The notes under the pieces: model-generated
Databases searched by the model: none
What the model was told of the DNA's origin: nothing
Seen by the model: the letters and a program-made list of their open reading frames with translations, nothing else
DNA from: a virus
Taxonomy: Duplodnaviria; Heunggongvirae; Uroviricota; Caudoviricetes
IMG/VR virus record: IMGVR_UViG_2923350032_000001
Coordinates: 750-64,749 of that record
Length of the DNA: 64,000 bases
Direction: 5' to 3' (one strand)
Program-made: the position numbers and the translations under genes
In this document: positions 1 through 64,000 of the stretch, in pieces
How the letters are laid out: every line of letters begins with the position of its first letter
Numbering within the stretch: position 1 is the first letter of the stretch

Positions 1-1553
1 ATTGCGTGATTTCCTGAATACGCATGGGATGAAGAAACGCCTGCTGATTTTCAGCCGCACTTAGTTTTTTCTCGTCAGTTTCTGTCTCTAAAGACTTAAA
101 TTGTGGCCGCACATCGTTGTAGTCTACCTTGAATTTGAGCACTTTTTCGTCACGAATCGCATCGGTAATTACATACGAATGCAATTCACGACCAAATACG
201 CTGGCGGTTGTTTCTGAGCCTAAGGCGTTTTCCGGGAAAATAGGGGTACCGGTAAAACCAAACTGATAATAGCGTTTGAATTTCTTCTTCAGGTTTTTCT
301 GCGCTTCTCCAAACTGGCTGCGGTGGCATTCATCAAATATAAACACCACTTGCTGATTGTATACAGGCAGGTCGCTTTCTGCTTTCATCAGGTTATTAAG
401 TTTCTGAATAGTGGTGACGATAATTTGTTATCGTCCTTATCCAGATTTCGTTTAAGACCTGCGGTATTTTCCGAGCCGTTGACGCTGTCTGGCGAAAAAC
501 GCTGATATTCCTTCATGGTCTGGTAATCGAGGTCTTTCCTGTCGACCACGAAGAAGACTTTATCAATAAAGTCCAGTTCAGTTGCCAGACGCGCGGCTTT
601 AAAGCTGGTCAGTGTTTTACCGGAACCGGTGGTGTGCCAGATAAAGCCACCGCTTTCCGGTTTTGACCAGTTCTTCGCTGTAAAGGAACTCTTAATTTTC
701 CACAGAATGCGCTCGGTGGCGGCAATCTGGTACGGTCGCATCACCAGTAGCGTCTGACTACTGTCAAAAACGCTGTAGTTCACCAGAACATTCAGCAGAG
801 TATGTTTCTGGAAAAAGTAGCGGTAAAGTCTTTGAGGTCTTTAATCAGCGTGTTGTCTGATTTCGCCCAGTTCATGGTGAAGTCAAAACTGTTTTTATCG
901 CGCTTTGTCGTGTTGGCAAAATAACGGGTATCGGTGCCGTTAGAAATGACAAACAGTTGCAGATACTTAAACAGGGAATTTTCGCTGTTAAAACTCTCTT
1001 TACTGTAACGATGTATCTGGTTGAAAGCCTCACGAATCGCCACGCCGCGCTTTTTCAGTTCGATTTGCACCAGCGGCAAGCCATTAACCAGGATCGTGAC
1101 GTCATAACGGTTAGCGTGAGAGCCTGCCTGTTCAAATTGCTGGATAATCTGCACCTTATTGCGCATGAGATTCTTTTTATCTATCAAATAGATGTTCTCA
1201 AGTCGCTCGTCATCAAAAATAAAGTCGCAAATATAGTCGATATGGATTTTACGGGTCTTATCCAGAATGCCATCGCTCGGGTTGTCCAGATACTGCTCCG
1301 TGAAACGCCGCCATTCGCTGTCATTAAACACCACACCATTGAGGCTCTGAAGCTGTTCCCGAACATTGGCCAGCATCTCTGACTGAGATTTTACGGCTAT
1401 AAATTCATAGCCCTGATTTTGCAGGTCCTGAATCAGTTCACGTTCCAGGTCCGATTCGCTCTGGTAGCTGTCGCCTGTTGGTTCAGCTTTGATGTACTTA
1501 TCAAGAATGATAAAGTTATTGGATTCAGCAATGGTGTGTGTCTGATGAGTCAT
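1..1553 (-). pseudogene. hsdR: Type I restriction enzyme R subunit (HsdR), N-terminal nuclease domain plus helicase motifs I (GSGKT) and II (DECH); runs off window start; frame broken at two homopolymer runs
   Basis: ORFs 792-1553 and 388-783 plus unlisted frame 1-387 translate to contiguous HsdR-like sequence ([24 protein letters not shown]) only if single-base shifts near 811-815 and 413-420 are allowed. Confidence 0.7.
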
Positions 1554-1674
1554 AGCGCATCCTTTGTGCCGTTTGGCAAGGGCCGGAAGGGGGTTAATGG
1601 TGACTTCCAGCGTGTAAAAAATGGTCTATATACTGACCGGATGTTAAGGTGATCCGGTCGGTAGCAATGGTCAA

Positions 1675-2805
1675 TTAATTACTGACAGTTTCAGGTTTCG
1701 GGAAACTGAACAGTAAATCACGGTAGTATTCGTATTGTTTCTGGCGCAACTCGATTTCACGCGGGAGACCTTCAGTGATGGAGTTGGTCAGGGTGTCGAA
1801 TTTATCGAGTATTTCGACAATGCGAGCTTGTTCTTCTGAAGGTGGTACAGGTATTGGGAATTTTAAAAACATTGGTCGACGAAGTGAGGTAACCGATGAA
1901 CTTACTGATGCTTTTTGAATATAGGTAAAAAAATATGCTGTTATATAGTGATATACAAATCGCGGATTCATAAATGCATTTGGGACAATACGATATGCTC
2001 TCTGATGCAAAGCATATTTACCTTTAGCATAATGAAATACCTTCCCCACCCCGGCGCCATCTCCAGCCGTAATGATTGCTGTTTCATCAAAATCAAATAC
2101 ATTTAACTTTAATGGTTCACGTCCACGTGCATAAAAAATATATTTGCCATGTTCTATAGCATCTTGCGTATCATGGTTACCTGTTCCTATAACAGCCACT
2201 TCCCCCAAAGTCTTCCACTCAACCTCACCCTCTTTAAAACTCAACAACTGGTCGCGATAGTAATTGTACTGTTTTTTACGCATGTTAAGCTCAGCGGTAA
2301 GCTCAGCGGTAAGTGCAGTAAATTTATCCAGAATCCGAACGATTTCAGACTGGATGGCAAGGGATTTTTCTGGGGTATCCGGGCAGGGGATTGGTATCAA
2401 AATAGGTGATACATCACGTGGATAAACATGCGGAACACCACCACCACTCTTAAACTCATGGAGTTGTTGTTGCATATTCATCAAAAAATGATAGCAATAT
2501 CGTGGTAACAAAATATTATGAGGTTTTACAGTAAATGCATCCGATACGAAAATTGGTTCCTCCCACCAACTAACGAATCCCGCATACGCACCAGAACCTG
2601 CGATAACAATTGTTTGTCCGTCGCGATTACTAGTATTATGATAATAAGCTGGTGTACGTCCGCCAGCGACTACGGGGATGGTTCCATCAATAACATCTTT
2701 TTTTGTAATTGATGTGCCTCGCTTTAGTTCAGCTATACTGCCTAGTGTTTTCCACTCAACCTCAACCCCATCCAGCAATTTTTCCAGATAACTCATCTCG
2801 CTCAT
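1675..2805 (-). CDS. hsdS: Type I RM specificity subunit HsdS
   Basis: 376-aa ORF between hsdM and hsdR with two TRD-like halves and central conserved TAEL-TAEL repeat; overlaps hsdM stop. Confidence 0.9.
2289..2312. repeat. two tandem 12-bp units (GCTCAGCGGTAA) encoding TAEL-TAEL in the hsdS central region
   Basis: direct repeat read in sequence; a degenerate third unit follows. Confidence 0.8.
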
Positions 2806-4364
2806 TTCTGCACCTCGCAGCCTTCAATTTCAGCCACAATCGCATCAATATCTTTGCGCAACTGGTCGATTTTGCTGACCGTGATTTTCAGCTCTGCATT
2901 CAACTCAGCGATATCGATAATTTCGCGAGTATCTTTCGCTTCAACATAGCTGCTCACCGACAGGTTATAGTCATTAGCGACAACGGCTTCAAACGCGACA
3001 GATTTCGCCAGATGGGCAACATCTTCCTTGCTGGCAAATACCTGCATAATCTGTTCGATATGAGCATCGGTCAGAATGTTGTTGTTAGTCTCTTTTTTGA
3101 ACAGTTCGCTGGCATCAATAAACTGAACTTTGGTATCCGTTTTATGTTTAGACAGCACCAGAATATTGACGGCAATAGTGGTGCCAAAGAACAGATTCGG
3201 TGCCAGTGAAATCACGGTTTCGACATAGTTATTATCAACCAGATACTGACGGATTTTCTGCTCCGCGCCGCCACGGTAAAAAATACCCGGGAAGCAAACA
3301 ATCGCAGCACGACCTTTGGCAGAAAGATAGTTCAGCGCATGTAGTACAAAGGCGAAGTCAGCTTTTGATTTGGGGGCCAGAACGCCAGCCGGGGCAAAAC
3401 GCTCATCGTTAATCAGAGTCGGGTCATCGCTGCCAATCCATTTCACCGAATACGGCGGGTTAGAAACGATGGCATCAAACGGTTTTTCATCTCTGAAGTG
3501 CGGTTCAGTCAGCGTATTGCCCAGCTTGATATCAAACTTGTCGTAGTTGATGTTGTGCAAAAACATGTTCATACGCGCCAGGTTATAGGTCGTATGGTTG
3601 ATTTCCTGACCAAAAAAACCTTCTTCGATGATATGGTCATCAAACTGTTTTTTAGCCTGCAACAACAGCGAACCGGAGCCTGCTGCCGGGTCGTAGATTT
3701 TGTTAACGTGGGTCTGCCCGTGCATAGCCAGTTGTGCAATCAGCTTAGAGACGTGCTGCGGTGTAAAGAACTCGCCGCCTGACTTACCGGCATTCGCCGC
3801 ATAGTTAGAAATCAGGAACTCATAGGCGTCACCGAACAGGTCAATCTGATGTTCGTGGAAGTCACCAAGTTTTAGCCCTTCAACCCCTTTCAGAACTGCA
3901 GCCAGGCGGGCATTTTTATCTTTAACGGTGTTACCCAGGCGGTTACTGGTAGTATCGAAATCAGCAAACAAACCTTTGATGTCAGCTTCTGAAGGGTAAC
4001 CGTAAGCAGAACTTTCGATAGCAACGAAGATGCTGTTTAAATCCGCATTCAGTCTGTCATTGGTATTTGCTTTCGCAGCTACGTTGCAGAAAAGCTGACT
4101 GGGGTAGATGAAGTAACCTTTGGTTTTGATGGCATCGTCTTTAATGTCATCAGTAATTACGCTGTCATCCAGTTTCGCATAACAGATACTGTCATCACCG
4201 GCTTCAATATAGCTGGAAAAATTTTCGCTGATAAAACGGTAAAAAAGCGCGCCCAAAACGTACTGCTTAAAATCCCATCCATCGACTGAACCCCTGACAT
4301 CGTTAGCAATTTGCCAGATTTGACGATGAAGCTCTGCACGTTGTTGAATACTTGTCATTTTCAT
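2802..4364 (-). CDS. hsdM: Type I RM N6-adenine DNA methyltransferase HsdM
   Basis: 520-aa ORF with NPPY catalytic motif ([10 protein letters not shown]) and AdoMet-binding region ([10 protein letters not shown]). Confidence 0.92.
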
Positions 4365-4540
4365 CCACTTATTTCAGGTTTATGTAATTGGCGGTGATTC
4401 TACAGCAACTTGGATGCTTTAGCAGTTCGGACATTAGGCTACGAATGACCTGCCTAGAGGTTTGTTAAGCCGCAAAGTGCTGGTGCTTTATGTCTGTGAA
4501 GTTTATAATTGTGTACACATAACGAGTACACGAGGTGTTT

Positions 4541-4762
4541 ATGCAATCCATTAACTTCCGTACCGCGCGCGGCAACCTTTCTGAAGTGCTCAACAATGTT
4601 GAGGCCGGGGAAGAGGTTGAAATCACCCGCAGAGGCCGTGAGCCAGCAGTAATTGTCAGCAAGGCTACTTTCGAAGCCTACAAAAAAGCGGCGCTGGATG
4701 CTGAATTTGCATCCCTGTTTGACACCCTGGACTCCACCAACAAGGAACTGGTTAACCGATAA
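4541..4762 (+). CDS. phd: Phd antitoxin (prevent host death)
   Basis: 73-aa product [32 protein letters not shown]... recognised as P1 Phd; stop overlaps doc start. Confidence 0.95.
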
Positions 4763-5142
4763 TGAGGCATATATCACCGGAAGAACTTATTGCGCTTCAT
4801 GATGCGAATATAAACCGCTACGGCGGCCTGCCGGGAATGTCTGATCCGGGTAGGGCAGAGGCCATTATCGGGAGAGTTCAGGCCAGAGTTGCCTACGAAG
4901 AGATCACCGACCTTTTCGAAGTCTCCGCCACCTACCTGGTGGCTACAGCGAGAGGGCATATATTCAATGATGCCAATAAGCGTACCGCGCTAAACAGTGC
5001 GCTGTTATTTCTACGCCGTAACGGGGTGCAGGTATTTGATTCACCTGAACTGGCAGACCTTACCGTAGGGGCTGCGACCGGAGAGATATCTGTATCTTCT
5101 GTCGCCGCCACGTTACGTAGATTGTATGGTTCTGCGGAGTAG
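4762..5142 (+). CDS. doc: Doc toxin (death on curing, Fic-fold kinase)
   Basis: 126-aa product [25 protein letters not shown]... recognised as P1 Doc. Confidence 0.95.
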
Positions 5143-5146
5143 ATTA

Positions 5147-5326
5147 ATGGCACGCAAATACAACAAATTGTCCCGTGAAGCGTTAAAGATGCTTCTTGAT
5201 GGCGTGAGTCGCCGCAAGGTAAAGCAATACCTGGTTGGTAAGCAAATTGGTGCTAGGACCGCTATTGCTGTGTTATGCCGTCAGGAAATGGTTGTGCTTA
5301 AACAGAGAATGCCGGGCAGCAGATAA
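5147..5326 (+). CDS. hypothetical small basic protein downstream of doc
   Basis: ORF 5126-5326, internal ATG at 5147; position matches the P1 post-doc region. Confidence 0.25.
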   Translation: MARKYNKLSREALKMLLDGVSRRKVKQYLVGKQIGARTAIAVLCRQEMVVLKQRMPGSR

Positions 5327-5353
5327 AGCCCAATCAGTGATGAAAGGTGTGAT

Positions 5354-6397
5354 GTGAAAGCCATTATTACTCCCTTTGTACAAAAAGAGCTTGGCGTCGC
5401 CACATTCAAAGTGGATCAGGAAGTCAGAAAGCTGGTGGAGGCTGGCCGTAAATTTATTATGGAGCCGGTGCCGCGTGAGTTAATCGAGCACATGGACGAC
5501 GGCCTCGTTGTTTCCGAGCAAACTATGGCAACAAATGAGGCGTTGCAGCCGTTTTTTAACAGCGATGAACTGTTTCGCCGTATTGGTGGAATTGACTCGC
5601 TGGTGGCGTGGTTGCGCAGGAAAGAGGGGCAATGCCAGGCCGCAGATCGTAGTTGGTGTGACAACCATATTGTCCACGCTAAACGAGACAATAGCGCGGT
5701 GTTGCTGTGCTGGCATCACGATAACCATTACCGGATGCGTGGTTTTAATGAGCTGAAAGAAACGCTGCATAATAATCGCGTTAACTGGATACTGGATGTC
5801 GCCCGTCAGGAAATGGGCCTTTCAAATAGCCATGATTTAAGTATTCAGGAGCTGTGCTGGTGGGCTTTCATGCGCAACATGATGCACCTGATGCCGGAAG
5901 AAGTCTGCCGCATATCAATAAATAAGATGAAGGCTGCTCCGCAGGATAGCGGACCTTTGAAAGAGGCGGATATTCGCCCGTATGACGATCGTGCTACAGC
6001 ATATGTTCAGATGATGGAAGAACGCGCCGCGCCGATGCGTGCAAAAGTATGCCCTGTGGATGTTGACTCCGACCCTGGCACGGCGCATTTCAAAATACCA
6101 AAACTGCAATCGCTAAAATTACCCGAGTACATGGACTTTGTTGCTTCCCGTCCGTGCTGTGGATGTGGAGCTGCGGGAGCTGGCGCTCGCATTACGCCTT
6201 ATATCGTTCGTCATAGTCGATTATGCGCGCATGACATTTACGCAATTCCTCTGTGCCAGTCATGCCAGCGTGATATTGAGCGTGACCGCGATAATTGGGA
6301 GAAGACGCACGGCAGGCTGGCGATGCATCAACGATTGTTCTTTGATTACGCGCTTGGAGTCGGCGCTATCACAAGTCACTCGTCGAGCGTTAGATAA
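5354..6397 (+). CDS. hypothetical protein, post-doc region, Cys-rich C-terminus
   Basis: 347-aa ORF with GTG start; position equivalent to pdcB in P1 gene order. Confidence 0.5.
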
Positions 6398-6398
6398 A

Positions 6399-6415
6399 AT
6401 TGCTCTAATGTATTG
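6399..6415 (+). promoter_or_regulatory. C1 operator (ATTGCTCTAATgtaTTg) upstream of lpa
   Basis: match to the 17-bp asymmetric P1 C1 operator consensus ATTGCTCTAATAAATTT. Confidence 0.6.
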
Positions 6416-6485
6416 CTATTTCTTTAATCGAGGGTATTATATTCGTCGTTGATTAGTTGACATGGGCTAATCAGTAGGTGACAGG

Positions 6486-6938
6486 ATGTTACTTAACTGG
6501 CAGGGACGCCACTTCATGGAAATAAATCACTCACGAATTACATCGTATGAGATTGCGGATTACATGATTCGCACTAAATCTCTTCTATCAGCGAAAGAAC
6601 TCGCAGCAATCCTTGAAAAGGAATACCCGCATCTGGATGTCGATAAGCGCGATGTTTATCTGCGCTTAAAGGCTATCGCTGTGTCTAAGTATTCGTCTGT
6701 TTTGATTGATGACAGTACACGCCCACGTAGATTTCAGATCCACTCTCTGAATCCTGAATTCTTTCGCCGTAGCCGCGCTCCGCGCCGGTTTGATGAAAAA
6801 CTCCAGAACGAACTCTATATGACGCAGGACGAAAAGGAACGCCGGGAGCACCAGCCTTGGGTAATGGCGCGTCAACTTTTCAATAAGGTGGCCCGTCAGC
6901 ACCGTCATTACGGTAATGCCACATCCGCACGTATCTGA
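6486..6938 (+). CDS. lpa: late promoter activator Lpa-like protein (true start may be the internal Met at about 6516)
   Basis: 150-aa ORF directly upstream of pacA and downstream of a C1 operator, as in P1. Confidence 0.55.
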   Translation: MLLNWQGRHFMEINHSRITSYEIADYMIRTKSLLSAKELAAILEKEYPHLDVDKRDVYLRLKAIAVSKYSSVLIDDSTRPRRFQIHSLNPEFFRRSRAPRRFDEKLQNELYMTQDEKERREHQPWVMARQLFNKVARQHRHYGNATSARI

Positions 6939-7023
6939 TTGATTGCTTGCCCGTTCCGGGCCTTTTGACATGTGACTTTCGTTACCCTCGCGTCAAAAAG
7001 AGTTTTTACGAAAGGAAGCATAA

Positions 7024-8217
7024 GTGACCTGGGACGATCACAAGAAGAATTTTGCTCGCCTGGCGCGAGATGGTGGTTACACCATCGCACAGTATGCCGC
7101 CGAGTTTAATCTTAACCCTAATACCGCACGTCGTTATCTCCGTGCCTTCAAAGAAGACTCCAGGACTGCGGACAGCCGCAAGCCAAATAAGCCAGTCAGG
7201 AAGCCACTAAAAAGCATGATCATTGATCACTCTAATGATCAACATGCAGGTGATCATATTGCGGCTGAAATAGCGGAAAAACAGAGAGTTAATGCCGTTA
7301 TCAGTGCCGCAGTCGAGAATGCGAAGCGCCAAAATAAGCGCATAAATGATCGTTCAGATGATCATGACGTGATCACCCGCGCCCACCGGACCTTACGTGA
7401 TCGCCTGGAACGCGACACCCTGGATGATGATGGTGAACGCTTTGAATTCGAAGCTGGCGATTACCTGATAGATAACGTTGAAGCGCGGAAGGCCGCGCGC
7501 GCTATGTTGCGTCGGTCCGGGGCCGATGTTCTGGAAACCACTCTTCTTGAAAAGTCTCTTTCTCATCTCCTTATGCTGGAGAACGCCAGGGATACGTGTA
7601 TTCGCCTGGTGCAGGAAATGCGCGATCAGCAAAAAGACGATGATGAAGGTACTCCGCCTGAATACCGTATCGCGAGCATGCTAAACAGCTGTTCCGCGCA
7701 GATAAGCAGCCTGATCAACACCATTTACAGCATCCGGAATAACTATCGAAAAGAAAGCCGGGAGGCGGAAAAGCACGCTTTGTCTATGGGGCAAGCTGGC
7801 ATTGTTAAGCTGGCATACGAACGAAAGCGTGAAAATAACTGGTCAGTGCTGGAAGCAGCTGAATTCATCGAGGCGCATGGCGGGAAAGTGCCGCCCCTGA
7901 TGCTGGAGCAAATCAAAGCCGATCTGCGTGCTCCTAAGACCAATACCGATGATGAGGAAAGGCAAACAGCCGTCGGTGGCCCTTCTCTTGAAGATCTGGA
8001 CAAAGTTGCGCGAGAACGGGCCGCCAACCGCCGCGCCGATGCCGCATTGTGGATTGAGCAGCGTAGGGAAGAAATCGCCGATATCGTTGATACAGGCGGT
8101 TATGGAGATGTTGATACTGAAGGTGTATCAAACGACCCATGGCTGGAACAAGACCTGGACGAAGACGAGGAGGAAGACGAAGAAGTTACCCGCAAGCTAT
8201 ACGGGGATGATGATTAA
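7024..8217 (+). CDS. pacA: terminase small subunit / pac-recognition protein PacA
   Basis: 397-aa ORF with GTG start; contains the pac site; acidic C-terminus; recognised as P1 PacA. Confidence 0.92.
7208..7375. other. P1-type pac packaging site: four TGATCA hexamers (7208-7247) and three TGATCR hexamers (7347-7375) flanking the cleavage region
   Basis: hexamers with embedded GATC Dam sites read directly in sequence inside pacA. Confidence 0.9.
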
Positions 8218-9701
8218 TGGCCAGAAGTTGCGTAACGGATCCACGTTGGCGCGAGCTGGTGGCGCTATATCGTTATGACTGGATTGCTGCCGCTGATGTT
8301 TTGTTCGGCAAAACACCTACCTGGCAGCAGGATCTGATTATTGAGTCTGTGCAGGAACAGGGTAGCAAGACATCTGTTTCGTCTGGTCACGGTACCGGGA
8401 AATCAGACATGACTTCTATCATGATCATGTTGTTCATAATCATGTATCCCGGTGCCCGCGCCATTATCGTTGCGAACAAAATTCAGCAGGTAATGACCGG
8501 TATATTCAAGTACATCAAGATAAACTGGGCTACTGCCACCAGCCGTTTCCCATGGCTTGCTGATTATTTTGTTCTGACAGAAACCGCTTTCTATGAGGTT
8601 ACAGGTAAAGGTGTATGGACTGTAGTACCGAAGGGCTTTCGTCTGGGAAGTGAAGAAGCTCTCGCCGGTGAACACGCAGATCATCTTCTGTATATTATCG
8701 ATGAAGCCTCCGGTGTCAGTGATAGAGCTTTCGGTATCATCACCGGTGCTCTTACCGGACAGGATAACCGCATCTTATTACTGTCACAGCCTACACGCCC
8801 AAGCGGCTATTTCTACGATACACACCATAAACTGGCCAAGCGTCCTGGTAACCCTGATGGCGTTTATACGGCGATCACGCTTAACAGTGAGGAATCACCG
8901 TTGGTAACGCCAGCATTTATCAAAATGAAGCTGGCGGAGTACGGCGGGCGTGATAACCCTATGTACATGATTAAGGTACGCGGCCTATTCCCTAAATCAC
9001 AGGATGGCTTCCTTCTTGGACGTGATGAGGTTGAACGTGCAACGCGGCGGAAAGTCAAGATTGCCAAAGGATGGGGCTGGCTTGCATGTGTGGACGTTGC
9101 TGGTGGTACGGGACGGGATAAGTCCGTTATCAATATCATGATGGTGTCCGGCCAGCGAAATAAACGCCGTGTAATCAACTATCGAATGCTGGAATACACA
9201 GACGTTACAGAAACGCAGCTTGCCGCCAAAATTTTCGCAGAATGTAATCCTGAGCGATTCCCAAATATCACCATAGCGATAGACGGCGATGGGCTGGGTA
9301 AAGCAACGGCGGATCTGATGTACGAGTATTATGGTATTACCGTACAGCGTATACGCTGGGGTAAAAAGATGCATAGCCGTGAAGATAAGAGCCTGTACTT
9401 TGATAAACGTGCTTATGCCAACGTTCAAGCCGCAGAGGCCGTAAAATCTGGTCGTATGAGACTGGATAAGGGTAATGAAACTATTGAGGAAGCGTCGAAA
9501 ATCCCTGTAGGGATTAACTCCGCAGGTCAATGGAAGGTGATGAGTAAGGAGGATATGAAGAAAAAACTCAACCTGCACTCACCAGACCATTGGGATACAT
9601 ATTGTTTCGCTATGCTGGCGGATTATGTTCCCCAGGATGAAGTGCTTAGCGTCGAAGACGAAGCGCAGGTTGATGAAGCTCTGGCATGGCTTAATGAATG
9701 A
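8217..9701 (+). CDS. pacB: terminase large subunit PacB
   Basis: 494-aa ORF overlapping pacA stop; recognised as P1 PacB. Confidence 0.92.
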
Positions 9702-9703
9702 AT

Positions 9704-9720
9704 ATTTGCTCTAATAAATT
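9704..9720 (+). promoter_or_regulatory. C1 operator (ATTTGCTCTAATAAATT) heading the c4-icd-ant-like module
   Basis: consensus match immediately after pacB stop. Confidence 0.65.
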
Positions 9721-9789
9721 GTGTTTTTTAACTGCCGATGTTACATTGAACCTGACCTCTTGCGCCTTGAGGCATTTTCGGTTTATGCT

Positions 9790-9885
9790 TATCAGGCACC
9801 TCATTAAAACGGGTGCCGGGATTGAGACCCCGGATAATGCAAAAGGCGACACAGACGCCAAAAGCGTCTTTTTTTTGTGTCATGC
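9790..9885 (+). ncRNA. candidate c4-like antisense immunity RNA ending at hairpin GACGCcaaaaGCGTC + T-run
   Basis: structured untranslated leader between operator and icd-like ORF; terminator-like hairpin at 9862-9885; segments complementary to sequence near the icd RBS. Confidence 0.3.
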
Positions 9886-10061
9886 CATCGCACAGCCATA
9901 CGTAGCGTTTAGCTCAGAGATCAATGGTAGTGCTGGCTGGGCTGCCGAAAGGCAGGCCGGTTCCCTTTTGCGCCGGTAGTCTCAACCCAGTCAGTGCTAC
10001 CGCCATTGAGATTGAGACCTCACGCGGTAGCTCCTTAAATTAGCAAAAGGAGGCTGCCATT

Positions 10062-10283
10062 GTGGCTACTATCCCTACCCCTGCTCATCCTGAATTTATC
10101 TGGCGCTTTTACTCCTGCCAAAAACGTCACTATCACTTCGTTATTGCACCGACAGAAGATGAGGCACGTTCTCAGCTTCCTGACGCCCCATGTATTTTCT
10201 CTGCCCGTTTTTCCACTGATTCACGCAATTCTCTCAGTTACTGGTGCCTCCCTGTTAACGCTTCTGCTCAGGAGGGACTATGA
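10062..10283 (+). CDS. icd: Icd-like protein (interference with cell division)
   Basis: 73-aa ORF (EFIWRFYSCQKRHYHFVIAPTEDEARSQLPD...) overlapping start of downstream ant-like gene; paralog of ORF 23512-23733. Confidence 0.7.
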   Translation: MATIPTPAHPEFIWRFYSCQKRHYHFVIAPTEDEARSQLPDAPCIFSARFSTDSRNSLSYWCLPVNASAQEGL

Positions 10284-11392
10284 GAACATCGTTAGTTACC
10301 CGTGAAGAGATGATCGAGGCAATTGAACAGCACACTGCCTGTATCAGTACCAGGGATATACCTGGCGTTATTGCCAACTACTTCATGATCACCAAACAAC
10401 TTTACCGGAGAAAGGACAAGAACGCGGTTCACCGTATCCTGCTGTCTGATATCCGCGAATACCTGCTCGAACAGGGGCATCTGAATTACGCAACCGTCGC
10501 AGCCGAAGCACGCAAGGAGGCACACAGAATGAAAGCAACTAACGTTAAATCAGAAAAAATTTATGCACCTTCAGTTCAGGAATCGGAACTGGTGGTTGTT
10601 CAGAATCAGCCGGATGAAATTCCCGTTCTGGAATGGCAGGGAGTACGTGTCGTGACAACCGAAACTCTTGCTAGAGGGTATGGGGTCGATGAAGCCAATA
10701 TTCGCAACAATTTGTCTCGCAACCTTGACCGCTTTGAAGAAGGTAAGCATTACTTTCTTCTAACAGGTTTAAAATTAAGAGAATTTAAGAACAGAGTAAC
10801 CGGAAGTTACTCTGTTGGTAAGAACGCCAGAAGCCTTACACTCTGGACAGAGCGCGGCGCTGCACGCATGTCTAAGATCGTGGACACAAATGAAGCATGG
10901 GCATTCTTTGAAAAACTGGAAGACAGCTACTTCCGACAAAAAGAACAGCAACCGATCGCAATCCCCCAGACGCTTCCTGAAGCCCTACGCCTGGCTGCCG
11001 AACTGGCTGAACAAAAGCAGCTTCTGGAACAGAAAGCCCACCAGCTAAATCAGCAGCTGGTGGCCGCCGCTCCTAAGGTCGATTTTGCCGACCGGGTATC
11101 AGTAGCTAAAGGGATCCTGATTGGGAATTTTGCAAAGGTTGTTGGACTTAAGCAAAACGCGCTGTTTGCCTGGTTACGGGAGAACGGCATTCTGATAGCG
11201 TCCGGCGGGCGTAAAAATGTGCCGTTCCAGCAGTACATAAACGCCGGATATTTCACAGTGAAAGAAGTGGTGCTGGATGATGAAGATGGCTACCAGATAC
11301 GGCTGACGCCCCAATTAACGGGGAAAGGACAACAGTGGTTGACGCGTAAACTGCTCGATGCTGGCTTGTTAAAACCGGTGGCGGCTGAATAA
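10280..11392 (+). CDS. antirepressor-like protein with Bro-N-like middle region and KilA-C/ANT-type C-terminal domain
   Basis: 370-aa ORF; C-terminal 130 aa closely parallel the C-terminus of KilA (25415-26215). Confidence 0.7.
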   Translation: MRTSLVTREEMIEAIEQHTACISTRDIPGVIANYFMITKQLYRRKDKNAVHRILLSDIREYLLEQGHLNYATVAAEARKEAHRMKATNVKSEKIYAPSVQESELVVVQNQPDEIPVLEWQGVRVVTTETLARGYGVDEANIRNNLSRNLDRFEEGKHYFLLTGLKLREFKNRVTGSYSVGKNARSLTLWTERGAARMSKIVDTNEAWAFFEKLEDSYFRQKEQQPIAIPQTLPEALRLAAELAEQKQLLEQKAHQLNQQLVAAAPKVDFADRVSVAKGILIGNFAKVVGLKQNALFAWLRENGILIASGGRKNVPFQQYINAGYFTVKEVVLDDEDGYQIRLTPQLTGKGQQWLTRKLLDAGLLKPVAAE

Positions 11393-11424
11393 TGGAAGAA
11401 TGCCCGGTTGATGCCGGGCATAAT

Positions 11425-12276
11425 TTATTGCGCGCTTTCGGGGTTGTCGTTTACTGGCTGCCCCTTCTTAGTTTTACGACTGCGCGTAACTGATGCGGCT
11501 GATTTGACCTTTTTCTCTTCGCGAGTGATGGCAATTTGTTTTTTTACATTTTCAATATCTGCCAGGCGATATATTTTTGCCTGCGGCCAGCGGTCGCAGA
11601 TGATCGGTTCTATGGAGTCATAAAGGCTAAATTTTGCTTTTTCGAATTCACCGTTGATGATAATTCCATCACGGAGAGTTTCATCGCAGATAAACACGCC
11701 ACACAGTGGCACATGGTAACTAACTGATTTACCATCATTGTAGTTAGGGCTACTGGAAATGTAGTGGACGCGCAGCATTGTTTCGCTAAAGCCGTGTACG
11801 CGCATACGGAATTTTTCATCCTCCGGGTACTGCTTCATTAGCTCTTTTGTTGCTTCCAGGTTCTCTATGTATTTCGCACTGTGCTCATTGATCCCCGCGC
11901 TTTTTTGGATGCGAATGTCCTTATCAATCAGATGAATAATGCGGCCAGCGGTCATGTTGACGCTGTTCACAGCCTCTGTCTGATAAGTTGTAACCTTACG
12001 CACACCGCGAAGGATGTTAGGCACTGGATATAAAATAGTCTTTGGGATATTGAGGTCTGGGTACTGTTCCAGTTCCCGCGCCATTAAAGTCCATTTATCA
12101 ATTTCAGCCTGAATGCTGTCAGTTTCTTTGAACGGTAGAACGACAACCGGGCGTACAGGACGACCGTCGCTGGCTGTATCAACGTGTTGGGCGCGTGCAA
12201 CAGCTTTTTTTAGAAAGAGATCCCTGAAGCTGACGAACTCCTGGTACAGTTGTTCGCCGTAGACATAATTTATCAT
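11425..12276 (-). CDS. c1: C1 repressor of lysis
   Basis: 283-aa product MINYVYGEQLYQEFVSFRDLFLKKAVARAQ... recognised as P1 C1. Confidence 0.95.
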   Translation of the reverse strand: MINYVYGEQLYQEFVSFRDLFLKKAVARAQHVDTASDGRPVRPVVVLPFKETDSIQAEIDKWTLMARELEQYPDLNIPKTILYPVPNILRGVRKVTTYQTEAVNSVNMTAGRIIHLIDKDIRIQKSAGINEHSAKYIENLEATKELMKQYPEDEKFRMRVHGFSETMLRVHYISSSPNYNDGKSVSYHVPLCGVFICDETLRDGIIINGEFEKAKFSLYDSIEPIICDRWPQAKIYRLADIENVKKQIAITREEKKVKSAASVTRSRKTKKGQPVNDNPESAQ

Positions 12277-12386
12277 TGATCCTCCTCCAGAATTGACATG
12301 GCCAATAACGCCCGGCTGAGAAAACCGGTCATTACTGACCTATATTATAGAGGGATCAAACAAAAATAATAGATTTATTAGTGCAT

Positions 12387-12596
12387 TTATTGTGAGTCTA
12401 ACTGGTTAGTTGCCATGAGATATTCGATTGTGTCAGTGAGGTCATCCAGGTCGTCTTGGGTGATGCGGTACTCCTGATTGGATATCTTTGAGTAGTGTTC
12501 AGCAATGGCGCGGGCAGCGTCGGTTTCGGCAGGGTCTACAGATAAAGCGTTAGAGCAATGTCTAACGTCGTCGATGGTTGGTTGAATGAAAGCCAT
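12387..12596 (-). CDS. coi: Coi (C1 inactivator)
   Basis: 69-aa ORF immediately upstream of c1 on the same strand. Confidence 0.8.
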   Translation of the reverse strand: MAFIQPTIDDVRHCSNALSVDPAETDAARAIAEHYSKISNQEYRITQDDLDDLTDTIEYLMATNQLDSQ

Positions 12597-12835
12597 AATT
12601 ATGCCTCACTGTATTGACAACACAGAGCCTGAAGCTCTGACCTACTGTTTCACCCATGATCCATGCTGGGGTAATCTAACAACATTGCGCTGTGTGTAAG
12701 ATGAGCAATGCATAGCTGTAATGCCGTTGTATAAGGTTTCCCTGTTTGCTCATTTCCTTCTGAGCCGCTCTACAACGCTGAAGACACATTAAATAGTGAA
12801 TCCAAAGTCGTATTACGTAACGGCGGCAAAACTAT

Positions 12836-12851
12836 AATTTATTAGAGCAAT
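12836..12851 (-). promoter_or_regulatory. C1 operator (inverted orientation)
   Basis: AATTTATTAGAGCAAT is the reverse complement of the consensus. Confidence 0.65.
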
Positions 12852-12917
12852 TGTCAAACAACTATGAAAAACAATCCAGTTTTTGGTTGGTGGAGTGGGA
12901 TTTTTCTCTCAAAATTT

Positions 12918-12934
12918 ATTGCTCTAATAATTCT
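12918..12934 (+). promoter_or_regulatory. C1 operator (ATTGCTCTAATAATTCT)
   Basis: consensus match; forms a divergent pair with 12836-12851 upstream of coi/c1. Confidence 0.65.
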
Positions 12935-12977
12935 TGATTTTTATGCGCAGCTGGACGTAAACTCCTCTTCAGACCTA

Positions 12978-13011
12978 ATAACTTCGTATAGCATACATTA
13001 TACGAAGTTAT
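12978..13011. other. loxP site (ATAACTTCGTATA-GCATACAT-TATACGAAGTTAT)
   Basis: exact 34-bp loxP sequence read in the window. Confidence 0.97.
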
Positions 13012-13429
13012 CTTAAGGGTTATTGAACATGATCAATTTACCTGTAAATCCATACAGTTCAATACCTTATCAGGTCAAATAGTGATCACTTGATCATTTG
13101 ATCAAGGTTGCGCTACGTAAAATCTGCGAAATGTTGGCAGTGTTAGTGCTCCAGATTTTGCGTAGCGCACTTAGCACCACCAATCAATCAGAGGTGAAAA
13201 ATGGGATATTCAGCTGCTAAAGTGTCCACTCATATTGAGCTTGAGAAAAACCGTGGTTACTGGCGGGCAAAAGGGTTTGATCGTGATAGTTGTCAACTGT
13301 CATTATCGCGCGGTGAAGAGAAAATAGAGCGCACGCGCGGTCGCTGGCGTTTCTATGACGAGAACCATAAACAGGTAAAGGCAGAGCCGATCCTGTACAC
13401 TTTACTTAAAACCATTATCTGAGTGTTAA

Positions 13430-14461
13430 ATGTCCAATTTACTGACCGTACACCAAAATTTGCCTGCATTACCGGTCGATGCAACGAGTGATGAGGTTCG
13501 CAAGAACCTGATGGACATGTTCAGGGATCGCCAGGCGTTTTCTGAGCATACCTGGAAAATGCTTCTGTCCGTTTGCCGGTCGTGGGCGGCATGGTGCAAG
13601 TTGAATAACCGGAAATGGTTTCCCGCAGAACCTGAAGATGTTCGCGATTATCTTCTATATCTTCAGGCGCGCGGTCTGGCAGTAAAAACTATCCAGCAAC
13701 ATTTGGGCCAGCTAAACATGCTTCATCGTCGGTCCGGGCTGCCACGACCAAGTGACAGTAATGCTGTTTCACTGGTCATGCGACGGATCCGAAAAGAAAA
13801 CGTTGATGCCGGTGAACGTGCAAAACAGGCTCTAGCGTTCGAACGCACTGATTTCGACCAGGTTCGTTCACTCATGGAAAATAGCGATCGCTGCCAGGAT
13901 ATACGTAATCTGGCATTTCTGGGGATTGCTTATAACACCCTGTTACGTATAGCCGAAATTACCAGGATCAGGGTTAAAGATATCTCACGTACTGACGGTG
14001 GGAGAATGTTAATTCATATTGGCAGAACGAAAACGCTGGTTAGCACCGCAGGTGTAGAGAAGGCACTTAGCCTGGGGGTAACTAAACTGGTCGAGCGATG
14101 GATTTCCGTCTCTGGTGTAGCTGATGATCCGAATAACTACCTGTTTTGCCGGGTCAGAAAAAATGGTGTTGCCGCGCCATCTGCCACCAGCCAGCTATCA
14201 ACTCGCGCCCTGGAAGGGATTTTTGAAGCAACTCATCGATTGATTTACGGCGCTAAGGATGACTCTGGTCAGAGATACCTGGCCTGGTCTGGACACAGTG
14301 CCCGTGTCGGAGCCGCGCGAGATATGGCCCGCGCCGGAGTTTCAATACCGGAGATCATGCAAGCTGGTGGCTGGACCAACGTAAATATTGTCATGAACTA
14401 TATCCGTAACCTGGATAGTGAAACAGGGGCAATGGTGCGCCTGCTGGAAGATGGCGATTAG
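13430..14461 (+). CDS. cre: Cre tyrosine recombinase
   Basis: 343-aa product MSNLLTVHQNLPALPVDATSDEVRKNLMDMFRDRQAFSEHTWKMLLSVCRSWAAWCKLNN... Confidence 0.97.
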   Translation: MSNLLTVHQNLPALPVDATSDEVRKNLMDMFRDRQAFSEHTWKMLLSVCRSWAAWCKLNNRKWFPAEPEDVRDYLLYLQARGLAVKTIQQHLGQLNMLHRRSGLPRPSDSNAVSLVMRRIRKENVDAGERAKQALAFERTDFDQVRSLMENSDRCQDIRNLAFLGIAYNTLLRIAEITRIRVKDISRTDGGRMLIHIGRTKTLVSTAGVEKALSLGVTKLVERWISVSGVADDPNNYLFCRVRKNGVAAPSATSQLSTRALEGIFEATHRLIYGAKDDSGQRYLAWSGHSARVGAARDMARAGVSIPEIMQAGGWTNVNIVMNYIRNLDSETGAMVRLLEDGD

Positions 14462-14477
14462 CCATTAACGCGTAAAT

Positions 14478-14494
14478 GATTGCTCTAATTCTTT
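14478..14494 (+). promoter_or_regulatory. C1 operator-like site upstream of cra
   Basis: ATTGCTCTAATtcTTTg. Confidence 0.5.
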
Positions 14495-14511
14495 GATATT
14501 TATGGTGACAT

Positions 14512-14823
14512 ATGAGAAAGGATTTCAACATCGACGGAAAATATGTAGTGCTGTCTGTAAGCACTAATATTCAGTCGCCAGCCGTCATTGTCACTGTAAA
14601 GCTGAGCGATAGAATGCCTGATATTGATTCAATATCCATTGCGTTCCCTGTCAAAAGTATGCGTGGTGCTGAACATTTCGTGATGAATGCCACCGAGGAA
14701 GAAGCACGGCGCGGTTTTGCTAAAGTGATGTCTGAGTTTGGCGAATTTTTGGGGCACGTTGACAAAGCCCTTTCAATCAGTTCAGCAAGATCCAAAGCGT
14801 TAACAGCTTCCATGATGAAATAA
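14512..14823 (+). CDS. cra: Cra (cre-associated function)
   Basis: 103-aa ORF immediately downstream of cre, as in P1. Confidence 0.75.
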   Translation: MRKDFNIDGKYVVLSVSTNIQSPAVIVTVKLSDRMPDIDSISIAFPVKSMRGAEHFVMNATEEEARRGFAKVMSEFGEFLGHVDKALSISSARSKALTASMMK

Positions 14824-14848
14824 AAAAAAGCCTGGCAAGGAGCCAGGC
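14822..14848 (-). terminator. hairpin GCCTGGC-aagga-GCCAGGC with U-tract on the minus strand
   Basis: 7-bp perfect stem flanked by an A8 run on the plus strand; canonical for minus-strand transcripts, weak for plus. Confidence 0.5.
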
Positions 14849-14955
14849 TGCACAAAAGAGCGGGTTTGTATTCCGCATCCAATCAATCAAGAAGGAGTAT
14901 AGCACACAGGTACTGAAGTGAAAAAATGTGATTCGCGATAAACAAAATATCTACC

Positions 14956-14972
14956 ATTGCTCTAATTGATTG
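14956..14972 (+). promoter_or_regulatory. C1 operator upstream of ref followed by a TATAAT -10
   Basis: ATTGCTCTAATtgATTg then TATAAT at about 14974. Confidence 0.6.
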
Positions 14973-15039
14973 TTATAATTGAGCCGCAGTTTTTGTCAAC
15001 TACGAAGACGTTGCCATTACTTCACTCCTTGACATCATT

Positions 15040-15065
15040 GGCGGCCATTAGGCCGCCTTTTTTTT
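15040..15065 (+). terminator. terminator/attenuator-like hairpin GGCGGCC-atta-GGCCGCC + T8 just upstream of ref ATG
   Basis: perfect 7-bp GC stem followed by TTTTTTTT, 7 nt before the ref start codon. Confidence 0.45.
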
Positions 15066-15071
15066 GACCAT

Positions 15072-15647
15072 ATGAAAACAATCGAACAAAAAATTGAACA
15101 GTGCCGCAAGTGGCAGAAGGCAGCCAGAGAACGAGCGATCGCTCGGCAACGGGAGAAGTTGGCTGATCCGGTCTGGCGAGAATCTCAATATCAGAAAATG
15201 CGGGATACTATCGACCGCCGTATCGCTAAACAGAAAGAGCGCCCACCAGCCAGCAAAACGCGGAAAAGTGCGGTAAAAATAAAATCTCGTGGCTTGAAGG
15301 GACGAACACCGACGGCAGAGGAACGGCACATAGCCAATGCTCTTGGCGCTCTCCCCTGCATTGCGTGCTATATGCATGGAGTAATATCTGAAGAGGTGTC
15401 TCTGCACCATATTTCCGGTCGTACCGCGCCTGGTTGTCACAAAAAGCAATTGCCACTTTGTAGATGGCACCACCAGCATGCAGCACCGGCTGAAGTAAGA
15501 GCAAAATACCCCTGGCTGGTCCCTGTTCATGCCGATGGTGTGGTTGGAGGCAAGAAAGAATTCACCCTGCTGAACAAGTCAGAGATGGAGTTACTGGCTG
15601 ACGCCTATGAGGGGTCGTCTCAGAAAACGGAAAATAAAGCACGCTAA
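15072..15647 (+). CDS. ref: Ref (recombination enhancement function, HNH-type); last 11 codons supplied by the transposon inverted repeat
   Basis: 191-aa ORF matching P1 Ref through ...ELLADAYE; the Tn21-type IR starts at 15611 inside the ORF. Confidence 0.85.
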
Positions 15648-18610
15648 GCCGGTTGCAGAGGCCGTAGCGGCCTGAACTTCCCCGCGCCGATCTTGGCGCT
15701 GCTGCGCCATAGGTAATCACCGGTCAGGTTGATGTGCTCCCAGCCGAGTGGCGACAGGTACTGCAATAGCGAGTCATCGACGGCATGACCATTGCCGCGC
15801 AACGCATGCGCCGCACGCTCCAGGTAGACCGTGTTCCACAGCACGATGGCCGCCGTCACCAGGTTGAGGCCGCTGGCCCGGTAGCGCTGCTGCTCGAAAC
15901 TGCGGTCACGGATTTCACCAAGGCGGTTGAAGAACACGGCACGGGCCAGCGCATTGCGCGCCTCGCCCTTGTTCAGCCCGGCATGCACGCGGCGGCGTAG
16001 CTCGACGCTTTGCAGCCAGTCGAGGATGAACAGCGTGCGCTCGATGCGGCCCAACTCGCGCAGCGCGACGGCCAAGCCGTTCTGGCGCGGGTAGCTGCCG
16101 AGTTTCCTGAGCATCAGCGAGGCCGTCACCGTGCCCTGCTTGATCGAGGTGGCCAGCCGCAGGATTTCGTCCCAATGGGCGCGGACGTGCTTGATGTTGA
16201 GCGTGCCGCCGATCATCGGCTTGAGCGCGTCATAGGCGGCATCGCCCTTCGGGATGTAGAGCTTGGTGTCGCCCAGGTCGCGGATGCGCGGCGCGAAGCG
16301 GAAGCCCAAGAGGTGCATCAGGGCGAAGACGTGATCGGTGAAGCCCGCCGTGTCGGTGTAGTGCTCCTCGATCCGCAGGTCGGATTCGTGGTACAGCAGG
16401 CCGTCGAGCACGTAGGTTGAGTCGCGCAGGCCGACATTGACCACCTTGGTGTGGAATGGCGCGTATTGGTCGGAGATGTGGGTGTAGAAAGTCCGTCCTG
16501 GGCTGCTGCCATATTTTGGGTTGATGTGCCCCGTGCTCTTTGCCTTGCTAGCGGTTCGGAAATTCTGTCCGTCCGATGATGATGTGGTGCCATCGCCCCA
16601 GTGCCCGGCAAAGGGATGCCGAAACTGAGCGTTGACCAGTTCAGCCAACGCTGTCGAGTACGTTTCGTCGCGGGTATGCCAGGCTTGCAGCCAAGCGAGC
16701 TTCGCGTAGGTCGTGCCGGGGCAGGACTCGGCCATCTTGGTCAGGCCCAGGTTGATCGCGTCGGCCAGGATCGTGGTCAACAACAGGTTCTTGTCCTTGG
16801 CCAGATCGCCCGATTTCAAGTGCGTGAAGTGCCGGGTGAAGCCCGTCCACTCATCGACTTCGAGCAGCAGTTCGGTGATCTTGACGTGCGGCAGGACCAT
16901 GGCTGTCTGGTCTATCAGCGCCTGCGCGGTGTCGGGCACCGCCGCATCCAGCGGCGTGATCTTCAAGCCCGACTCGGTGATGATGGCATCCGGCAGGTCG
17001 TTGGCTGCCGCCATGCGGTTGACGGTGGCAAGTTGTGCTTCCAGCAGCGTCAGCCGCTCATGCAGATATTGTTCGCAGTCGGTGGCCACGGCCAGCGGCA
17101 ATTCGCTGGACTGCTTGAGGCTGGTGAACTTCTCGGGCGGTACCAGGTAGTCCTCGAAGTCCTTGAACTGGCGTGAACCCTGCACCCAGATGTCGCCCGA
17201 GCGCAGGGAGTTCTTCAACTCGGACAGCGCGCACAGTTCGTAGTAGCGCCGGTCGATGCCGGCGTCGGTCATCACCAGTTTCTGCCAGCGCGGCTTGATG
17301 AAGCCGGTCGGTGCATCGGCTGGCAGCTTGCGGGCGTTGTCGGTGTTCATGCCGCGCAGCACCTCAATGGCATCAAGCACGTTTTTGGCGGCGGGCGCGG
17401 CCCGCAGCTTGAGCACGGCAAGGAATTCCGGTGCATAGCGGCGCAGGGTGGCGTAGCTCTCGCCGATGCGATGCAGGAAATCGAAGTCATCGGGTTGCGC
17501 GAGCTTCTGCGCCTCGGTGACGCTCTCGGCAAAGGAATCCCAGGACATGACGGCCTCGATGGCGGCAAACGCATCGCGGCCTGATTGCTTGGCGTCGATC
17601 AGCGCCTGACCGATGCGCCCGTACAGACGTACCTTGGCGTTGATGGCCTTGCCTGACGCCTGGAACTGCTGCTGATGCTTATTCTTGGCAGCGTTAAACA
17701 GCTTACCCAGGATGCGGTCGTGCAGGTCGATGATTTCGTCGGTGACGGTGGCCATGCCCTCGGTGGCCAGCGCCACGAGAGTGGCGTAGCGCCGTTGCGG
17801 CTCGAATTTGGCCAGGTCGGCGGGTGTCATCTGGCCGCCCTCGCGGGCAATCTTGAGCAGGCGGTTCTGGTGAACCAGCCGCTCGATGCCGGTAGGCAGA
17901 TCGAGTGCCTGCCATGCCTTGAGGCGTTCGATGTGTTCCAGCATATGCCGCGAATTTGGCTTGGCCGGAGACTGGCGCAACCAAGCCAACCAGGTCGTCT
18001 TGCCGTTGTCCCGGCGCTTGAGCAGATCGTCGAGGCGGCGGCGATGCGCGTCCGCCAGTGGTTCGGCCAAGGCGTCGTAGATGCGCCGGTTAGCACGGGT
18101 GATCGCCTCTGCACTCGCCCGCTCGACGGCGTTGAGGGCGGGCAGAATGACCGACTGCCGCCGCAGGTGCCCGATCAAGGCGCTGGCCAGCACGATGCCT
18201 TTGTCGGTTTGCATCGCCAGCTCGGTCAGCATCTGGACGGCCTGCCGGTAATGGCTCATGGTGAAGGGCCGGAAACCGAACACGGTTTGCAGCTCGCTCA
18301 GGTGCTCGCGCCGGGTCTGCTCCCGCTGGCCGTACTCGTTCCAGCTTTCGACGCCGACCTTGAGCTGGTCGGCGACCAGCTTCAACAAGGGCGGGAACGG
18401 TAGTTCATCGACGCCCAGGATGACGCCGGGAAAGCGCAGGTAACAGAGCTGCACCGCGAAGCCCAGCCGATTGGCTGGCCCGCGCCGCTGTCGGATGATC
18501 GAGAGGTCGGTATCGTTGAATGTGTAATGTCGGATCAGGTCGTCCTTGGAGTCCGGCAACGCCAGCAGGCTTTCCCGCTCGGCGGCGGACAGGATGGAAC
18601 GACGTGGCAT
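15644..18610 (-). CDS. tnpA: Tn3-family transposase TnpA (Tn21 type)
   Basis: 988-aa [42 protein letters not shown]... Confidence 0.95.
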
Positions 18611-18612
18611 AT

Positions 18613-19173
18613 TTACTGATCCGTTCTCAAGTATTGATACAGGGTTTCGCGACTGATTCCGAATTCACGAGCAAGCTTGGTCTTTTGCTCGCCAGCCTCG
18701 ATACGTTGGCGCAGTTCGGCAATACGCTCAGACGACAGGGATTTCTTCCTGCCACGGTAAGCCCCGCGTTGCTTGGCGAGCGCAATACCCTCGCGCTGAC
18801 GCTCGCGGATCAGGGCGCGCTCGAACTCGGCGAACGCGCCCATCACCGAGAGCATCAGGTTCGCCATCGGAGAGTCTTCGCCAGTAAAACTGAGGTGTTC
18901 CTTGACGAATTCGATATGCACGCCGCGTTGTGTCAGCGTTTGCACGATCCGGCGCAAATCATCGAGATTGCGCGCCAGGCGATCCATGCTATGCACCACC
19001 ACGGTGTCGCCGGTGCGGGCGAAGCTTATCAGCGCTTCCAGTTGCGGACGCTTGACATCCTTGCCGGATGCCTTGTCGCTAAAAGCGCGATCAACCTTGA
19101 CGCCTTCCAGTTGCCGTTCCGGGTTCTGGTCGAAGGTGCTGACCCTGATATACCCAATGCGCTGTCCAGTCAT
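18613..19173 (-). CDS. tnpR: serine resolvase TnpR
   Basis: 186-aa [24 protein letters not shown]... with catalytic Ser and C-terminal HTH. Confidence 0.95.
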
Positions 19174-19300
19174 GGAATTCCCTGCAAAATGTCAGGGAAG
19201 ACTCTATGACCTTCAACGAGATATGTCAATAAATTCAAAATTCAATCCTATCCTGACGCAATTTACACATGGCATCTGACATCAGGTTAGGGTATGCCTC
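19174..19300. other. probable res (resolution) site upstream of tnpR
   Basis: position relative to tnpR; subsites not mapped. Confidence 0.4.
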
Positions 19301-19405
19301 AACCTGACGGCGGCGAATCACAAGCGTCCGGTTTGACGCTGGTTTCGGTCGCAGTGCTGGCCCGCGCCTGGAAGCGCTGATAGCACTCCAGCCCGCAGAA
19401 ATGCT

Positions 19406-19683
19406 GGCACTGTTGCAAATAGTCGGTGGTGATAAACTTATCATCCCCTTTTGCTGATGGAGCTGCACATGAACCCATTCAAAGGCCGGCATTTTCAGCG
19501 TGACATCATTCTGTGGGCCGTACGCTGGTACTGCAAATACGGCATCAGTTACCGTGAGCTGCAGGAGATGCTGGCTGAACGCGGAGTGAATGTCGATCAC
19601 TCCACGATTTACCGCTGGGTTCAGCGTTATGCGCCTGAAATGGAAAAACGGCTGCGCTGGTACTGGCGTAACCCTTCCGATCT
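19406..19683 (+). mobile_element. partial IS26 (left IR and first 70 or so codons of tnp26), abutting a complete inverted IS26
   Basis: IR GGCACTGTTGCAAA at 19406; Tnp26 N-terminus [18 protein letters not shown]...; ends at the IR of the next copy. Confidence 0.85.
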
Positions 19684-20503
19684 GGCACTGTTGCAAAGTT
19701 AGCGATGAGGCAGCCTTTTGTCTTATTCAAAGGCCTTACATTTCAAAAACTCTGCTTACCAGGCGCATTTCGCCCAGGGGATCACCATAATAAAATGCTG
19801 AGGCCTGGCCTTTGCGTAGTGCACGCATCACCTCAATACCTTTGATGGTGGCGTAAGCCGTCTTCATGGATTTAAATCCCAGCGTGGCGTTGATTATCCG
19901 TTTCAGTTTGCCATGATCGCATTCAATCACGTTGTTCCGGTACTTAATCTGTCGGTGTTCAACGTCAGACGGGCACCGGCCTTCGCGTTTGAGCAGAGCA
20001 AGCGCGCGACCATAGGCGGGCGCTTTATCCGTGTTGATGAATCGTGGGATCTGCCACTTCTTCACGTTGTTGAGGATTTTACCCAGAAACCGGTATGCAG
20101 CTTTGCTGTTACGACGGGAGGAGAGATAAAAATCGACAGTGCGGCCCCGGCTGTCGACGGCCCGGTACAGATACGCCCAGCGGCCATTGACCTTCACGTA
20201 GGTTTCATCCATGTGCCACGGGCAAAGATCGGAAGGGTTACGCCAGTACCAGCGCAGCCGTTTTTCCATTTCAGGCGCATAACGCTGAACCCAGCGGTAA
20301 ATCGTGGAGTGATCGACATTCACTCCGCGTTCAGCCAGCATCTCCTGCAGCTCACGGTAACTGATGCCGTATTTGCAGTACCAGCGTACGGCCCACAGAA
20401 TGATGTCACGCTGAAAATGCCGGCCTTTGAATGGGTTCATGTGCAGCTCCATCAGCAAAAGGGGATGATAAGTTTATCACCACCGACTATTTGCAACAGT
20501 GCC
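19684..20503 (-). mobile_element. IS26 (complete, 820 bp)
   Basis: 14-bp terminal IRs GGCACTGTTGCAAA at 19684 and its complement ending at 20503. Confidence 0.95.
19736..20440 (-). CDS. tnpA: IS26 transposase Tnp26
   Basis: 234-aa DDE transposase [54 protein letters not shown]... Confidence 0.95.
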   Translation of the reverse strand: MNPFKGRHFQRDIILWAVRWYCKYGISYRELQEMLAERGVNVDHSTIYRWVQRYAPEMEKRLRWYWRNPSDLCPWHMDETYVKVNGRWAYLYRAVDSRGRTVDFYLSSRRNSKAAYRFLGKILNNVKKWQIPRFINTDKAPAYGRALALLKREGRCPSDVEHRQIKYRNNVIECDHGKLKRIINATLGFKSMKTAYATIKGIEVMRALRKGQASAFYYGDPLGEMRLVSRVFEM

Positions 20504-20517
20504 CCATATCAGCCCCC

Positions 20518-21108
<591 letters not shown>

Positions 21109-21214
21109 TTAACTGATTCTACGAGATGTCATTTGTCCATTGTGCCAACTGTTATTATGGATATCGTAATTCGTACGAATCGCGCTGTTACAGGATGTAT
21201 AGCAACCTTAATAA

Positions 21215-22447
21215 TTATTTGAATATATCGGTTATAGTTGGGTAATTATACATCTTAAGCTTATCTCTAAATTTCATAGAAAATATAGGGTCTACCTTAC
21301 ATCTCTGTGAGAGCTTTGCAAGCCTTAGCTCCCTCTCTTTCATAATATCTTTGTATTCTCTATCAATACTCTCCTGAATTTGCTGATTCTCAACAGGAGA
21401 CGGTTTTGTAATTTTATCCCATTGATAAGTTGGATTCTCAGTGTAATTTAAATCATCATTTTGAAGTAATTTCTCAAGATGAGACATAGCATTTTCATAT
21501 AGCATTCTATCTTGGGGCAACATACTTGCAACACGCACTTCGCTTTCAATTTCCGATACTATCATTTCAAGTTGACGTTTTTCCATCGCTATAGCTACAC
21601 GGAATGGAAACAGGGCTTCTTGCTTAATCATTTGACAATTCACATTATTGTTTATGTCACTAAGTAATTTTACAAATGAGAACTTCGCTAAAGGCTGCTG
21701 ATTTATGACACTCTGTCTAACTGGCATTGTGTAGCTCGGTGTTTTTTCAAGTGTTTTCTTCACTTGCTCTATAGCAACATTAGGAGTTTTGAGAACAGTC
21801 TTTGCTGGAATACGTAGCACCATAAACCCCTCCTTTATTGAATATTCATCACGAATACGATCTCGCTCTATTTGTTCAGGGGATGAATGCCATGCTGCAC
21901 CATCAATTTCTATAATTTGGCGTCCATTTACGACAAAATCAAAACGATAACGCTTATAGGGCACTTGCATTTCAAGCACTAAGTCAGGAGAAACTAACAT
22001 TCCAGATTTAGGTTTAAGATTAAACTCTGCAACCATTTTACGAAGAAATGCCTCCTCAGCCGGAGATTCGCAACCTTTGCAAAATATATCAAGCCAGTTT
22101 TCTGCGTCAGCGTCAACAGTTTGCCACCATGCTAACAGTCCGCGTCGGTGTCCATATAATCGTTCATCTGACGGTTTTGTTAATGGCTTTGTTAACGGTT
22201 TAATTAAGGGTTCATTTAACGGCTTATTTAACGGATTTAATAACGATTCATTTAATGGTTTGATTGACGGTCTATTTGACGACTCAATCGGTGGTTTAGA
22301 TGATGATTTGTTTTTTTTATCAAAACCTACGATAGTTATATATGCTACATATAGCATCATGCCTGCAACAGGCCATACACATGGATAAATCACGTAACAC
22401 AACAGTAATAGAACAATAGTCCCAAAAAATGTTAACTTCTTCCGCAT
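21215..22447 (-). CDS. membrane-anchored protein with DUF559/Vsr-like (PD-(D/E)xK-type) endonuclease-like domain
   Basis: 410-aa ORF in an AT-rich segment: two N-terminal hydrophobic helices, proline-rich KPLxx repeats, then RFDFVVNGRQIIEIDGAAWHSSPEQIERDRIRDEYSIKEGFMVLRI, then an unassigned C-terminal domain. Confidence 0.6.
   Translation of the reverse strand: MRKKLTFFGTIVLLLLCYVIYPCVWPVAGMMLYVAYITIVGFDKKNKSSSKPPIESSNRPSIKPLNESLLNPLNKPLNEPLIKPLTKPLTKPSDERLYGHRRGLLAWWQTVDADAENWLDIFCKGCESPAEEAFLRKMVAEFNLKPKSGMLVSPDLVLEMQVPYKRYRFDFVVNGRQIIEIDGAAWHSSPEQIERDRIRDEYSIKEGFMVLRIPAKTVLKTPNVAIEQVKKTLEKTPSYTMPVRQSVINQQPLAKFSFVKLLSDINNNVNCQMIKQEALFPFRVAIAMEKRQLEMIVSEIESEVRVASMLPQDRMLYENAMSHLEKLLQNDDLNYTENPTYQWDKITKPSPVENQQIQESIDREYKDIMKERELRLAKLSQRCKVDPIFSMKFRDKLKMYNYPTITDIFK
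22168..22300. repeat. tandem 15-nt repeats encoding the proline-rich KPLxx linker of ORF 21215-22447
   Basis: ttaa(c/t)ggNtt(g/a)tt-type units read in sequence. Confidence 0.6.
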
Positions 22448-22499
22448 ACCAAACTCTTTGCATCAATAAAGGGGGCTGGCTTATATAATCAAATCACAT

Positions 22500-22891
22500 G
22501 CCCGAAATAAAAGATGACCAACACCAACGGAAATAACACTCTAAAGCTCCACCGCCAGCACCACCAGCACCACCAGCACCACCAGCACCACCAGCACCAC
22601 CAGCAACTGCACCCAAGGTAGAAGTTCCTTTAATATTATATCCAGTAACACTACCAGCTACTGCACCGAGAACAGCACCGAAAGTCTGAGCTGCTTATTT
22701 ATTAGCTGTATTATCAACTTTTACTTTGGCTGGGAGAACAGAGATTATATTTACTACTCTTGTTTTGAATTAAGTTGGGCTGTGTCGTACACATCTGCCG
22801 CATATTCAGCACCATTAGACTGACACCCTGAGAGAAAAATTGCAGAAACAACCATGACGCATAAAGAAGAAATTTTAGCCATTAGAATCAT
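22500..22891 (-). pseudogene. possible disrupted glycine-zipper lipoprotein gene (lipobox signal peptide, then out-of-frame Gly/Ala-rich segment)
   Basis: MAKISSLCVMVVSAIFLSGC lipobox ORF stops at 22754; an adjacent frame encodes AAQTFGAVLGAVAGSVTGY...GAGGAGGAGG without a start codon. Confidence 0.3.
22548..22614. repeat. tandem hexanucleotide repeat (CACCAG/GCACCA), about 10 units
   Basis: ccaccagcaccaccagcacc... read in sequence; encodes a Gly-Ala run on the minus strand. Confidence 0.85.
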
Positions 22892-23182
22892 CCCAGAAAA
22901 AAATATAATCCAAGAAAATCTATCACATAAGCCAAATACAAACAAGATTACAAACAAGATTAATCCTATTGATGTATATCAATTATTATAAAAAATACGA
23001 TCTTCATTGCTGAAGCTGCGTTATATTAAGTCTAAAAAAATCAACCATCGATATTATATGCTCTGCTAATAATTTATACTTGATTTAGTTGAATTGGATT
23101 AATATTGACACTTACTCACTCTCTAATTATATATAATTTCCAATTTTATATGCGCATATATAGAAACCTATACCAATAGCAC

Positions 23183-23199
23183 TTCGCTCTAATAAATTT
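23183..23199 (+). promoter_or_regulatory. C1 operator-like site heading the second c4-icd-ant module
   Basis: cTTcGCTCTAATAAATTT. Confidence 0.55.
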
Positions 23200-23259
23200 G
23201 TATTTTTAAGTCGCGAATGCTATCTTTTCGCATCATATTGACCTTTTAATCGTTCAGGC

Positions 23260-23352
23260 TTGTAGTTCCGCCGTCGTAGCAAATTCTGCGACCGGGTTTA
23301 GCAGCCTGAATACTTACGCGGACAACCGCAGATTTCCGATATTGCGGTATTT
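23260..23352 (+). ncRNA. candidate c4-like antisense RNA of the second immunity module
   Basis: untranslated region with hairpin ACCGCAGATTTCCGATATTGCGGT + T-run, arranged like 9790-9885. Confidence 0.25.
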
Positions 23353-23511
23353 TTGTGTCCGTAAACCACGTTACGCCCGAATTATGGTGGGGCGTGATGG
23401 GGAGGCTTCGGCCTGCTGGTTTCGTAAGTGCCAGTCTGCTAACCCCGTCACGTCCTGCCACCTGTTTAGCAGCGGGTCGCAGGTTGTTTATCAACTTACG
23501 AGGCCGTAACT

Positions 23512-23733
23512 ATGGTTAATGCCAATCCTTGCGCACGCCAAGAATTCATCTGGCGTTTCTATTCCTGTAAAAAACACCACTATCACTTCGTTATCGCAGC
23601 AACAGAAGACGAAGCACGCTCTCAATTGCCTGATGGCCCCTGCATTTTTACTGCCCGTTTTTCAACTAACTCGCGCAATTCACTTAGTTACTGGAGCCTC
23701 CCCTTCTCTGCCGACGTTCAGGGGGGTTTATGA
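23512..23733 (+). CDS. icd: Icd-like protein (second copy)
   Basis: 73-aa ORF MVNANPCARQEFIWRFYSCKKHHYHFVIAATEDEARSQLPDGPC... Confidence 0.75.
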   Translation: MVNANPCARQEFIWRFYSCKKHHYHFVIAATEDEARSQLPDGPCIFTARFSTNSRNSLSYWSLPFSADVQGGL

Positions 23734-24775
23734 AAACACCTCTCGTCACCCGTAATGAAATAGCCGAAGCGATCGCCTTGCATACTGCCTGTATGCCGAC
23801 ACGGGAGACCCCCGGCGCAATTGCCAACTATTTCATGATAACCAGACGTTTTTATACCCGAACAGATAAGGCTGTGATCAACAGGCTACTGATAGCCGAG
23901 ATCAGGGATTATTTGATTGAACAAGGACGTCTACGTTACGCAACAGTGGCAGCAGAAATGAGAAAGGAGGCGCGCAGAATGACCGGTAATAATTTGAATG
24001 TTGAAAAACCAGCACCTGTTGCTTCAGCTACGCCATCACCAGCTGTGAATGTTATCTCCAACACTGGAGACACAATCGACAGCCAGACACTGTTAAAGAT
24101 GGTCAATGAAGCGCGTAAGTTATGTGTGGAACCAGAGGTTCGGAACAACAAATTCATCGAAAAAATACTCGACGAATTAGAAGGTGAGGACGGTTACACA
24201 AAAAGTGCAACCGTGCCGCCAGGTGGCGGTACGCCTATGGTTGTCATAACCATGACCTACAAACAAGCCCTGCGAGTCGCGCGCGCGAGTCAAAAGCGGT
24301 CCGCCGTTCGCTGATCGACAAACTGGAAGAATTGCAGCAGGCATACTCCCCTGCCCCATCGATCCCCCAAACATTACCAGAAGCTCTACGCATGGCTGCC
24401 GAGTTGGCAGAGCAGAAAATGCAGTTGGAACAGCAGCTGGTGGCCGCAGCCCCTAAAGTCGATTTTGCCGACCGGGTATCAGTGGCCAATGGAATCCTGA
24501 TCGGGAACTTTGCAAAGGTCGTTGGACTTAAGCAAAACGCCCTTTTCTCATGGTTGCGCCAGAACGGCATTCTCATGGCTTTTGGAGCGCGCAAAAACGT
24601 ACCGCGCCAACAGTACATCAATGCGGGGTATTTCACGGTGAAAGAAGTGGTGCTGGATGATGAAAATGGCTACCAGATACGGCTGACGCCCCAATTAACG
24701 GGTAAAGGCCAGCAGTGGTTAACTCGCAAGCTACTTGATGCTGGTTTGTTAAAACCAGTGGCGTCCTTGTCTTAA
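23730..24775 (+). pseudogene. antirepressor-like gene split into two frames (194-aa N-part, 147-aa KilA-C-type C-part)
   Basis: ORF 23730-24314 ends ...SQKRSAVR*; an overlapping frame continues ...KAVRRSLIDKLEELQQAYSPAPSIPQTLPEALRMAAELAEQK, parallel to the intact paralog 10280-11392. Confidence 0.6.
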
Positions 24776-25327
24776 CGTATTCAGACCAGGATTTGCCATA
24801 AATTACAGGCATGTGTACGATATGCCCAACCCTGTTTTTCAGGGGAGGCGCAACGTTATGCGGGGGTTATGAACTCCTGGATGCGTAGCCTCCAGACAGA
24901 AAAAACCCTCGCCACAACGTTGCATGGAGGCAACCAGCGAGGGCATTCCTTATGTCTGATCAACAAGAGGATAGCCGCAAGCAGTTGCTGTTGCAAGTGT
25001 GCGGAGCTTCGTAATGACTCTTCAAAAAGCTTGCAAGTGGATTGTGACCAACATCATTGTTCCTGTCATCATCGGAGCTTCAAGTTCTGTGTTGGCATCA
25101 GTGATTGCCTCACTTCTCCACATTGCATAACAACATTGAAGGGCGTTAGTTCGCAGTGTAACAGCAGCGCGTTGCGCCCGAACAGGCCACAGGGTAAAAC
25201 CTGTGGCCTTTTTCGTTTTAGCCAGCCACAAATCCACATTGAAAAACGCCTTATACAAAAAAACCTGCCAGCAAACTGGCAGGTTTCTGAGCAGTTCGAC
25301 CAACCCGATCTGGATCGAGTCAGAAAA

Positions 25328-25344
25328 ATTTGCTCTAATAAATT
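25328..25344 (+). promoter_or_regulatory. C1 operator upstream of kilA-repL
   Basis: ATTTGCTCTAATAAATT about 70 bp upstream of the kilA ATG. Confidence 0.7.
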
Positions 25345-25414
25345 TTGTTTTCTGAGTGCAAAGAATCACCATTTCGAGCTGGTGATTGAAGGTTGATGCA
25401 AATTTGGAGAAAAA

Positions 25415-26215
25415 ATGCAACAAACATTCAATGCGGATATGAATATATCAAACCTTCATCAAAATGTCGATCCTTCAACCACTCTGCCTGTTATTTGTGG
25501 TGTTGAAATTACGACCGACCGCGCTGGCCGTTACAACCTTAATGCTCTACACAGAGCGAGCGGACTCGGTGCCCATAAAGCGCCAGCTCAATGGCTAAGA
25601 ACGCTGTCAGCCAAACAGCTCATCGAAGAGCTTGAAAAAGAAACTATGCAGAATTGCATAATTTCGTTCGAAGGCCGTGGCGGCGGCACTTTTGCCCATG
25701 AATTGCTCGCAGTGGAGTACGCTGGTTGGATTTCTCCCGCGTTTCGGCTGAAGGTAAACCAGACATTTATCGACTATCGAGCTGGAAGATTACAACCTGC
25801 TATTCCGAAGAGCCTCCCAGAAGCTCTCCGTTTGGCTGCCGACCTGGCAGAGCAAAAGCAACGGCTGGAGCAAAAAATGCTTATGGATGCACCTAAAGTC
25901 GAATTCGCCGAACGCGTTGCTACCGCCAGCGGGGTTCTAATCGGCAACTATGCCAAAGTGCTCGGCCTGGGCCAAAACTATCTCTTCACCTGGTTGCGTG
26001 ATAACGGAATTCTGATCGCAACCGGTGAACGCAGGAACGTCCCCAAACAAGAATACATATCCCGTGGGTATTTCACCCTTAAAGAAACCGTGATCGATAC
26101 AAGCAATGGAAGCAGGATTTCTTTCACGACTCGTATAACCGGCAAAGGTCAGCAGTGGCTGATGAAGCGATTGCTTGATGCTGGTGTGCTGGTACCTGTC
26201 GCGGCAACGCGCTAA
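25415..26215 (+). CDS. kilA: KilA (KilA-N plus KilA-C/ANT domains)
   Basis: 266-aa ORF directly upstream of repL. Confidence 0.9.
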   Translation: MQQTFNADMNISNLHQNVDPSTTLPVICGVEITTDRAGRYNLNALHRASGLGAHKAPAQWLRTLSAKQLIEELEKETMQNCIISFEGRGGGTFAHELLAVEYAGWISPAFRLKVNQTFIDYRAGRLQPAIPKSLPEALRLAADLAEQKQRLEQKMLMDAPKVEFAERVATASGVLIGNYAKVLGLGQNYLFTWLRDNGILIATGERRNVPKQEYISRGYFTLKETVIDTSNGSRISFTTRITGKGQQWLMKRLLDAGVLVPVAATR

Positions 26216-26244
26216 CAGACGTAGTAAGAACCACCAGCATTGTA

Positions 26245-27090
26245 ATGCTGGCTAAAGTCACTTTCCTGAGCTGTATAACGATGAGCGATTTTACTTTTTC
26301 TGGCTATGAATTGGCCTGCTTTGTAACACACTCCGGTCTATCCCGTAGCGCCGGGCATATCCTGTCGCAATGTGCAAATCTCGCGGCAACAACCAGTGAA
26401 TACTTCATTCACAAGCCTCACCGCCTGATCGCGGCAGAAACTGGTTATAGTCAATCAACCGTCGTTCGTGCATTCCGTGAAGCTGTAAACAAAGGAATCC
26501 TGTCTGTAGAGATTGTTATCGGCGATCACCGTGAACGTCGCGCTAACCTGTACCGGTTTACACCATCCTTTTTGGCCTTCGCACAACAAGCCAAAAATGC
26601 GCTGATTGAAAGCAAATTAAAGATCTCTTCAGCGGCAACTAAGGTTAAAGCTGTTCTCGCTAAGACATTAGCTTTATTTAATTTTTTATCCACACCCCCA
26701 TGTCAAAATGATACCCCCTCCCCCTGTCAGGATGACGTGGCAATAAAGAATAAGAAGTCACAAGTTAAAAAAACAAAAAGATCAGTTTCCGGCGGTGCCG
26801 GAACGATCAGACTCAAAAAATTGACTTCATGGATCGCTGAGACAAAAGCAAAGGCTGACAATCTGCGGTTATCCAAAAAACGCGCTCAAAAACATGAGTT
26901 CAAGCAGAAAGTAGAGGCGGCAGCGCGGAAATATGCTTACCTGAAGAACAAGCGTTCTCCTGATATTGGCGGGGTATCAAACTTCGATAATCTGCCGCAT
27001 TGCATGACGGTAAACGAAGCTCTTAATGCGGTTTTAGCCAAAAATAAAGATAACGAACAATGGGGTATACCGGCAGGATTCAGAGGGTGA
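26245..27090 (+). CDS. repL: RepL lytic replication initiator (oriL expected inside the gene)
   Basis: 281-aa ORF following kilA, as in P1. Confidence 0.9.
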   Translation: MLAKVTFLSCITMSDFTFSGYELACFVTHSGLSRSAGHILSQCANLAATTSEYFIHKPHRLIAAETGYSQSTVVRAFREAVNKGILSVEIVIGDHRERRANLYRFTPSFLAFAQQAKNALIESKLKISSAATKVKAVLAKTLALFNFLSTPPCQNDTPSPCQDDVAIKNKKSQVKKTKRSVSGGAGTIRLKKLTSWIAETKAKADNLRLSKKRAQKHEFKQKVEAAARKYAYLKNKRSPDIGGVSNFDNLPHCMTVNEALNAVLAKNKDNEQWGIPAGFRG

Positions 27091-27092
27091 TA

Positions 27093-27109
27093 GATTGCTC
27101 TAATCTGGA
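27093..27109 (+). promoter_or_regulatory. C1 operator half-site-like sequence
   Basis: ATTGCTCTAATctggag directly after repL stop. Confidence 0.35.
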
Positions 27110-27140
27110 GTCACCTGGCGTTTTCAGTTTGAGGTCGGAG

Positions 27141-27386
27141 ATGCAATCTGATTTTTTACAGTTAGCGATCGCTTTTGCAGGATATGTTTGTATTGGCTTC
27201 TGTGTATACATGATCAGCCGAAAAATGCTTGTCGATATCGACCGCAAAGAACAAGCAGAGGAGATCTTAGTATGGATTTTCTTTGGCGCGGTCTGGCCAT
27301 TAGGGATCATGTTTGCTGCAACATTTCTTCTGATGTGGATATTCACCCTTCCAGGTGATTTCTATAGAAAAAAAGCCAGACATTGA
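27141..27386 (+). CDS. small predicted membrane protein (two hydrophobic helices)
   Basis: MQSDFLQLAIAFAGYVCIGFCVYMISRK...ILVWIFFGAVWPLGIMFAATFLLMWIF. Confidence 0.35.
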   Translation: MQSDFLQLAIAFAGYVCIGFCVYMISRKMLVDIDRKEQAEEILVWIFFGAVWPLGIMFAATFLLMWIFTLPGDFYRKKARH

Positions 27387-27568
27387 TACAATCGTTGCGG
27401 GTGCTTGAGGCTATCTGCTTCAGGCATTACCCGAAAAGCAGATAGAAGAAAGCCCCAGATAACATTACGCGTCCTGCAAGACGCTTAACATTAATCTGAG
27501 GCCATATCTATGCTTAGCATACGTAGATTAGCCTCTTACCGACCAAAAGGTCAAGGAGAAGCAGGCTA

Positions 27569-27724
27569 TGAAGCAGCAAAAAGCGATGTTAATCGCTCTG
27601 ATCGTCATCTGTTTAACCGTCATTGTGACGGCACTGGTAACGAGGAAAGACCTCTGCGAGGTACGAATCCGAACCGGCCAGACGGAGGTCACTGTCTTCA
27701 CAGCCTACGAATCTGAAAGGTAAG
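27569..27724 (+). CDS. hok: Hok/Gef-family type I toxin (51 aa)
   Basis: MKQQKAMLIALIVICLTVIVTALVTRKDLCEVRIRTGQTEVTVFTAYESER fits the Hok/Gef pattern; overlapping mok-like frame 27510-27716. Confidence 0.8.
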
Positions 27725-27744
27725 AGACCTGGCGGGGAGAGATC

Positions 27745-29086
27745 CCATAAGCGCTAACTTAAGGGTTGAACCATCTGAAGAATGCGACGCCTCGGTGCCT
27801 CGTTAAGACGATGCCTCGCGTTCTTCAATTGCGTTTTGTAGGCTGTCAGGGATACTGTCCCACGAATGGCCACCTGTAAGCTCCAGATGACCATTTTTGT
27901 TATTCTCCACAACGAGTTAGTTCTTCTTTTCGGATCCGGCACTTCTGGGGGGGAAATCCAGCGATGGCTGGATTATGTCGTCAATTAAAAATGCGGCGAG
28001 TAGATTAGCAAATATCCACGCTTTCGCGAGTTCAGGTTCCTTTGCACGCAAAGCATCCAGGTGCAGCAAACTTTTGAGCCGCTTAAAAGCCAGTTCAATT
28101 TGCCATCGCAGACGGTAACAATCAGCCACTTGCTCTGCTGAATATTCATCTTCCGGTAATGATGTTAGCAATAGCACATGGCCCGCTGCTTCCAGCGTTT
28201 CCGCCTGAACTACTCGTCCTTTTCGACGATTCTCGCTGAGCAGTCGGGTTTTACTGATTAATGCTTTTTCGGGAGGAAGTGATACGGCAATGAGACGTGC
28301 CGGAAAGGGAGCTCCGGCTTTTTTATTACCTGAATTGCCTATCATTACAGTGGTTTCACCGTTCTTACCGCAATCCAGCCCGCGCAGAAAACCCATCATG
28401 TCAAAGCGCATTCCTTCTGCAGTTAACCAGCGCAATCCTCGCCAGTGAACCCGGACGATATAATCAGCTTCTCCAAAAGCAAGTGAGCGGATACATTCGG
28501 GACGCGAACCGAATCCCCGGTCAGCAATGCGTATCTCGTCTGCCGTTTGCGCAAATCGGTCCAGCCGTTCAGCGTCTCTGCTGTCGGTTAGCTCAAAATC
28601 AGTGAACTGACAGGTATGAGGATCATATCCCATATGTAGTCGCCATTCAGCGCTGCCGCCCCCGGGCGCACTGATTGCTGTTCCATCGACAAGACGCAAT
28701 CTCTTTCCGCTTGTACAACCCGTAACTGCGGCGCGTACAGCAAGTGTTTGTGCGGCAAGTATGCCAAACCAGTCGGCGGCATTCCGCAGCCGCTTCAGGA
28801 GAGCCACGTCAGATAATGTTGCAACGTCATGGAGCTGAGCCCATGCAGTGACTTCACGTAATGACATCCCCCCGGGGCCGTAAGCCAGCCCCAGACGTAG
28901 CAGAGTTGCAGCATCACGAATTTCGCGGCGGCGGGTTAGAGCCCCGGCATTACGTGCCGAAGTATCCAGTTCTTCGGGCTTACCAATATGGGCCAGAATT
29001 GCTGACCAGTTATCGTGAGAGTAATTCATCGGCACGTTAAATCATATCAGGCGTAATACCACAACCCTTAAGTTAGCGCTTATGGG
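27745..29086 (-). mobile_element. IS186 (IS4 family)
   Basis: terminal inverted repeats CCCATAAGCGCTAACTTAAGGGTTG at both ends; 370-aa transposase inside. Confidence 0.88.
27917..29029 (-). CDS. IS186 transposase
   Basis: MNYSHDNWSAILAHIGKPEELDTSARNAGALTRRR... Confidence 0.9.
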   Translation of the reverse strand: MNYSHDNWSAILAHIGKPEELDTSARNAGALTRRREIRDAATLLRLGLAYGPGGMSLREVTAWAQLHDVATLSDVALLKRLRNAADWFGILAAQTLAVRAAVTGCTSGKRLRLVDGTAISAPGGGSAEWRLHMGYDPHTCQFTDFELTDSRDAERLDRFAQTADEIRIADRGFGSRPECIRSLAFGEADYIVRVHWRGLRWLTAEGMRFDMMGFLRGLDCGKNGETTVMIGNSGNKKAGAPFPARLIAVSLPPEKALISKTRLLSENRRKGRVVQAETLEAAGHVLLLTSLPEDEYSAEQVADCYRLRWQIELAFKRLKSLLHLDALRAKEPELAKAWIFANLLAAFLIDDIIQPSLDFPPRSAGSEKKN

Positions 29087-29426
29087 AGTGATCCCCGCCA
29101 CTCTTCGTGTGTCTGGTAACCTCAATGCACCCTTTTCTCCCCAATAGTGTAAAACACAATGAAGTAGAAGGAGTTATTTCACATCATGCAAAGATTCAGA
29201 CCATATCTCCCAATAGCCTTCGCGACATGATGACTTTCAGAAATATCTAGCTGTTAACAAAATTCCATACTTGCTTTGCTAATACCACCTAGATTATATA
29301 TGGAAAAATACACCTAAAACTTAAACAAATTATATCCACAACAAACATCCATCTATTAGGATTAAAATTAATTTAATAATAAATAATACAACACCGGTTC
29401 ATTTTCTAACAAACCGGTGGGCACCA

Positions 29427-30419
29427 TTATTGGAATAACTTACTGATTACATTAAAAACATTAAGGGCGTTACTTGCCACACTAGACATCTTGGCTGAAT
29501 TTTTTTCGATTGAGTCAAGAACACTTTCGACTTCCGATAAAGTTCTTCTGCTATCTGCATCTTTTCCTGAGTCTATCGCATCTTTAATTGCAGATATAGC
29601 AGACTCTAAATTCTCCTTAAACTCACCTGTCGTCTCATCCTTCAAGAGAAGTTCTAACTCTTGTTTAAGTTTTTCCAATGATGCTCTTTTCTCATCAGTT
29701 TTACTAATCTTCCCTGAATAACTGACACAAACACATTCTCTTTTATTGCAGACAGGACAACCATTTAGATAATAACTTTCAAACGCCTCGCCAAGATCAT
29801 CATCTTTAAAAATAATCCCCCATAAAGAAAACAACCAAGCATATATATCAGCACACTCTTCATGAAGATTTTCTTTGTTGTAATTTTTATCTTCAATTGA
29901 TTTAGCATAAGCCTCTTGCAACTCACCCAACTCTTCGAATAACCTGGATGAATGATAAAACCCACCAAAAGTAGACCAAATGGTTCTATTCGACGGATAG
30001 ATGTCATTAATCATTCGTGGCGCATAAGGCGGAAATTGCATAGGTTTAATAGCGTTATATTTATTGAAAAGCTCATCTTTAATTCCTTTTGCGCTTCTTA
30101 TTTTCTCTGGCTTTCTGTGTGTTTGAGAACAGGAACAAGGCGCCCCTAAGCAATAAGGACAGCAACTAGGAAATTTTTTATAAAATGCTTCCTGTGGTTG
30201 TATTTCAAGTTTATCACAGATTGCAAAAAGCCAAGACAATGCTTCTATATAGGTATTTTTTAATAATTCTTTATCCTGATTACCATCACGAATAAACTCA
30301 CGTGTTAAATAAGCTGTTTTCCTTGTCAGATAAGAGTACATATACTCAAATGATTTTTCTTCATTTTTTTTGCTGTAAATACCTACAATAATATTGCTCA
30401 TATCATTGATACGTAACAT
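29427..30419 (-). CDS. tandem MazG-like (all-alpha NTP pyrophosphohydrolase-like) protein with two Cys-rich zinc-ribbon-like motifs
   Basis: AT-rich ORF; start likely Met with AAGAGG RBS at about 30419; FEELGELQEAYAKSIEDKNYNKENLHEECADIYAWLFSL; CCPYCLGAPCSC and CPVCNKRECVC. Confidence 0.55.
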   Translation of the reverse strand: MLRINDMSNIIVGIYSKKNEEKSFEYMYSYLTRKTAYLTREFIRDGNQDKELLKNTYIEALSWLFAICDKLEIQPQEAFYKKFPSCCPYCLGAPCSCSQTHRKPEKIRSAKGIKDELFNKYNAIKPMQFPPYAPRMINDIYPSNRTIWSTFGGFYHSSRLFEELGELQEAYAKSIEDKNYNKENLHEECADIYAWLFSLWGIIFKDDDLGEAFESYYLNGCPVCNKRECVCVSYSGKISKTDEKRASLEKLKQELELLLKDETTGEFKENLESAISAIKDAIDSGKDADSRRTLSEVESVLDSIEKNSAKMSSVASNALNVFNVISKLFQ

Positions 30420-30716
30420 GACATTCCTCTTAAATAAGCCAATACTTCCTAGAACCATATATGCTTCGACAAAGATTAACGGACATCTTGCCTTCACAAA
30501 CTTTGACGCTACATAAATTTAACCATGTGCATACTAAATATTTAAGGTAGAAAAGTATAGGAGTATTTATTAATAGGTAACTGTTAGTTTACACTCACTT
30601 CATACCAGAGTATTTACAAGATGTTATTTTACTCTATTCGCTAGGCGGTGGAATGCGGTTGTATCAAGGGGAGGTAAACCTCCCCCGAAGAAGATTAAAA
30701 GTACAAGGGATAACAC

Positions 30717-31226
30717 TTAATCCCACTCAATCCAGTTGTAGACGATACGAAGTGACGGGCGCACAGCGGCAGTCACATCTTCGGTACTAAAGTCGATTGC
30801 ATCACTGTAGATTTTGCAGTCCAACATTTCAATTGTTGTAGCAGCTTTTGTCACAGCGTTAACCCCGGAAGATTTGGATTCAGGGGTAGCAGCCATCGTG
30901 ATATCAACATAGTCCTTCGCCGCAATGCGATCTTTAATGAACTGAAGAATATCGCCTTCGATAGTCTCCACGCACTGGACCTGGATTTCCCCAGAGTTTC
31001 GAATTGGACCGTGCTGGTTGAACTTCACACCATTCGGACCATAGTCCTCCACATCCTCGCGGGTCATTTCAGGAATTTGCGACGTGCGAACCAGTACGCT
31101 GATATCTTCATGGCCTGCAAAAGTGAGCTGGAATTCAGAAGATACCAGTCGTTCGCCTTTGGCCGCGTTGGCAGTATAGCGGCCCTTAATAAATTTACGG
31201 TTTCCCTTAGTGTTATTGTGCCCCAT
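30717..31226 (-). CDS. phage structural-cluster protein, tail tube-sized
   Basis: 169-aa ORF in a co-directional cluster with the sheath-sized gene. Confidence 0.35.
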   Translation of the reverse strand: MGHNNTKGNRKFIKGRYTANAAKGERLVSSEFQLTFAGHEDISVLVRTSQIPEMTREDVEDYGPNGVKFNQHGPIRNSGEIQVQCVETIEGDILQFIKDRIAAKDYVDITMAATPESKSSGVNAVTKAATTIEMLDCKIYSDAIDFSTEDVTAAVRPSLRIVYNWIEWD

Positions 31227-31237
31227 ATAAAATCCTT

Positions 31238-31819
31238 TTACTGGAACGCCCGAACAATATCGGAGCTGTTATATATCGAAGAACCGGTCAACTGGAGGTT
31301 GACGGTGTTTTTCAGGAAATGCCCATTGCTGTCCCTGGGCGCATCGAGATCGAAACTTATGTCCTGGATAGCGACATCAATGATGTTGATCCGGCGACCA
31401 ATGTTTAGCGTCACGCGCTCCGGGATTCGACCACCAATACTGGCATCTTTAAGTTCCGGGCTAATCATCGCTGACAATGCGGCGATAGCTCCTGAAACCT
31501 CCGTGAATGGGTCAAACAAAGCGATGAAAGTTACTGGCAGCGTGAAAGTCGGCGGTGTTCCCCCTTCCCAAACCATTAAGCTGTTCCAACGGGCAACCGA
31601 CGTTGTTTCAGTACCAACCTGCGCAAAACCACTGAAGGCACCAGCAACAGATCCCATGGACATACCGGTAAACGGCGCTTCCCAATTCTGGGCCATGTTC
31701 ATTGCCGCCCCCTGGCTGATATATCCGGTAACCTGGTACTGAGAGTTCGTTAAAGTAACTTTCAGAAATGGCGATACACCGTCAGCCTGGCTGTAAACCC
31801 CATAAGGTATAGGTGCCAT
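31238..31819 (-). CDS. phage structural-cluster hypothetical protein
   Basis: 193-aa ORF, tight spacing within the minus-strand cluster. Confidence 0.4.
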   Translation of the reverse strand: MAPIPYGVYSQADGVSPFLKVTLTNSQYQVTGYISQGAAMNMAQNWEAPFTGMSMGSVAGAFSGFAQVGTETTSVARWNSLMVWEGGTPPTFTLPVTFIALFDPFTEVSGAIAALSAMISPELKDASIGGRIPERVTLNIGRRINIIDVAIQDISFDLDAPRDSNGHFLKNTVNLQLTGSSIYNSSDIVRAFQ

Positions 31820-31854
31820 TCAAGTTAAAGGCCGGAGTTCTCCGGCCTCCTCCT

Positions 31855-32670
31855 TTAGCCAAGGCGCTTACGGCGCAGTTTCATTGACTTTTTGCGGGCA
31901 AGTTTTGCCGCGCCGGTCTGGGCTTTTCGACGCGCTTTTTTCAGCGCCGATTTTTGAGCCGCAGTCAGACGTTTTTTACGCAGGCGTTTACGGATGAGTT
32001 TGATCTCACCGTTACGAACAACCTTCTTAAATGCTTCAGTCAGCATTTCATCAGAAGTGCCAGCAACAACAAACGCCGCTTCCAGTTCGTCACGGTCGTC
32101 GCTATCTAAACCAGCGATAGAGGCACCAACATCAGCAGCTGCGTCGTCGTCTTCATCATCAGCCAGTGCTTCGATCAGGTCATCATCTACACCGCATGCT
32201 GCGAGGAAGTCAGCAACATTTGCCCATGCTTCGTTATAGGCATCGTCCTGTTCTTCTGTAACTTCGGAGTCGTCGTCATCAGAGATACCAGCGATAGCCT
32301 GAACGAAACCATCAAGGGAGTCGAAAGTCAGATCACCGCTATCAGCCCAGGCGAAAACGGCGTCGGCCGCATCACTCAACGCATTCTGCATAGCACTTCG
32401 ATTTGCAGCTTCCAGAATCATCTGGTGCGCCTGTTCGACGGTCCATTCTTTACCGTCTTTCCCTTCCAGGATTTGCTCAGGAGCCGGGGCAGATGGAACG
32501 TTATCGTTAGTCTGTGCCGCCGGTTCCGGATTATTATTAATAACCGGGTCTGTTGGCGGTTCGGCGCTTGCTCGGGCAGACTCCATCAGCTGCACAGGAT
32601 CAGAGTTCAAAGCGAAACGAGACAGTCCATTCCCCAAAAATGCCCCGGATTGAAAAAAGTTTTTGCTCAT
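31855..32670 (-). CDS. highly acidic protein with basic C-terminal tail
   Basis: 271-aa ORF with D/E-rich runs and a K/R-rich C-terminus. Confidence 0.4.
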   Translation of the reverse strand: MSKNFFQSGAFLGNGLSRFALNSDPVQLMESARASAEPPTDPVINNNPEPAAQTNDNVPSAPAPEQILEGKDGKEWTVEQAHQMILEAANRSAMQNALSDAADAVFAWADSGDLTFDSLDGFVQAIAGISDDDDSEVTEEQDDAYNEAWANVADFLAACGVDDDLIEALADDEDDDAAADVGASIAGLDSDDRDELEAAFVVAGTSDEMLTEAFKKVVRNGEIKLIRKRLRKKRLTAAQKSALKKARRKAQTGAAKLARKKSMKLRRKRLG

Positions 32671-32679
32671 TGTATTCCC

Positions 32680-34269
32680 TTACTTAATAAGCAGCGGTAC
32701 GCCCTGGATACGACGGGCTACGCCAGTCGGGCAGCAGGCCCAGACTACTTCCCATTTATCGAATTCCGCCTGCGTAACTTTCAGCACATACGGTTCTGTA
32801 CCGTCAGCATCAGGATCACGAGGAGCCACCAGAGCGCCGGAGGCGACAAAGCGATCCAAAAGTTTGGTCATCCCTTTAGTCAGACCAGCGGCAGTAATAC
32901 CGTCAGGGCTATGCTTCATCTGGCGGGCTAACTGGACAAAGAAACGGCTGATTGCATTCATCAGGGATGGGACGTGCTGGAAGTGCAGATAGTTATCCTG
33001 CGTGCAGCAAGTTAAAGCATCGTCGATGATCATCTGGCCAGAGGTGCCAACAGATACTTTATTGAGGCGGCCCTTAACCATTGCTTCTTCGTCCGGGGTA
33101 TCTTCCGGATACAGCGGTTGAATTGACGCACGAGCAATGACGGCACGTTCTTCACCAGCCGGTGAGTAATGCCAACCGCCGACATCAGAGTTTTTCTTGA
33201 CGCCACGAGCTTTCGCCGCATACGCCGCGCCAGACAGACCGAAGACCACACGGGATTGGGTCCATTTGTCTTTGCAGGAGAACGGGAAGTGATAGACAGC
33301 ACAGCTTACATAATCGGTACCAAATAAACCGGTATCTTCAACAGCAGAGAGCGCTTCCGTATACGTCAATGTCGGTTTGACATCAAAGAAGCCATCAATC
33401 AGGCGATCAGAACAAATATTACCTAACGCGGTGATCGCCGCATTGTCATAGCAACCCAGGCCGAGAACAGCGGTGTACATGTACGGCGCATTGTTCAGCA
33501 CTTTCACCGCACGCAGGTACGCAGCGGTTGAGATTTTCGACTGATCACCGTTGGTACCACCAGTGAACGCCAACGATTTTTTATTTGTTACTTTCGCCGT
33601 CGAAATCAGCTCTTCATTAACAACCGCGCGCAGATATTTAGAACGGGCTTCCAGAGCCGTAGGCAGATAACACAAGCGGCCCATGTCATCTTTCGCTTCT
33701 TCCGCCAAAGACACAGTGTGTGTCTCCAGGGTCGTTACCACGCCGAGCGAAGTCGTCTGGGTAAGTTTTAAGAGGAAGCGTTCATTACCCGCGCTGTCCG
33801 CTGTTGCCGTTTCGATGGTTAACTCACGGGTAGGTGAAATACACGGATCACCATCATCAACGTAGATAGCAAAGGCTTCGCCACTATCAAGTTCAATTTC
33901 AGAACCGTATGGCAACGCACTGTAAGCCGGTTCGCCTGATTCATCGAACATAATAATCGGGAACTTCGCATCATCCGGAACAGCACGAACAACATAACCT
34001 GACGTTTGCTGAATAGCTTCGTATACATGGCGAATTGGTTCGAACTGTGAGCCGGAAGACGGCTTCAGCGGTTCGCCGAGAACATCTTCGTAATTGGACT
34101 CAGTAACCGCAAGAACAGTAAACGGCTTGCCACGCGCAAATACGCCAATACCAGCCCACAAGCTGCTATTTAATGCAACACCGGTAGATAACGTCGCATC
34201 GGCATTGATCGGGCTAACCGCGACGCCGGATGCATTACCTAATGACTGTTGAATTGAATATTGAGACAT
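32680..34269 (-). CDS. putative tail sheath-like protein
   Basis: 529-aa ORF; size and position in the cluster next to the par region, as for P1 gene 22. Confidence 0.4.
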   Translation of the reverse strand: MSQYSIQQSLGNASGVAVSPINADATLSTGVALNSSLWAGIGVFARGKPFTVLAVTESNYEDVLGEPLKPSSGSQFEPIRHVYEAIQQTSGYVVRAVPDDAKFPIIMFDESGEPAYSALPYGSEIELDSGEAFAIYVDDGDPCISPTRELTIETATADSAGNERFLLKLTQTTSLGVVTTLETHTVSLAEEAKDDMGRLCYLPTALEARSKYLRAVVNEELISTAKVTNKKSLAFTGGTNGDQSKISTAAYLRAVKVLNNAPYMYTAVLGLGCYDNAAITALGNICSDRLIDGFFDVKPTLTYTEALSAVEDTGLFGTDYVSCAVYHFPFSCKDKWTQSRVVFGLSGAAYAAKARGVKKNSDVGGWHYSPAGEERAVIARASIQPLYPEDTPDEEAMVKGRLNKVSVGTSGQMIIDDALTCCTQDNYLHFQHVPSLMNAISRFFVQLARQMKHSPDGITAAGLTKGMTKLLDRFVASGALVAPRDPDADGTEPYVLKVTQAEFDKWEVVWACCPTGVARRIQGVPLLIK

Positions 34270-34329
34270 AACTTTCCCTGTTATGCGCCCCGCACGGGGG
34301 CGCTATGTTAAACGGAGAACTTCCCCTGA

Positions 34330-36057
34330 TTACTCAGAGTCACCGGCATCAATCGTGTCGCCGCTAATGAAGTTAAGCCCGCCTTTTTTGGCCATTGTCA
34401 GCGTTACACGAGTGAAGTAATCAGCGCCGTTGCGTGGGTGCATATCGTTGATAGCCGAACCCCACAGTGTGGTACGGTTGACCAGCGCCGGAGTGGTCGG
34501 ATGCTGGAACGGGATAGCCGGGACAGCATCACCAGTCACGAAGCCTGCTTTACCCGGATTTTCATCACGGACGTAGCACAGCACATCCATCGAGCTGAAC
34601 TGAATGTTCTCTGTCGTTAAGTTCTTACAAATACCAGCAGGTACTTCGTACACTTTCACGTTACCGAACAGGGTACCGATGTAGTGAACATACGGAGTCT
34701 GGATATAGTCTTCGGCTGGCTGGAAGAAATCCTTCGGCAACTGTTTGAAGAAAGATGCTGCATCAGCACCAGCAAACATCCCCATCGCACCAGAAGATTT
34801 AACGCGCTCAATAATGTCGCGATATACAGTCTGGAATTTGCCACGAATGATGGTTGCCCATACATCAAAGGACTGGTTAACCGGCAGAGCGATGTCAAAG
34901 GTGTCGGTCGCAAGAGTACGCCAGATCATGATGCGAAGACGCAGCATATCCTGTTCATGAGACAGGTATTCCTTCAGGGTGCGGAACTGTAGGGAACCCA
35001 GGTCCAGACCAAATTCACGCTGTGCTTCATACGCCGCCTGTACCGTGTGCTCAGCCGCGATAACGAACTGGCTTGGGAACAGGGTGTATTTCTTCATTTC
35101 GTGGTTGATCAGCGGGATCAGCTCAGGAGCGGCTTCAATATTGATTTCCGTCTCAATTGCGATCTCAGTGCCTTTATCCGGCGCTTTGGAGAACGACAGG
35201 GCAATCTGACCAATGTTGTAGTTCAGAGAGCAGGTAACAGTGATTTGCTCACCAGCAGCATTAGTAAACGAGTGAAGTAGGCTGCCGGAACCGTTATCAA
35301 CAACAGACTTAATACGGTTAACGTAGATATTAGTGCGACCTTTTCGGATTGGTACATTCTGGCCTTCGAAGTCTTCCATCTTGAAGGTTGCGGTTTTGCT
35401 GGTGCCATCGGAGCTTGCCACCAGCACATAGCGGCGGCGTAACTGGCTGTACACACCGACGGATTGCATGTCCAGAACATCACCAGCAGCATAAGAACCA
35501 AAAGAGGAACCTGCCACGTTAAAGACTTCATAGATGTCGGACTGGTCACGCGTAACCGGAATGAAGGTACACGCATCAGCGGTAGCTGCCCCCAACTGAA
35601 CAGGCAGGATCATCGCGAGGAATAAAGGCAGACGCATAACACCGTCAGAAACGCTCATCATCTCTGCTGCAACGGATTCCAGCATCGCTTTATTAGTGGC
35701 ATCCATGCTATTGCGGGTGGACTCAATCAGGCAGTTTTCCAGCGTCTGGTGGCAGGAGGCCAGAATTTCCGGACGCGGCATAGATTTATGTGCTGCGGCG
35801 TAGTCAGCCAGTGCACTTGCCCACGCTGTAGCGATTTGAGCGGTGGCATTATCAGAGATACCCGCAAAAACCGGGTCTTTACGTGCAGCTTCAAGGATAG
35901 ATGCGGCACGCGCGGCATCATCTTTAATGAATTGGTTATCAGTACCGAACTGCGCAGTGCTTGCCCAGCCAAGCACAGCTTTAGAGCGTTTTGCGATATC
36001 TGCAATACGATTCTGGTATTCGCGTAAGTTACTCAATTTACTCTTCCTTAAACACAA
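34330..36057 (-). CDS. phage structural protein (candidate major head protein by position)
   Basis: 575-aa ORF between parS and the sheath-like gene. Confidence 0.35.
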   Translation of the reverse strand: MCLRKSKLSNLREYQNRIADIAKRSKAVLGWASTAQFGTDNQFIKDDAARAASILEAARKDPVFAGISDNATAQIATAWASALADYAAAHKSMPRPEILASCHQTLENCLIESTRNSMDATNKAMLESVAAEMMSVSDGVMRLPLFLAMILPVQLGAATADACTFIPVTRDQSDIYEVFNVAGSSFGSYAAGDVLDMQSVGVYSQLRRRYVLVASSDGTSKTATFKMEDFEGQNVPIRKGRTNIYVNRIKSVVDNGSGSLLHSFTNAAGEQITVTCSLNYNIGQIALSFSKAPDKGTEIAIETEINIEAAPELIPLINHEMKKYTLFPSQFVIAAEHTVQAAYEAQREFGLDLGSLQFRTLKEYLSHEQDMLRLRIMIWRTLATDTFDIALPVNQSFDVWATIIRGKFQTVYRDIIERVKSSGAMGMFAGADAASFFKQLPKDFFQPAEDYIQTPYVHYIGTLFGNVKVYEVPAGICKNLTTENIQFSSMDVLCYVRDENPGKAGFVTGDAVPAIPFQHPTTPALVNRTTLWGSAINDMHPRNGADYFTRVTLTMAKKGGLNFISGDTIDAGDSE

Positions 36058-36059
36058 GG

Positions 36060-36300
36060 CACTTGTGTGAATCCCTTTTCGGAAGAGATTTTATTGAAAG
36101 TCACTTGTTGACTTTCTCGCTAAAAGTAATTTTTTAAATTTTTTGTGCGGGGGAGGGGGCAAGTAAAATAGGCGTGAAACCGTGGGAATTTCAGTCTGAA
36201 ATTTTTCTAAAAAACATATATAAATCATAATGTTAATAATGAAATCGGTGCGGGACATTTTAGGCAGGGGAGGGGCTAACGCCACCTCCCACCAGCAGGT
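36060..36300 (-). other. parS-like partition centromere region downstream of parB
   Basis: AT-rich segment with TTTCAC-type heptamers and G-rich boxes; not mapped in detail. Confidence 0.35.
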
Positions 36301-37266
36301 TTATTTTCCTGCGGACATTTTCTCAATGATTTTTTTTATTGCTTCGTCAATTTCAGTTTGCACTTCAGATGGGAGTCTGGAGAACTCGTAGGCGACTACC
36401 CGTTTTTTCGGATCGGTCTTCTTTCGTGCGTACTGGCGTCGGTCAGAGAAATCTCGCAGCTTCTCTACCACTACAGATTTAACCGGCGCAGGTTTCAGGC
36501 TTTTGCTTTCCGCTTTGAAGATAGCCAGTATCTTCGCTTTATCCTCTTTCGCGCCCTCAGTCTCTGCAATTCGCTCGCGCACCGTATCAACCAGTTCTCC
36601 AATCGGTACGTTTTTAGCGTTAGCATCTTCGGAGATCTGGAGCAGCAACTGGTAATCAGGCAGGGCGAGATCGCTGGCAACAGGGAAGACAGCAATCATC
36701 TCATCCGGCACCGCCGCAGCCTGGAAAGCTCGCGTCACTTTAGCCTTTGAGATGTTCTCAGCTCGGGCGATCTCTTCTTTGGTCATATTCTTGCCGTACA
36801 TAACCTCGAAGCGTTTACCCAGCTCGCGCAGGGTGTGTTCGCGGGCTGTCTGGATATCAATGGCCAGCTGGCGGGCATCTGCCAAGCTGATCTCATCTTT
36901 CGTCACCAGAATCTCAAATTTCGTTTCATTGAAGATACACGCAGCGCGGCGACGTGATCCGTCCAATACCTCAATGCGCTCCCCAACCATACGGCCGATA
37001 GCCGGGAAGAACTGTTGCAATTTAATGGTGCGGGAAATATCGCTTACCGACTCAGGGGTGAGCAGAGACTGATCGCGGCCGTTAACTGCCGGGTCAACGA
37101 ACGTGCGCGACTCAATCTCACCACTCAGCACAACGGTAAGCAAAAATTTAGCCTGGCGGCCAGATTTTAGGGTAAAGGTTTTGGTGCCTTCACTGCCTTC
37201 AAGCATGCGAGCAAACTCGGAGCTATTCTTGCCCAGCACTCGTCCACGGGAAACTATTTTTTTCAT
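36301..37266 (-). CDS. parB: ParB partition protein (P1 ParB family, diverged N-terminus)
   Basis: 321-aa ORF with ParB box (ILDGSRRRAA), overlapping parA stop. Confidence 0.85.
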   Translation of the reverse strand: MKKIVSRGRVLGKNSSEFARMLEGSEGTKTFTLKSGRQAKFLLTVVLSGEIESRTFVDPAVNGRDQSLLTPESVSDISRTIKLQQFFPAIGRMVGERIEVLDGSRRRAACIFNETKFEILVTKDEISLADARQLAIDIQTAREHTLRELGKRFEVMYGKNMTKEEIARAENISKAKVTRAFQAAAVPDEMIAVFPVASDLALPDYQLLLQISEDANAKNVPIGELVDTVRERIAETEGAKEDKAKILAIFKAESKSLKPAPVKSVVVEKLRDFSDRRQYARKKTDPKKRVVAYEFSRLPSEVQTEIDEAIKKIIEKMSAGK

Positions 37267-38474
37267 GCCGCCTCACCCCTAACAAACTCAATTCGATCAA
37301 ACACAGCCTTAGTGAAACGCTCGGCCTCGGTTCGTGCCTTCTTCAGCGCCTCTGCACTGCCTGGATACGATTGCGGGTTGGCACTGATTACGGTGTCGAA
37401 AGACTCGCCGCATCGCTCAAATCCATCCAGACGAGGCAGAGAAGAGTCCAGAATGTTGCTGGCGTAAACCTCACGCGCAAGGCTGTGTGATGTCTCGTGA
37501 TCGCGCTTGCCGGTCATCTTCGACATAAAACCAATGCTGGCGCTTAAACGCGGTTCTACGCCTTCCTCCTCCAGTTGCTCCAGCATTTCTGGCAGACGGG
37601 TGAGATATTTCAGTGTTGAGTGGAAGTCAACCTGGGCTGGTGGGGTAGGGGTAAGCAGCAAATCGCTGGCCGCCAGACCGTTGAGCAGGAACGGATCCAG
37701 GTGTGGACCGGTATCAATAAAGATAAAGTCATAATCATCCGCAACACGATCAATGATATTGCGGCGAAGGATTTCGTACTGATTTTGTCCGGGAAGATGC
37801 TCTTCAACCAGCTCTTTCCATTGGCTGGCAACAAAGCCATCGTCGATAGAGGCTGGAATCACGTCTACGCCAGGAACGATGGTCGGACGAATCACCTCTT
37901 TGCGTAGCGTCTCCGCGTCCAGGTCGTTCAGCATCGCCTGCGCGGCGGTTTCCAGGATGGAACCAATACTGTGAGTATGGTCGAGGAACATTGTGCTGGA
38001 TGCCTGAGGGTCAAGGTCAATTACCAGAATGCGCAGATCGTGACGCAGTAAATCCTGATGCACACGCAGAGCGTGCGCCAACGTGACTGTGGAAACCGTT
38101 TTGGATACGCCACCCTTCAGGTTTACGACAAAAATAACGTAAGGCGATTTGTGAATGTCGCGATATTTGGGGATCTTACGGTGGGCATAGATATCAATGA
38201 CGTTCTGGATGGTCAGCGCGTACTGTTCAACGTTACCGACCTGTTTCTTGTTGAACTGGTACCCATCATCTTCCATCTCTTTGATGGCCTGCTCCACAAT
38301 GCGGCGGCTCAGCTTCGGCAACTTTGCCACAGCGTTACGAGTGAACGTCTGATAATACTCGGTCTGATTGAACTCTTTGCGCTGATCTTCAATATCCTGA
38401 CTCATGGCCTTAAGTAATGCGCTTGCACGAAGAGCTATGGTGCCGACACCGCCGTAATCGCGTTTCATCATCAT
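37263..38474 (-). CDS. parA: ParA partition ATPase (type Ia, with N-terminal HTH extension)
   Basis: 403-aa ORF with deviant Walker A NLKGGVSKT. Confidence 0.9.
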   Translation of the reverse strand: MMMKRDYGGVGTIALRASALLKAMSQDIEDQRKEFNQTEYYQTFTRNAVAKLPKLSRRIVEQAIKEMEDDGYQFNKKQVGNVEQYALTIQNVIDIYAHRKIPKYRDIHKSPYVIFVVNLKGGVSKTVSTVTLAHALRVHQDLLRHDLRILVIDLDPQASSTMFLDHTHSIGSILETAAQAMLNDLDAETLRKEVIRPTIVPGVDVIPASIDDGFVASQWKELVEEHLPGQNQYEILRRNIIDRVADDYDFIFIDTGPHLDPFLLNGLAASDLLLTPTPPAQVDFHSTLKYLTRLPEMLEQLEEEGVEPRLSASIGFMSKMTGKRDHETSHSLAREVYASNILDSSLPRLDGFERCGESFDTVISANPQSYPGSAEALKKARTEAERFTKAVFDRIEFVRGEAA

Positions 38475-38582
38475 CTCCTTATCATTTCGTATGAGTGAAT
38501 TGTACGTTTGATTCTGCTACGTGCAACTTTTTTTGATTCGTGCGTCAATTATTGCACGTAAAGAAATGGCGATGAGGCTATT

Positions 38583-38870
38583 AGATGTGTGCTGGAGGGA
38601 TGATGCAGGACCAGAATGTGCGATAGAGGGAAGTCGCATTGAATTATGTGTTGTGGAGGGATCGCTTGTATCAAATATGTGTGCTGGAGGGAAAGACAGA
38701 GAATTACATGTGCACTGGAGGGAAAAACGGATGGACAGATGTGTGCTGGAGGGAAAGTCTGAGCAAACTGCGGGGCGTCCCCCTCCAGCGCACATCAAAA
38801 ACGGGAAATTGGACAAGCCTTCCCGGCAGCACACATTTTTTGAATGCAGCTGCCCTCCAGCACACACTTA
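38583..38870. repeat. incA iteron array (about nine 19-bp RepA-binding repeats in both orientations)
   Basis: repeated GATGTGTGCTGGAGGGA / TCCCTCCAGCACACAT units downstream of repA. Confidence 0.8.
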
Positions 38871-39728
38871 TTCGGGGAGTTTCAGCTTTGGATTGCGAGA
38901 ATGGACGATTACAAAACTTTCCCGGCCTTTCTTCTCAATTGAACAGTCGAGATAGCCGATTGTTTTAAGCTGTTCTATCGCTTTCTTAATGATACGGTTT
39001 TGCTCGCCAACAGCTGACTGCAAAGCCAGGCGCTCACGGATTCGGGCGAAAGATAGCGGCAACGGATTCTGCGGAAGGCTTTCGATGAAAGTGTAAATGG
39101 CTTGTGCAGCTTCTTTCTTCGGAAGGGCACGCAAGGCGTGGTGTTGCAACAGAACGCGATAATCAAGCTGGAACAGCTCCCACAGCTTCGAATCAGCCTC
39201 CAGCTCTATCAGATCAAGGTCAGCATCAAAACGACCGACCTTTAGCAGACCAGTCTGATAGCCGCCTTTAGCATCTTTTCCGCGCTTAAAAGCGATACCC
39301 TTGTTACGTAAGCGTCCAAGTGATTCATGAATGGTTAAACGCAGTTTCGCATCCAGACGTTTTGAGGGGAAACCACAGGCTTTAGCGAATTCCTGAAACG
39401 ATAACTGGATGGTGTTTGAGGACAAGCCGTATTTGCTGAACGCGTAGATGACACCGATCCACGTTTTGAAATCAGTATCCATATCGAGTCGAGGACCGGT
39501 GATTTTAATATCATCGTAACCCTCGGCTTTAGCTATCTCCAGCTGGGAAAACGCTTTGGTGGCATCAATCTCTTTACTTTCTCCTTTGCTCTTTGATGGC
39601 TTCGGCACGAATACCCCCAAGCGCATCAACGCTACAGGCTGCACAGTGTTGTTTGAATTAACTGTTAGTTCTTTTGCCTTACTTTCAATGTCTGCGTAAA
39701 GAATATCGGAGATAAATGATTGATTCAT
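38868..39728 (-). CDS. repA: RepA plasmid replication initiator
   Basis: 286-aa product MNQSFISDILYADIESKAKELTVNSNNTVQPVALMRLG... recognised as P1 RepA. Confidence 0.95.
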   Translation of the reverse strand: MNQSFISDILYADIESKAKELTVNSNNTVQPVALMRLGVFVPKPSKSKGESKEIDATKAFSQLEIAKAEGYDDIKITGPRLDMDTDFKTWIGVIYAFSKYGLSSNTIQLSFQEFAKACGFPSKRLDAKLRLTIHESLGRLRNKGIAFKRGKDAKGGYQTGLLKVGRFDADLDLIELEADSKLWELFQLDYRVLLQHHALRALPKKEAAQAIYTFIESLPQNPLPLSFARIRERLALQSAVGEQNRIIKKAIEQLKTIGYLDCSIEKKGRESFVIVHSRNPKLKLPE

Positions 39729-39774
39729 ATTACTTTTTCCGAATTGTGTGGATAGTTTTTATAAGTGGTGATAA

Positions 39775-40010
39775 CTACCCAGGCTTTCCCGTCAGCACAC
39801 ATCCTATATCCCGCCAGCACACATTAGCAACCCGTCAGCACACATTTTTATCCCTCCAGCACACATCGTTTTCCCTCCAGCACACATCGCGATACACTTC
39901 TAAGCCAGACGTGGCGCGGCCTGCAACGATCAGGGATCTATATGGATCTAATTGGGATCTATATGGACCTGATTATTGGATCTATCCAGTGGATAATGTG
40001 GATAAGTGAA
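39775..40010. other. oriR: five incC iterons (39780-39890), five GATC sites (39930-39985), tandem DnaA boxes TGTGGATAA (39988-40005)
   Basis: all elements read directly in sequence upstream of repA. Confidence 0.85.
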
Positions 40011-40046
40011 AAACCGGCCAACGTAGCCGGTTGGAAGGGAGTCGTA

Positions 40047-40439
40047 TTATTCTACGCTTTCGATGAGAAGACCATGTTCATAGCATTTAAGCTCATCGCC
40101 CTCGTACAGGAATTGGTATCCAATACCACCATATTCAGGCACATTAGGGAATAACTCATCACTTACCGAAGAACAAATCACACCAATGCAGCGATCAACG
40201 CCTTCTCGTTCTTCAGTGCTGAAAAAATCCTCTTCGGTAAGAACATGAGTACATTGCTCATCAGCATAGGTCAGAAATACATGCTCGATGCAATCCGGGT
40301 GTTTTAAACCAAGCTGATCGGCAAGCTCGAAAGCATGACGGTATTGTTCAGATCCTGGCTTGCCAACAGTGATTTGCTCAATTTTGTAGATTGAAGTCGT
40401 TTTGTTGATAGTTTGCTTTACTGTTACTTTATCAGACAT
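40047..40439 (-). CDS. hypothetical protein
   Basis: 130-aa ORF upstream of oriR. Confidence 0.4.
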   Translation of the reverse strand: MSDKVTVKQTINKTTSIYKIEQITVGKPGSEQYRHAFELADQLGLKHPDCIEHVFLTYADEQCTHVLTEEDFFSTEEREGVDRCIGVICSSVSDELFPNVPEYGGIGYQFLYEGDELKCYEHGLLIESVE

Positions 40440-40450
40440 AAAAATCCCTT

Positions 40451-40783
40451 TTAGTTACCGCTGATAGCGCGGTTGTAATCATTAACGTTGCGATTCTTCC
40501 TGTTAATCCCCATCAGCATCGTTTCTGTATCAAGGATATAGGCTGGCAGATCATCAAAATATTCACTGCTAAACTCTGGCATCCTGCACATAAATGCACT
40601 TTTGGGGGCAGGGTGATTAACCTTTGTCGGCGTCGGCGTTAAATTCGCTGATCGACTCCCGGAGCAACCGCTGAGTGTCAACAGGAATGCGCTGGCGAAC
40701 ACTACCCGACGCAACCAGTTGTTTCTGAACTTCAGCTTTTCGTTCCATTTGTCTGTCTGCATACTTCGCTTGTTCTGATTCAT
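40451..40783 (-). CDS. o-spanin-like outer-membrane lipoprotein (Rz1-like) overlapping the i-spanin gene in another frame
   Basis: lipobox LLTLSGCSG followed by a Pro-rich segment; out-of-frame overlap with 40617-41039. Confidence 0.4.
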   Translation of the reverse strand: MNQNKRSMQTDKWNEKLKFRNNWLRRVVFASAFLLTLSGCSGSRSANLTPTPTKVNHPAPKSAFMCRMPEFSSEYFDDLPAYILDTETMLMGINRKNRNVNDYNRAISGN

Positions 40784-41039
40784 TTTTCACTTCCTGGCTG
40801 TGAAAATGTTGATCCGCTTTATTCATCGTCTCAATGGTCTGGTTAAGATCAATGATTGACTTATCGCGCTCCTTAACAGCCTGATCAAGGCTGCCAATTT
40901 TTTCCAAGGCGTGCTTTAACTGATAACGTTCCCATGCAAACCCAGCACCAACAAGTGCGCAAATCAGGACAAGAACACCAGTAACAGCAAGTTTCTCCTT
41001 CAAAGACAAAGCTGTTTTTAACGTTGAAAAAAACGACAT
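40617..41039 (-). CDS. i-spanin-like protein (Rz-like): N-terminal TM helix plus coiled coil
   Basis: 140-aa ORF, hydrophobic residues 18-36, charged helical remainder. Confidence 0.45.
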   Translation of the reverse strand: MSFFSTLKTALSLKEKLAVTGVLVLICALVGAGFAWERYQLKHALEKIGSLDQAVKERDKSIIDLNQTIETMNKADQHFHSQEVKNESEQAKYADRQMERKAEVQKQLVASGSVRQRIPVDTQRLLRESISEFNADADKG

Positions 41040-41078
41040 TTCTTCCTCCTGAAGAAAAATTATCTGTGAAGTCCTTTG

Positions 41079-41924
41079 TTAAAGTGTCGCCTTGTTTAAT
41101 TCATCAAGAACAGAATCAGGAACCAAAGCGGCAACTGCGCTGGCTGTGCTGGCCTTATTTGCTGATGCTTCCGCAAGCGCGGTACCGATAGCATGGTTAT
41201 AAGCAGTTATGGCTACGCTGGCGCTTTCCTTCGCTCGTTCATACTGCTGTTGCAATGCTGCTACCGGTACTGTTGTCTGGTCGAAAAAAGCACCAAATTG
41301 TTCAGTTGCTTCCTTCAGTGCTTCAACTTGTTGTTCTGTCAGTGCTGGTGGGGGAGTGACTGCGCCGCCACCTGAATCAGAGCCTGACGAGCTTCCTGAG
41401 CCTGTGTTAAGGGTCTGGTTAATGTCCCCCATAACAGCGACTAAACTCGACGTATTAAGCGCATTTACAGCGTCCTCAAGCGATTTCGTTGTAGTCGCGT
41501 CACCAATGGCAATAGAGATCGGCAGTTTTGAAACTTCTCGCTCATTAGCACGACAGTAAACATCCCAACCAATATCGAGTTGAAGGAGCATTGACAGATC
41601 AGCATAACCAGCCAACAGCTCCGCGTGCTGAGTTGCCAGCCCTCCAATATTCGTTAAACCGGTTGTAGTTGTTCTGATCGTTGAAACATAACTGGTAATA
41701 GTGTCGGGATAGACAATTGTATCCAGAATTAATCCGGTCAATTCTTCTGCAAGCAGTTTTGCTGTGTTAGCACTGTTTCGTGCCGATGTTATGGCACCAG
41801 GTGTTTTCATCCCACCGGCGGCGGCCAATTTTTTATATGCGGATAACTGGTAGTCTTTTTCCAGCATGATATCTCCTAACTTACCTGAACCAGGCCGTCT
41901 CCGGACGCTACGGTAGATCCGCAT
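41079..41924 (-). CDS. hypothetical protein with Gly/Ser-rich linker
   Basis: 281-aa ORF; start likely the internal Met near 41865. Confidence 0.4.
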   Translation of the reverse strand: MRIYRSVRRRPGSGKLGDIMLEKDYQLSAYKKLAAAGGMKTPGAITSARNSANTAKLLAEELTGLILDTIVYPDTITSYVSTIRTTTTGLTNIGGLATQHAELLAGYADLSMLLQLDIGWDVYCRANEREVSKLPISIAIGDATTTKSLEDAVNALNTSSLVAVMGDINQTLNTGSGSSSGSDSGGGAVTPPPALTEQQVEALKEATEQFGAFFDQTTVPVAALQQQYERAKESASVAITAYNHAIGTALAEASANKASTASAVAALVPDSVLDELNKATL

Positions 41925-42160
41925 GAAACAGGGTCACCAACGCATACGATCCCTTTACCATTGACGGTAAACCATGCCCTGGTTGATATAGCTTGCCCAC
42001 CGTGCGTACTGTTTCCATCGGTATGCTGTGCATATTGCTTACCATCAACTAACACTTCGACTCCGTTGACTTTAAGTAGTGGTTCACTCTCTACAGGAGG
42101 CCTGGATGGGAATCCTCCGTGCCCCGAACAAATGCTGTCTTTTGTTGCAATACTCGCCAC
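41876..42160 (-). CDS. PAAR-like domain protein
   Basis: 94-aa ORF with CSGHGG...HTDGNSTHGG...GDPVSCG pattern. Confidence 0.5.
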   Translation of the reverse strand: MASIATKDSICSGHGGFPSRPPVESEPLLKVNGVEVLVDGKQYAQHTDGNSTHGGQAISTRAWFTVNGKGIVCVGDPVSCGSTVASGDGLVQVS

Positions 42161-42241
42161 ATCACCACCAATTGTTTGCTCTAAGTTTTGTTATTTTAAC
42201 TTAGGTTTATTGTGGCTTTAGTGTCATTGTCTTTGAGATTA

Positions 42242-42258
42242 ATTGCTCTAATAAATAT
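42242..42258 (+). promoter_or_regulatory. C1 operator upstream of the hrdC-dmt operon
   Basis: ATTGCTCTAATAAATAT. Confidence 0.65.
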
Positions 42259-42330
42259 TGTTTTTTTATATCGTGTTTTCGGTACCATTCAGGCATCGCC
42301 CTTCAATGGGCATTAGTTAGGAGTCGTCAG

Positions 42331-42615
42331 ATGCAGATGGAGCTAATAAGCCGCAAGGAGTTCGATAGTCGGGTAACTAGCGGTGAACTCGACAACTTGC
42401 AGGCTATCAAGGTGAAAGAAGGCTTTTGCCTCATTGGGAATCAGAGCGGAACAAATCGCGTTTTTATGCTTCGCCGTACGGATCTGAAGCCATTTGTCTG
42501 GAAGAACGAAATTGGTCCCAGCTCATACGCTCAAACGAGGGGGTGCCATAACCTAGCCCTTTTCTACAAAGACGAGCTTTCTGTGGTTGATATTCAAGGG
42601 TTACAACATGTTTAA
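42331..42615 (+). CDS. hypothetical protein
   Basis: 94-aa ORF, first gene after the operator. Confidence 0.4.
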
Positions 42616-43513
42616 GCACTGGAAAAACATTACTATTTATAAACTTTCTCGTGAGGCGGATCTGACCGACTTAGAAGATAAAAAGAAAATGATCCTTTTC
42701 ACGCCATGCGGTAGTCAGGATATGGCCAAGTTCGGTTTTGTATCGCCATTTGGTGATAATTCCGAAGTTATCGCTATGCATGGAAATGGTTTTATCCTTG
42801 TTGAAGCAAAGCGCGAAACAAAAATTCTTCCCCCGCCGGTTATCCAGCGAGCTATTCAAGAAAAAATTGAAAAACTTGAGCAAGAACAAGCGCGTAAACT
42901 GAAGAAAACAGAGAAGGACTCCCTGAAAGACGAAGTTCTGCATTCTCTTCTGCCACGGGCTTTTTCAAAGTTTTCTGTTATCCAGGCGATCTACGACGGT
43001 TCAACTAAACGTATCTATATCAATGCCAGCGCGCGGCAGGCAGAGGATATGCTCGCGCTTATGCGTAAATCTCTGGGTTCTCTTCCTGTTGTTCCCCTAA
43101 GTGTTGAAAATCCCATTGAATTAACGCTGACCGACTGGGTACGTGATGGTAGTGCTCCACAGGGATTTCAAATGGGGGATGCGGCAGAACTTAAGGCAGT
43201 GCTTGAGGATGGCGGTATTGCCCGAGTGAAAAAGCAGGACTTGGGAAGTGATGAAATATCCACACACCTGGAAGCTGGCAAGCTCGTCACTAAGTTGGCA
43301 CTCGACTGGCAGAACCGCATTAAATTTACACTGGACCATAACTTCAGCCTTACCAGCGTCAAATTTGCGGATGAATTGCTTGAGCAGAACTCTGATATTG
43401 ATAGTGAAGATGTTGCGCAGCGACTGGACGCAGATTTCTTCCTATTGACCAGTGAAATTTCGTGCCTGGTTGATGCTCTGGTAAATGCCCTTGGTGGAGA
43501 GGCTAAGCAGTGA
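42608..43513 (+). CDS. hrdC: RdgC-like recombination-associated protein
   Basis: RdgC-like sequence ...[13 protein letters not shown]...[21 protein letters not shown]...ALDWQNRI...; start placed at Met 42608. Confidence 0.85.
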
Positions 43514-46500
43514 AAGAGCTGTGCTATGGATCTGTTTGCAGTGGAATTGAAGCCGCGAGTATTGCCTGGGAACCGTTGGGTATGCGTCCGGTTTGGTTTG
43601 CTGAAATCGAGCCTTTTCCATCGGCCGTTCTTGCGCTCCGCTGGCCCCATGTCGCCAACCTTGGCGACATGACAAAACTTGCCAAAAAAGTCTTGGCTGG
43701 GGAAATCGAATCCCCTGACGTGCTCGTCGGGGGAACACCATGTTTTACCGCGGGGCATATGGTTCTTTGTAAAAATGGTTATAAACCAATAGAAGATATT
43801 TGCCCTGGCGATTACGTAGTCAGTCATCTCGGGCGGTTACAACAAGTAAAAAGAGTTGGTTCAAAAATAGCTAATACGGGGTTACTTAATGCCGTTGGGC
43901 AGCCTTTAGGTATAAGAACAACCAATGACCATCCCTTCCTGGCGGTTCGGTGGAAAGCCCAAAACACCCGGAAAAATGGCACATATTTTAAGAGAGAGTT
44001 GTTGTCTGAACCGGAATGGCGAGCAGCATGTGATATGCCGGGATATCAATGGTGCGCTCTAACTAATTTCAATATTGCATCTCCAGATATTTGTTCTCGG
44101 TTCTTGTCTGAAGAACAGGCTATGTATCTTGCGGGCGCTTATGTTGGCGATGGATATATTAGGAGATGGAGAGGTAAATCTAAGAAGGCGGTTGTTTTTG
44201 GCATAAATTGCCAGAAATTGAGAAAGTTTCATTGCCGCATACCAGAAAACATATTTTCCGTGGCAAGCGAAATCCGAGGGAGCATCAAAGTAACCTTGAA
44301 TGATACGTGTTATGCCAATTGGCTTAATGAACATTTTGGCGAGTTAAGCCATGCTAAGCGTATCCCTGCATGGGTGATGTCGCATCCATTGCGTCATGTG
44401 TTTTTACAAGGCTATCTTGATACTGATGGGACACCAAGTGGTAAAGCGGGATTTAGAATTAATAGTGTTAGTCCTGCGCTTGCTTGGGGCGTTGCGGGGT
44501 TGTCACAGACTTGTGGTTATGTTTCTTCGGTCAGCTTTATTGAAGTTGAGCCCAAAAAAGTGATCGAGGATCGCGTGGTAAATCAACGGAATTATTATCA
44601 GGTAACAATCTGCCCGCAGAAATTGTCACGTAAATCAAGATTGGCTCATGGAATGCTTTTACGAACAGTCAAAGAGTTTAAATCGGTAGGCCTAGATACT
44701 GTATACAACATAGAAGTCGAAGGTGATCATTCCTATATCCTCAATGGTGCGGTGGTCCATAACTGTCAGGCATTCAGTATCGCGGGCTTACGTGGTGGGC
44801 TTGATGATGAACGCGGCGCGCTAACTTTGAAGTATGTGGAGCTTGCAAATGCAATTGACGACAAACGGTCTGAGTCCTTCCTCAAACCGACAGTTATCGT
44901 CTGGGAAAATGTCCCAGGAGTCCTGTCATCGGCAGATAACGCCTTCGGATGTTTCCTTGCCGGATTGGCTGGAGAAGATGCGCCATTTGAACCAGGTGAT
45001 CGACCTGAATCAGGAAAAAGTAACGCGTTCTGGCGGTGGGATGGCAAAACCGGTTGCCATGCTCCAAAGTGGCCGCAGTGTGGTTGTATTTATGGACCGC
45101 AGCGAAAGGTGGCCTGGAGAATCCTTGATGCCCAATACTTCGGAGTGGCACAACGACGCCGACGCGTGTTTGTTGTCGCAAGTGCTCGAACAGACCTCGA
45201 TCCCGCAACGGTACTTTTTGAGTTCGAAGGCGAGCGCCGGGATATTGCGCCGAGCAGAGGCGAGGGGAAGGAAACTACCAGATATACTTCAAACATCGCT
45301 ATCAGATCTTGCGATGATACAAACATAATTGCCATGGCACATGGGCAAGGAGGGGCTGAGATAAAAACCGATAATTCGGCACCAACTTTGACATGTAACC
45401 ATGAAGCACCAATTGTATTGCTCGGCGACGATAGAATGCGCCGTCTTACCCCTGTCGAATGTGAAAGGCTGCAAGGTTTTCCTGATTGGCATACGTTGAT
45501 CCCTACGGGAAAGCGTAAAAAAGTTTCTTCAGATGAACTGGCATACCTTCGCAATAACTATCCTGATTTAAACGAAGAAGAGGCCGCGATGCTTGCAGCT
45601 GACGGACCGCGTTACAAAGCGATCGGAAATAGTATGGCAATACCAGTAATGCGCTGGATTGGCGATCGGATTACTAAGGCTGCATGTCGGCAAAAAGAAG
45701 GGAGTGAAACAAAAGAGCGAAAGGTTAAACCAGCGGCAGAATTCGAACGGCCCATATTCAAATGGGCTGGTGGAAAATTTGGTGTTCTGGAACAAATCTT
45801 TCGCTATTTGCCAGAAGGGAAGCGCCTGATTGAACCTTTCGTTGGTGGCGGAGCTGTCTTCATGAATGCCGGATATCAGGAAAATCTGCTAAATGATGTG
45901 AATGCTGACCTGATTAACTTTTACAAGACTCTGCAACGTGAGGCGCATTCACTTATCACTCTGGCACATCGTTTCTTCCTGTACTACAACACCCAGGAGG
46001 GATTCCTGGCAGTACGGAATGCGTTTAACAAACAAGTCTATGATGATTTACATCGCGCAGCGGCGTTTTTGTTCCTGAACCGACATTGTTTTAATGGATT
46101 GACGCGCTACAACCAGGCCGGTGAGTTCAATGTCGGGTATGGGAAGTATAAGTCTACGCATTTTCCATTACAGGAGATGGAAGCCTTCCTCGGTGCGGAA
46201 GGGCGGTCTGAGTTTGTATGCGGTGATTTTGCAGCGGTGATTGAAGCTGCCGGAGAAGGAGATGTCATCTTTTGCGATCCGCCGTATGAACCGCTCCCCA
46301 ATACAGAGGGGTTCACGAACTATTCCGGTCATGACTTTAAGTTTGAAGAGCAAAAACGCCTGGTGTCTCTGTTGACGGATGCTCATCGCCGAGGTGCAAA
46401 GGTTCTCATTACTAACAGTGGCGCGCCAAACATCAGAGAACTTTATCAGGACAGTGGCTTCAGAGTGGAACCTCTTTTTGCCAGACGTTCTGTGTCTTGT

Positions 46501-46551
46501 AAGGGAGACACTCGTGGTGTTGCTCATGACGTTATAGCAATATTGCTCTAA
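43510..46551 (+). CDS. dmt: bifunctional DNA methyltransferase Dmt (N-terminal C5-cytosine MTase interrupted by an intein; C-terminal Dam-like N6-adenine MTase)
   Basis: C5 motifs [28 protein letters not shown]; Dam-like FVGGGAVF and DPPY; GTG start overlapping hrdC stop. Confidence 0.85.
43741..44763 (+). other. intein with LAGLIDADG homing-endonuclease domain, in frame within dmt
   Basis: starts Cys (CFTAGHMVL), block [18 protein letters not shown] and LQGYLDTDG, ends [21 protein letters not shown] followed by Cys; excision restores [12 protein letters not shown]. Confidence 0.8.
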
Positions 46552-46558
46552 TTAATTT
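46542..46558 (+). promoter_or_regulatory. C1 operator-like site overlapping the dmt stop codon
   Basis: ATTGCTCTAATtAATTT; dmt ends ...gca ata ttg ctc taa. Confidence 0.5.
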
Positions 46559-46736
46559 ATTAGTGTAATATCGAATCAATGAATCGTGATTTTTAGAGCG
46601 ATTTAGCTGTTAGCCGCGACAGGCGCGGCGGTAAGCATGGCTGGGCCTAGTCCTCCCAGACAAACCACCGAGTTGCCAGGTTGACCATGCGCCTAAGTGG
46701 CAACTCCGAAGTGCGTAACGAGCTTCCATCCAGTTT

Positions 46737-46762
46737 GCCCATCTTCGGGTGGGCGTTTTTTT
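46737..46762 (+). terminator. rho-independent terminator (GCCCATC-ttcg-GGTGGGC + T7)
   Basis: 7-bp stem with tetraloop followed by GTTTTTTT. Confidence 0.65.
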
Positions 46763-46915
46763 CAGGGGTTTCGTCATGGTTAGCGACTTTGCGGCGGTTT
46801 AGCGAAAAACGCCGTAAACCCTCGCCTAATGCGGGCGGGTATATAAGGCGAAAAGCCAACAGGGCTTTAAAAAAATCATTACGGTGTTAGCATAAAAAGC
46901 CTGTATCAATGAGCA

Positions 46916-48091
46916 GTGACTATGTTAAGAGCAACAAAAGTACGTATATACCCCACTCCTGAACAGGCAGAGTACCTCAATGCCCAGTTCGGTGCAGTGC
47001 GCTTTGCGTACAACAAAGCTCTTCACATCAAAAAACATGCTTACCAGAGACACGGAGTAAATTTAAGTCCGCGTAACGATCTGAAACCGTTGTTGTCTGT
47101 GGCCAAAAAGTCCCGCAGGTATGCCTGGCTCAAAGAGTTTGATTCAATGGCATTGCAACAGGCGGTAATTAATCTTGATGTGGCATTTTCCAACTTTTTT
47201 AATCCGAAGCGGAAAGCGCGGTTCCCGACGTTTAAACGTAAACACGGAAAACAATCGAGCTATCACTGTGTCGGAGTTAAGGTGCTGGATAATGCCATCA
47301 AAATTCCTAAACTGTCCCCAATAGAAGCACGCCTTCATCGTGAACTTCATGGAAAGCTGAAAAGCATCACTATCACCCGTTCAGCAACGGGGAAATACTA
47401 TGCTTCAATTCTCTGTGATGATGGTCTGGAAGCTCCGGTAAAACCCACGTTGATATCAACAGTTACTGGCCTGGATATGGGGCTTGAGCACTACGCCATC
47501 AGGTCTGACGGAGCAAAAATTGCGAATCCCCGCCATCTCATCAATGCCAGCCGTAATCTGCGACGCAAACAAAAAGCGTTATCCCGCAAGCAAAAGGGAA
47601 GCGCGAATCGTAAAAAGGCCAGAATCCGTCTGGCAGCGTTACACGAACGGGTGGCTAATGCCCGTGCTGATTTTCAACACAAGCTCTCTCGTACAATTGT
47701 TGACGAAAACCAAGCGGTAATTGTCGAGACGCTGAAAACAGCCAACATGATGAAAAACCACAATCTGGCAAGAGTGATAGGTGATGCAGGCTGGCATAGC
47801 TTCATCACAAGGCTGGAGTACAAGGCGGCGGAAAAAGGCGCTCACCTGGTAAAACTCGACCAGTGGTTTGCCAGTTCGAAAACGTGTCATTGTTGTGGTT
47901 ACAAGATGTCGGAAATGCCACTTCATAAACGCATCTGGCGATGCTCTGAATGTGGTATTGAACATGACCGCGACATCAATGCGGCGCTCAACATCCGGCA
48001 AAAAGGAATACTGGAACTGAAGGCGGCGGGACTCGTCGTCTCCGCCCATGGAGGCCAGCGTAAATCCGTCGCACAGACGGTTGTGGCCTGA
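46916..48091 (+). CDS. tnpB: TnpB (OrfB) RuvC-like RNA-guided endonuclease family protein
   Basis: 391-aa ORF with OrfB_IS605 organisation, RuvC-like D/E/D positions and C-terminal zinc finger CHCCG...CSECG. Confidence 0.85.
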   Translation: MTMLRATKVRIYPTPEQAEYLNAQFGAVRFAYNKALHIKKHAYQRHGVNLSPRNDLKPLLSVAKKSRRYAWLKEFDSMALQQAVINLDVAFSNFFNPKRKARFPTFKRKHGKQSSYHCVGVKVLDNAIKIPKLSPIEARLHRELHGKLKSITITRSATGKYYASILCDDGLEAPVKPTLISTVTGLDMGLEHYAIRSDGAKIANPRHLINASRNLRRKQKALSRKQKGSANRKKARIRLAALHERVANARADFQHKLSRTIVDENQAVIVETLKTANMMKNHNLARVIGDAGWHSFITRLEYKAAEKGAHLVKLDQWFASSKTCHCCGYKMSEMPLHKRIWRCSECGIEHDRDINAALNIRQKGILELKAAGLVVSAHGGQRKSVAQTVVA

Positions 48092-48935
48092 GAAGTGGGA
48101 AGCCTCGCCCGACAGGGCGGGGAGCAGTCACAAACTGACCATTAAAGTAAATGCAAACGATGATCTGATGATGGTTGCGGCCTAAGAAGCCTGACACCAC
48201 GGGGTTGTCCCCGTCTGTGTATTAGGGAACGAGGAGGCATAACAGGCAGGGGCGCTGGTTTGATTAACCAGATGAACGAGAAGGGGCCATCTTCTGGTCA
48301 GCGTCCTTACCTGTTACGTCCTTTTTCATTCAGCGTAACAGCCGGTTCTTAACAGCCTTTGGGTAGAGTTCCTCGTATTTACGGGTATATTCCGTCATGC
48401 TGAAGGCGCTAATCACGCTGGAAGCTAGGGGGGATCCCCTGTTACCGAATTGCAGCCAGGGCGCGGGTGTAGTGGTTTATTGATTGTTACGGCGCATTCT
48501 GGGCTGTACTAAATTTCTGCGCCTAATACTACTACACTTGCCGTTTACTGATGTGTGGTATGTTGCATATGGGCAACACACTCAAGCCTGATGCAGCACG
48601 GTCAGGTAGGGGACGCCGACCTAATGTCTCGCCCTGCAAGGGCGGACGAAAGTAGATCACTATTCCGCGCAGCTATTTAGAAAGAACAGGTATTGAATTA
48701 CCTGGAGAACAACTTACTTACGTTTCCGCCACACCTTCGCTAGTTACTTTATGATGAATGATGGTAATATTCTGGTATTGTAACGAGTGCTCAGATATAC
48801 TTACATCTAAATAACAATGATATATGTTCAATTTAACCTTGAATATTTTGTAATGTTACACGACTTTAAAATTTAGAAGAAGAGGATTCGGTTGAATCCG
48901 ATATTAAATCTGAGACAGGAATATAAGGTTACACG

Positions 48936-49871
48936 ATGAAGCTTAAAAAACTACAATCTCTTGATTTTGTGAATGATTTTATGAGTCACCTAGAAACTGA
49001 TTTTGAAAAAGAATTATTCACAGCTTGTTTGCGAAATTATGCATCACATGGCAACCCATTACGTTTTCATAACTTTGCATTTTCAATTCGCGAGCTAATA
49101 AAGCATATTATCGAGAAAAAATCTCCGAATGATAAATTATTACAAGCATCGTGGTATAAGAGAGAACATGAACATTACGAAATATCTAGAAGACAGCGTT
49201 TAAAATACTGTTCTCAAGCTAAAATTTCAGATGCGTACTTGGGGGAAGAGTTCCTGGAGGAGTCGAATGAAAGAATAGATGAGATGCTTAAGCTTTATTT
49301 CTTCTTAAATAAATATACGCATATAACAGAGAAATATATGCATCCATCACCTCAAGAGTTCTTCCTGAAGGCCAAACAAATACTGCAGATCGCTACAGAA
49401 ATACTAAATGGTATACATATTTGTAGAGATGAATTAATTCGTACTCTCGAAGATAAAATTAGAAATGCAGTTATTGACACGGCGGTAAGCTCTATGCCTG
49501 AAAACCTAGTGACTATCGCGAATCATGCGTATGTAGATTACACTGAAGTCGAAGAATTTGGAATCACGTCGATTGATGATGAGTACATCAATATATATGC
49601 TTCCGGTACTGTCTATGTTACTCAAGAATATGGTTCTAGGAATGATGGGGTTAGCCTAGAAGAAAGTTATCCGTTCACGTTGCACATGGCTTCTCACTTA
49701 GACTCTCCTGAAACATTTGAAGTCATATCTGAAGCTTTAGAGGTAGACACTTCATCGTGGTACGATGATGGGGAGCAGGAGGATCAAATGATGGATATGG
49801 AAAGAAATGAAATTCATCGAATATCTGTTGCACCCCCAGACTTTGAGATGGATGACAATGTACCATTCTAA
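48936..49871 (+). CDS. hypothetical protein, AT-rich orphan gene with acidic C-terminus
   Basis: 311-aa ORF with strong codon periodicity in a low-GC island; no recognised motif. Confidence 0.55.
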   Translation: MKLKKLQSLDFVNDFMSHLETDFEKELFTACLRNYASHGNPLRFHNFAFSIRELIKHIIEKKSPNDKLLQASWYKREHEHYEISRRQRLKYCSQAKISDAYLGEEFLEESNERIDEMLKLYFFLNKYTHITEKYMHPSPQEFFLKAKQILQIATEILNGIHICRDELIRTLEDKIRNAVIDTAVSSMPENLVTIANHAYVDYTEVEEFGITSIDDEYINIYASGTVYVTQEYGSRNDGVSLEESYPFTLHMASHLDSPETFEVISEALEVDTSSWYDDGEQEDQMMDMERNEIHRISVAPPDFEMDDNVPF

Positions 49872-50014
49872 CATAAAGAAACATAGGCTAGTAGCGATGA
49901 AGTGCGGTAAAAATGGCTAAAACTAGATAAGTAATGGCAATCTGTGCCAATGAGTAAATAACACAACCTATTAGATCTGCATTTATTTTTCAAAGGGATC
50001 ATAATCGCACAGCC

Positions 50015-50041
50015 ACCGGTTCAAGCCCGGTAGGGGACACC
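50015..50041 (+). other. tRNA 3'-end-like fragment (T-arm ACCGG-TTCAAGC-CCGGT plus 7-nt acceptor-like strand)
   Basis: T-loop-like hairpin read in sequence; no matching 5' acceptor strand upstream. Confidence 0.25.
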
Positions 50042-50167
50042 TTATTTGGTAGTTGTACGGCGTATGGCACATGCGTCGATGAAATCAAAACAGACGATGT
50101 TCTGCGTATTTTTGTAGACCACGCGGCATTTGATGTTAGTGGGTTTGATCACTCCTTAAGTATCCTT

Positions 50168-50599
50168 ATGAACCTTCAGCGCCTGACCGTTCCGTATGAG
50201 GCCAGAACGTTGACTGATGACGGATTGGTTACCATTGATCCGGGGAATATTTCGGTAACTCCATACAGGCGGACGCCGGTGCCAGCAACCGAATTTGCAG
50301 CTGAATTGCGTAAGAGTGACGTTTTTATCGTTACGCATCCCGAAAGCCTTGGATTAACTGTTCTTGAGGCGGCAATGTGCGGGGCGTTGGTATTAACGCC
50401 TCCCGATTGCCTTCCGCCAGATCGCCTGGCTTTGGTGAACCATATGGTTATCAAGTCGCGGATTGATTGGGATGAGGTTATTGCTCGCGTTGATCGCGTG
50501 AAAAATGCTGAAAAGGTCCAGTGTCACACCTGGTCGGCAATTGCGGAAAAGATGCTTGAGACGTTTATCACGCAGAAACCGTCGTGCGGTAACGGATAA
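50168..50599 (+). pseudogene. glycosyltransferase (GT1-like) C-terminal fragment
   Basis: 143-aa ORF with ...PESLGLTVLEAAMCGALVLTP... but no N-terminal domain. Confidence 0.35.
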
Positions 50600-50644
50600 A
50601 AATTGAACCCATTATAAAAGAAAAGCCCGATCGCCGGGCTTTTC

Positions 50645-53791
<3,147 letters not shown>

Positions 53792-64000: not shown

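Follow-up and report, generated by a model that had tools for sequence, protein, structure and literature searches.

A tandem MazG-like protein with two Cys4 motifs in the cargo slot of a P1-like phage-plasmid, possibly a prophage-borne defence enzyme acting on the nucleotide pool

A P1-like IncY phage-plasmid of E. coli carries, as a self-contained and horizontally acquired cargo cassette, a gene for a tandem MazG-like protein (all-alpha NTP pyrophosphohydrolase) with two Cys4 motifs, and we give about even odds to the reading that this protein, borne by a prophage, serves in defence as an enzyme directed against the nucleotide pool. The gene lies in a 64,000-nucleotide stretch of DNA, the whole of which we call the window. 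Defence of the lysogen is more likely than the disarming of host defences, because relatives of the gene are rare in sequenced phages, are in part fused or paired to effectors and at some loci occupy defence hotspots, and because the slot that it fills is occupied in P1 by the candidate defence system PDC-M04.

The first-pass annotation had marked an open reading frame at 29427 to 30497, and the frame is indeed there, on the minus strand, with 356 codons counted from a GTG at 30497. This GTG simply opens the longest mechanical ORF. Judged from the sequence, the likely start codon is the ATG at 30419, which gives 330 aa and which we prefer because AGAGGA lies 6 bases before it and the RefSeq annotation, taken from the 100%-identical plasmid NZ_CP091040, agrees; RefSeq names the product WP_000944483.1, 'MazG-like family protein'. 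The in-frame extension upstream is probably untranslated, since it precedes both the ribosome-binding site and the annotated ATG and no homologue aligns with the residues that it encodes. At the other end of the gene, a terminator-like hairpin begins 8 nt past the stop codon. A sigma-70 promoter scan of the upstream region gave no convincing candidate, and a search of the window for C1 operators returned 15 sites, none of them within 4 kb of the gene. The lack of a C1 site in this range, together with the ribosome-binding site and the terminator that belong to the gene itself, is compatible with expression in a lysogen. The gene also lies downstream of the late structural operon and is co-oriented with bplB, and the hairpin 3' of bplB has no T-tract, so that the gene may be expressed in lytic growth as well. 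Such expression would also fit a phage-serving role, and counts against the defence reading.

Table 1. Coordinates in the window of the MazG-like gene, the parts of its product and the surrounding cargo segment.
Feature	Position	Strand	Basis or remark
CDS of the tandem MazG-like/zinc-knuckle protein, 330 aa + stop	29427..30419	-	ORF list, RefSeq start, homologues
In-frame extension upstream, from GTG 30497	30420..30497	-	probably untranslated
AGAGGA, Shine-Dalgarno-like, 6 nt before ATG 30419	30425..30430	-	read off sequence
Repeat 1, degenerate MazG-like helix hairpin, residues 20-83	30171..30362	-	hhalign, AF2, conservation
Cys4 knuckle 1, C87-P-Y-C90-x4-C95-x-C97	30129..30161	-	invariant in alignment A1
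Inter-repeat I-Y-P-x-N motif, residues 140-144	29988..30002	-	highly conserved
Repeat 2, catalytic MazG-like hairpin (putative), residues 153-217	29769..29963	-	acidic motif, then A194-W195
E162-E163-x-x-E166 of repeat 2	29922-29936	-	acidic motif, first half
E188-x-x-D191 of repeat 2	29847-29858	-	acidic motif, second half
Cys4 knuckle 2, C221-P-V-C224-x4-C229-x-C231	29727..29759	-	invariant in alignments A1, A2 and A3
C-terminal four-helix bundle, residues 237-330	29430..29711	-	AF2, coverage of relatives
Intrinsic-terminator-like hairpin, 12-bp stem then T-rich tail	29392..29419	-	terminator scan and sequence
Low-GC (34.8%) cargo segment	29085..30684		GC values, P1 alignment, P1 map
IS421 (IS186 family)	27746..29083		annotation, alignment, terminal inverted repeats located

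The proposal that the product is a tandem MazG-like, all-alpha NTP pyrophosphohydrolase is borne out by profile comparison. A family profile run against the PDB finds 1vmg at E 1.4e-4 and, weakly, 2p06, 5ie9, 2q73 and 2gta; PHROG 2245, 'nucleoside triphosphate pyrophosphohydrolase', is matched at E 4.3e-6; and the core is a four-helix bundle assembled from helix hairpins. The profile and structure searches that had been suggested as a check return folds of the MazG/dimeric dUTPase type, with dimeric dUTPases as the best matches (5myd at the top) and RS21-C6 (DCTPP1) matching too. A Foldseek search of the PDB with the full-length model gave nothing significant (best E 0.67). Against Pfam MazG (PF03819) the protein itself falls short of the gathering threshold of 22 bits, scoring 14.5 bits (E 0.045) in a match confined to residues 185-225, while 17 of 150 relatives match this family at 1e-4 or better, the best at E 2.9e-15, and some relatives pass the bit threshold (P0145 with 27.1, P0154 with 29.1 and the protein of locus L014 with 24.0 bits). 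Its other Pfam matches, RP854 and DUF4404, stay below threshold, and an NCBIfam scan gave chance matches only. It has no match to Pfam dUTPase_2, which leaves it outside the dimeric dUTPase family, and it is not a canonical MazG of the E. coli type either, with a first repeat that lacks the acidic residues and with Cys4 knuckles and a bundle as extras. No system model of PADLOC-DB v2 matches it, the sole match being a spurious coiled-coil one to LmuB (E 0.018); the short form from Bacteroides has no PADLOC match either.

The two repeats align with each other at an hhalign probability of 99% (E 5.9e-18), and repeat 1, to judge by its residues, is a true but degenerate duplicate of repeat 2. Both had been credited with an EExGE...EE.AD signature. 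For repeat 2 the description holds: E162-E163-L-G-E166 is followed after 21 residues by E188-C-A-D191, within the EExxE(12-28)ExxD pattern of the superfamily, and these five acidic residues are invariant in alignment A1 and kept in 155-160 of 175 relatives (~90-95%). It fails for repeat 1, in which R33, K34, Y37 and R40 stand in place of E162, E163, E166 and E169. W63 of this repeat is conserved, and its helices span residues 24-43, 50-70 and 75-82 in the AF2 model. Between the repeats, the I-Y-P-x-N motif is a probable substrate-binding element, with Y141 present in 153, P142 in 135 and N144 in 147 of the 175 relatives.

Each repeat closes with a compact CPxC-x4-CxC knuckle inside 11 residues. 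The two Cys clusters, C87/C90/C95/C97 and C221/C224/C229/C231, had been recognised from the start and recur in 155-169 of 175 relatives: the cysteines of the first are present in 155-157 (the remainder being gaps) and those of the second in 168-169, so that all eight are kept in ~100% of aligned residues and are essentially never substituted. Their description as zinc-ribbon-like has to be given up in favour of knuckles, for no beta strands are predicted at either motif and no zinc-ribbon Pfam family matches. Because the four cysteines of each motif are near-invariant, a Cys4 zinc knuckle is the likely identity. The C-terminal bundle (AF2 helices 237-259, 262-284, 287-308 and 312-329; pLDDT 62-83) is the variable part of the protein, missing in short forms and in the GGDEF and kinase fusions, and it matches generic helical bundles only.

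The gene had been described as AT-rich and as sitting in a low-GC island between IS186 and the structural genes, and we find it so: its G+C content is 34.1% and that of the island 34.8%, whereas the window as a whole has 48% and the structural genes next to the island have 50.8%; the island is flanked by IS421, a member of the IS186 family, on one side and by bplB and the tail genes on the other. Together with orf81 and hokD, the segment stands in place of P1 rlfA-rlfB-pmgF, between repL and bplB. Its left boundary is the end of IS421, and on the right, homology to P1 returns at window position 30684, 33 bp beyond the bplB stop. IS421, which sits between hokD and the MazG-like gene, is missing from about half of the carriers and is outside the gene's functional unit. 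In the IS-free plasmid CP010146, hokD and the MazG-like gene are convergent with nothing between them, and we found no partner gene for the MazG-like gene there or in the window. Among 5,426 complete E. coli genomes, 707 contain a P1-like element, and just 18 of those 707 carry the gene, so it is dispensable for P1 biology. The repL-bplB slot is a recognised low-GC variable region in P1-like elements (PMC9603915) and has been counted among their variable regions (PMC6906374); its occupants in P1, RlfA and RlfB, match PDC-M04 of PADLOC at E 1e-95 and 1e-51. We also weighed a role in plasmid addiction or the stringent response, which the neighbouring hok and the precedent of mazEFG bring to mind, and put it aside because neither hok nor any other toxin gene accompanies the homologues.

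Close relatives (54-79% identity) occupy the gpS-gpV and int-att slots of P2-like prophages, the nin regions of lambdoid and rac prophages, and places beside prophage DNA methylases. The P2 int-att interval and the tail-gene region are known defence hotspots (PMC13586616). More distant members adjoin an Old/GajA-like ATPase (E 1e-23), a type I restriction-modification hsdMSR locus and a SIR2-STAND-TPR protein; several family members are chromosomal or lie on small mobilisable elements, and one relative adjoins nrdAB, a metabolic context. A tblastn search of 50,697 phage records gave a single match, in the cargo slot of a Vibrio filamentous prophage, and no homologue in a virulent phage among those records. 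In IMG/VR, a search reaching close relatives only found 15 loci, 9 of them 100% identical and at least three with counterparts in P2-like or lambdoid prophages, and a scan of genome contigs found 11 loci. The gene shuttles as a single AT-rich cassette among unrelated temperate phages (P1-like, P2-like, lambdoid and filamentous). These contexts come from a neighbourhood survey of some 20 loci, small because the collection scans gave few loci or close relatives only; its counts stand without a background comparison, and some contexts (loci L010 and L030) are neutral. At L030, a 177-aa neighbour that might have been a partner looks like a REP-associated transposase.

The family is large. It comprises 992 cluster representatives at E<=1e-3, or some 1,000, across bacteria and archaea; 28 close clusters align along the whole protein at 31-100% identity. 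A second word-indexed search for homologues, started from a diverse profile, turned up just two more proteins. Fusions occur in 21 of the 150 best representatives, 11 to TIR, four to cytidine/dCMP-type deaminases, three to GGDEF and three to Ser/Thr kinase domains. An operon of a kinase, a short MazG-zinc protein and a 2TM protein is common to Bacteroides and Oscillospiraceae (55% and 40% identity), its kinase resembling the viperin-associated pVip-kinase/VakA type (E 8e-32), and a Pectobacterium/Pantoea subfamily goes with a 2TM partner gene. The E. coli version has neither a recognisable effector domain nor a partner gene. In the literature searched, both the family and WP_000944483.1 are undescribed, and WP_000944483 is absent from the DefensePredictor supplement.

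We propose that the protein is a single-chain pseudo-dimer of the MazG/dimeric dUTPase fold, in which repeat 2 provides a putative intact Mg2+-binding EExxE...ExxD site and repeat 1, presumably catalytically dead, adds the basic residues R33, K34 and R40. A structural Cys4 knuckle, probably holding zinc, would cap each repeat, and the C-terminal four-helix bundle probably serves in oligomerisation or regulation. Such an enzyme would convert nucleoside triphosphates to NMP and PPi and could thereby deprive a superinfecting phage of a nucleotide that it needs, be it one of the canonical dNTPs or a dNTP that is modified or specific to the phage, so that the gene may serve the lysogen as prophage-encoded defence or superinfection exclusion. 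The recurrent deaminase fusions and the association with cytidylate-kinase-like kinases suggest a cytidine nucleotide as the substrate. More tentatively, and with less confidence than we give to the defensive role as such, we propose that the gene is the stand-alone prototype of a widespread, undescribed immune module that is elsewhere combined with TIR, deaminase, GGDEF, kinase or 2TM components, and that the minimal prophage form would alone hydrolyse a phage-needed nucleotide, possibly a dC-type or modified dNTP. Defence by depletion of nucleotides is established (bioRxiv 10.1101/2021.04.26.441389), and for MazG domains a defensive role has been predicted though not validated (PMC13092281; bioRxiv 10.64898/2026.01.15.699771). 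A stand-alone, constitutive NTPase would need some escape from self-toxicity, or a switch, and this speaks against the defence reading. Also counted against it are the missing PADLOC match, partner gene and sigma-70 promoter and the nrdAB neighbour.

The same enzyme could also be imagined on the side of the phage. The first-pass annotation had proposed anti-defence or regulatory cargo; AT-rich cargo it is, and the anti-defence part is less well supported than defence by the fusions, the contexts and the rarity in phages. As a counter-defence protein it would destroy alarmones or the nucleotides of immune signalling, for instance (p)ppGpp, a cyclic nucleotide or a TIR product, and so block abortive infection by the host during P1 lytic growth or establishment, which we regard as unlikely. 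There is a precedent in Atd1, a phage MazG-like protein with hydrolytic activity on (p)ppGpp that gives protection from TIR-STING toxicity (bioRxiv 10.1101/2022.06.09.495361); the gene lies directly downstream of the late structural operon in the same orientation, the catalytic site looks intact, and prophage accessory loci may hold counter-defence as well as defence genes. However, a lone homologue among 50,697 phage records, and that one not in a virulent phage, is not what such a role predicts, the TIR, deaminase, GGDEF and kinase fusions and 2TM pairs have the architecture of immune systems and not of inhibitors, several members sit in chromosomes or small mobilisable elements near restriction-modification, Old-like and SIR2-STAND genes, and Atd1, with its single domain, is a far smaller and simpler protein.

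Two further readings leave conflict aside or shift the protein's part in it. That the protein is a dUTPase- or dCTPase-like enzyme that cleans or rebalances dNTPs for the element's replication, for example to prevent dUTP or damaged dNTPs from entering P1 DNA, seems to us rather improbable: 18 carriers among 707 genomes with P1-like elements mark the gene as dispensable for P1, it moves as a single AT-rich cassette between unrelated temperate phages, Pfam dUTPase_2 does not match, and TIR, GGDEF, kinase and 2TM associations would be unexpected. Yet the slot is that of the so-called replication-linked rlf genes beside repL/oriL, the best fold matches are dimeric dUTPases together with RS21-C6 (DCTPP1), one relative lies next to nrdAB, which encode ribonucleotide reductase, the deaminase fusion recalls a dCTP -> dCMP -> dUMP route, and the superfamily is classically one of 'house-cleaning' enzymes (Moroz et al. 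2005, as cited in PMC9503650). It is also conceivable, and of these readings the one we find least likely, that the pseudo-dimeric core binds, and perhaps slowly turns over, a nucleotide that reports infection and then passes the signal on by way of the bundle or of an effector, whether fused or a partner; in the E. coli form, which stands alone, the output could be oligomerisation or the binding of a host or phage protein, comparable to dimeric phage dUTPases and the SaPI repressor Stl. A constant core with varying appended modules (TIR, deaminase, 2TM, GGDEF, kinase) follows the usual sensor-effector logic, and the possibility that the fusions make the core a nucleotide sensor and not an effector weighs against the defence reading; 5myd, the highest-ranking structural match, is a dimeric dUTPase with a signalling role, and one degenerate repeat would leave a single asymmetric site. 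But over 90% of members keep the full acidic catalytic set, a point in favour of real turnover, and the E. coli protein has no recognisable effector through which to signal.

If the defence reading is true, the all-alpha NTP pyrophosphohydrolase fold would be added to the few enzyme types with which bacteria starve phages of nucleotides, known examples of which include dCTP deaminase, dGTPase and the calcineurin-HAD filaments, here as a compact single-gene system that shuttles between P1-like, P2-like, lambdoid and filamentous prophages. It would account for a family of ~1,000 clusters in which the fusions to TIR, deaminase, GGDEF and kinase domains lack annotation, and it would make the repL-bplB slot of P1-like phage-plasmids a defence hotspot. 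If the protein instead counters defence, it would be an unusually elaborate enzyme of that kind. On either reading it is experimentally tractable, being soluble, 330 aa long and open to clear point mutants.

How does the protein compare with what is already known? It shares a superfamily with the MazG-type single-domain enzymes (such as Sulfolobus SSO3215, 1vmg; YpjD, 2gta) and with E. coli MazG (3cra) and differs from them as a single-chain pseudo-dimer in which repeat 1 has lost the metal site and knuckles and a C-terminal bundle have been added. In E. coli MazG both tandem domains are of the MazG type, and it is not known to carry Cys clusters. With the dimeric dUTPases (staphylococcal phage Dut, 5myd; Campylobacter jejuni, 1w2y; Leishmania, 2yay) sequence identity is 5-7%; these lack zinc knuckles, and their substrate specificity is not transferable to the present protein. 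The dCTP pyrophosphatase DCTPP1/RS21-C6 (2oie, 2a3q) is a homo-oligomer of single hairpins with neither tandem nor knuckles, and the cytidine link of the present protein comes from domain associations only. P1 RlfA/RlfB (PDC-M04) occupy the same repL-bplB slot, a likeness of position only, for the proteins (DUF3800 and a partner) are unrelated. Atd1 is likewise a phage-carried MazG-superfamily enzyme in phage-host conflict; it is small, consists of the catalytic domain only and acts on (p)ppGpp, whereas the present family is tandem, bears Cys4 knuckles that probably hold zinc and is in some members fused to TIR, and the 330-aa, multi-module protein is near absent from phages, unlike a small catalytic-domain-only enzyme of the Atd1 type encoded by phages that include virulent ones. 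In the PUA-Calcineurin-CE-HAD systems (bioRxiv 10.64898/2026.01.15.699771), MazG rarely replaces calcineurin and has been proposed as an NTP-targeting effector. Compared with the nucleotide-depletion defences, the fold and architecture are different and a PUA or HAD partner is lacking; the deaminase fusions and kinase associations of the present family nevertheless recall their kinase-deaminase architecture, and the logic that we propose, starving the phage of (d)NTPs, is like that of the dCTP deaminase and dGTPase defences (bioRxiv 10.1101/2021.04.26.441389).

The reading frame that the first-pass annotation had described as a low-GC gene for a tandem MazG-like protein is indeed present, with a G+C content of 34.1% against 50.8% in the adjoining tail genes. 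It is a genuine gene, since it has full-length homologues (31-79% identity) and an exhaustive profile search returns 992 cluster representatives at E<=1e-3. Translation likely begins at ATG 30419, preceded by AGAGGA, to give a 330-aa product that RefSeq already labels 'MazG-like family protein' (WP_000944483.1), and a terminator with a 12-bp stem lies 3' of the stop codon. A promoter scan found no clear promoter upstream, and a consensus scan of the window found no C1 operator near the gene; it is possible that it is transcribed by read-through from the late operon. Across the window, the P1 C1 operator consensus ATTGCTCTAATAAATTT (<=3 mismatches) matches 15 times against 0.39 expected by chance, which confirms a P1-type immunity network, and the P1 Orlf operator, which follows repL, has no counterpart there.

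By its profile matches, the protein is a member of the all-alpha NTP pyrophosphohydrolase superfamily. The family profile finds the MazG-like structure 1vmg at E 1.4e-4, with weak matches to several further MazG-like entries; the protein matches PHROG 2245 ('nucleoside triphosphate pyrophosphohydrolase') at E 4.3e-6, and 17 of 150 relatives match Pfam MazG (lowest E 2.9e-15). Each of the four superfamily branches (Moroz et al. 2005, as cited in PMC9503650) is thus recovered. Scored directly, the query reaches 14.5 against the 22-bit threshold of Pfam MazG and is thus excluded from that family in the strict sense; it also falls outside the dimeric dUTPases and canonical E. coli-type MazG. Foldseek with the full-length model gave no informative match.

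AlphaFold models the full-length protein as entirely helical (pLDDT 82.7). Residues 12-104 align with 143-236 at 99% probability (profile-profile alignment, E 5.9e-18), so the two halves arose by genuine duplication, Cys4 knuckle included. The tandem architecture and the two Cys clusters proposed earlier hold, but the EExGE...EE.AD signature, thought to occur twice, is confined to the second half: the acidic set E162, E163, E166 ... E188, D191 is kept only there, and the first half aligns R33, K34, Y37 and R40 with E162, E163, E166 and E169. The five acidic residues are kept in 155-160 of 175 relatives and the eight cysteines in 155-169 of 175, the rest being gaps. Conservation of the metal site favours an active NTP pyrophosphohydrolase that has one, asymmetric active site; the predicted zinc knuckles probably serve as structural caps.

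Positions of features in the window, in retrieved loci (L-numbers, own coordinates) and in the 330-aa protein
Feature	Location	Strand	Remark
Query ORF (likely start ATG 30419)	29427-30497	-	
81-aa ORF with hydrophobic segments	27141-27386	+	immediately 3' of repL; annotated hypothetical
hokD toxin gene	27568-27723	+	in cargo island
IS421 (IS186 family)	27746-29083		terminal repeats CATAAGCGCTAACTTAAGGGTT
C1 operator matches, examples	12835, 25329, 42242, 46542, 62922		
P1 rlfA/rlfB	L002 (phage P1 NC_005856) 4320-5488		window counterpart slot 27100-30684
RCS47 slot protein	L026 2766-3362	-	
SJ46 slot protein	L027 2766-3398	-	
Vibrio phage homologue	L025 (PQ189347) 6649-7641		
Old/GajA/AriA-like ATPase, 586 aa	L009 7017-8777	-	Celerinatantimonas; E 1e-23
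P0028 neighbourhood	L030 3769-9643		
Kinase/MazG-Zn/2TM operon	L017 9054-11375		Bacteroides MAG
Kinase/MazG-Zn/2TM operon	L014 4563-6872		Oscillospiraceae MAG
245-248-aa partner, Pectobacterium/Pantoea-type relatives	L007 11080-11826; L023 9069-9806; L022 9077-9823		
First-half helices	residues 24-43, 50-70, 75-82		AlphaFold model
Cys4 knuckle 1	C87-P-Y-C90-x4-C95-x-C97		after helix 75-82
Linker, conserved I-Y-P-x-N motif	residues 140-144		
Second-half helices	residues 153-176, 183-203, 209-216		AlphaFold model
Cys4 knuckle 2	C221-P-V-C224-x4-C229-x-C231		after helix 209-216
C-terminal four-helix bundle	residues 237-329		AlphaFold model

P1-like IncY phage-plasmids of E. coli are 99.7-100% identical to the window region, and phage P1 itself aligns on either flank of the query gene. 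Between repL/oriL and bplB, P1 carries rlfA, rlfB and pmgF, a low-GC variable region ('region 5') of P1-like elements (PMC9603915); in the window these are swapped for the 81-aa ORF, hokD, IS421 and the query gene, and an IS186B/rlf-replacement layout was previously noted in pSvP1 and pTZ20_1P (PMC6906374). Plasmid CP010146 has the same cargo free of IS421, with hokD convergent on the query gene, so IS421 is a later insertion outside the unit. This copy, inserted about 20 bp after hokD and missing from plasmids that are otherwise the same (CP010146, for example), may cut off the hok mRNA at its 3' end. The 81-aa ORF has no Pfam match and is conserved in several P1-like elements. RlfA (DUF3800) and RlfB, traditionally named 'replication-linked', match the PADLOC candidate defence system PDC-M04A/B (E 1e-95 and 1e-51), and on the strength of these matches the repL-bplB slot may be a hotspot for defence genes in P1-like elements. 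At the same position downstream of bplB, the P1-like phages RCS47 and SJ46 carry a different, unannotated 198-210-aa protein that lacks TM segments and has no Pfam or PADLOC match, a further uncharacterised cargo type of this slot.

The query gene occurs in 18 of 5,426 complete E. coli genomes, always plasmid-borne, versus 707 with P1-type bplB-pmgG. Its relatives (P-numbers, cluster representatives) sit in the gpS-gpV interval of a P2-like prophage (P0002, 79% identity) and between a P2-type integrase and the chromosome (P0015), and the P2 int-att interval and tail-gene region have been described as defence hotspots (PMC13586616). Others lie in a rac/lambdoid nin region (P0003, 78%), 3' of a DNA methylase in lambdoid prophages (P0014, P0017), 3' of a C5 methylase and a 267-aa ORF in a prophage (P0176), 3' of hsdM-hsdS-hsdR in an alphaproteobacterium, and, stand-alone in Celerinatantimonas, 1.2 kb from the gene for an Old/GajA/AriA-like ATPase. 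Among 50,697 phage records the sole homologue (29% identity, E 9e-43) is that of the 8-kb filamentous Vibrio prophage 10N.286.54.E11_PE002A. There it is the sole cargo, 3' of the zot-like gene I, the position at which ctxAB sits in CTXphi. Neutral contexts also occur, namely kdp genes and nrdAB: the distant relative P0028 (35% identity) comes immediately after nrdA and nrdB and is itself followed by a REP-associated transposase-like ORF, a link to dNTP metabolism that could be real or chance.

Among the 150 best of the 992 representatives, 11 are fused to a TIR domain (N- or C-terminal), four to an N-terminal cytidine/dCMP-type deaminase, three to a C-terminal GGDEF and three to an N-terminal Ser/Thr kinase; a Bacteroidales deaminase fusion lies 3' of a SIR2-STAND-TPR protein. 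The C-terminal bundle is missing from the short forms. Both Bacteroides and Oscillospiraceae have a conserved operon in which a kinase, a short tandem family member (MazG-Zn) and a 2TM protein follow one another, with 55% and 40% cross-phylum identity; its kinase is matched by PADLOC pVip-kinase/VakA at E 8e-32 and also by cytidylate-kinase-like families of Pfam, and the Bacteroides operon adjoins a Mob_Pre relaxase. The operon has the look of a nucleotide-based defence system not yet described. In a Pectobacterium/Pantoea subfamily (~54% identical to the query), the gene 3' of MazG-Zn always encodes a 245-248-aa protein with a helical middle and a single TM segment at either end, a candidate membrane effector with no equivalent in the E. 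coli window. Such an arrangement, in which the core stays the same while the attached TIR, deaminase, membrane or cyclase modules vary, is how conflict systems are typically built.

We favour a role in which the MazG-Zn enzyme would attack the nucleotide pool and thereby protect the lysogen, because the cassette moves between unrelated temperate elements, occupies defence hotspots, has immune-type fusions and is absent from virulent phages. Cytidine nucleotides might be the substrate, as the associations with deaminases and cytidylate-kinase-type proteins hint, and we speculate that a phage-only nucleotide would let a partner-less, apparently unregulated enzyme spare the host. It is also possible that the protein has a housekeeping role, or acts as a sensor. 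The first-pass annotation had suggested anti-defence or regulatory cargo, and anti-defence has a real precedent in Atd1, a phage MazG-like protein directed against TIR defence (bioRxiv 10.1101/2022.06.09.495361), but the family-wide evidence fits it less well than lysogen protection. Our literature search found no account of a tandem zinc-knuckle MazG family, its fusions or its operons; MazG domains as such were flagged earlier as unvalidated defence candidates (PMC13092281; bioRxiv 10.64898/2026.01.15.699771).

Follow-up and report, generated by a model that had tools for sequence, protein, structure and literature searches.

The minus-strand genes lying beside the plasmid origin, upfC-upfB-ppfA-mlp(-upfA), very probably form a single late unit that encodes two distinct devices for crossing the cell envelope, one for entry and one for exit, and the position of this unit next to the replicon is best taken as a matter of history. 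The genes are located in the 64-kb stretch of DNA analysed herein, which we refer to as the window and which is a P1-like phage-plasmid. The region between 40000 and 42600 of the window was found to be about 96% identical in nucleotide sequence, with matching gene order, to positions 62903-65502 of P1 (NC_005856), and 95% identical to P7. The P1/P7 counterparts of upfC, upfB, ppfA, mlp, and upfA (NC_005856 62950-65063) share genes, order, strands, and overlaps with the window, and amino-acid substitutions between the window and P1 are few. In the P1 annotation the same five genes follow one another on the minus strand, and are then followed by oriR and repA. A sequence-only reading of this region had pointed to four ORFs and had proposed a comparison with the upf genes of P1. 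All four ORFs were present at the positions given, each on the minus strand, and the comparison identified the block as upfC, upfB, ppfA, and mlp, with upfA in addition.

Outside this block the window departs from P1. A Tn21-family transposase and resolvase, followed by IS26, are located between cre/ref and pmgC, and about 40 kb of the P1 backbone is missing between cre and pmgC. The missing part includes prt, pro, lyz, the dar genes, lydABC, the tail fibres, sit, and tub, and neither the endolysin gene nor the holin genes of P1 are present within the 64-kb window. On the P1 map the two ends of the window abut. A defective prophage of about 65 kb was considered from the loss of 40 kb of backbone and was not adopted, the nearest plasmid to this element being a rearranged replicon of 134 kb.

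The first gene of the unit, upfC (41876-42160, minus strand), starts with GTG and encodes a PAAR-type spike-tip protein of 94 aa. In phmmer searches against PDB, 93 of the 94 residues were identical to chain A of 9vyi, deposited as 'UpfC' (E 1.7e-60). Significant similarity was also detected to T4 gp5.4 (5iv5 and 4ku0; E about 1e-7, the best being 8.6e-8) and to the T6SS-type PAAR protein 4jiv (E 3.7e-4). The match to PHROG 281 was clear (E 2e-30), and that to the Pfam PAAR_motif was borderline, at 26.4 bits just under the 27-bit cut-off. UpfC lacks the toxin extension that many T6SS PAAR proteins carry. The T4 gp5.4 and PAAR-repeat tips (4ku0, 5iv5, 4jiv) resemble UpfC in length (about 95 aa) and, like it, sit as one cone on top of a spike that is a beta-helical trimer. 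These similarities make UpfC a member of the PAAR fold family, as the sequence-only reading had suggested for the 94-aa ORF. Among 64 distinct haplotypes, derived from 75 IMG/VR relatives, upfC was intact in 63.

The spike on which such a tip would be mounted is encoded in the same genome. Gene 5 is located at 50645-51277 on the minus strand of the window, and its product matches P1 Gp5 (PDB 9vzk_q) with an E value of 7.6e-137, indicating that UpfC has a trimeric beta-helical partner. UpfC was first tied to gp5.4 by HHpred, and a upfC deletion plaques normally (PMC9024508). Its place in the virion has since been established by cryo-EM, in which monomeric UpfC caps the trimeric gp5 needle (PMC12810830; bioRxiv 2025.07.21.665459). 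Two differences from T4 are apparent: T4 gp5 has a lysozyme domain, whereas the P1 spike gp5 is without one, and the P1 tip bears an additional UpfB tripod, unlike tips of the T4 gp5.4 type.

UpfB is encoded at 41079-41867 on the minus strand. The annotated ORF extends to 41924 and gives 281 aa, the length stated in the sequence-only reading; the true start is, however, probably located 19 codons downstream, leaving a protein of 262 aa. The 281-aa ORF overlaps upfC by 49 nt and is devoid of a ribosome-binding site, whereas the ATG at 41867 is preceded by AGGAG at a distance of 5 nt and by the upfC stop codon at 8 nt. The 15 homologues that were aligned (43-97% identity to the window protein) all have MLEKDYQL or MLSTTNQL as their first residues, and the alignment of PHROG 1559 to the ORF begins at residue 20. 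The shorter form is preferred because the AGGAG sequence, the homologue starts, and the PHROG alignment all agree on it.

The other feature of UpfB that had been pointed out, a Gly/Ser linker, was confirmed. In the AF2 model (mean pLDDT 82), which contains helices only, an N-terminal bundle is joined by the disordered Gly/Ser linker (residues 158-169) to a C-terminal helical hairpin, so that the protein is all-alpha with two domains. Foldseek comparison of this model with PDB gave no match at E <= 0.001, only generic helical bundles being retrieved (best E 0.06), and the UpfB sequence gave no match in PDB. The window protein is 98% identical to the database UpfB, and the UpfB gene directly follows the PAAR gene in P1, in the Salmonella P1-like plasmids L087 and L089, and in phage D6. 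From full-length homology and gene position, UpfB is a member of the P1 UpfB 'tripod' family. By cryo-EM the spike tip bears three trimeric densities, the 'tripod', which have been assigned to UpfB and into which an AlphaFold3 model was fitted at medium resolution (PMC12810830). The reported tripod role in the virion, which is not atomically resolved, may accordingly be expected for the present protein too.

Downstream of upfB lie the two genes of a predicted two-component spanin, ppfA (40617-41039, minus strand; 140 aa) and mlp (40451-40783, minus strand; 110 aa). PpfA, preceded by a strong Shine-Dalgarno sequence (AGGAGG), contains a single strongly hydrophobic segment near its N-terminus (residues 17-35; mean Kyte-Doolittle value 2.48), followed by a charged periplasmic part with zero cysteines. 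The AF2 model gave a helix at residues 13-110, a break at 111-119, and a second helix at 120-137, at a low pLDDT of 64. PpfA thereby shows the features of an i-spanin, a single N-terminal membrane anchor and a periplasmic domain that is largely helical, the helices being modelled at low confidence. The product of mlp, a lipoprotein precursor, has the lipobox LSG followed by Cys40, and Ser instead of Asp at the +2 position, and from these features it would be an o-spanin. Its mature part is 71 aa long and includes one further Cys, so the pair has the periplasmic Cys expected of a spanin in mature Mlp and none in PpfA. Matches to PHROG families annotated as 'Rz-like spanin' were obtained for both proteins, PpfA with PHROG 89 (E 1.3e-22) and Mlp with PHROG 30284 (E 2e-74). 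An Rz/Rz1-like pair had been suggested for this locus; ppfA and mlp are the catalogued P1 pair, and both the membrane segment and the lipobox were observed.

The lipoprotein ORF had also been described as embedded in the gene for the membrane protein, and this point needs correction. The mlp gene begins 256 nt into ppfA in the +1 frame, shares 167 nt with it, and runs 166 nt beyond the ppfA stop codon; the arrangement is of the overlapped class. SpaninDB likewise lists P1 as 'ovl', with gp064 as i-spanin and gp063 as o-spanin, in a family of its own, and remarks on gp063 'Too long signal sequence', with LipoP cleavage at position 39. The P1 pair was predicted from such features by Summer 2007, as cited in PMC9025707, where the pair is likewise treated as a prediction and the i- and o- labels are swapped.

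Compared with lambda Rz/Rz1, the pair is similar in architecture: each consists of a type II protein of the inner membrane whose periplasmic domain has two helices, and of a lipoprotein of the outer membrane that is encoded in the +1 frame. The lambda genes are, however, embedded and form part of the S-R-Rz lysis cassette, whereas the P1-type pair is overlapped and unlinked to an endolysin; lambda Rz has a periplasmic Cys and PpfA none; and mature Mlp has 71 aa against about 40 aa for lambda Rz1. Homology between PpfA and lambda Rz was not detected by hhalign of the PpfA profile (probability 0.9%), and PpfA had no match in Pfam. PpfA appears to be an analogue of lambda Rz, and not a member of the Rz sequence family (Pfam Phage_lysis). 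With respect to gene arrangement the closer parallel is P2 LysB/LysC, the prototype overlapped spanin (Kongari 2018), in which the o-spanin is also overlapped and in the +1 frame; the P2 pair has been experimentally tested, whereas ppfA/mlp is a predicted pair in a separate SpaninDB family. No other spanin candidate was found within the 64-kb window.

As mlp overlaps another gene, we considered a chance ORF, with ppfA the sole real gene. The same set of 64 haplotypes was used to compare the two frames. In the 166-nt segment that is mlp only, 22 sites were variable, of which 17 fell at mlp codon position 3; the changes were 16 synonymous versus 6 non-synonymous in the mlp frame, against 2 versus 20 in the other two frames, a pattern that proves purifying selection on the mlp frame. 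The mlp ORF was intact in 63 of the 64 haplotypes, and among 23 protein variants the lipobox was invariant and the hydrophobic core showed conservative changes only. Within the 167-nt overlap, 12 of the 18 variable sites were at the third position of ppfA codons, corresponding to the second position of mlp codons; because the changes fall there, Mlp residues 1-23 vary freely. This freedom at sites silent in ppfA, together with a signal sequence that looks overlong, is what a chance ORF would predict. On the other hand, homologous lipoprotein ORFs in the +1 overlap are present in L087, L089, and D6, and the pair retains its +1 overlap and a mature N-terminus of CSG(N/S) in lineages where the i-spanin is only 57%, 21%, and 17% identical. 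Furthermore, over all six frames of the window only 2 ORFs had a lipoprotein-type signal, whereas triplet-shuffled windows contained 0.2 on average, and mlp is the sole one of the two that overlaps a membrane-protein gene. These observations support the conclusion that ppfA and mlp are both real genes; a chance origin of mlp is effectively refuted, and we give it practically no probability.

The start of Mlp is a separate matter. The signal sequence as annotated is unusually long, 39 residues, and the first 23 of these are unconstrained. Initiation at the TTG of mlp codon 24 would yield a canonical signal peptide, MRRVVFASAFLLTLSG, with cleavage before C, and in the Salmonella lineage the corresponding codon is ATG. 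All three close lineages, however, also retain an ATG at about -39. The start is uncertain because the TTG at codon 24 fits a signal peptide well, yet the upstream ATG is conserved.

The last gene of the unit, upfA (40047-40439, minus strand), encodes a protein of 130 aa belonging to PHROG 1453 (function unknown). It is followed at 40012-40032 by a terminator-like hairpin on the same strand, with a 9-pair stem including 5 GC pairs and a T-run, located before the DnaA box of oriR. The zone between the mlp stop codon and oriR is variable: a gp49-like gene and a 51%-identical UpfA allele are found in 12 of 80 relatives, one relative carries a 1.3-kb insertion, and in JL22 blaCTX-M-55 is inserted in upfA.

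All five genes are expressed late. In the RNA-seq data for P1vir (Table S1 of PMC8201110; wild type, log fold change at 10 and 30 min), the values were 4.9 and 10.6 for upfC, 4.1 and 11.1 for upfB, 5.6 and 11.2 for ppfA, 4.1 and 10.5 for mlp, and 5.2 and 11.2 for upfA. The late comparators behaved in the same way, with 5.4 and 12.1 for gene 23, 6.1 and 11.3 for lyz, and 5.2 and 11.8 for lydA. The early genes uhr, hrdC, dmt, repA, parA, and parB had already reached 7.4-9.5 at 10 min (uhr 8.6, hrdC 9.4, dmt 8.8, repA 7.4, parA 9.5; PMC8201110). Since these late kinetics are common to all five genes, upfC-upfA behave as one late unit.

The region upstream of this unit, at 42161-42330, is a divergent control region. 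According to the P1 annotation it contains the C1 operator Odmt (42242-42258) and the promoter Pdmt, from which uhr-hrdC-dmt is driven in the opposite direction. The block had been placed between oriR and hrdC; the oriR side holds, and on the other side the immediate neighbour of upfC is uhr, with hrdC coming next. In the alignment with P1 and the Salmonella lineage, only the C1 operator and a TAAAAT/TACAAT hexamer were conserved in this intergenic region. The hexamer, a -10-like TAAAAT at 42193-42198 on the minus strand, is located 32 nt before the upfC start codon. Late promoters of the Lpa type were modelled as AAGTNACTT-N4-TANNNT after the annotated LP23. No such site with up to 2 mismatches was detected upstream of upfC, upfB, or ppfA, nor with a spacing of 3-6 nt and 1 mismatch, and the scan of the minus strand upstream of upfC gave no sigma-70 consensus. 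A perfect LP-like site upstream of the PAAR gene of L089 was set aside, as a strong hairpin and T-run are located between the site and the ATG.

On entry, UpfC serves as a single PAAR-type cone capping the trimeric gp5 tail spike, and the all-helical UpfB is reported to be attached to the UpfC tip as three trimers; both proteins would contact the host envelope before other parts of the virion. On exit, the N-terminal helix of PpfA would hold this protein in the inner membrane, with a long helical rod spanning the periplasm, while Mlp, carrying a lipid at Cys40, would be delivered to the outer membrane; PpfA and Mlp would make contact with each other across the meshwork of murein. After removal of the murein by the endolysin Lyz, they would complete lysis in the manner of lambda Rz/Rz1, by fusing or disrupting the outer membrane. 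Spanin activity of the pair is predicted from its sequence features. When mlp, ppfA, upfB, upfC, and upfA were knocked down by CRISPRi, plating was not impaired and the genes were scored as non-essential, a result that agrees with the dispensability of spanins and spike tips on plates.

The same knock-down result would fit an envelope pair with another role, such as regulation of lysis timing or superinfection exclusion. This alternative agrees with the 2004 P1 annotation, in which mlp is a 'membrane lipoprotein precursor, possibly involved in regulation of lysis', with the lack of sequence homology to lambda Rz, and with the separation of ppfA/mlp from lyz and lydAB in P1, and spanin function of this pair is a predicted one (PMC9025707). 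We nevertheless consider it unlikely, because all hallmarks of a two-component spanin are present and are kept at i-spanin identities of about 17-21%, both proteins match Rz-like PHROGs, expression is late alongside the lysis genes, the window offers no second spanin candidate, and laboratory cultures that are shaken can do without spanins (PMC9025707). Linkage of the PAAR tip, the tripod protein, and the spanin-like pair is kept in four lineages at about 17-27% identity, and the three never adjoin an endolysin. Such linkage might suggest that PpfA/Mlp are coupled functionally to the tail-tip proteins, in envelope crossing or in assembly or protection of the tip at the membrane facing the periplasm, instead of or besides lysis, a role with which the normal plating would agree but which we regard as very improbable.

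The position beside oriR raises another alternative, that the block belongs functionally to the plasmid replicon or maintenance region and plays a role in the prophage-plasmid state. Adjacency to oriR is conserved in both P1-type and Salmonella L087-type elements, and in D6 partition genes are located just upstream of the PAAR gene. The block is, however, expressed with late kinetics, unlike repA, parA, and parB; a terminator separates upfA from oriR; the stretch from mlp to oriR is a variable cargo zone; UpfC and UpfB are parts of the virion; and two lineages have no replicon between the block and the capsid gene. A replicon function is thus hardly to be expected, and the reading of the block as a late entry-and-exit unit is retained.

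The gene order among relatives suggests how this unit came to lie beside the origin. A four-gene module of PAAR, UpfB-like protein, i-spanin, and overlapped o-spanin is common to the window, D6 (orf57-orf54), L087, and L089. Read along its minus strand, P1 has upfC, upfB, ppfA, mlp, and upfA, then the replication-partition cassette (oriR, repA, incA, parAB, and parS), and then genes 23, 22, and 21. Salmonella L087, in which PpfA is 57% identical, has PAAR, UpfB, the i/o-spanin pair, a gp49-like gene, RepA, and ParAB. In Salmonella L089 (UpfB 42% identical) PAAR, UpfB, and the i/o-spanin pair are followed by the gene 23 capsid and the sheath, with no replicon in between; phage D6, with a UpfB-like protein 27% identical to that of L089, has the same module, two small reverse-strand genes, and then capsid and sheath. 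Thus the module runs toward the capsid and sheath genes without an intervening replicon in D6 and L089, whereas the replicon occupies this place in P1 and L087. The annotated start of D6 orf54 is located downstream of its own lipobox. For homologues outside the P1/D6 group, a word-indexed protein search retrieved P1-like elements only, mostly on contigs of about 90-100 kb.

The simplest reading of this synteny is that the tail-tip and spanin block forms the upstream end of the array of structural genes and has been separated from the rest by the maintenance cassette. The block adjoins the plasmid origin because the P1 replication-partition cassette lies between it and the capsid-sheath genes; as to direction, the replicon was presumably inserted into the block-capsid junction. 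The neighbourhood of lysis-type and spike-tip-type genes with the replicon had been called an odd juxtaposition. This impression is not borne out: the block is late like the structural cluster, it is closed by a terminator before oriR, and it is located shortly upstream of the capsid and sheath genes in relatives that have no replicon at this place. Homology to conserved P1 genes of unrelated function had been named as the result that would speak against the earlier assignments. The genes are indeed conserved in P1, and their known or predicted functions are those that had been guessed.

The finding is real but ordinary, because the genes are the known upfC, upfB, ppfA, and mlp of P1. They have been named since the 2004 annotation, the UpfC tip is in PDB, UpfB was described in 2026, and the spanin pair, predicted by Summer et al. 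2007 according to PMC9025707, was catalogued in the 2018 spanin survey. The block has been wholly described already and holds nothing new. For the annotation of P1-like elements, the refinements are the probable 262-aa start of UpfB, the term 'overlapped' in place of 'embedded' for the spanin pair, and the uncertain start of Mlp. For the organization of the P1 genome, the synteny offers a neat explanation for the presence of tail-tip and lysis genes right beside the plasmid origin.

The minus-strand unit running from upfC to upfA has a late transcription profile in published RNA-seq data (PMC8201110). Within the region upstream of upfC (window 42161-42330), no recognisable Lpa-type promoter, the type of P1 late promoters, and no good sigma-70 promoter was found. 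Two conserved elements lie in this region, a C1 operator at 42242-42258 and a TAAAAT hexamer on the minus strand at 42193-42198. In the Salmonella P1-like element L089, which carries a PAAR-UpfB-spanin block, a perfect element of the P1 late-promoter-like type, AAGTAACTT-N4-TACACT, was detected within 5662-5712 of that record. A strong hairpin with a T-run is located 3' of this element, its end only 3 nt away from the PAAR start codon (ATG), and this order of promoter and then terminator is odd.

Natural disruptions of the unit were observed among P1-like elements. The upfB gene, encoding the reported tripod protein, is interrupted by an insertion of approximately 1.8 kb in L032 and of approximately 1.3 kb in L049, while in L054 a 1.3-kb insertion lies 3' of mlp, between mlp and upfA. 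The stop codon of upfC is lost in L061, and mlp of L078, which translates to a product one residue shorter, failed the check for an intact ORF under the flag 'stop'.

In the introduction of PMC9025707, ppfA is named the o-spanin and mlp the i-spanin. These labels are reversed as judged from the sequences and SpaninDB, by which ppfA is the predicted i-spanin and mlp the predicted o-spanin. Besides mlp, the only ORF with a lipoprotein-type signal in the window encodes 67 aa (22754-22957, minus strand; Cys45), between an IS4-like element and the sim/ant region. For phage D6 (NC_050154), the annotated start of orf54 (6239-6502) falls 3' of its own lipobox. When this frame is translated from an upstream start, the resulting signal peptide has MTLSG|CSGN at its end, and orf54 is therefore a predicted overlapped o-spanin, with orf55 as its partner; neither gene carries a spanin annotation.

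The Dmt methyltransferase ORF (1013 aa; 43510-46551) contains an insertion of about 1 kb (43743-44764), which looks like an intein, since it carries Hint and LAGLIDADG domains and splits the C5-methylase catalytic motif (GGTPC|...HN|CQAFS). This insertion is absent from the P1 and P7 references, and is present in 125 of the 345 plasmids and in 5 of the 15 phage records that matched.

Between cre/ref and pmgC, positions 15644-20458 (context 13000-21300) hold a 988-aa transposase of the Tn21/TnAs3 family together with a resolvase and IS26. In P1, some 40 kb of backbone is located between these genes, and it is missing from the window, including portal, protease, lyz, dar, lydABC, tail fibres, baseplate wedge, sit and tub. 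As this backbone is absent and the two ends of the window are adjacent to each other on the map of P1, the source is either a P1 derivative that a deletion has reduced to about 65 kb or a larger plasmid that has undergone rearrangement.

Follow-up and report, generated by a model that had tools for sequence, protein, structure and literature searches.

The locus studied here raises the question of why the methyltransferase gene of a P1-like E. coli phage-plasmid is interrupted, directly before the catalytic cysteine of its cytosine-methyltransferase domain, by a long stretch of coding sequence absent from reference P1 and from P7, and of what this insert is. The window, which is the whole stretch of DNA that was analysed (64,000 nucleotides of the IMG/VR record IMGVR_UViG_2923350032_000001), carries the dmt open reading frame at 43510..46551 (+), with a GTG start and 1013 aa. 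Its product matches PF00145, PF02086 and TIGR00571, as an N-terminal C5-methyltransferase (C5-MTase) joined to a C-terminal Dam-type domain, and outside the insert it shares 97% amino-acid identity with P7 Dam. This domain fusion, the location downstream of uhr-hrdC, the synteny and the C1 operator are those of the P1/P7 Dmt, and the portion behind the insert carries a P7-type target-recognition region. The operator Odmt/Op(dam) sits upstream of the uhr-hrdC-dmt operon (Table 1), which implies that dmt, and hence the insert, would be expressed only once C1 repression is lifted. Oban overlaps the end of dmt, where the P1-like dmt module reaches its 3′ limit. A match to LPdam2, a prediction by the P7 annotators given here as context, lies inside dmt downstream of the insert.

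Table 1. Features of the dmt locus, in window coordinates.
Feature	Position	Strand	Description
C1-repressor operator Odmt/Op(dam)	42242..42258	+	exact 17-nt match to P1/P7 annotation
Sigma-70 promoter Pdmt	42259-42288		adjoins Odmt/Op(dam); annotated-promoter match with 3 mismatches
N-extein	43510..43740	+	77 aa of Dmt; C5-MTase motif I (SVCSGIEA); C-terminal end ...VLVGGTP
Intein	43741..44763	+	341 aa; HINT splicing domain interrupted by LAGLIDADG homing-endonuclease domain
Block A	43741..43779	+	Cys1 (codon TGT, 43741-43743), N-terminal splicing nucleophile
Block B	43918..43938	+	TTNDHPF; T61-N-D-H64 (TxxH)
First LAGLIDADG motif	44122..44160	+	residues 128-140; putative catalytic D137
Second LAGLIDADG motif	44398..44436	+	residues 220-232; putative catalytic D229
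Blocks F and G	44698..44763	+	end in HN341; NCBIfam TIGR01443 intein_Cterm match
+1 Cys codon TGT	44764..44766	+	splicing +1 nucleophile and C5-MTase motif IV (PCQ) catalytic cysteine
C-extein	44764..46551	+	C5-MTase motifs IV-X, Dam-type N6-adenine MTase domain and stop codon
LPdam2 late promoter (predicted in P7)	45521..45539	+	exact 19-nt match to P7 annotation
Divalent C1 operator Oban	46542..46569	.	one mismatch per half-site versus P1/P7 annotation

An earlier note on this DNA had read the segment 43741-44763 as a LAGLIDADG intein, and the open reading frame and its translation bear out the coordinates, frame and sequence that it gave: on the + strand there are 341 codons without a stop, running from CFTAGHMVL to NGAVVHN and followed by CQAFSIAG, and the opposite strand holds many stops. 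The alignment to intein-free homologues that the note had proposed as a check was made with P7 Dam (672 aa) and the reference P1 Dmt (754 aa), which both lack the insert and read GGTP/CQAFSIAG (the slash marking the insertion point). It revealed a clean and exact 341-aa presence or absence between GGTP and CQAFSIAG, with a contiguous motif IV in the homologues, and at the DNA level an exact 1023-nt indel, in agreement with the claimed in-frame insertion of a length divisible by three. Subtraction of the insert leaves 1013-341 = 672 aa, which is the length of P7 Dam and that foreseen for the extein (about 672 aa). Splicing in silico raised the PF00145 score from 109 to 130 bits and gave a contiguous C5-MTase motif IV, in which Cys+1 falls opposite the PCQ cysteine of M.HhaI, its catalytic Cys81; removal of the segment thus restores the canonical motif, as had been claimed. 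With 43.0% GC the intein lies below both exteins, the N-extein having 54.5% and the C-extein 49.0%.

All the motifs on which the intein reading had been founded (an initial Cys, a TxxH, two LAGLIDADG motifs and HN followed by Cys) are present, and the in-frame insertion, the block A Cys, the TxxH of block B, the blocks F and G with Cys+1 and the HINT fold are together those of a class-1 intein. Cleavage at the C-terminal end, by cyclisation of the Asn, is predicted to involve H340 and N341. Profile searches of the insert passed the cut-offs of Pfam Hint_2 (29.6 bits, cut-off 28.4), NCBIfam intein_Cterm TIGR01443 (25.9-28.8 bits, cut-off 15.6) and Pfam LAGLIDADG_3 (35.1 bits, cut-off 22.5); Pfam Intein_splicing stayed under its own (22.8 bits, cut-off 35.8). 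Agreement at this level, with the structural match given below, is far more than chance would produce. As found in LAGLIDADG homing endonucleases, each of the two motifs ends with a conserved acidic residue. The best match among PDB sequences was the Spl DnaX mini-intein (7cfv, E = 0.0014), which aligns over blocks F and G with the pattern ...VYNIEVE.DHS..NG..VHN, but lacks an endonuclease, resides in another extein and aligns just by its C-terminal 42 residues, and the endonuclease domain of PI-PkoII matched the region of the first LAGLIDADG motif (E = 0.027). Since these matches were weak, structure prediction and Foldseek were needed. The AF2 model of the intein reached a pLDDT of 87.3 and a pTM of 0.86, with helices alternating with strands at residues 138-306 (in a numbering that includes a 14-residue extein flank), as in the alpha-beta-beta-alpha-beta-beta-alpha core of LAGLIDADG endonucleases. 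Its top match in the PDB was PI-SceI (E = 1.8e-18), followed by the TliVMA and PhoVMA inteins, PI-PfuI and PI-PkoII, and then by free LAGLIDADG enzymes and mini-inteins, the matches including the endonucleases I-SceI, I-DmoI and I-OnuI and the mini-inteins Ssp DnaB, Mxe GyrA and gp41-1.

PI-SceI, from S. cerevisiae VMA1, and the archaeal inteins TliVMA, PhoVMA, PI-PfuI and PI-PkoII share with the insert a HINT domain into which an endonuclease with two LAGLIDADG motifs is set (Foldseek E from 1.8e-18 to 4e-9, probability 1.0) and the chemistry of Cys1, terminal HN and Cys+1, here as a prediction. They differ from it in sequence (just 11-16% identity), in host protein (V-ATPase, RNR, polymerase) and in length, with about 360-540 aa compared to 341 aa. 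BIL domains, another HINT family, are found in variable, often secreted proteins, have no endonuclease and require neither a conserved +1 nucleophile nor insertion at an active site. This assignment was rejected on account of the endonuclease domain, the conserved Cys+1 and the active-site insertion of the segment; BIL structures appeared as distant matches (2lwy, E = 0.62 in the PDB sequence search; 6y75, E = 6e-3 with Foldseek). Altogether, the insertion geometry, the splicing blocks, the LAGLIDADG motifs and the predicted fold support the earlier reading of an intein in dmt, and the insert is very probably a canonical class-1 intein with a LAGLIDADG homing endonuclease, lodged directly before the motif IV catalytic cysteine (GGTP/CQ).

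This intein is common among P1-like dmt alleles and not a rarity of the window. At an identity of at least 99% it was found in 152 of 492 P1-type dmt alleles from complete E. coli genomes and in 133 of 497 on PLSDB plasmids, that is, in about 30% of P1-type alleles, counts that refer to sequences and not to independent events because the sampled isolates are redundant. Contiguous, intein-less dmt was present in 339 E. coli genomes and 363 plasmids. The earlier note had considered that the segment might turn out to be a conserved non-splicing domain of the homologues; this is not what is seen, as about 70% of P1-type dmt alleles cleanly lack it. Among the complete genomes of E. coli, to our knowledge the standard and supposedly intein-free host for intein work, about 3% (152/5426) bear the intein. 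P1 is the classic transducing phage, and at least one laboratory P1vir stock (OP279344) also carries the insert, within an uninterrupted ORF of 1013 or 1095 aa that recurs in the independent complete phage genomes OP279344, RCS47 and Ro157c2YLVW. Intein-bearing dmt genes go under the plain names 'Dmt' or 'Dam family methyltransferase'. In some records, Hint and LAGLIDADG domains have already been marked by automatic annotation.

Beyond P1-like elements, a scan of IMG/VR and a search of representative proteins brought up over 100 diverged relatives, at 30-57% identity, that occupy the same P/CQ point in other, mostly phage, C5-methyltransferases, including metagenomic sequences, IMG/VR phage contigs and Mannheimia haemolytica. 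These inteins are allelic relatives of the one in the window, with an identical insertion point, the same block sequences (CFTAGH... and ...VVHN/CQ) and about 320-360 aa. Cys1 is present in 141/141 aligned relatives, the T and the H of block B in 137/140 and 140/140, the first LAGLIDADG acidic residue (position of D137) as D or E in 133/140, the second (position of D229) as D in 139/141, and the terminal Asn in 130/130, followed by Cys in 123/130 or Ser in 7/130. The flanks P and CQ were found in 117/137 full-length relatives, and in 7/9 of those tested the match to PF00145 is taken up again at profile position 71. Their exteins are mostly stand-alone C5-MTases, the fusion to Dam occurring in just one of the nine tested (P0022). 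The M. haemolytica relative (P0011) is annotated as 'Hint domain-containing protein' and has a truncated extein, and in P0019, a distant relative, a mini-intein that has lost the endonuclease sits at the same site.

From these features we infer splicing, endonuclease activity, a target site and an endonuclease-driven spread of the intein. Once C1 repression is lifted, the de-repressed operon would allow translation of the 1013-aa precursor, in which Cys1 would undergo an N-S acyl shift and Cys+1, the methyltransferase's own catalytic cysteine, would attack the resulting thioester. Cyclisation of Asn341, assisted by His340, would then release the intein, and an S-N shift would leave a Dmt of 672 aa, its PCQ active site intact, beside the free 341-aa intein. 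The latter would be expected to cut, by means of D137 and D229, intein-less dmt at the motif-IV coding sequence, at about ...GGGGGTACGCCT/TGTCAGGCATTCAG..., and where two P1-like elements share a cell, repair on the intein-containing template would copy the intein in (homing). A variant of the intein-less motif-IV site reads GGAACACCT.

The population data bear on the last of these steps. Over the same alleles, diversity is 0.56% in the intein versus 3.4% in the N-extein (computed without the out-of-register allele L011, which has 107 differences) and 1.2-1.4% in the C-extein, so that intein diversity is lower by a factor of 2-6 than that of the flanks. The third position of the Pro codon, nt 43740, is A in 27/27 intein alleles and T in 71/71 intein-less ones, and the association between flanking variants and the intein falls from 1.0 at -1 nt to at most 0.15 beyond about -150 nt. 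On the other side, the intein is found on two C-extein haplotypes that lie 11/160 nt apart and both also occur in intein-less alleles, the window allele shifting to an intein-less-type haplotype at most 23 nt from the junction, and it occurs alike with P1-type and P7-type target-recognition regions. Because of its low diversity, its low GC, the fixed junction SNP and the several extein backgrounds, the sequences point to a probably recent and horizontal spread. Low diversity and mosaic flanks could also stem from ordinary homologous recombination without an active endonuclease, and the main rival holds precisely that the intein splices but its endonuclease is inactive or without target, the patchiness reflecting vertical descent, general homologous recombination and module shuffling. 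We regard this as unlikely, though as the most serious of the alternatives. P1-like elements are indeed mosaic around dmt, with swaps of the target-recognition region and 1-3% patchy divergence, comparisons downstream of dmt having been set aside because indels throw them out of register, and the 15 non-synonymous and 14 synonymous polymorphisms of the intein, a ratio of about 1:1, suggest just moderate constraint. Against it, both LAGLIDADG acidic residues are kept here and in at least 95% of the 141 diverged relatives; none of the 27 sampled alleles has an endonuclease-deleted or frameshifted copy, and 153/153 matching E. coli records cover at least 80% of the intein length; the mini-intein of P0019 shows that the endonuclease can indeed be lost where constraint lapses; and the reduced diversity compared to the flanks and the haplotype switch so close to the junction are likewise at odds with it.

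Much less probable is a dead or domesticated insert that does not splice and is tolerated, perhaps as a linker, with the C5 half inactivated and only the Dam domain, through pac-site methylation, being of importance. In its favour, Dam is the one function of the P1 protein with a known requirement, which is confined to Dam- hosts (PMC12707154), C5 activity is annotated just as 'perhaps' in the P1/P7 records, the intein precedes the late promoter predicted in P7, and the reference P1 allele has an odd G-to-W change beside motif IV, which suggests that the C5 domain may be dispensable in the laboratory. However, all residues for the four splicing steps are intact and conserved family-wide, the extein motifs beside the insert are equally conserved in intein-containing and intein-less alleles, and the 27/27 sampled copies are intact and open. 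To an assembly or annotation artefact, or to a free-standing or intron-borne endonuclease gene, we attach practically no weight. In RefSeq NZ_CP012497 the region is annotated as three pseudogene fragments, one of them a 'LAGLIDADG family homing endonuclease', but this split accompanies a frameshift in that record, and the same uninterrupted ORF recurs in independent phage genomes, 133 plasmids and 152 complete E. coli genomes. No stop interrupts the insert, its length is divisible by three and HINT blocks are found at its two termini. The continuous frame and these blocks rule out a group-I intron that carries an endonuclease ORF, and the hundreds of independent records rule out an assembly artefact.

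Inteins in orphan DNA methyltransferases of phages have been described before: those of DNMT-1 and DNMT-2 in mycobacteriophages (Kelley et al. 2016, PMC5050341) and an actinophage methylase intein with a LAGLIDADG endonuclease (Gosselin et al. 2023, PMC9957025), both with patchy distribution and signs of horizontal transfer between diverged methylase genes. The exteins of DNMT-1 and DNMT-2 are of the N6_N4_Mtase type, in contrast to the C5-cytosine MTase found here, and neither cytosine nor C5 appears in the actinophage paper (PMC9957025); moreover, these inteins belong to hosts among the Actinobacteria, whereas that of the window resides in an enterobacterial phage-plasmid and at the catalytic PCQ cysteine. 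In the full-text literature that was searched, neither P1/P7 Dmt nor any other C5-cytosine MTase is described as harbouring an intein, and no relative at the P/CQ site is named or described as one. No intein annotation of the P1-type dmt insert was found either, and the main text of the intein survey by Novikova et al. (2016) makes no mention of methylases. Most matches in the literature concerned inteins as purification tags or split-protein work with AAV. The intein is of a textbook type, but no published account of one at this site or in this model phage family was found.

Whether it could be more than a passenger is a matter of speculation. Since the intein interrupts the catalytic cysteine, splicing might act as a post-translational m5C switch, the endonuclease might serve as a weapon in competition, or both, a proposal that we consider quite improbable as it stands. 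If the switch were real, m5C methylation would be delayed or conditioned relative to Dam methylation, and redox control would be possible through Cys1, Cys+1 and the 10 other cysteines of the intein. If the weapon were, it would cut the dmt of superinfecting or co-resident intein-less P1-like elements, with other C5-MTase genes of conserved motif-IV DNA as further targets, and phage-plasmids that carry the intein would benefit in ways that selfish homing alone does not provide. With a homing intein that is apparently intact and is present in about 30% of natural P1-type dmt and in at least one laboratory P1vir stock, and with both allele types at hand, these elements offer a genetically tractable phage-plasmid system for measuring intein homing, co-conversion and fitness cost. 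It also belongs to a large unnamed family aimed at the PCQ catalytic cysteine of C5-cytosine methyltransferases, which adds one more active-site nucleophile to the targets of inteins. Annotation pipelines and REBASE-type predictions should splice such proteins before classifying them, and methylome studies of P1-like plasmids should consider an m5C activity that depends on splicing.

The window comes from a P1-like phage-plasmid, plasmid unnamed3 of E. coli HB-Coli0 (NZ_CP020936.1; chicken, China) at an offset of 749 nt, whose dmt ORF, like P1 dmt, lies downstream of uhr and hrdC/rdgC. Within this ORF, a segment of 341 stop-free codons begins with CFTAGHMVL, ends with ILNGAVVHN and stands between VLVGGTP and CQAFSIAG, with stops being abundant on its reverse strand. 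Alignment with intein-free P1 Dmt homologues, as advised in an earlier note, revealed an exact presence/absence difference of 341 aa (1023 nt) with respect to both P7 Dam (672 aa) and the reference P1 Dmt (754 aa). Translation and block mapping upheld the coordinates and motifs originally assigned to the insert, as well as the arithmetic by which its removal leaves 672 of 1013 residues.

Profile searches placed Pfam Hint_2 at the N-terminus of the insert and LAGLIDADG_3 in its middle, both above the curated cut-offs; the NCBIfam intein C-terminal splicing region also scored above its cut-off, and Pfam Intein_splicing matched below it. By sequence alone, solved inteins are matched only weakly, best of all by the endonuclease domain of PI-PkoII and, across blocks F and G, by the Spl DnaX mini-intein (E = 0.0014). 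Modelling with AlphaFold2 from an alignment of 10 sequences gave a confident structure (pLDDT 87.3, pTM 0.86), and its top PDB matches were endonuclease-containing inteins (PI-SceI, E = 1.8e-18; TliVMA, PhoVMA, PI-PfuI and PI-PkoII), followed at lower rank by the free LAGLIDADG enzymes I-SceI, I-DmoI and I-OnuI and by the mini-inteins Ssp DnaB, Mxe GyrA and gp41-1. Every sequence and structural feature that defines class-1 inteins was found in the insert, which in predicted architecture and chemistry matches classical members with an endonuclease, such as PI-SceI. The splicing blocks, both LAGLIDADG motifs, the precise insertion and the intein-like predicted fold bear out the reading of the earlier note, and sequence and model together point to a genuine, very probably functional homing intein.

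Features of the dmt region and of the intein (window positions unless stated; residues are those of the intein)
Feature	Position	Strand	Remarks
C1 operator Odmt	42242-42258		unchanged; Pdmt-like promoter adjoins
dmt ORF	43510-46551	+	GTG start, 1013 aa
Intein	43741-44763	+	inside dmt
Block A	residue 1		Cys1
Block B	residues 61-64		T61xxH64
LAGLIDADG motif 1	residues 128-140		GDG, D137
LAGLIDADG motif 2	residues 220-232		DTDG, D229
Block F			present in insert, N-terminal of block G
Block G	ends at residue 341		VVHN341, then Cys+1
Late promoter LPdam2 (P7 prediction)	45521-45539		identical; downstream of intein
Oban			overlaps 3' end of dmt
TnpB/InsQ-family RNA-guided endonuclease ORF	46916-48091	+	391 aa; just downstream of dmt and Oban
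Intein-containing, P7-type dmt of OP279344.1	1501-4542 (of that record)		

In-silico removal of the insert raised the score of the C5-methyltransferase profile PF00145 from 109.3 to 130.2 bits and left a single contiguous match over profile positions 5-119. The spliced Dmt aligned with M.HhaI across the motif-IV region with the +1 Cys, the first C-extein residue, opposite the PCQ Cys. The two are therefore one and the same residue, which in M.HhaI is the catalytic nucleophile Cys81. Both results confirm that removing the insert restores a canonical catalytic motif, as first noticed. Judged from sequence, the unspliced precursor cannot be an active C5-methyltransferase and the predicted spliced product can. 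At codon 74, the reference P1 Dmt (NC_005856) reads VLVWGTP instead of the VLVGGTP of every other allele (GGG to TGG, equivalent to 43729-43731), a variant present in 1 of 71 intein-less alleles; this change adjoining motif IV may be a laboratory mutation inactivating the C5-methyltransferase, or may alter the predicted homing site.

A wider family occupies the same site. Among 1.84 billion representative proteins, the intein matched 192 at E <= 1e-30 and 1624 at E <= 1e-10, and 117 of the 137 matches aligned over the full intein had P|...|CQ flanks, with P|...|CT in several more; these flanks are motif IV of C5-methyltransferases. Directly after the intein, PF00145 resumed at profile position 71 in seven of nine relatives tested, only one of which carried the Dam fusion. 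In IMG/VR, 227 stretches encode relatives of 57-29% identity in varied phage C5-methyltransferases, at sites such as GGTP|CQAFS, GGSP|CQDLS, GGFP|CQPFS, GFP|CQDIS and SVP|CQSFS. Across 141 aligned members, the residues needed for splicing and the acidic residues of both LAGLIDADG motifs hardly vary, which argues for selection on both splicing and endonuclease activities. A 306-aa partial protein (P0019) holds at the same GGTP|CQ site a mini-intein of ~130 aa, which has lost the endonuclease domain and keeps this family's sequences in blocks A, B, F and G. In Mannheimia haemolytica (P0011, seen on 578 contigs; L045 and L046 in IMG/VR), a related intein of 47% identity is intact and the C-extein stops 20 aa past the splice site (CQSDKGGTVKASGG...); the host methyltransferase has decayed with the intein preserved. 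Both cases would be visible stages of the homing cycle.

Inteins have been reported in N6_N4-type methylases of mycobacteriophages (PMC5050341) and in an actinophage methylase family (PMC9957025, a paper with no mention of cytosine), that is, in methylases other than the P1-type Dmt. The earlier note knew of none in P1 Dmt or a phage cytosine methyltransferase, and a full-text literature search, with most subscription journals, InBase and REBASE outside its scope, likewise returned no description for P1/P7 Dmt or any C5-cytosine methyltransferase, which means not found rather than proven absent. The kind of intein is known; the site, at the C5-methyltransferase catalytic Cys, and the phage family, P1, seem to have gone unremarked.

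Of 5426 complete E. coli genomes, 152 (153 records) hold intein DNA that is at least 99% identical, at 148 plasmid and 5 chromosomal places; PLSDB has it on 133 plasmids, of which 118 are from Escherichia, 14 from Salmonella and one from Shigella. With the 5'-terminal 700 nt of an intein-less dmt as query, the gene was found in 492 E. coli genomes (339 contiguous) and 497 plasmids (363 contiguous), and the contiguous and total counts therefore indicate that ~27-31% of dmt alleles carry the intein. Two E. coli plasmids matched this query piecewise (NZ_CP077454.1, 49% coverage in three places; NZ_CP102674.1, 81% in two), which suggests that the N-terminal part of dmt has, independently of the intein, been rearranged or received other insertions there. 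Records name the protein 'Dmt', 'DNA methyltransferase' or 'Dam family...methyltransferase', and a pseudogene fragment in one frameshifted record is a 'LAGLIDADG family homing endonuclease'. The intein is common and canonical, and automatic annotation has caught part of it. The phage records that contain it are RCS47, vB_EcoM-Ro157c2YLVW and OP279344; reference P1, P7, SJ46 and JL22 lack it. OP279344, filed under the name 'P1 isolate del res del mod', is a laboratory P1vir stock used in two pAgo studies; its dmt is of the P7-type and contains the intein, so that at this locus the stock is unlike the P1 reference genome. The practical appeal is that alleles with and without the intein occur naturally in the most tractable phage-host pair available, and one of them in a P1vir stock of the laboratory. 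The target-recognition region of Dmt (window ~45270-45440, residues ~588-643) exists in two forms unrelated to each other: it is of the short P7-type in the window, OP279344 and P7, and of a P1-type 82 aa longer in P1 and RCS47. The intein accompanies the P7-type (window, OP279344) and the P1-type (RCS47), and both forms are also found without it; the form is independent of intein presence, which implies different m5C specificities among P1-like elements.

Signatures of mobility were sought in 27 intein-containing and 71 intein-less alleles from the window, reference phages and IMG/VR contigs, whose sequences are not independent events. GC content is 43.0% in the intein versus 54.5% in the N-extein and 49.0% in the C-extein. 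All 27 intein copies are open, and their 29 polymorphic sites (14 synonymous, 15 non-synonymous) indicate a constraint that is only moderate. Excluding one out-of-register allele, diversity among intein-containing alleles was 0.56% in the intein, compared with 3.4% for the N-extein and 1.2-1.4% for the C-extein; the intein is younger than the dmt backgrounds carrying it. The N-extein of the excluded allele (IMGVR_UViG_2597489893_000002) shows 107 differences between -231 and about -80 nt, a stretch in which it is either unrelated or out of register; this may reflect a rearrangement or a different gene 5' end.

At the nucleotide directly 5' of the intein (Pro codon, third position), all 27 intein-containing alleles have A and all 71 intein-less alleles have T. 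Several N-extein variants occur in almost no intein-less allele, and their association with the intein falls with distance (0.85 at -22, 0.74 at -48, 0.78 at -104, 0.67 at -118, 0.30 at -148, <=0.15 farther out), as would be expected if co-conversion tracts had been formed or if recombination had eroded the linkage. Downstream of the intein, at least two haplotypes are found, which have 11 differences in the first 160 nt and both of which also occur in intein-less alleles. Over 450 nt the window C-extein (44764-45213) matches that of reference P1, which has no intein, without a single difference, whereas the other 26 intein-containing alleles carry other haplotypes, 24 of them with 11-13 differences from the window in the first 160 nt. 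This places a recombination junction in the window's allele <=23 nt from the 3' end of the intein. These alleles show that the intein has been either repeatedly transferred or repeatedly lost between dmt backgrounds; that the endonuclease drove it is not proven by them.

Going by the P1 and P7 annotations, the intein-endonuclease would be made only when C1 repression is lifted, i.e. on infection or induction, and at such times the cell may also hold a second P1-like genome. No tRNA was found in the window between 40000 and 52000; at the position of the TnpB/InsQ-family ORF, P1, P7 and RCS47 carry tRNA-Asn and tRNA-Thr.

Follow-up and report, generated by a model that had tools for sequence, protein, structure and literature searches.

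The TnpB of ISDra2 (Deinococcus radiodurans) works with a guide RNA that extends from the 3' part of tnpB into the right end of the element; its guide, 16 nt long, is taken from the flanking DNA, and its TAM is TTGAT. ISEc46, named in RefSeq/PGAP and in the record of phage RCS47, is an IS200/IS605-like element of E. coli. In IS608 from Helicobacter pylori, the model for TnpA, cleavage takes place 19 nt 5' of the foot of the left hairpin and 10 nt 3' of that of the right hairpin, and each site is read by a 4-nt guide located just 5' of the foot (PMC3201880). Finally, work on tnpB-only elements of the IS1341 type has put forward the idea that a plasmid-borne TnpB targets element-free relatives of its carrier, with the F plasmid as the test system (Mears et al., bioRxiv 10.1101/2025.02.20.638934).

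We analysed an element of this kind in a window of 64,000 nucleotides (64 kb) from a P1-like phage-plasmid; all its features lie on the plus strand. It has in common with ISEc46 the hairpins, the right terminus GAGCAGTCAC, the TTAG target and the orientation of tnpB, but it lacks tnpA (ca. 440 bp are deleted) and shows only ca. 79% DNA identity over tnpB. Its TnpB has the same domain order and catalytic residues as that of ISDra2 (E about 1e-78), and a guide RNA in the equivalent position, which takes its guide from the flank, is predicted here. Unlike ISDra2, the ISEc46 lineage has a tnpA divergent from tnpB and a putative TAM that reads TTAG (or TCAG) instead of TTGAT, and the window TnpB differs in the residues at what we take to be the TAM-contacting positions of the ISDra2 protein. 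Compared with IS608, there is likewise a 4-nt guide 5' of each hairpin foot, with a spacing of 17/9 instead of 19/10, and the pair TTAG/AAAC parallels TTAC/AAAG (PMC3201880), whereas the hairpin sequence and the target differ and the window copy encodes no TnpA. As in the plasmid drive attributed to TnpB (bioRxiv 10.1101/2025.02.20.638934), the element is tnpB-only, resides in a conserved region of a large low-copy replicon and has a guide that matches element-free relatives of its own replicon; in contrast, the carrier is here a P1-like phage-plasmid and not a conjugative plasmid, and the site is occupied in only 13 of ca. 573 records. We consider it highly probable that the locus is a non-autonomous IS200/IS605 element of the ISEc46 type, which has lost tnpA and has a recombinant interior, and which retains both ends, an intact tnpB and a guide RNA that runs from the end of this gene into the right end of the element.

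A comparison with the P1 sequence downstream of dmt, as recommended in the first-pass annotation, revealed a clean insertion of 1329 bp. In blastn against P1 (AF234172), window positions 46400–46802 and 48132–48466 align to 2501–2898 and 2899–3268 of the P1 locus, respectively, and because these two blocks are collinear around 46802/48132 the insertion comprises exactly 46803–48131, with no target duplication. With a slash marking the point of insertion, the vacant P1 junction is ...GCGGCGGTTTAG/AAACTGACC..., with GGTTTAG before the slash, and the occupied junctions in the window are ...GGTTTAG/CGAAAAACG...GAGCAGTCAC/AAACTGACC...; that is, TTTAG/element/AAACTG in place of the GGTTTAG/AAACTG of P1, with nothing duplicated. 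These limits are common to copies found elsewhere: similarity among seven copies in different contexts is lost exactly at the equivalents of 46803 and 48131, and it stops at the same two ends in ca. 60 relatives from many genera. We thus annotate 46803–48131 as the whole insertion sequence, a member of the ISEc46 family without tnpA.

The element had originally been drawn as 46590–48140, in which case either the perfect hairpin GCCGCGACAGGCGCGGC (46613–46629) or a terminator, both upstream of 46803, would be its left palindrome. The loop of this hairpin, ACAGG, is indeed similar to the loop GACAGG of the right-end hairpin; however, P1 carries the whole of 46400–46802, including the same hairpin, at 95% identity and without any element, which refutes a start at 46590, and independent copies of the element begin at 46803. 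We therefore give next to no credence to these wider limits. Positions 46590–46802 are native P1 DNA, containing an annotated dicF-like region, the hairpin and the terminator (46736–46763), and belong to the leader whose transcription starts at the Pban promoters, which are controlled by C1.

The element starts 251 bp past the dmt stop codon, ca. 230 bp past the C1 operator Oban (46542–46570, with one mismatch to the P1 operator) and 39 bp past the terminator, in agreement with the earlier placement of the insertion after an operator and a terminator. The same annotation had taken this for a transcription boundary, which is an apt description of the place, inside the Pban-driven leader of the ban operon of P1; the point itself is fixed by the target tetranucleotide TTAG (46799–46802), the left cleavage site, which belongs to the flanking P1 DNA, outside the element, and would also be the TAM for TnpB. 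A simple scan for sigma-70 promoters in 46450–48500 retrieved none.

Alignment to full-length relatives indicates that the left end (46803–46915) consists of an AAAC guide tetranucleotide (46816–46819), a hairpin (46820–46840; CCTCGCCT-AATGC-GGGCGGGT) and what remains of the tnpA-tnpB intergenic region on its tnpB-proximal side. The right-end signals (48099–48131), deduced from ca. 60 relatives, are a GAAG guide tetranucleotide (48099–48102), a hairpin (48103–48122) with arms CCTCGCCC and GGGCGGGG, and the cleavage site TCAC (48128–48131). Both hairpins are imperfect and have in common the arms CCTCGCC(C)/GGGCGGG(G), including a T.G mismatch; outside of these arms the two ends are unrelated in sequence, and the element has subterminal palindromes and no terminal inverted repeats. 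The presence of similar subterminal palindromes on both sides, as first noticed, is therefore correct for these two hairpins, whereas the left palindrome implied upstream of 46803 is that of P1. The right terminus, ...GGGCGGGGAGCAGTCAC, is nearly invariant in the ca. 60 relatives, whose flanks are unrelated from the very next base; relatives sharing this end occur in Photorhabdus, Serratia, Aeromonas, Vibrio, Halomonas-type genera and others.

By the matching rule between guide and cleavage site borrowed from IS608 (PMC3201880), cleavage sites are situated 17 nt 5' of the foot of the left hairpin and 9 nt 3' of the foot of the right hairpin, with GAAG preceding the right foot for the cleavage site TCAC. 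TTAG is found directly 5' of the left end in more than 35 loci, and TCAG in one subgroup from E. coli. The left guide varies with the target in a perfect association, with AAAC accompanying TTAG and GAAC accompanying TCAG (9 TCAG and more than 35 TTAG loci), although this may reflect one single evolutionary event. The right hairpin has a folding energy of −8.4 kcal/mol as DNA (z −2.2). The left hairpin folds at −8.2 kcal/mol, as opposed to −13 kcal/mol in canonical ISEc46, a weakening due to two substitutions (positions 46827 and 46840) that are present in every copy at the P1 site; excision by TnpA from these copies may be reduced as a result.

The gene tnpB (46916–48091) encodes a putative RNA-guided endonuclease of 391 aa from a GTG at 46916, or of 389 aa from the ATG at 46922 that is used in RefSeq, where the product is WP_063099997.1 ('RNA-guided endonuclease InsQ/TnpB family protein'). 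The product contains three TnpB Pfam domains (HTH_OrfB_IS605, OrfB_IS605 and Cas12f1-like_TNB), all of them far above the cut-offs, and the structures of ISDra2 TnpB (8BF8, 8EXA and 8H1J) align over nearly its full length (E about 3e-78). The first identification of the locus as a TnpB-only element of the IS200/IS605 type downstream of dmt is thus well founded. In the alignment to ISDra2 TnpB, the RuvC D-E-D residues are kept, as D188 (in GLDMG), E271 (in VETL) and D351/D353 (in HDRD, 350–353), and so are both CxxC pairs of the zinc finger (CHCCG 324 and CSECG 343). The dN/dS values of 0.06–0.18 in comparisons with diverged copies, other copies without tnpA included, indicate that tnpB is maintained by purifying selection. 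TldR-like exapted proteins have lost the RuvC residues and the transposon ends; here, both the catalytic residues and the two ends are intact.

No Y1 tnpA was detected in the element or in the whole 64-kb window by tblastn with the TnpA proteins of IS200 and IS608, the best E value being 1.2, and an insertion of 1329 bp leaves no room for one as part of a larger element. The absence of a partner tnpA nearby, as originally noted, is in this way corroborated, with the correction that the element derives from an already characterised family, ISEc46, in which the full-length members possess tnpA. Indeed, the identical queries detect a divergent Y1 tnpA ca. 120 bp upstream of tnpB in many relatives. 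Nucleotides 1–69 of the left end align to the outer left end of full-length relatives, and nucleotides 83–128 to the stretch just before their tnpB; relative to one of them (L095, 1772 bp), the window copy shows a gap of 443 bp after position 46849, which corresponds to the tnpA region. Full-length relatives are ca. 1765 bp long and contain the divergent Y1 tnpA. For instance, a chromosomal copy from E. coli (L107), inserted between ptrB and yebE, has 1763 bp, is flanked by TTAG and has a divergent tnpA, which appears in RefSeq as 'IS200/IS605-like element ISEc46 family transposase'. As deduced from these alignments, the window copy is a tnpA-deleted, non-autonomous derivative of the ISEc46 lineage, IS200/IS605.

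The ISEc46 tnpA was found in 450 of 5426 complete E. coli genomes, in 480 chromosomal places versus 5 plasmid places, and the tnpB-bearing element in 838 complete E. coli records, with 398 plasmid places. Plasmid copies are nearly all devoid of tnpA and, therefore, any mobility of these copies needs TnpA in trans. Copies with 97–98% identity appear in unrelated contexts, including IncI1-type and other plasmids, as well as one chromosome. Identity to the copies annotated as ISEc46 in RefSeq and in RCS47 is 79–80% (DNA) over tnpB and 88% over the left end, and the tnpB product is 85% identical to the ISEc46 TnpB. By the usual conventions for naming insertion sequences, the window copy may count as a distinct member. 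In any event, the element is of an ordinary, already catalogued kind: RefSeq contains annotated copies identical to it, and derivatives with tnpB alone are common.

The right end is predicted to encode a structured guide RNA (omegaRNA or reRNA), with a scaffold (48021–48131) that ends at the transposon boundary. The prediction was made with RNAalifold on an alignment of 61 distinct right ends, using the final 180 nt of each, and comprises 34 pairs, 18 of which show compensatory changes. The scaffold contains five helices (48021–28/48034–41, 48045–49/48095–99, 48053–59/48083–88, 48066–70/48076–80 and 48103–10/48115–22), the last of which is the right-end hairpin. On this structure, 98.1% of the cells are paired, compared with 86.7% after shuffling (none of 500 shuffles reached the observed value), and sliding the helix partners by 1–3 columns lowers the figure to 37–53%. 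Likewise, we observed 189 double changes versus 48 ± 5 in the shuffled alignments. Three of the five helices are wholly inside the tnpB coding sequence, and a fourth one partly so, indicating that coding constraint does not account for the compensatory changes. The scaffold may reach about 47966 at its 5' end; a long-range helix of 3 bp proposed by RNAalifold (47966–68/48127–29) was discarded because it showed zero compensatory changes. No guide-RNA family was retrieved from Rfam for positions 46000–49000 at E ≤ 1, the only match being a weak one of the tmRNA type just outside the element, and ARAGORN identified no tmRNA in either the window or the P1 stretch. The first-pass annotation had anticipated a guide RNA over the 3' end of tnpB and the right palindrome, at about 47950–48140; covariation supports it, with the scaffold as above and the guide at 48132–48147.

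The guide-encoding flank, AAACTGACCATTAAAG (48132–48147), abuts the right end and is P1 DNA whose transcript would make up the 3' portion of the guide RNA; its length of 16 nt is assumed from ISDra2. The vacant P1 site consists of TTTAG and then these 16 nt; we found it exactly in P1 and in 92 viral contigs from IMG/VR. Using a query of 200 nt, covered in at least 80%, the vacant site was present in 560 E. coli records, whereas the occupied left junction appeared in 13 (13 of ca. 573 records). At the occupied site, GTCAC stands in the position of the TAM; the occupied site should therefore be immune, with no self-targeting.

The window copy is not uniform along its length. From 46803 to ca. 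46900, sliding identity is 100% with copies at the same P1 site (L007 and L088–L091), while ca. 46903–48050 is 98–100% identical to copies from other plasmids that are all flanked by TCAG (L003, L004 and L006), as against 83–99% to L007; the last ca. 80 nt of the element fit again the type resident at the P1 site. Two of the 13 E. coli records with an occupied site match the window at 100% identity; the other 11 resemble L007, at ca. 94.6%. By these identity profiles the window copy is a recombinant, with ends of the resident type and an interior of ca. 1150 bp from copies on other E. coli plasmids, and the three segments, together with the 2 versus 11 records, indicate that the interior of an older resident copy was replaced by gene conversion.

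The interior of tnpB thus derives from copies flanked by TCAG, yet the site is TTAG. We found no TnpB residue separating the TCAG- from the TTAG-flanked copies among those compared, and the TnpB proteins of the RCS47 copy (TCAG) and of chromosomal ISEc46 (TTAG) are 99% identical; both facts suggest that TnpB probably accepts T and C alike at this position of the TAM. The idea that the recombinant TnpB cannot read its own TTAG site was dropped for the same reasons.

A cycle can be proposed for such an element by analogy with IS608 and with ISDra2/GstIS605. Given TnpA in trans, for which a chromosomal ISEc46 could be one source, the top strand would be excised in single-stranded form and inserted at TTAG. 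TnpB would be guided by the right-end RNA, which terminates in the ca. 16 nt AAACTGACCATTAAAG, and would cut those copies of the site that are free of the element and display TTTAG plus a match to the guide. Homologous repair from an occupied copy could then put the element back. The mechanism follows earlier studies of the family, among them Karvelis (2021), Altae-Tran (2021) and Meers (2023).

The element could instead be a stranded relic, immobile at the P1 site, whose TnpB is functionless or has been domesticated as a non-nuclease, such as an RNA-guided regulator of the TldR type. Consistent with this are the absence of tnpA, the weakened left hairpin in all copies at the P1 site and the 13 occupied versus 560 vacant E. 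coli records, which give no hint of an efficient drive; besides, exapted TnpBs are known (PMC10705468). Nevertheless, the RuvC residues and the zinc finger are intact, the low dN/dS values extend to other copies without tnpA, and both ends and the guide scaffold are preserved. Moreover, near-identical copies exist at several sites on other plasmids, indicating that the lineage was recently mobile. In view of this evidence, we consider a relic to be very unlikely, and prefer the interpretation of a non-autonomous ISEc46-type element with a potentially active TnpB.

The guide of this element is read from a sequence that is conserved in almost all P1-like replicons, which makes a role in competition conceivable. 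TnpB and its guide might serve P1-like phage-plasmids as an RNA-guided weapon against one another, or as a gene drive, with the recombinant interior as the footprint of break-induced repair. If this were true, relatives of P1 that superinfected a lysogen with the occupied allele, or were co-resident in it, would be cut at the leader of the ban operon and either excluded or converted. The low occupancy (13 of ca. 573) argues against a strong drive and disfavours this interpretation, which we regard as speculative and rather unlikely. Literature searches on a TTAG TAM and on TnpB in phage-plasmids yielded nothing specific.

In all, our results are mainly of value for annotation, because they define the exact ends, the target motif, the scaffold and the guide of a common TnpB element of E. 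coli, and they establish that positions 46590–46802 are regulatory DNA of the phage and not part of a transposon. In addition, with its guide aimed at a nearly universal site of P1-like phage-plasmids, the element is a natural test case for TnpB-biased plasmid competition.

Upstream of the element, the P1-type bifunctional methyltransferase gene dmt (43510-46551) is interrupted by an intein of 341 aa (43741-44763; aa 78-418 of the product) that carries Hint and LAGLIDADG homing-endonuclease domains. Within the C5-methylase motif it sits exactly at the catalytic Cys (GGTP|CFTAG...VVHN|CQAFS). The intein is absent both from P1 and from L007, a sister plasmid with a copy of the element at the same P1 site, and in these two the dmt product is of 754 aa. 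Besides the intein, the window version differs from the P1 protein by the exchange of a segment of around 80 aa (265-351 in P1). Downstream of dmt lies the counterpart of the region annotated as dicF-like in the P1 record (46666-46768), which includes a terminator (46736-46763); the Rfam DicF model did not match the window or P1 at E<=1.

Directly 3' of the element we also observed a reading frame resembling a tmRNA tag (48153-48185; 2920-2952 in the P1 locus L001), GCA AAC GAT GAT CTG ATG ATG GTT GCG GCC TAA, or ANDDLMMVAA*, which lacks a start codon and is preceded by an in-frame stop. The frame is native to P1 and is kept in 90 P1-like contigs from IMG/VR, with the variants ANDDLMMAAA and ANDNLMMVAA. 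The Rfam tmRNA_permuted model scores 32 bits here in the window and 24 bits in P1, neither of which reaches the gathering score. ARAGORN found no tmRNA in the window or in the P1 stretch, nor was a tRNA-like domain found.

Likeness to P1 ends at 48466; the sequence from 48467 onward was compared with positions 3269-4017 of L001. About 60 bp beyond this point, P1 contains tRNA-Asn and tRNA-Thr genes followed by plp and upl; in their place the window has an integrase fragment, a pP_pnuc gene and a glycosyltransferase fragment, and ARAGORN detected no tRNA genes in the whole 64 kb. The pP_pnuc gene (48936-49871, + strand) encodes a protein of 311 aa in which pP_pnuc_1 and pP_pnuc_2, the two pPIWI-associating nuclease domains, are each recognised at E ~1e-34; RefSeq names this protein hypothetical (WP_064753586.1). 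No adjoining Argonaute/PIWI gene appears in the annotation of the identical plasmid.

Within the element family, an E. coli subgroup (loci L002-L006 and L092-L095) has TCAG as target, whereas the other relatives have TTAG, and in this subgroup the tetranucleotide directly 5' of the left hairpin foot is GAAC instead of AAAC. In IS608, re-programming of the target through the left-end guide tetranucleotide has been engineered; the TCAG/GAAC subgroup looks like a natural case of the same re-programming.

Follow-up and report, generated by a model that had tools for sequence, protein, structure and literature searches.

How did a low-GC island with a single intact gene come to lie in the backbone of a P1-like phage-plasmid, and what might that gene do? 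The 64,000-nt stretch of viral DNA that we analysed (the window) is, by its sequence, a P1-like phage-plasmid. A preliminary description had marked out an island starting at 48400, taken its 311-aa gene for an orphan with no recognisable motif, and proposed an integrated or captured cassette bounded by two copies of GGTAGGGGAC. The drop in GC is real: GC is 0.30-0.41 from about 48650 to 50150, compared with 0.50-0.54 in the flanks. The island excludes the P1 backbone at 48132..48466, though its previously noted start falls within that backbone. The region is built as follows.

46803-48131: tnpB-only IS, directly upstream of the P1 backbone segment at 48132..48466
48132..48466, + strand: P1 backbone segment, corresponding to P1 NC_005856 68923-69292 at 82% identity (blastn against the P1 locus)
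48467..48508, no strand: junction sequence, 42 bp linking the P1 backbone to the inverted-repeat element; pE148-2 has the same 42 bp (alignment)
48509..48680, + strand: 172-nt noncoding element with 14-nt terminal inverted repeats CTAAATTTCTGCGC ... GCGCAGCTATTTAG; it holds the first GGTAGGGGAC
48681..48918, + strand: 3' remnant of a 186/P2-like tyrosine integrase, a pseudogene (blastn and alignment to Klebsiella int genes)
48936..49871, + strand: 311-aa gene, with pP_pnuc_1 at residues 17-152, pP_pnuc_2 at 163-276 and a tail at 278-311
49872..49998, + strand: prophage-derived spacer from the cargo gene to the att core, inside the block 82% identical to Klebsiella prophage ends
49999..50042, + strand: attR scar, the 3' 44 nt of P1 trnI (aligned with P1 trnI and four prophage ends)
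50043..50078, + strand: 36 bp of P1 flank following trnI, corresponding to P1 71009-71044
50081..50599, + strand: 3' part of dbn (from P1 73139), a glycosyltransferase remnant (Pfam Glycos_transf_1 on a 143-aa frame)

Homology to P1 breaks at 48466, returns at 49999-50078 with the 3' part of trnI and its flank, and resumes at 50081 inside dbn, the 3' part of which is a pseudogene according to PGAP. On the right, a deletion has removed P1 71045-73138 with ban and the 5' part of dbn; on the left, the P1 losses are trnA, trnT, plp, upl, tciABC and the 5' half of trnI. P1 tRNA-Ile2 is destroyed in the window, and the deletions also include P1's two remaining tRNA genes (Asn, Thr). ARAGORN found no complete tRNA or tmRNA in the window, and the tmRNA-like matches from Rfam were sub-threshold and outside the island.

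The DNA that fills this gap has a recognisable source. Positions 48663-50041 match the right end of four Klebsiella 186/P2-like prophages at ~82% identity (blastn), in which the gene order is cI, int, the pP_pnuc gene and attR in tRNA-Ile, followed by host DNA; an Enterobacter prophage has the same cI-int-pP_pnuc order. In the window, the 186/P2-type tyrosine integrase beside att is present solely as a decayed 3' fragment at 48681-48918, with weak microhomology to int from 48663 on, where it runs into the inverted-repeat element's right end. Against intact Klebsiella int, the remnant lacks 1 bp, has gained 27 bp and carries a nonsense change from CAA to TAA, and PGAP calls the same stretch in NZ_CP037905 a frameshifted partial integrase. 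The integrase has thus decayed while ORF 48936-49871 is intact.

Temperate phages that integrate in tRNA genes duplicate a 3' tRNA core as attL and attR. The right edge of the island fits such an attR. Positions 49999-50042 align to P1 trnI (tRNA-Ile2 with anticodon CAU), starting at the anticodon loop, TCATAATCGC, and reaching the acceptor end, bearing out the earlier suggestion that the second GGTAGGGGAC lies in sequence from a tRNA 3' end, and they overlap the end of prophage homology at 50041. The tRNA-Ile 3' core is common to the prophage ends, where it is 100% identical to E. coli chromosomal tRNA-Ile, and to the window, where the T arm has P1-type bases. As in tRNA-gene integration at large, the core runs from the anticodon loop to the 3' end of tRNA-Ile2, and the displaced fragment with its native downstream flank forms attR; the difference is that the target would be a gene of another phage, P1 trnI, rather than the chromosome, and that attR alone is left. 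The core TCATAATCGC starts at 49999 and occurs exactly once in the window, leaving no second copy to serve as attL. The other prophage genes (cI, replication, structural) are also absent, the upstream DNA being P1 backbone, the IS and an unrelated element. With neither attL nor those genes, the island is therefore a remnant and not a prophage. Among 57 plasmid hits, no P1-like plasmid carried an intact 186-like prophage or int.

We conclude that the island very probably originated when a 186/P2-like phage integrated in the trnI of a P1-like phage-plasmid and later deletions left one end of the prophage, a reading that rests on these alignments. A temperate 186/P2-like phage, with an integrase targeting the 3' part of tRNA-Ile2 genes, would have entered trnI; subsequent deletions would then have removed nearly the whole prophage, those on the left also taking all the left-side P1 genes listed above and those on the right taking ban and the 5' part of dbn. 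The survivors would be the decaying 3' fragment of int, the cargo gene from the int-att slot and the attR junction. The proposed cassette was right in that foreign DNA was captured at a tRNA site, but what remains is a trimmed prophage end with an integrase pseudogene, not a self-contained unit.

This origin places the gene among the cargo (moron/defence) loci of P2/186-like prophages. Its closest relatives (60-90% identity) lie exactly between int and attR in 186-like prophages that have cI and int; here, by contrast, the prophage is gone and the slot is a fragment inside a P1-like phage-plasmid. The int-att region of P2-like prophages has been reported as a minor defence hotspot, accounting for 3% of P2 defence systems (PMC13586616). 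The gene is accessory, as had been suspected, and not a conserved P1 backbone gene with a known function: it is present in about 23 of roughly 609 P1-like plasmids (PLSDB), 22 of the 23 copies aligning over the full ORF length and the remaining one interrupted at an IS3-family insertion. The identical 311-aa protein was found on 275 contigs and homologues of the ORF on 23 viral contigs; tblastn against complete phage records gave no match. A 186-like phage would thus have inserted at a tRNA gene belonging to a P1-like phage-plasmid, and its cargo would have stayed behind. Phage-plasmids, mcr-1 carriers such as pHYEC7-mcr1 among them, may acquire defence genes by this route.

The ORF is as first described, intact on the + strand with an ATG start and 311 aa. 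It is not an orphan, nor does it lack recognisable motifs. Two Pfam domains match far above their cut-offs and in N-to-C order, PF18165 (pP_pnuc_1) with 118.9 bits (cut-off 26.3, about 1e-34) and PF18166 (pP_pnuc_2) with 115.5 bits (cut-off 25, about 1e-34), both exceeding the gathering score. The PADLOC model Aga_Nuclease matches over the full length (1.2e-62), and the PHROG match is phrog_29508, so that the family is a catalogued one; the gene is not among the named systems in PADLOC 2.0. The Pfam name of PF18165 and PF18166 is 'predicted pPIWI-associating nuclease'. Like the rest of the sampled Pfam family, the protein has both domains at full length and every family-invariant residue (N40, P41, R43, R52, W73, R85, Q87, T128, H129, Y232, G233, D237, P246 and W275, from a 29-sequence alignment at 28-90% identity); its clade differs in adding a disordered acidic tail of ~35 aa with a tip resembling the C-terminus of bacterial SSB (SSB-Ct). 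The ORF is under strong purifying selection (dN/dS 0.06 at dS 0.8).

In an AlphaFold model of the protein (pLDDT 86.9), the N-domain is helical and three long beta strands make up the C-domain. Searches with the predicted structure returned no known nuclease fold, and neither in sequence nor in fold did the protein match a solved structure; nuclease activity of the 311-aa protein is a database prediction only. An assignment of the N-domain to HEPN was dropped as unproven, the candidate R-x4-H motifs not being conserved across the family. The pP_pnuc family is not described in the 2013 PIWI-RE paper. No convincing sigma-70 promoter was found upstream of the ORF in its window context, and the cI-int unit that precedes the gene on the same strand in the prophage copies has been lost here; expression in the P1-like plasmid is therefore only putative.

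The tail deserves separate attention. The C-terminus is acidic, as had been noticed: D or E accounts for 12 of the final 35 residues. The stretch from 278 to 311 is disordered and acidic, with pLDDT below 50 over residues 295-311 of the model, and it ends in the tip PPDFEMDDNVPF. The protein terminates in DDNVPF-COOH, an acidic stretch and then Pro-Phe at the extreme C-terminus, resembling the end of E. coli SSB (SSB1), PPMDFDDDIPF, the SSB-Ct motif being DDDIPF (PMC5872125). As in bacterial SSB, the acidic residues and Pro-Phe-COOH follow a disordered low-complexity linker; the difference is that the tip here sits on a predicted effector with no detected SSB-like domain, making partner binding putative. 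Tips of this kind end the tails in 15 of 24 divergent tail groups, compared with 0.87 +/- 0.91 in shuffled tails, and of the 398 long reading frames in the window, a single one carries such a tip. About half of the sampled family members have no tail, which argues that it is not essential to core activity.

In conflicts between phage and host, SSB and its partners serve time and again as targets and triggers. We propose tentatively that the tip works by tethering, baiting or autoinhibition, a mechanism we consider possible though rather doubtful. By docking in the pockets of SSB-interacting proteins it may tether the effector to the replication and repair machinery or lure phage factors that capture the SSB tail; alternatively, it may fold back as a DNA-mimicking autoinhibitor.

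What surrounds the gene elsewhere bears on its role. At 30 genome loci, where neighbour results from Pfam and PADLOC comprise the top 25 families listed, the commonest neighbour was an integrase (7 loci, among families listed). Neighbours of homologues include type I restriction-modification, MADS, PglW, PD-Lambda-2, PD-Lambda-4, PD-T4-6 and GajB, and gene tables place OLD-TOPRIM with UvrD, a reverse transcriptase, PRTase-CE/ORC-CDC6, CBASS and Cas8b close by homologues. There is no conserved partner gene, the neighbouring ORFs at homologous loci being mutually unrelated. Gene content at these loci shows that the retained gene stands alone, an intact and constrained pP_pnuc_1/pP_pnuc_2 member with neither an Argonaute nor a conserved partner.

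On this contextual evidence the most likely role for the gene is that of a stand-alone, prophage-borne, defence-type effector. We infer such an effector because the gene occupies the P2-like int-att slot and its homologues occur in defence islands. The argument is one of guilt by association, since the searchable literature (pP_pnuc, PF18165, PF18166) holds no experimental function for any family member, and we give a defence-type role for ORF 48936-49871 about an even chance. The single-gene effector would act against phages or other mobile elements, would be carried by the prophage for the benefit of the lysogen, and would have become fixed in one P1-like sublineage. The best explanation as a whole, which joins the prophage origin, the lone constrained gene, the inferred defence role and the proposed action of the tail, seems to us on balance probable. 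At 311 aa the gene would be a small, easily cloned candidate for defence, with the SSB-tip-like tail as a testable handle.

A more specific version, which we regard as unlikely though worth stating, is that stand-alone pP_pnuc genes constitute an unrecognised single-gene immunity of the abortive-infection type, in which the SSB-tip-mimicking tail, as bait sensing phage factors that capture the host SSB tail or as a tether to the SSB interactome at the fork, activates the core. Prophage ends and defence islands would then spread these genes, and SSB-tip-mimicking tails would recur in many clades.

The gene might instead serve the mobile element itself, as an anti-defence factor, an SSB-mimicking inhibitor of host recombination or repair, or a toxin for addiction or maintenance that keeps the prophage or plasmid stable. 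It always travels on a mobile element, be it a prophage end, a plasmid or one of 23 viral contigs, it was kept while the remaining prophage was lost, and an SSB-Ct mimic could conceivably titrate host SSB-interacting enzymes such as ExoI and RecQ. Against this, the P2-like int-att slot and the chromosomal neighbourhoods of distant homologues hold defence genes, not anti-defence genes, and no antitoxin-like partner is conserved. We consider a function of this kind unlikely.

The family's name suggests another possibility, that the gene is the orphaned effector half of an Argonaute system, like bAgaN of BPAN, and is inactive or is served by a host Argonaute encoded elsewhere. Both the Pfam name and the full-length match to Aga_Nuclease invite that reading, and bAgaN (EcbAgaN) is likewise a two-domain protein labelled a pAgo-associated nuclease and found in defence contexts. 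EcbAgaN, at 390 aa, combines a D-EVK motif with a C-terminal domain of the PD-(D/E)XK type (PMC13535254); its gene lies downstream of that for its pAgo, and activation takes place in an 8:8 complex (PMC10620215, PMC13535254). The protein here, however, has neither the D-EVK motif nor the PD-(D/E)XK fold of EcbAgaN, matches no solved structure, and shows no detectable similarity to it. Whereas bAgaN sits just downstream of a long-B pAgo in an operon of two to three genes, the gene studied here follows an integrase pseudogene, or an intact int in the prophages. Neither an Argonaute gene nor any Argonaute-sized partner was seen in the window or in about 47 homologous loci, no PIWI/Argonaute neighbour appeared in the gene tables of 11 loci or at 7 plasmid loci, and no Piwi domain was among the families listed for 80 large neighbouring ORFs at the 30 genome loci. 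Strong purifying selection in solitary copies argues for autonomous function. An Argonaute half-system is thus improbable, and the sampled members of this Argonaute-named family would be better read as autonomous genes on mobile elements, which corrects the reading of such matches in defence annotation.

The left junction brings back the proposal that the island is a self-contained integrated cassette, its ends being direct repeats of GGTAGGGGAC that act like attL and attR. An exact search of the 64-kb window did find exactly two copies, at 48605-48614 and at 50029-50038 (the second had been placed at 50031), compared with 0.03 expected for that specific word, and the copies stretch to 13 nt with one mismatch and have low-GC DNA between them. 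Each copy nevertheless has its own explanation. The first lies within the separate 172-nt inverted-repeat element, whose homologues are without GGTAGGGGAC and have other bases at its position (relatives from K-12, phage SfII and further E. coli). The second is the trnI acceptor strand with one substitution, C to A, the P1 version being GGTAGGGGCC. Nine further direct repeats of similar size (10-18 nt, one of them a perfect 10-mer) occur in the same 2.2 kb, and the core set by four independent prophage ends starts 30 nt upstream of the second copy, at TCATAATCGC. The pair is therefore coincidental and is no boundary of the island; the true scar is the TCATAATCGC core at 49999, with the right-hand junction (attR) alone surviving. 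A cassette with GGTAGGGGAC ends is very improbable and already largely refuted.

Alignments indicate that the left junction of the prophage remnant is now occupied by the 172-nt element. It has no Rfam match. Its relatives (71-79% identity) are located at cargo-gene boundaries, namely E. coli CP4-57 (yfjH/intA), phage SfII, prophage tail-fibre/acyltransferase loci, an Rhs locus and a P2 hotspot. Its fold has a z-score of -3.2, with compensatory changes in 8 of 46 consensus pairs (6 sequences).

TnpB is a guided nuclease, as Argonaute is, and tnpB (46916-48091) lies on the same strand as ORF 48936-49871 and 845 bp upstream, so that the gene could be imagined as an accessory nuclease of the IS working with TnpB; this idea has next to no likelihood, the IS being a precise 1329-bp insertion in the P1 backbone between P1 68922/68923, with 335 bp of P1 DNA before the island. 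The prophage homologues are without tnpB and pE148-2 has the island and no IS, and any functional tie to tnpB is refuted by this pattern of presence and absence across relatives.

Compared with the P1 reference (NC_005856), the window is a P1-like phage-plasmid whose backbone is interrupted and rearranged around the low-GC island, as follows.

to 46802 (= P1 68922): P1 backbone after the dmt gene
46803-48131: tnpB-only insertion sequence (IS), 1329 bp, inserted precisely between P1 68922 and 68923
48132-48466 (= P1 68923-69292): P1 backbone, ending 55 bp short of trnA
48509-48680: discrete noncoding element, 172 nt, with 14-nt terminal inverted repeats, CTAAAT(A/T)(G/T)CTGCGC ... GCGCAGCTATTTAG
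48936-49871 (+): island gene, 311 aa
49999-50078 (= P1 70965-71044): 3' part of trnI (tRNA-Ile2, anticodon CAT) and 36 bp of downstream flank
from 50081 (= P1 73139): P1 homology resuming inside dbn

Because P1 homology breaks off and restarts at these points, 1532 bp of foreign DNA have taken the place of P1 trnA, trnT, plp, upl and tciABC as well as the 5' half of trnI; a separate deletion has removed ban along with the 5' portion of dbn. GC content is 0.30-0.41 over ~48650-50150, compared with 0.50-0.54 in both flanks, in agreement with the preliminary description, and the tRNA-3'-end-like fragment reported there is the trnI remnant with its P1 flank. ARAGORN called neither a complete tRNA nor a complete tmRNA anywhere in the 64-kb window. 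The same arrangement is found with the IS in pHYEC7-mcr1 and without it in the sister plasmid pE148-2, so the island is older than the IS and independent of it. Among P1-like plasmids in PLSDB, about 23 of ~609 have this arrangement.

The closest homologues of the island gene outside P1, from Klebsiella (90% identity) and Enterobacter (60%), both lie in 186/P2-like prophages, where the cI repressor gene is followed by integrase, the homologue and then host DNA. Window positions 48663-50041 align at ~82% identity with four such prophage ends, across ~240 bp of the 3' end of the tyrosine integrase gene int, the island gene, and a spacer ending in a tRNA-like core. The core of the Klebsiella prophages, CTCATAATCGCTTGGTCGCTGGTTCAAGTCCAGCAGGGGCCACCA, matches the last 45 nt (3' end) of chromosomal tRNA-Ile genes in E. 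coli at 100% identity. From the anticodon loop on, the window carries the variants of P1 trnI (CGCAC.G.CACCGGTTCAAG.CCGGTAGGGG.CACC) and then P1 flank. This is the signature of an attR, the right prophage junction, produced when a 186-like phage integrated into the trnI of P1 itself. The window holds just one copy of the core TCATAATCGC, with no second copy to mark an attL, and thus the left junction and the remaining prophage have been deleted. The int remnant has a 1-bp deletion, a CAA-to-TAA stop and a 27-bp insertion, and in a sister plasmid, NZ_CP037905, PGAP annotates the corresponding stretch as a partial, frameshifted integrase; 57 plasmid hits included no P1-like plasmid in which the 186-like integrase is intact. 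The earlier idea of a captured cassette holds in that foreign DNA sits at a tRNA site, but the island is a deletion-trimmed prophage end, in itself an ordinary object, whose setting within a second temperate phage is unusual.

Nor is the island bounded by the 10-mer GGTAGGGGAC, as had been proposed. Two copies are indeed present, at 48605 and at 50029 (rather than 50031), but copy 2 is the 3' strand of the trnI acceptor stem with one substitution (P1 reads GGTAGGGGCC), and copy 1 lies within the separate 172-nt element. Relatives of this element, at 71-79% identity, occur in the K-12 CP4-57 island (yfjH/intA gap), in phage SfII, in prophage tail-fibre regions by acyltransferase genes, next to an Rhs locus and in a P2 hotspot; at the position of the 10-mer, these relatives read ATACAGTGAA, AGCTGAGAAC, GGCGCAGAA or AATAGAAAA. 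The same 2.2 kb also holds nine further direct repeats of 10-18 nt, one a perfect 10-mer. The two copies therefore share no origin, and the pair is a coincidence.

The 172-nt element itself has a strong predicted structure (z -3.2), with compensatory changes in 8 of 46 consensus pairs across six sequences. Its relatives, present in single copy in 505 of 5426 E. coli genomes, border cargo genes. No Rfam family covers the element, which may represent a small RNA gene, something MITE-like or a module for recombination.

The 311-aa gene was correctly placed but is not devoid of recognizable motifs. Its product matches two Pfam domains (pP_pnuc_1, 1.5e-34; pP_pnuc_2, 2.1e-33), the PADLOC model Aga_Nuclease (1.2e-62) and phrog_29508, with no NCBIfam model. 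The family comprises 759 clusters (50% identity) out of 1.84 billion representatives, mostly of ~277-aa proteins, and the identical protein is found on 275 public contigs. Comparison with the Klebsiella orthologue gave a dS of 0.8 and a dN/dS of 0.06 (core 0.04, tail 0.21), so the gene is functional and under constraint while the neighbouring int decays. An AlphaFold model (pLDDT 86.9) has three parts.

N-terminal: helical domain
C-terminal: domain built on three long antiparallel strands, flanked by helices
residues 295-311: disordered tail (pLDDT < 50)

The protein is thus a catalogued but uncharacterised family member, and its behaviour is at odds with the family name. EcbAgaN, the characterised pAgo nuclease, is a different protein, of 390 aa with a PD-(D/E)XK fold and D-EVK motif, encoded downstream of its pAgo (PMC10620215, PMC13535254). 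We found no Argonaute-like ORF near the island gene in the window, no Argonaute in seven plasmid contexts (Rts1, Klebsiella, Vibrio and several rhizobia) or in eleven gene tables with precomputed Pfam matches, and no Piwi domain among the Pfam families listed for 80 large neighbouring ORFs at 30 genome loci. The gene is not an Argonaute accessory in the window or in any relative inspected.

The most frequent neighbour of the homologues is a phage integrase. Defence neighbours include type I restriction-modification, MADS, PglW, PD-Lambda-2, PD-Lambda-4, PD-T4-6, GajB, OLD-TOPRIM with UvrD, reverse transcriptase, PRTase-CE/ORC-CDC6, CBASS and Cas8b; in P2-like prophages, the stretch between int and att is documented as a minor defence hotspot (PMC13586616). 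Neighbouring ORFs at homologous loci lack mutual homology, and hence there is no conserved partner gene. Homologues also occur on 23 IMG/VR viral contigs, often at a contig end. Plasmid homologues in Rts1 (L004 6001-8471) and K. pneumoniae Kp52.145 plasmid I (L005 5989-7005), at ~35% identity, have C-terminal extensions that are both longer and different and that finish in ...TEF or ...IEF. In Rts1, a 464-aa ORF without a Pfam match lies 24 bp downstream and might be a clade-specific partner.

The acidic C-terminus noticed earlier is a 35-aa extension missing in about half of the relatives. It ends in ...SVAPPDFEMDDNVPF, compared with ...APSNEPPMDFDDDIPF in E. coli SSB1, and thus closes the disordered tail with an SSB-Ct-like acidic tip. 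SSB recruits partner proteins by way of its conserved SSB-Ct motif, DDDIPF (PMC5872125). Across the family, tails vary in length and sequence while the tip is kept (DESTPF, DDSPPF, DDDMPF, DDDAPF, DEEIPF, LDNDIPF; DNEPF or DNELF in a Pseudomonas branch). An SSB-like tip was present in 15 of 24 tail groups (50% identity), which are related and hence not fully independent, versus 0.87 +/- 0.91 with each tail shuffled; in the window, the island ORF alone of 398 long reading frames has one. Despite the kinship of the groups, the retention of the tip while the linker turns over points to a short linear motif that is functional.

A notable feature of the island gene is this mimic of the SSB tip on a solitary pP_pnuc protein in mobile-element and defence-island contexts. 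We infer that this protein, a piece of prophage cargo, works alone as an effector directed at phages or other mobile elements; its tail would link the protein with the SSB interactome, serving as tether or bait. The acidic tails of SSB and T7 gp2.5 autoinhibit the nucleic-acid-binding surface, and the tail of the island protein may alternatively do the same. No good sigma-70 promoter lies upstream of the ORF; the ORF runs in the same direction as the C1-controlled ban operon of P1, which makes transcription by read-through possible.

The P1-like lineage described here has neither ban (DnaB-like helicase) nor any of the three tRNA genes of P1, and is still widespread, as the 275 contigs bearing the island protein attest. 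Its dbn (50081-50599) is a 3' pseudogene only, P1 71045-73138 being missing. The IS, of the IS200/IS605 family, encodes a 391-aa TnpB with HTH_OrfB_IS605, OrfB_IS605 and Cas12f1-like TNB domains, and lies directly downstream of a dicF-like region and the Pban promoter. Directly downstream of the insertion, 48082-48230 gave a sub-threshold Rfam match to tmRNA_permuted (32 bits, E 6e-4) with no ARAGORN call; P1 has a sub-threshold tmRNA match at about 68872-68976 (24 bits). Translated, the sequence UAAAUGCAAACGAUGAUCUGAUGAUGGUUGCGGCCUAA would give ANDDLMMVAA-stop, a peptide resembling a tmRNA tag. Finally, the Dmt methyltransferase (43510-46551) is 1013 aa long, versus 754 aa for the P1 protein; an additional ~1020 bp (about 43744-44763) encode Hint_2 and LAGLIDADG_3 domains, an intein within the C5-methylase part. 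Dmt has 1095 aa in pE148-2, and the gene is of P1 length in pHYEC7-mcr1.
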